DNA of 935 nucleotides. It comes from a phage. Below the pieces are notes generated by a model. The model was not told the DNA's origin, did not search any database, and worked only from the letters and a program-made list of their open reading frames with translations. Shown piece after piece: positions 1-935 of this stretch. Every line of letters starts with the position of its first letter. Position 1 is the first letter of the stretch. The translations under genes and the position numbers were made by a program. The stretch is from the sequence record AB841354.1. One strand, 5' to 3'.

Positions 1-752
1 TGACCGTAGTCGTAGCATCTGCCGGAATAGTTCGATTGAATTTGTTTTAGCGCCGGATACAGTTCGCGGAATAATGCCTGTGAGCGGTTGGCATAATCCC
101 ATAACCATACAAGGCTGTTTGCTTCTTTTGCAGAAAGCTCGTTTGCTTTCTTCTCTTGTTTGCCGATTAACTCGCCTTCAAGCACTACCCTGTGGATGTA
201 CTCTACGGCTTGCGGTATCTGAGATGCATCAAGCTCTTCAATACTTTCCACATTGAAACGCTGATGAATCATTGCATAAGCTTCTGGGTACATTAGATGC
301 TTTTTGCTGACTAGCATATTTACAGCATCACGAAGCGGAGTCCTGTCATCAACAGATGTTTTCTTACGTGCATTTCCTGCCTTTCCCTTTGTCCAGTAGT
401 CATGCAGTACAGTAAAGCATTCTTCCTGGTACTGAATCAGTTTATCGCGGATGTCAGCTCGAACTTTCTCAGGGTTGATGCTGAACAGCCATCCATTTAA
501 CTTCTTCAAAGGAAGGCAGAGTAGCTTACGAAGCTTCCCATCAGCGGCAACCATATTCATATGAATACAGTTGAACTTATCTAGTTGTTTCATAAGTTTT
601 TGTTGCTGAGTACCCCAACTCATTCCAAGGTTTTCAACGATTGGCTTCATCGCAACGTATGCAACTCCGGCAGCCATGGCGGTGATAATTTGCTGACCGT
701 TGAATGGTACGTAAGAGGTGTTCACTGCTTCTAAAATTGCTATACTATTCAT
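1..752 (-). CDS. Phage antirepressor-like protein (Ant-type), N-terminal 250 codons; 3' end of gene lies beyond the window start
   Basis: Seen in sequence: minus-strand frame is open from ATG (plus 752-750) through position 3 with no stop in 250 codons. The protein starts [105 protein letters not shown]... and is still open at ...[24 protein letters not shown] lies 10 nt upstream of the ATG, which is the first ATG after the in-frame stop at plus 831-833. Family assignment (P22 antirepressor N-terminal domain type, around the [18 protein letters not shown] segment) is from memory, not a search. Confidence is high for a real CDS, about 0.5 for the antirepressor function. Confidence 0.85.
738..746 (+). 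promoter_or_regulatory. Candidate extended -10 promoter (TGcTATACT) firing antisense to the antirepressor-like gene
   Basis: Seen in sequence: plus strand 738-746 is tgcTATACT, matching the extended -10 form TGnTATAAT at 5 of 6 hexamer positions plus the TG. There is no convincing -35 (gtgttc at 17-bp spacing), which extended -10 promoters can tolerate. Predicted start is near 753, immediately opposite the ant start codon. Sequence motif only; no expression evidence. Confidence 0.3.
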
Positions 753-762
753 GTTGGTTTTT

Positions 763-766
763 CTCC
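763..766 (-). promoter_or_regulatory. Shine-Dalgarno (GGAG) for the antirepressor-like CDS
   Basis: Seen in sequence: minus strand reads ccgtGGAGaaaaaccaacATG, with GGAG 10 nt upstream of the start codon at 752-750. The spacing is at the long end of the usual range. Confidence 0.55.
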
Positions 767-784
767 ACGGATTTACCGACAACC

Positions 785-825
785 GAAGCCCTGACTGTTC
801 CAGCAATTGGGGCTTCAACGTTTTT
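785..825 (+). terminator. Hairpin plus T-tract, candidate intrinsic terminator for a plus-strand antisense transcript
   Basis: Seen in sequence: gaagccc (785-791) and gggcttc (810-816) are perfect reverse complements, giving a 7-bp stem with 5 GC pairs and an 18-nt loop, followed by aacg then ttttt (821-825). It is non-canonical: the loop is large and a 4-nt spacer precedes the T-run. On the minus strand the same hairpin has no U-tract after it, so it is directional for the plus strand. Confidence 0.3.
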
Positions 826-935
826 CCACTTCATTTTGAATTTGCTTAAGTAGCATATTTGTCTCGTCAAGCCTCTTGTTAATACGGTCAAGGCTTTCTA
901 CTAAATCGTTATGTGCATGTAATACTTCGTAATTT
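815..935 (-). CDS. C-terminal 39 codons of a small upstream ORF, hypothetical protein; 5' end lies beyond the window end
   Basis: Seen in sequence: only one minus-strand frame is open from the window edge to a TGA stop (plus 817-815); the other two frames hit stops within about 10 codons. Translation is ...[38 protein letters not shown], helical and charged in character. It is co-oriented with the downstream gene and 62 bp from its start. No family recognised. A 39-codon open frame in AT-rich DNA has a non-trivial chance probability, hence the moderate confidence. Confidence 0.45.

Follow-up and report, generated by a model that had tools for sequence, protein, structure and literature searches.

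The 935-nucleotide stretch of phage DNA analysed here (sequence record AB841354.1), hereafter the window, carries a plus-strand unit lying between, and over, two minus-strand genes. The left-hand gene encodes an antirepressor, and a second minus-strand frame, named orf89 in this work, enters at the right edge and stops at the TGA 817..815 (...NEVEKR*). An earlier note, made from the letters of the window, had compared this unit with the sar RNA of phage P22 and, as the upstream gene does not encode Arc, had suggested an unreported variant of an antirepressor control module. The question is thus whether the unit is sar itself and whether its non-Arc neighbour makes the locus a new module.

The sar RNA of the Salmonella phage P22 has a length of 68/69 nt; by pairing with the ant mRNA it blocks the initiation of antirepressor translation, and it is needed for normal establishment of lysogeny. 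The arc and ant genes of P22 are co-transcribed from Pant, and small-RNA sequencing of P22 infection detects sar. The work on P22 sar (Liao et al. 1987, Wu et al. 1987, Schaefer & McClure 1997) is considered here as presented in papers that cite it. The features of the window are listed in Table 1.

Table 1. Features of the sar-ant region in the window, with their positions, strands and supporting details.
Feature	Position	Strand	Details
ant (antirepressor), first 250 codons	1..752	-	ATG 752..750; open past the left window edge
Predicted Psar promoter	718..746	+	-35-like GTGTTC 718-723, 17-bp spacer, extended -10 TGcTATACT 738-746; inside ant codons 2-12
sar antisense RNA (Rfam RF00262)	753..820	+	Full-length covariance-model match
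sar stem-loop 1	753..780	+	6-bp stem 753-758/775-780, 16-nt loop; Rfam structure line and MFE fold
ant Shine-Dalgarno GGAG	763..766	-	10 nt 5' of the ATG; opposite sar loop 1
sar stem-loop 2 / terminator hairpin	785..816	+	785-798 with 803-816, UCCA loop 799-802; Rfam and fold
sar 3' tail	817..825	+	AACGUUUUU, T-run after a 4-nt spacer; window sequence
orf89, 3' part (39 codons and stop) of an 89-aa ORF	815..935	-	TGA 817..815 in the 3' arm of the sar terminator stem

Identification of the sar RNA and of its target gene

A cmscan search against all Rfam families revealed a match to the sar family (RF00262) that spans the entire model (positions 1-68 of 68) and reaches 81.5 bits, against a gathering score of 43. 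The E value of 2.4e-17 places the whole unit far beyond chance. RF00262 is the only Rfam family above threshold in the window, and our own covariance model scores the same RNA at 85.5 bits. Over 68 nt, the RNA is identical to the annotated sar of phage epsilon34 at 64 positions (94%) and to P22 sar at 62. Given the RF00262 match and these identities, the element is sar itself, and more than the sar-like RNA of the earlier note; the P22 sar architecture recognised there, and the covariance-model and BLASTN comparison with P22 and its relatives by which it was to be checked, both held. Megablast of positions 1-823 gave 98% identity with the Escherichia phage vB_EcoP-611R6, 95.8% with the Salmonella phage epsilon34 and 84% with P22. 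A further match of the same hairpin, to ctRNA_pGA1, was rejected, as its 24.8 bits (E 0.017) lie below the gathering score of 45; it corresponds to a generic resemblance among antisense RNAs made of a hairpin and a U-run.

The 753-820 segment is antisense to the leader and ribosome-binding site of ant, which agrees with the plus-strand RNA of about 70 nt, covering the Shine-Dalgarno (763-766) and leader, that had been proposed; this position relative to ant counts towards its assignment to sar. The predicted start of sar is G753, the base adjoining the ant ATG, which would leave the AUG outside the RNA, and the true 3' end probably lies between 820 and 825.

The ant frame is open throughout the 250 codons present in the window. 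Its product, previously described as antirepressor-like, matches the Pfam domains P22_AR_N (152 bits) and P22_AR_C (70 bits) as well as PHROG 245 ('anti-repressor Ant'). With both domains present, the gene is classified from its sequence as a true P22-type ant. Its DNA is 98% identical to that of vB_EcoP-611R6, 96% to that of epsilon34 and 84% to that of P22, and the position of its Shine-Dalgarno agrees with the P22 and epsilon34 alignment.

We are highly confident that the unit is the sar gene of the immI region of a P22-like (Lederbergvirus) prophage, together with its antisense mechanism. As the sar RNA of P22-like phages is already known, this identification is correct but ordinary.

Structure of the sar RNA

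A 74-nt plus-strand segment folds into two hairpins at -26.2 kcal/mol (z = -3.87), with only one of 200 shuffled sequences folding as well. The minus strand has a z-score of -0.83 and folds no better than its shuffles. The 5' hairpin had been missed in the earlier two-element account of the unit, which comprised the -10 element and the terminator hairpin, both of which are present. Loop 1 carries CUCC at 763-766, the complement of the ant Shine-Dalgarno.

As for the 3' hairpin, it had been placed correctly: GAAGCCC (785-791) is perfectly complementary to GGGCTTC (810-816) and is followed by AACGTTTTT (817-825). Its description as a 7-bp stem with an 18-nt loop did not hold, as the stem comprises 13 pairs with one C795/A806 mismatch and is closed by the UCCA loop. 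The final codons of the upstream ORF, GAA AAA CGT TGA on the minus strand, provide the T-run of the tail. The two-hairpin architecture, with the compensatory changes found in homologues, is a further argument for membership of the sar family.

The A at position 806 is a private G-to-A change. It is found in none of the 210 other related loci, 160 of which have a G, and the pair at this position is C-G in P22 and in epsilon34. The mismatch could slightly weaken termination or reflect prophage decay. An inherited but non-functional sar, belonging to a decaying prophage in which either this change or the insertion of orf89 disables termination or regulation, would be in line with the uniqueness of A806, with the loss of the C-G pair and with the absence of the exact junction sequence from 185,579 species-representative genomes. 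Nevertheless, we consider this very unlikely, as the hairpin still reaches -15.8 kcal/mol with its 13 pairs, the complete RNA retains its 81.5 bits, and the -10 element, start region, anti-Shine-Dalgarno loop and T-run are intact, with ant open over all its visible codons. Moreover, at least 11 other loci and 14 complete E. coli genomes retain the orf89-sar junction, with intact neighbours.

Conservation and covariation

Homologues were gathered in two ways, by scanning IMG/VR for exact matches to the -10/ATG motif and by a protein-anchored search with Ant N-terminal sequences, and 71 distinct sequences were aligned with our covariance model. In helix 2, 99.1% of the cells are paired in these 71 homologues, and 8 of the 14 modelled pairs have changed on both sides. 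None of 500 shuffles reaches the observed covariation on any measure, and when the 3' partners are offset by one to three columns the pairing falls from 91% to 34-51%. RNAalifold recovered the same helix 2 from an independent MAFFT alignment, with compensatory changes in 6 of the 14 pairs. The hairpin is thus conserved in the manner that the earlier note had asked for, as is the -10 element (see below).

The covariance-model alignment shows stem 1 paired in 71.6% of the cells, owing to a one-base shift of some 5' variants. Both this alignment and that of MAFFT displace stem 1 by one base in the GUCAAU and GUCGU variants, and the support for stem 1 consequently rests on folds of individual sequences. 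These folds contain a 5' stem in every distinct 5' variant for which the full segment is available, with stem sequences that differ (GUUGGU/ACYGAC, GUCAAU/GUUGAU, GUCGU/ACGAU, GUCAGU/ACUGGC and GUUAAU/GUUAAC).

In all 71 sequences, the fold of the plus strand is more stable than that of the minus strand (means of -30.0 and -20.1 kcal/mol, respectively), because three conserved G-U pairs of helix 2 become A-C mismatches on the minus strand. This uniform advantage argues that the structure is selected in the plus-strand RNA.

The predicted Psar promoter

The extended -10 element TGCTATACT, noticed earlier in the first codons of ant, is present at 738-746 of the plus strand, within ant codons 2-5. 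The pattern TGNTATAMT occurs once in the window, compared with 0.10 matches expected, and at least one match was found in 19 of 200 shuffles. The region is collinear, free of gaps, with a promoter feature of epsilon34 (L002 2718-2746 corresponds to window 718-746), which the epsilon34 record annotates 'by similarity with P22 Psar', and TTGCTATACTATTCATG is the same in the window, P22 and epsilon34. The activity of Psar in the window is predicted from this homology with P22.

The protein-anchored search, being independent of the nucleotides under study, provided a sample of 46 distinct ant starts, reached through motifs of the protein remote from its N-terminus. TATACT shows no variation in this sample, and the TG ahead of it is present in 44 of the 46. 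As a result, the Ser residue is always encoded by AGT, out of six possible codons, and the Ile residue always by the rare ATA, out of three. Around the motif, the sequence drifts: codon 2 is AAT, ACA, GCA or AGC, and codons 6-10 vary too. Furthermore, TTGCTATACTnTTCATG and the terminator hairpin persist beside the antirepressor of phage EC.P3, whose N-terminal 125 residues share only 19% identity with those of the window Ant. Invariant -10 codons amid drifting neighbours, together with this persistence in EC.P3, point to selection acting on the nucleotides themselves, as would be anticipated for Psar.

These observations also bear on the possibility that the hairpin acts between orf89 and ant in the minus-strand operon, by terminating or attenuating transcription or by stabilising the mRNA, and that TGcTATACT is a by-product of coding for M-N-S-I-A in Ant. 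A hairpin does form on the minus strand, where it begins at the stop codon of orf89, and the residues S-I-A of Ant are conserved; however, conserved residues do not account for AGT and ATA in 46 of 46 starts while adjacent codons drift. On the minus strand, the hairpin is followed by GGUUGUCGG in place of a U-run, its z-score is the -0.83 given above, and it is the weaker one in all 71 homologues. A minus-strand terminator would also be at odds with the co-transcription of arc and ant in P22. This explanation is thus highly improbable, and a plus-strand sar RNA, predicted to be transcribed from Psar, is retained.

A generic sigma-70 scan of the window did not call Psar, owing to its weak -35 element, GTGTTC, and a generic terminator scan of the window did not call the sar hairpin, because the T-run begins 4 nt past the stem. 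Both misses are attributed to the limits of consensus rules and do not weigh against the elements. A single terminator-like site was called in the window, at 132-151 on the plus strand, antisense to the coding region of ant; it consists of a 7-pair stem followed by TCTCTTGTTT. With one site found and 0.7 expected, it is probably due to chance.

Proposed mechanism

Every sequence requirement of the P22 sar mechanism is present in the window, and the promoter activity, transcript ends and translational repression described here are those expected from the work on P22. RNA polymerase would start at Psar, on G753, and transcribe away from ant through its 5' leader. The transcript would end after the 785-816 hairpin, within AACGUUUUU, yielding a product of about 68-73 nt that folds into two stem-loops. 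It would be perfectly complementary to the ant leader from -1 to about -68, the CUCC of loop 1 facing the ant Shine-Dalgarno. Its pairing with an arc-orf89-ant mRNA would hide the ribosome-binding site and shut off translation of the antirepressor, and the lower level of Ant would favour the establishment of lysogeny. The target of sar would be left intact by orf89, which separates arc from sar and whose start overlaps the arc stop (ATGA). In P22, convergent transcription from Pant interferes with Psar, and sar rises once Arc shuts Pant off.

Comparison with known antirepressor control systems

The window sar resembles P22 sar in its position, orientation, extended -10 element, two hairpins and target gene family. 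Six of the 68 bases differ, among which the change of the 756/777 pair from G-U in P22 to G-C in the window strengthens stem 1, whereas the C/A mismatch in stem 2 (position 806) is not found in P22. The tail is AACGUUUUU in the window and AACUUUA in P22, and the gene abutting the terminator is orf89 in the window and arc in P22.

With regard to epsilon34 (EU570103), in which sar is annotated as a misc_RNA, the sar, Psar and ant features are collinear with window positions 754-821, window positions 718-746 and the window ant, respectively. In epsilon34, arc directly abuts the sar terminator, whereas orf89 occupies this place in the window. Phages vB_EcoP-611R6 (ON470589), EC.P3 and S.Kent 1-2-1 exhibit an arc-orfX-[sar]-ant layout, as in the case of orf89, with an inserted ORF that overlaps the arc stop (ATGA) and ends at a TGA in the arm of the sar terminator. 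The inserted ORF of vB_EcoP-611R6 encodes 73 aa (PHROG 11805) and is unrelated to orf89. In EC.P3 and S.Kent 1-2-1, orf89 itself is present, and it is the sar stem-loop 1 and the Ant N-termini that differ from those of the window. The c4 antisense RNA of phages P1 and P7 is likewise small and acts around the ribosome-binding site of an antirepressor (ant) mRNA, whose translation it blocks. It belongs to a different family, and no sequence or covariance-model relationship to the window sar was found, RF00262 being the only family that passed.

Among the annotated records examined, that of epsilon34 alone lists sar. The RNA is unannotated in L001, L003, L004 and L210 (ON470589, AF217253, PQ657771 and NZ_CP006834). 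The main value of the present identification therefore lies in annotation, as sar is unannotated in most records examined although the module occurs in about 1,120 of 5,426 E. coli genomes. It also indicates that a reading of the sequence alone can recognise a real antisense-RNA gene, and it leaves the understanding of antirepressor control unchanged.

The orf89 gene and the arc/mnt context

The homology of the window to P22 and epsilon34 ends at about position 820, just past the sar terminator stem. Beyond this point lies orf89, full-length copies of which are found in L004 (4033-4302, minus strand), L005 (1649-1918, minus strand) and L006 (8001-8270, plus strand); full-length homologues include those of phage EC.P3, S.Kent 1-2-1 and the protein clusters P0001-P0003. 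The product has a hydrophobic N-terminal segment and a heptad-rich, coiled-coil-like C-terminal half, and is predicted to be a membrane protein. It matches PHROG 27312 (unknown function), and searches of Pfam, NCBIfam and PADLOC gave no significant match, DUF1664 and DUF948 being weak and below threshold. The gene is rare: it accounts for 8 protein clusters and occurs in 14 of the 5,426 complete E. coli genomes, about 1,120 of which carry the ant/sar module.

As orf89 is cut by the right edge of the window, neither arc nor mnt is visible there and the layout was read from relatives. An Arc-family gene (PF03869) lies directly upstream of orf89 in all 11 related loci that are long enough, its stop overlapping the orf89 start (ATGA) in each. 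In the orf89 loci whose flank was examined, it is followed further out by a divergent Mnt-like RHH gene. The closest context found, the Logan contig L006, which is 97.8% identical to window 386-935, is one of these Arc-bearing loci. The presence of the Arc-family gene in 11 of 11 relatives leads to the layout mnt <> arc-orf89-[sar]-ant. By this comparison, the locus is best read as an ordinary immI region with an inserted gene rather than as a new control module. The suggestion of an unreported variant was right in that the neighbouring gene, orf89, is not arc, and fails because of the Arc-family gene found upstream of it in the relatives. Other small ORFs are commonly inserted at this spot in deposited genomes.

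A new module in which Arc is replaced by a membrane protein that does not bind DNA, with sar as the main or only regulator of ant, was rejected and is given next to no credence, because, even though the gene directly upstream of sar and ant in the window is not arc and the epsilon34 paper notes P22-like phages (CUS-3 and HS-1) with ant and no apparent arc, an Arc-family gene, whose stop overlaps the orf89 start, is found in 11 of 11 orf89 loci, L006 included, with a Mnt-like gene where the flank was examined.

Mosaicism between arc and sar

About 115 sar-bearing IMG/VR loci were examined for the DNA beyond the sar terminator, which is highly mosaic. An Arc allele abuts sar in about two thirds of the loci. 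In about one third, arc and sar are separated by a small ORF, and at least eight unrelated ORFs occur in this place (for example L061, L079, L036, L051, L013, L049 and L001). This slot extends from the 3' end of arc (...DSLKREGxxV) to the sar terminator, approximately 60-400 nt past the sar start, in loci L010-L129. One of the slot ORFs encodes a 60-aa ClpX C4 zinc finger (PF06689, 43 bits), and three others encode Cys-rich products with a similar CxxC...CxxC pattern.

On the other side of the slot, a unit made of the -10 element of Psar, ant codons 1-5 (M-x-S-I-A) and the sar terminator persists beside unrelated Ant N-terminal domains. The regions compared for this unit were window 736-752, L004 3954-3970 and L005 1569-1585, and three distinct types of sar stem-loop 1 accompany these antirepressors. 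Recombination seems to use the sar module as a joint: Psar, both hairpins and these ant codons form a conserved segment on which antirepressor bodies and upstream genes are swapped. The epsilon34 paper already ascribes high genetic flux to the 'ant moron' as a whole; the mosaicism of the slot refines this picture and does not introduce a new principle.

It is conceivable, though rather unlikely, that the arc-sar interval is a cassette-exchange slot, in which P22-like phages place varied small genes under the timing of Pant, Arc and Mnt, among them orf89, genes for ClpX-zinc-finger-like proteins and several ORFans. If so, orf89 could be an early accessory factor, involved for example in exclusion or host takeover, that is co-regulated with the antirepressor.

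Most slot ORFs, as well as some Arc alleles, stop at a TGA that is the reverse complement of the TCA in the 3' arm of the sar stem, and the last AAA (Lys) codons of the slot ORFs supply the T-run of sar. As these ORFs borrow their stop from the sar arm and their lysine codons provide the T-run, sar overlaps their 3' ends and might affect their mRNA. The shared stop lies at +62 from the sar start in the window (815-825), L001, L004-L009, L013, L023, L027, L021 and others, and P22 arc ends 6 nt further, at +68.

Follow-up and report, generated by a model that had tools for sequence, protein, structure and literature searches.

The question raised by this locus is what kind of phage region is represented by a stretch of DNA that carries an antirepressor-like gene, and by what means such a gene would be kept under control. 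The window (the whole stretch that was analyzed, 935 bases long and 42.9% G+C) almost certainly belongs to a P22-like (Lederbergvirus) element of Enterobacteriaceae, either a temperate phage or a prophage, and represents part of its immI (immunity I) region, or "ant moron", carried on the reverse strand and containing the first 250 codons of ant. The immI system has been under study since the 1970s. The region is composed of mnt, arc, sar and ant (PMC2629481). Work on P22 has established that the Ant protein inactivates the prophage repressor (Susskind and Botstein 1975, cited by PMC2629481 and PMC11016777). Its target is the C2 repressor, to which it binds; arc and ant are both repressed by Mnt, and the small RNA sar binds to ant mRNA (PMC11016777). 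The promoter Pant is repressed by Mnt in lysogens and is shut off by Arc during infection (PMC2629481, PMC11016777). The features assigned to the window are collected in Table 1.

Table 1. Features assigned to the 935-base window, with strand and basis of assignment
Feature	Position	Strand	Remarks	Basis
ant, antirepressor gene	3..752	-	first 250 of ~300 codons; 3' end past the left window edge	translation
P22_AR_N domain of Ant	378..713	-	aa 14-125	Pfam PF10547
P22_AR_C domain of Ant	6..155	-	aa 200-249	Pfam PF10548
Shine-Dalgarno GGAG of ant	763..766	-	10 nt 5' of the ATG, within the sar-covered region	direct sequence reading: CCGTGGAGAAAAACCAACATG
sar, 68-nt cis-antisense RNA	753..820	+	directly upstream of ant, abutting its ATG, on the opposite strand	Rfam RF00262
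Psar promoter, predicted	718..746	+	inside ant codons 3-12, reads away from ant	homology to P22/epsilon34
89-aa ORF (orf89), end	815..934	-	last 39 codons and TGA stop (817-815)	translation; phrog_27312
mosaic junction	~822..824			BLAST end points at reverse-complement positions 111-114; identity by 50-nt bins

The ant reading frame begins with an ATG at 752-750 of the minus strand and continues through 250 sense codons to base 3, past the left edge of the window, within a stop-free run of 276 codons. When the window was shuffled 2000 times, the longest run in any frame had a mean of 87 codons (sd 21) and never exceeded 198. A scan of stop-free runs in the window found none above 84 codons in any frame other than that of ant, and no ORF in the remaining frames, those of the plus strand included, is longer than 60 aa. 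The dN/dS ratio of ant is 0.13 in comparison with P22 and 0.08-0.21 with closer relatives, and it is therefore a protein-coding gene under purifying selection. The first-pass annotation, which placed a 250-codon ORF at 1-752, had the coordinates and the length right and left the strand (minus) unstated. Its statement that no more than the N-terminal portion can be seen is imprecise: about five-sixths of Ant can be read (250 of ~300 residues), from the complete P22_AR_N through the central region and on into P22_AR_C, of whose 73 model positions 50 are covered. The C-terminal end is indeed missing, as was noted, with the last ~50 codons of ant falling beyond the window.

As judged by profile searches and alignment, the product of this frame is a canonical P22-type antirepressor Ant, the identification that had been proposed at first sight of the sequence. 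The Pfam domain P22_AR_N was matched over model positions 2-114 of 115 with an E-value of 6.8e-45 (152.4 bits, cut-off 30.7), and P22_AR_C with 1.5e-19 (70.3 bits against a cut-off of 22.4), the latter match ending at model position 50 of 73 where it is cut by the window edge. The PHROGs family phrog_245, "anti-repressor Ant", was matched at 3.3e-80 across residues 1-250. The Ant of Salmonella phage P22 (AAF75059.1 in AF217253), a protein of 300 aa that has been characterized by experiment, aligns collinearly with the window protein and without a gap, 211 of the 250 residues being identical (84%, E 1e-166); the first 20 residues are the same in both proteins, and the 39 substitutions are concentrated in aa 40-80 of the N domain. 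The two share the P22_AR_N plus P22_AR_C architecture, as well as the arrangement of ribosome binding site and sar. Closer still is Ant of the E. coli ETEC1720 prophage (WP_196010866.1), which is identical at 246 of 250 positions (98%) and so differs by four amino acids, and many deposited sequences are 98-99% identical to the window protein.

The searches for other assignments returned little. The alternatives BRO-N, KilA-N and AntA that had been raised in the first-pass annotation, together with ANT, gave no Pfam match to the window Ant down to E = 1, and no unrelated family was matched. A Pfam ORF6C hit (E 0.056) fell below the cut-off and was rejected. Neither Ant nor the orf89 fragment matched a model of NCBIfam, and the PADLOC anti-phage defense models matched none of Ant, orf89 or a 73-aa ORF of phage vB_EcoP-611R6 at E-values up to 0.1. 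A sequence search of the PDB with Ant found no relative of solved structure (the best E-value, 0.66, is meaningless), and a single-sequence AlphaFold2 model of the 250-aa fragment (mean pLDDT 41, pTM 0.31) was unusable.

An element that bears on the setting of ant lies next to its start codon. The sar RNA was recognized by Rfam with 81.5 bits (gathering score 43, E 2.4e-17) over the full length of the model (1-68). It folds into two hairpins at -26.2 kcal/mol (z = -3.7 against shuffles), is followed directly by a run of T at 821-825, and is exactly complementary to the ant leader, the GGAG Shine-Dalgarno sequence included. It was found by Rfam at the same place in all six reference relatives, and the GenBank record of epsilon34 annotates both sar and Psar at the homologous positions. 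Since sar is characteristic of the P22 immI circuit, the immI reading holds on evidence inside the window. The suggestion that the window belongs to a secondary immunity (immI-type) region, made at first from the likeness of ant, thus gains independent support from sar beside the ant start and is borne out, sar and Psar themselves having been missed at that stage.

The window sar resembles that of P22 along its full length, with two hairpins, a cis-antisense relation to the ant leader, and Psar placed inside ant; it differs in the loop of hairpin II and in a 3' tail that reads GTTTTT, as opposed to TTTACG in the P22 type. A covariation count was limited to seven sar sequences, among which hairpin II is invariant and hairpin I falls out of register in the divergent KilA-N-type loci described below. 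At window position 777 there is a C where P22, epsilon34, ETEC1720 and 611R6 have T, which converts a G-U to a G-C pair in hairpin I of sar and alters the ant leader correspondingly; the two KilA-N-type loci are too diverged at this point to be compared. A match to the plasmid antisense RNA ctRNA_pGA1 at 757-830 on the plus strand, overlapping sar, was rejected at 24.8 bits against a gathering score of 45, and probably reflects the generic likeness of antisense RNAs built of hairpins and a U tail. Also rejected was a terminator-like hairpin with a T-rich tail on the plus strand inside ant (132-151), of which one was found in the window against 0.7 in shuffles.

The promoter for sar is a prediction by homology. 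The Psar stretch is identical to P22 at 28 of 29 bases and to epsilon34 at all 29, the epsilon34 annotation itself describing the stretch as "located by similarity with P22 Psar". It contains the extended -10 element TGcTATACT at 738-746, and TTTGCTA is invariant in all seven aligned loci. A scan of the window for the two-hexamer sigma-70 consensus reported no promoter, Psar included; identification by homology only is due to a poor -35 combined with the extended -10. From these likenesses, promoter function would be expected of Psar in the window as well.

How the circuit would operate in the source phage can be outlined from P22. Ant would bind the primary immC repressor C2 non-covalently and so stop it from acting at its operators, and if left uncontrolled would prevent lysogeny or break it. 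Control would be exerted at two levels. In the transcriptional layer, Mnt would repress Pant in lysogens, a role that would fall to Arc late in infection; the elements concerned, Arc-family mnt and arc and the divergent Pant and Pmnt, lie upstream, outside the 935-base window. In the translational layer, sar transcribed from Psar would pair with the ant leader, including the GGAG sequence, and ribosome loading would be blocked. With 84% identity to P22 Ant, the window protein may well bind and inactivate a cognate repressor of the C2/CI type, and sar-mediated repression of ant would be expected in the source phage.

The wider setting of the window was read from its relatives. Positions 1-823 are 95.8-98.4% identical in DNA to Lederbergvirus phages and prophages (Escherichia phage vB_EcoP-611R6, phiv205-1, Salmonella phage epsilon34, and prophages of E. 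coli ETEC) and 84% identical to P22. Over ant and sar, the DNA identity to ETEC1720, vB_EcoP-611R6 and epsilon34 gp18 is 96-98%, with a shared gene order. In the annotated relatives that order is ejection (DNA transfer) proteins, small accessory genes, mnt, arc, sar, ant and tailspike, and in E. coli prophages the tailspike gene is followed by an integrase beside tRNA-Arg. The neighbors mnt, arc, ant and tailspike were present in every relative inspected, genes for ejection proteins were seen upstream in each case in which the flanks had been annotated or profiled, and homologues of arc and mnt lie at most 1 kb upstream of ant in all 80 of the closest IMG/VR loci. Across the entire window, one IMG/VR locus (L025) shows 96.9% identity. 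It encodes mnt and arc, both of the Arc family, along with orf89, an Ant of 300 aa in which the two domains are complete, and a tailspike of the P22 type that carries a Head_binding domain. Among 5426 complete E. coli genomes, 173 match at least 80% of the window, and 1120 match some part of it, as do many Stx-converting phages. The phage regulatory or accessory context that the first reading of the sequence had supposed is thus recovered in the flanks of near-identical relatives, with their ejection proteins, mnt, arc, ant, tailspike and integrase. None of the outcomes that the first-pass annotation had named as refuting its reading was observed. On the strength of the same relatives, mnt, arc and Pant would be expected upstream, and a tailspike gene downstream, in the actual source.

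Three other explanations of the window deserve comment. The source might be a cryptic, decayed P22-like prophage, with an ant gene that is truncated or disrupted beyond the window, or that lacks a partner repressor, so that the circuit does not work. Such decay would be compatible with a view limited to 250 of ~300 ant codons, with the degraded ant and arc genes and rapid flux found in some P22-like prophages in the comparative study of epsilon34 (PMC2629481), and with the mosaic make-up of the window, whose exact junction did not turn up in scans of genome, viral and metagenome collections. We nevertheless regard it as quite improbable: the 250 visible codons are intact, collinear with P22 Ant, and marked by the low dN/dS values given above (0.08-0.21); sar, Psar and the ribosome binding site are all intact; and L025, the one relative with the same arrangement, possesses a 300-aa Ant within a complete mnt-arc-orf89-ant-tailspike block. 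It could also be proposed that the gene encodes an Ant-family ("Bro network") protein situated outside a true immI region, such as in the late or nin region of a Stx phage or in a satellite, where it would be subject to other regulation and possibly directed to another target. The P22_AR_N and P22_AR_C modules are widespread in phages and satellites (PMC10111431), and partial matches of the kind seen in many Stx-converting phages and in E. coli genomes (1120 of 5426) would agree with such a proposal. Against it stand the sar RNA abutting the start codon, with a score far over the Rfam gathering threshold; the fact that every inspected match covering at least 80% of the window was a Lederbergvirus or P22-like prophage with ant between arc and tailspike; and the arc and mnt homologues within 1 kb upstream in 80 of 80 of the closest IMG/VR loci. 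This proposal is already largely refuted and is highly improbable.

A chance ORF, or a real feature on the plus strand in place of ant, had nothing to recommend it beyond the strand left unstated in the first-pass annotation, and is refuted by the 276-codon run (shuffle mean 87, maximum 198), by the strong family matches, and, with respect to the plus strand, by ORFs of no more than 60 aa and by sar being the only feature there. The assignment to a P22-like immI region that is favored here is also a familiar one, in that on every testable feature the window is a correct but ordinary member of the P22 Ant family and of immI; the finding was already known in kind, and nothing in the window challenges current knowledge. 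Its value is for annotation. The window can be labeled with confidence as ant plus sar of the immI region of a P22-like prophage, and the label marks its source as a temperate element of the Lederbergvirus type in an enterobacterial genome.

Comparison of the window with two groups of relatives has revealed its composite structure. The APEC O2-211 prophage Ant (WP_032228630.1) and that of phage EC.P3 occupy the same immI position with a KilA-N plus P22_AR_C architecture, whereas the window has P22_AR_N. The C-terminal module is nevertheless common to these two and the window, with 100% identity over aa 191-250, and so are hairpin II of sar and the adjacent orf89. In the KilA-N-type loci (L003:6184-7074 and L004:6184-7062), the 5' half of sar and the -35 region of Psar diverge along with the swapped N-terminal coding sequence. 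P22_AR_N and P22_AR_C have been described as modules of a domain-swapping "Bro network" found in many phages and satellites (PMC10111431), and the exchange of KilA-N and P22_AR_N at immI is an instance of the domain swapping already described for that network (PMC10111431).

By identity along its length in a comparison with the loci L001-L006, window 786-935 is 98-100% identical to the APEC O2-211 type, 186-785 is ~100% identical to the ETEC1720/611R6 type, and 136-185 is again 100% identical to APEC O2-211 and only 92% to ETEC1720. Read from these segments, the window is a fine-scale recombinant of the ETEC1720/611R6 and APEC O2-211 types. To the left of 822-824 it is homologous to the canonical immI of P22, epsilon34 and ETEC; the sequence on the other side is particular to the orf89 cassette. 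Exact 82-nt and 65-nt patterns that span the orf89/sar/ant junction were found in none of the genome, viral and metagenome contig collections.

What occupies the right end of the window (815-935) is not arc but the terminal part of an 89-aa ORF, referred to here as orf89, which forms an insertion between arc and sar. The 3' end of sar covers the two final codons of orf89 and its stop. In P22, arc itself abuts sar; directly upstream in ETEC1720, 611R6 and epsilon34 there is either arc or a different ORF of 73 aa. The fragment matches positions 51-89 of 89 of phrog_27312, a PHROG of unknown function, at 3.1e-22. It is 97% identical to the L025 copy (3669-3938) and ~98% identical in DNA to those of APEC O2-211 and EC.P3. 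The full-length ORF, available in L025:3669-3938 and L003:5852-6121, has a 4-nt overlap with the stop of arc and finishes 62 nt ahead of ant. The complete protein, as read from the relatives, belongs to no Pfam family and has a hydrophobic helix at its N-terminus and a coiled-coil-like region toward its C-terminus, and is a probable membrane protein with a coiled coil. It is rare, having been found in 2 of 50,697 phage records and in 14 of 5,426 complete E. coli genomes. Given its place between arc on one side and sar/ant on the other, and its overlap with the arc stop, orf89 would share with ant a transcript made from Pant. One might go further and propose that orf89 is a new accessory factor, expressed early, in the circuit of secondary immunity, acting for example in superinfection exclusion or in modulation of Ant, and that the arc-sar junction may serve as a slot dedicated to cargo; we consider this speculative and rather unlikely.

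The arc-sar junction was also surveyed among related IMG/VR loci, by inspection of the ~300 nt upstream of ant in L007-L086 (ant being at locus position 4001). In 21 of these 80 loci the junction, which has the look of a cargo slot, contains one of six unrelated small ORFs, each ending exactly 62 nt before the ant ATG. Their sizes are 74 aa (6 loci), 67 aa (5 loci), 60 aa (4 loci), 73 aa (4 loci), 63 aa (1 locus) and 89 aa (1 locus). The "ant moron" has been described as a region in rapid flux (PMC2629481), and the recurrence of unrelated small ORFs at this one junction extends that view. The ORF types of 74, 67, 63 and 60 aa are rich in cysteine, and that of 60 aa, with the motif CSFCGK...CSGC, bears a likeness to the ClpX-type zinc finger.

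Follow-up and report, generated by a model that had tools for sequence, protein, structure and literature searches.

A small gene for a predicted membrane protein between arc and ant in P22-like prophages

Reading frame at the end of the window and neighboring genes

The window, by which we mean the whole stretch of 935 nt of phage DNA that was analyzed (AB841354.1), begins within a gene for a P22-type antirepressor. The first 250 codons of this gene, ant, are read on the minus strand from the ATG at 752..750 and occupy positions 1..752, the remainder being cut off by the window start. The DNA of ant is 84% identical to ant of P22 and 96% identical to ant of epsilon34, and in the closely related contigs L170-L176 its 300-aa product contains the Pfam domains P22_AR_N and P22_AR_C. 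Behind a spacer of 62 nt (753-814) a further minus-strand reading frame extends to the other end of the window (815..935). Six-frame translation gives 39 sense codons (934..818) followed by TGA (817..815), base 935 being the final base of the preceding Ser codon. The end of this ORF at 815, its C-terminus, the 62-bp gap and the co-orientation with ant are therefore exactly as described in the original prediction, which had been made from the letters of the window. In DNA of 34% GC, 39 codons without a stop next to a window edge are unremarkable when taken alone. We take the ORF to be real because of evidence from outside the window, namely the 89-aa protein encoded on contigs of 99.89% identity and the relatives found in the same slot.

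Four contigs (L170, L171, L175 and L176) match the window from position 1 to 935 at 99.89% with one mismatch and contain the complete 89-aa gene. The sole mismatch is A806 in the stem of the sar RNA (see below), a base particular to the window, all relatives read having a G at this position. We consider these contigs to be the best guide to the DNA past position 935. The original prediction had left the full ORF to be sought beyond the window; in the closest relatives the frame runs on for 50 codons to an ATG and encodes 89 aa in total, and this ATG overlaps the stop codon of arc in an ATGA overlap (context GTATGA). The 89-aa sequence consists of MKVSLLDRSLQFLSGAIIVVCLLVIFTSLINMYQSGERLTKTIEEKKSVSNYEV followed by either Ser or Leu and by 34 further residues, the Leu variant (P0024) being that of the window. 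The 39-aa fragment of the window is identical to residues 51-89 of P0024/P0002; from WP_001555392.1, the 89-aa protein of E. coli APEC O2-211 and of phage EC.P3, it differs by one residue, Leu for Ser. The window holds the final 39 codons of a small accessory gene that belongs to a P22-like prophage of the Lederbergvirus type. In a megablast search of phages and complete E. coli genomes the window was not matched over its entire length, the similarity ending at about 823-836, and when positions 790-935 were searched alone 14 E. coli genomes and 2 phage records matched. A novel junction at about 823-836 was considered and was dropped after this second search and exact-protein look-ups of the relatives.

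Ten nucleotides past position 935 the relatives carry a run of eight A residues (GAGGAAAAAAAATCAG). Alleles with seven A residues encode a product of 60 aa that ends at a TAG at window positions 903..901, so that the frame 934-818 is orphaned; the 60-aa product keeps the transmembrane helix and the juxtamembrane motif of the longer protein. Such A7 alleles were found in 7 independent samples and at least 3 backgrounds (P0005, P0007, P0008), and one A7 contig (L031) is as near to the window as the intact contigs are, with a single differing base, but over 773 nt only. Database entries also exist for products of the third reading frame (P0029, P0030), as would fit one more change in the length of the run, and in some alleles a synonymous change breaks the A run. 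These observations would fit a window frame that is the untranslated remnant of an A7 allele, with 818-934 out of frame, and the A7 runs in L031 and L030 had indeed suggested to us a frameshifted copy, a view that was reversed by the P0024 contigs with A8. A8 and an intact gene are present in all four of the independent contigs that agree with the window over its full 935 bases apart from one shared mismatch, intact P0024 occurs in 87 index blocks as compared with 2 contigs for P0005, and the CDS is intact in all complete E. coli genomes read. Since four contigs match over the full length with the gene intact, and since the intact sequence is by far the more abundant, we favor an intact gene: judged from its relatives the window copy is very probably intact, and a remnant is unlikely. 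A frame closed by a stop, or lacking a start codon, just beyond 935 had been named in the original prediction as counting against it; the closest relatives show neither, but the rare A7 alleles do orphan the frame. Nor is the ORF the end of a longer, well-characterized protein, which had been the other reservation, the gene of the closest relatives being short and uncharacterized.

Directly upstream of the ORF, and joined to it by the ATGA overlap, an Arc-family gene (Pfam PF03869) is present in 40 of 40 related loci read. These loci stem from Escherichia, Salmonella and Serratia and have the order arc, 89/83-aa gene, about 62 nt, ant; for the 20 loci that were parsed in detail the spacer is 62/63 nt. 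The same order is found in all 12 complete E. coli genomes read (12/12) and in phage EC.P3, and also with the 83-aa relatives in Serratia marcescens and two other samples, which are 40-48% identical and share the slot, the 4-nt overlap and a spacer of 62-63 nt. A divergent mnt gene lies beyond arc in the loci read, the order in the relatives being mnt / Pant-arc-ORF-(sar)-ant-tailspike, with the ORF as the second cistron after Pant in all loci read. A Pant-like site precedes arc (TTGACT-17-TATCTT in L176), and in L001 we find what we take to be the canonical P22 Pant with the arc and mnt operators. According to the original prediction the ORF is located in the position that Arc occupies in P22. 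This is not the case in the relatives: the Arc-family gene is upstream in all 40 loci, and therefore the ORF is an addition between arc and ant and no replacement of Arc. As to the proposed check whether the gene pair is conserved together, ORF and ant lie side by side in each of the 40 loci. The immI region of P22 (mnt / Pant-arc-sar-ant) is the same operon with the same neighbors, the same sar RNA and an ant gene of 84% identity; P22 and epsilon34, however, have nothing between arc and ant, whereas here the gene for the 89-aa membrane protein is inserted. A further difference concerns the C-terminus of Arc, which reads ..REG(I/V)x(V/I) where a cargo gene follows (..REGITV here) and ..KEGRIGA in the P22 type without cargo. 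We hold the identity of the gene and the logic of its operon with high confidence.

The spacer between the ORF and ant is not empty. The statement that it contains no convincing sigma-70 promoter agrees with our consensus scan of positions 600-935, in which no sigma-70-like promoter was found on either strand (shuffled sequences gave 0.5 +/- 0.7), but the gene for the antisense RNA sar had been overlooked. This gene is encoded on the plus strand at 753..820 and matches the Rfam model RF00262 over model positions 1-68 of 68 with 81.5 bits (gathering threshold 43, E 2.4e-17). It fills the whole spacer and overlaps the stop codon and the last codon of the ORF by 6 nt, and phage epsilon34 annotates sar at the equivalent place. 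The known target of sar is the ribosome-binding site of ant (PMC2629481). In the window the Shine–Dalgarno sequence of ant, which we read as GGAG on the minus strand at 763..766, lies inside the sar target, sar being complementary here. Stem–loop II of sar, the terminator hairpin, is located at 785..816 and in the relatives has a stem of 14 pairs, a loop of 4 nt and the tail AACGTTTTTC. This T-rich tail is found on the plus strand at 817..826, and the opposite strand reads Glu-Lys-Arg-stop in the frame of the ORF; the tail of the sar terminator dictates the last two codons and the stop codon of the ORF. In consensus scans of the relatives no promoter-like site was detected between the Pant-like site and the ATG of the ORF. 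A sense-strand terminator for the ORF was not found, the sole downstream terminator-like hairpin being that of sar on the opposite strand. Co-transcription with ant, which had been considered probable, is in line with the complete relatives, where both genes belong to one operon and the spacer is devoid of promoter-like sites. In A8 alleles the 89-aa gene itself contains the consensus match TTGACA-16-AAAAAT, which, if real, would complicate the single-operon picture.

Conservation of the gene and features of its predicted product

The gene is already catalogued as PHROG 27312 (E 6.5e-61, residues 1-89 of the 89-aa relative tested aligning to profile positions 1-89 of 89) but is uncharacterized. 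Automatic names such as YoxC or MtrG are given to it occasionally and go back only to a transmembrane-plus-coiled-coil resemblance. The family is narrow: it accounts for 8 clusters in a set of 5.8 billion proteins, one distant relative was retrieved when 1.84 billion representative proteins were searched exhaustively with phmmer, a profile search added two, and a scan of the GTDB species-representative genomes found no relative. Single intact variants are recorded on at least 1000, on 900 and on 204 contigs from E. coli and Salmonella, and for a gene this common in both hosts even a modest phenotype would apply widely. Of 14 IMG/VR matches we set one aside (L025), which lies by chance within a helicase-like ORF of 563 aa.

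Pairwise dN/dS values among the 89-aa alleles range from 0 to 0.54, on few substitutions. An alignment of six sequences has 27 invariant columns, located mostly in the transmembrane helix and the juxtamembrane motif: L13-S-G-A-I-I-V19 in the hydrophobic helix and S35, G36, R38, L39, I43 and E44 just after it. With 34-35% GC as compared with 44% for ant the composition of the gene is foreign relative to its neighbor. By the alignment and the dN/dS values the ORF is a real, conserved gene. The fragment alone, being short, AT-rich and at the window edge, would also be compatible with a chance ORF or a mis-annotation at a place where the RNA elements alone matter. Such a reading is already contradicted by the conservation data, since frame, length and architecture are kept down to 40% identity across three genera in the same slot, dN/dS is below 1 and the PHROG match is full-length, and we consider its probability to be negligible.

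The Kyte–Doolittle mean over 19 residues peaks at 2.81 for residues 12-30. From the N-terminus the protein comprises a short tail, a transmembrane helix at about 10-32 with 2 K/R residues in its N-terminal and 4 in its C-terminal flank, the juxtamembrane motif SGxRL..IE and a C-terminal amphipathic heptad helix at about 58-88; in residues 51-89, hydrophobic residues fill 8 of the 12 a/d positions of the heptads. Without an alignment as input, AlphaFold2 returns a single helix from residue 4 to 88 with a pLDDT of 86 and a dip in confidence at 41-60. Taken together these features predict a bitopic membrane protein whose tail is coiled-coil-like, and not a regulator of the ribbon-helix-helix or helix-turn-helix type. 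It had been noted from the visible C-terminus that the ORF does not resemble Arc, and the full-length relative confirms this with no match to the Pfam Arc family (PF03869) even at E<=1. The further suggestion of an analogous small regulator, for which a structure prediction had been proposed as a check, does not survive: the prediction yields one continuous helix and not a ribbon-helix-helix fold, a transmembrane helix is present, and Pfam and NCBIfam searches with the full-length relative gave no family above threshold and no DNA-binding match. In addition the gene accompanies at least 4 arc alleles and at least 5 N-terminal types of ant, which argues against a regulator that is specific for its partners.

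A function by homology was not obtained from Pfam, NCBIfam, PADLOC, PDB profiles, BFVD or a BLASTP comparison with SieA. The PADLOC models matched 0 families, the profile search of the PDB found nothing better than E 0.015 with a designed coiled coil at the top, Foldseek against BFVD had 0 matches, as expected for a single helix, and P22 SieA was not matched by BLASTP at E<=10. The same architecture, an N-terminal transmembrane helix followed by a coiled coil, is found in DUF948 (YoxC-like) and DUF1664. Their alignments with the 89-aa protein are weak (residues 16-84 and 31-87, 15.9 and 16.5 bits against gathering thresholds of 37.2 and 34.6), and we read them as architectural resemblance and not as membership. 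Assignments as a spanin, a lipoprotein or a protein with a signal peptide were rejected. For an Rz-type i-spanin there is a marginal match to PHROG 214 only (E 0.048), the gene is part of immI instead of a lysis cassette, and the loci contain no lipoprotein ORF, embedded or adjacent, as a candidate for the o-spanin partner. A lipoprotein or signal peptide was dismissed in view of the hydrophobic stretch of about 21 residues after a charged N-terminal segment and of Cys21, which has no lipobox; position 21 is Cys here and Phe or Ser in the relatives. A type I toxin–antitoxin system was considered as well. Type I toxins usually have fewer than 60 aa, and their antisense RNA is directed at the translation start of the toxin mRNA or at a long 3′ overlap; here the product has 89 aa and the overlap with sar amounts to 6 nt.

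The arc–ant slot

We surveyed the junction of arc and ant with the help of the sar hairpin. The hairpin sequence GAAGCCCCAACTGCnGnAACAGTCAGGGCTTCGG is present in at least 120 IMG/VR contigs among the matches listed, whatever gene precedes it. In 58 of these loci Arc is encoded directly before the hairpin, the P22 arrangement with an empty slot; 37 have a cargo gene that overlaps arc by ATGA, 14 a 57-aa ORF or remnants, and 11 are cut by the contig end. Thus 109 loci among the matches listed are informative and the slot is empty in 58 of them. The 37 cargo genes encode Cys-rich proteins of 67 aa (17 loci), 74 aa (2 loci) and 63 aa (1 locus), a 73-aa protein (PHROG 11805, 7 loci), the 89-aa protein (6 loci), an 80-aa protein (2 loci) and a 60-aa protein with a ClpX C4 zinc finger (Pfam E 7.6e-11, 2 loci, one of them damaged). 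At least 7 unrelated families of small genes, the 89-aa gene among them, therefore occupy the slot, and among the slot loci listed no cargo other than the 89-aa gene encodes a transmembrane helix.

The limits of the slot are well defined, on the left by the conserved 3′ end of arc (..DSLKREGxxV) and on the right by the sar terminator. The 3′ ends of all cargo genes read AAA-CGT/AGT/CAG-TGA or GAA-AGT-TGA and have one and the same distance from the hairpin, the last 8-10 nt common to all of them being AAA[AC][GA]TTGA. Because all types of cargo end alike at one hairpin offset, the last two codons and the stop codon of the ORF belong to the shared boundary. CUS-3 annotates a 'bsq2; boundary sequence' over the stretch that matches the hairpin at 785..816.

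This slot agrees with the 'ant moron' between genes 16 and 9 of P22-like phages, described as a region in rapid genetic flux in which unrelated genes without known function are found (Villafane et al. 2008, PMC2629481). No paper on the 89-aa gene or on the arc–ant slot was found when we searched with the accession, the PHROG number and the phrase 'between arc and ant'. That the ORF might be an unrelated moron gene had been offered as a second option in the original prediction, and this option is essentially right. The 89-aa gene is present or absent at one position in collinear phages, as expected of a moron; the classical definition also includes a promoter and a terminator of its own, and consensus scans of the 89-aa gene show neither. 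We regard the gene as ordinary swappable phage cargo in a known hypervariable region, and the current understanding of immI is not overturned. For annotation it follows that 'Arc-like regulator' would be the wrong label, Arc being located upstream. The slot with its interchangeable and precisely bounded small genes offers an easily cloned set of candidates for early-infection functions in a classic model phage. In our view this sharply bounded slot with its ClpX-finger-like alternatives is a more interesting by-product than the 89-aa gene itself.

One could go further and see in the arc–ant junction a dedicated site of cassette exchange that is loaded with alternative effectors for the first minutes of infection, although we think this improbable. 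The cargo would then comprise four ClpX-zinc-finger-like families, at least two other soluble proteins and the 89-aa membrane protein, delivered through the coupling to Arc as one self-limiting burst at infection. The 89-aa protein would be the membrane-targeted effector, its LSGAIIV face gripping an inner-membrane component of host or phage so as to bar further DNA entry or to disarm a membrane-bound defence, and the A8 run would allow occasional on/off or truncation switching.

Proposed expression and role

In P22 the promoter Pant is active at infection and is then shut off by Arc, Mnt maintains its repression in lysogens, and the immI region is also traversed by late transcripts (PMC2629481, PMC12111858). 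By analogy, the 89-aa protein would be translated from the Pant transcript in coupling with arc and would appear together with Arc and Ant in a short burst after DNA entry or on loss of Mnt repression, and perhaps once more on read-through of the late operon, the gene being silent in the established lysogen. It is because of this behavior of Pant, Arc and Mnt in P22 that we infer an early burst and no expression in lysogens. The protein probably inserts into the inner membrane. Its conserved helix face of small residues suggests specific packing in the membrane, and the protein probably self-associates through this invariant face or binds a membrane partner with it. The free assortment with arc and ant alleles suggests that the function is autonomous. 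Overall the best explanation, to which we assign a probability of about 60%, is a cargo gene for a membrane protein that is coupled to arc, expressed in the Pant burst and active at the inner membrane. More specifically the protein could act early at the membrane, either by keeping out the DNA of related phages while lysogeny is established or the lytic cycle proceeds, or by modulating the envelope or a defence system; this role is our best guess, but we put it forward tentatively and consider it rather doubtful.

We do not think that the 89-aa protein controls ant. A small regulator of Pant or ant that has replaced Arc might have been expected from P22 and epsilon34, where the stop codon of arc is found at the same place before the sar hairpin, and the visible fragment is a charged helix as it could occur in many regulators. 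With an Arc immediately upstream in every locus read, with a transmembrane helix and no match to a ribbon-helix-helix or helix-turn-helix protein, and with free assortment among various arc and ant alleles, this reading is already refuted in substance and highly improbable. A subtler involvement would be an adjustment of sar pairing or of Ant activity, either by translation as far as the base of the sar hairpin or by the protein as such; the immI switch would then be modulated in alternative ways by the various cargo genes. Every type of cargo stops at the identical offset from the hairpin and overlaps arc by ATGA, the stop codon and the last codon of the ORF lie inside sar, and several of the other cargos are ClpX-zinc-finger-like and could affect protein stability. 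The common stop is, however, explained more simply by the conserved terminator tail as a recombination boundary, and P22-type phages work without cargo, as the share of empty slots shows (58/109 informative loci among the matches listed). Moreover, purifying selection is strongest in the membrane helix, which a purely translational role does not require, and the gene assorts freely with ant alleles. We consider such a contribution to ant control unlikely.

About equally unlikely, in our estimate, is a protein for lysogenic conversion or superinfection exclusion of the SieA or HK97 gp15 kind, expressed in the lysogen from its own promoter. A small protein of the inner-membrane type encoded in the 'ant moron', where P22 keeps sieA (PMC2629481, PMC10883804), would suit this reading, and the 3 carrier prophages examined have a lipoprotein gene and not a P22-type sieA next to gene 16. 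It is opposed by the lack of a terminator of the gene's own and of a promoter-like site between the Pant-like site and the ATG, by the repression of P22 Pant by Mnt in lysogens (PMC2629481) and by the absence of similarity to SieA or to any PADLOC model. We therefore prefer the arc-coupled membrane-protein cargo over these alternatives.

As a small gene directly upstream of an antirepressor gene in an immunity operon under antisense-RNA control, the 89-aa gene has a parallel in icd of phage P1. The P1 gene is co-transcribed with ant in an operon of this kind and its product has an effect on the host cell and not on DNA; icd overlaps ant and is needed for ant translation, and the regulator is the C4 RNA. 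Here, in contrast, the 62-nt spacer targeted by sar separates the two genes, and the regulators are Arc, Mnt and sar. No sequence relationship is expected. The small ORF icd preceding ant1/ant2 in the immI region of P1 is said to have been described by Riedel, Heinrich and Schuster in the Journal of Bacteriology in 1993.

The predicted protein can also be likened to P22 SieA, HK97 gp15 and T4 Imm, which are phage-encoded proteins of the inner-membrane type. T4 Imm, a protein of similar size that is made immediately after infection, blocks further DNA entry, and its timing matches the expression window that we propose for the 89-aa protein. SieA, a protein with three transmembrane helices, is produced by the prophage (PMC10883804), whereas only one such helix is predicted here and there is no sequence similarity. 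A role in exclusion is not easily reconciled with the repression of the promoter in lysogens. The carrier prophages without a P22-type sieA give a weak hint at a substitution of SieA, many P22-like phages also lacking a P22-type sieA.

Left boundary and alternative cargo of the arc-ant slot

A comparison of the 3′ ends of arc (positions 2480-2504 in L176, a relative that covers the whole window and has an intact gene, versus 2470-2498 in L178, the P22 sequence) showed that the C-terminus of Arc depends on whether a cargo gene follows. With a cargo gene downstream Arc always ends in ..DSLKREG(I/V)x(V/I), whereas without one the C-terminus is ..SFKKEGRIGA. This places the cassette's left boundary within the last few codons of arc, where it alters the C-terminal tail of the protein.

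In other prophages the arc-ant slot is taken by genes for four small Cys-rich proteins that are unrelated to each other and have lengths of 60, 63, 67 and 74 aa (contigs L003, 3315-3539; L004, 3315-3497; L041/L048; and L053 from IMG/VR). A ClpX C4 zinc-finger domain is clear in one of them (E 7.6e-11), while a second gives a weak match. The finger proteins could be free-standing mimics of the ClpX N-domain which would be co-expressed with Arc and Ant, and they are possibly worth a separate study.

The A8 run and variant alleles of the gene

Natural isolates differ in the length of an A8 run within the membrane-protein gene, which is located 10 nt past the end of the window (2632-2639 in L176; 3133-3139 in L030). 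The A7 alleles yield the 60-aa products P0005, P0007 and P0008, and the third-frame products P0029 and P0030 were seen in Logan contigs only. In some alleles the run is broken by a synonymous change. The length variation may reflect a mutational hotspot, phase variation or, in part, assembly error.

The gene also contains on its sense strand a promoter-like match, TTGACA-16 nt-AAAAAT (10/12 consensus positions; 8115-8142 in the related contig L007, equivalent to a site just past window position 935), in which the A8 run itself forms the −10 element. The scan did not report this match in the A7 allele of L030. If the putative internal promoter is active, the run length would affect not only the protein but also a promoter directed into ant.

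Two rearranged variants occur in few contigs each: P0004 (94 aa) has an acidic segment at its N-terminus in place of the transmembrane helix, and in P0028 (112 aa) a late frameshift leads to read-through across sar in the direction of the start of ant.

A single base change in sar stem–loop II

Within stem–loop II of sar (785-816) the window has A806, where every related locus read has G. This is the sole difference from the relatives L170, L171, L175 and L176. The change turns the sar pair C795-G806 into a C-A mismatch, which Rfam marks as a non-standard pair, and on the ant mRNA strand the counterpart of this pair is a G-U wobble.

Mosaic ant and neighboring genes

The ant gene (1-752) is a mosaic. 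Window positions 1-182 and 386-935 are matched by L007 with no match in between, ant genes of the L001 type have a different N-terminal domain and share only window positions 1-209, and in L169 a 1-nt indel splits ant into two ORFs.

At the position of sieA in P22 the carrier prophages have a minus-strand gene for a 161-aa lipoprotein (MKKSLLIIPLLLAGC..), adjoining gene 16 (L007, 6685-7170; L172, 1185-1670; L176, 808-1293). Other carriers encode, on the side toward mnt, a YafO-family toxin, a PIN-domain protein or a P63C-domain protein.
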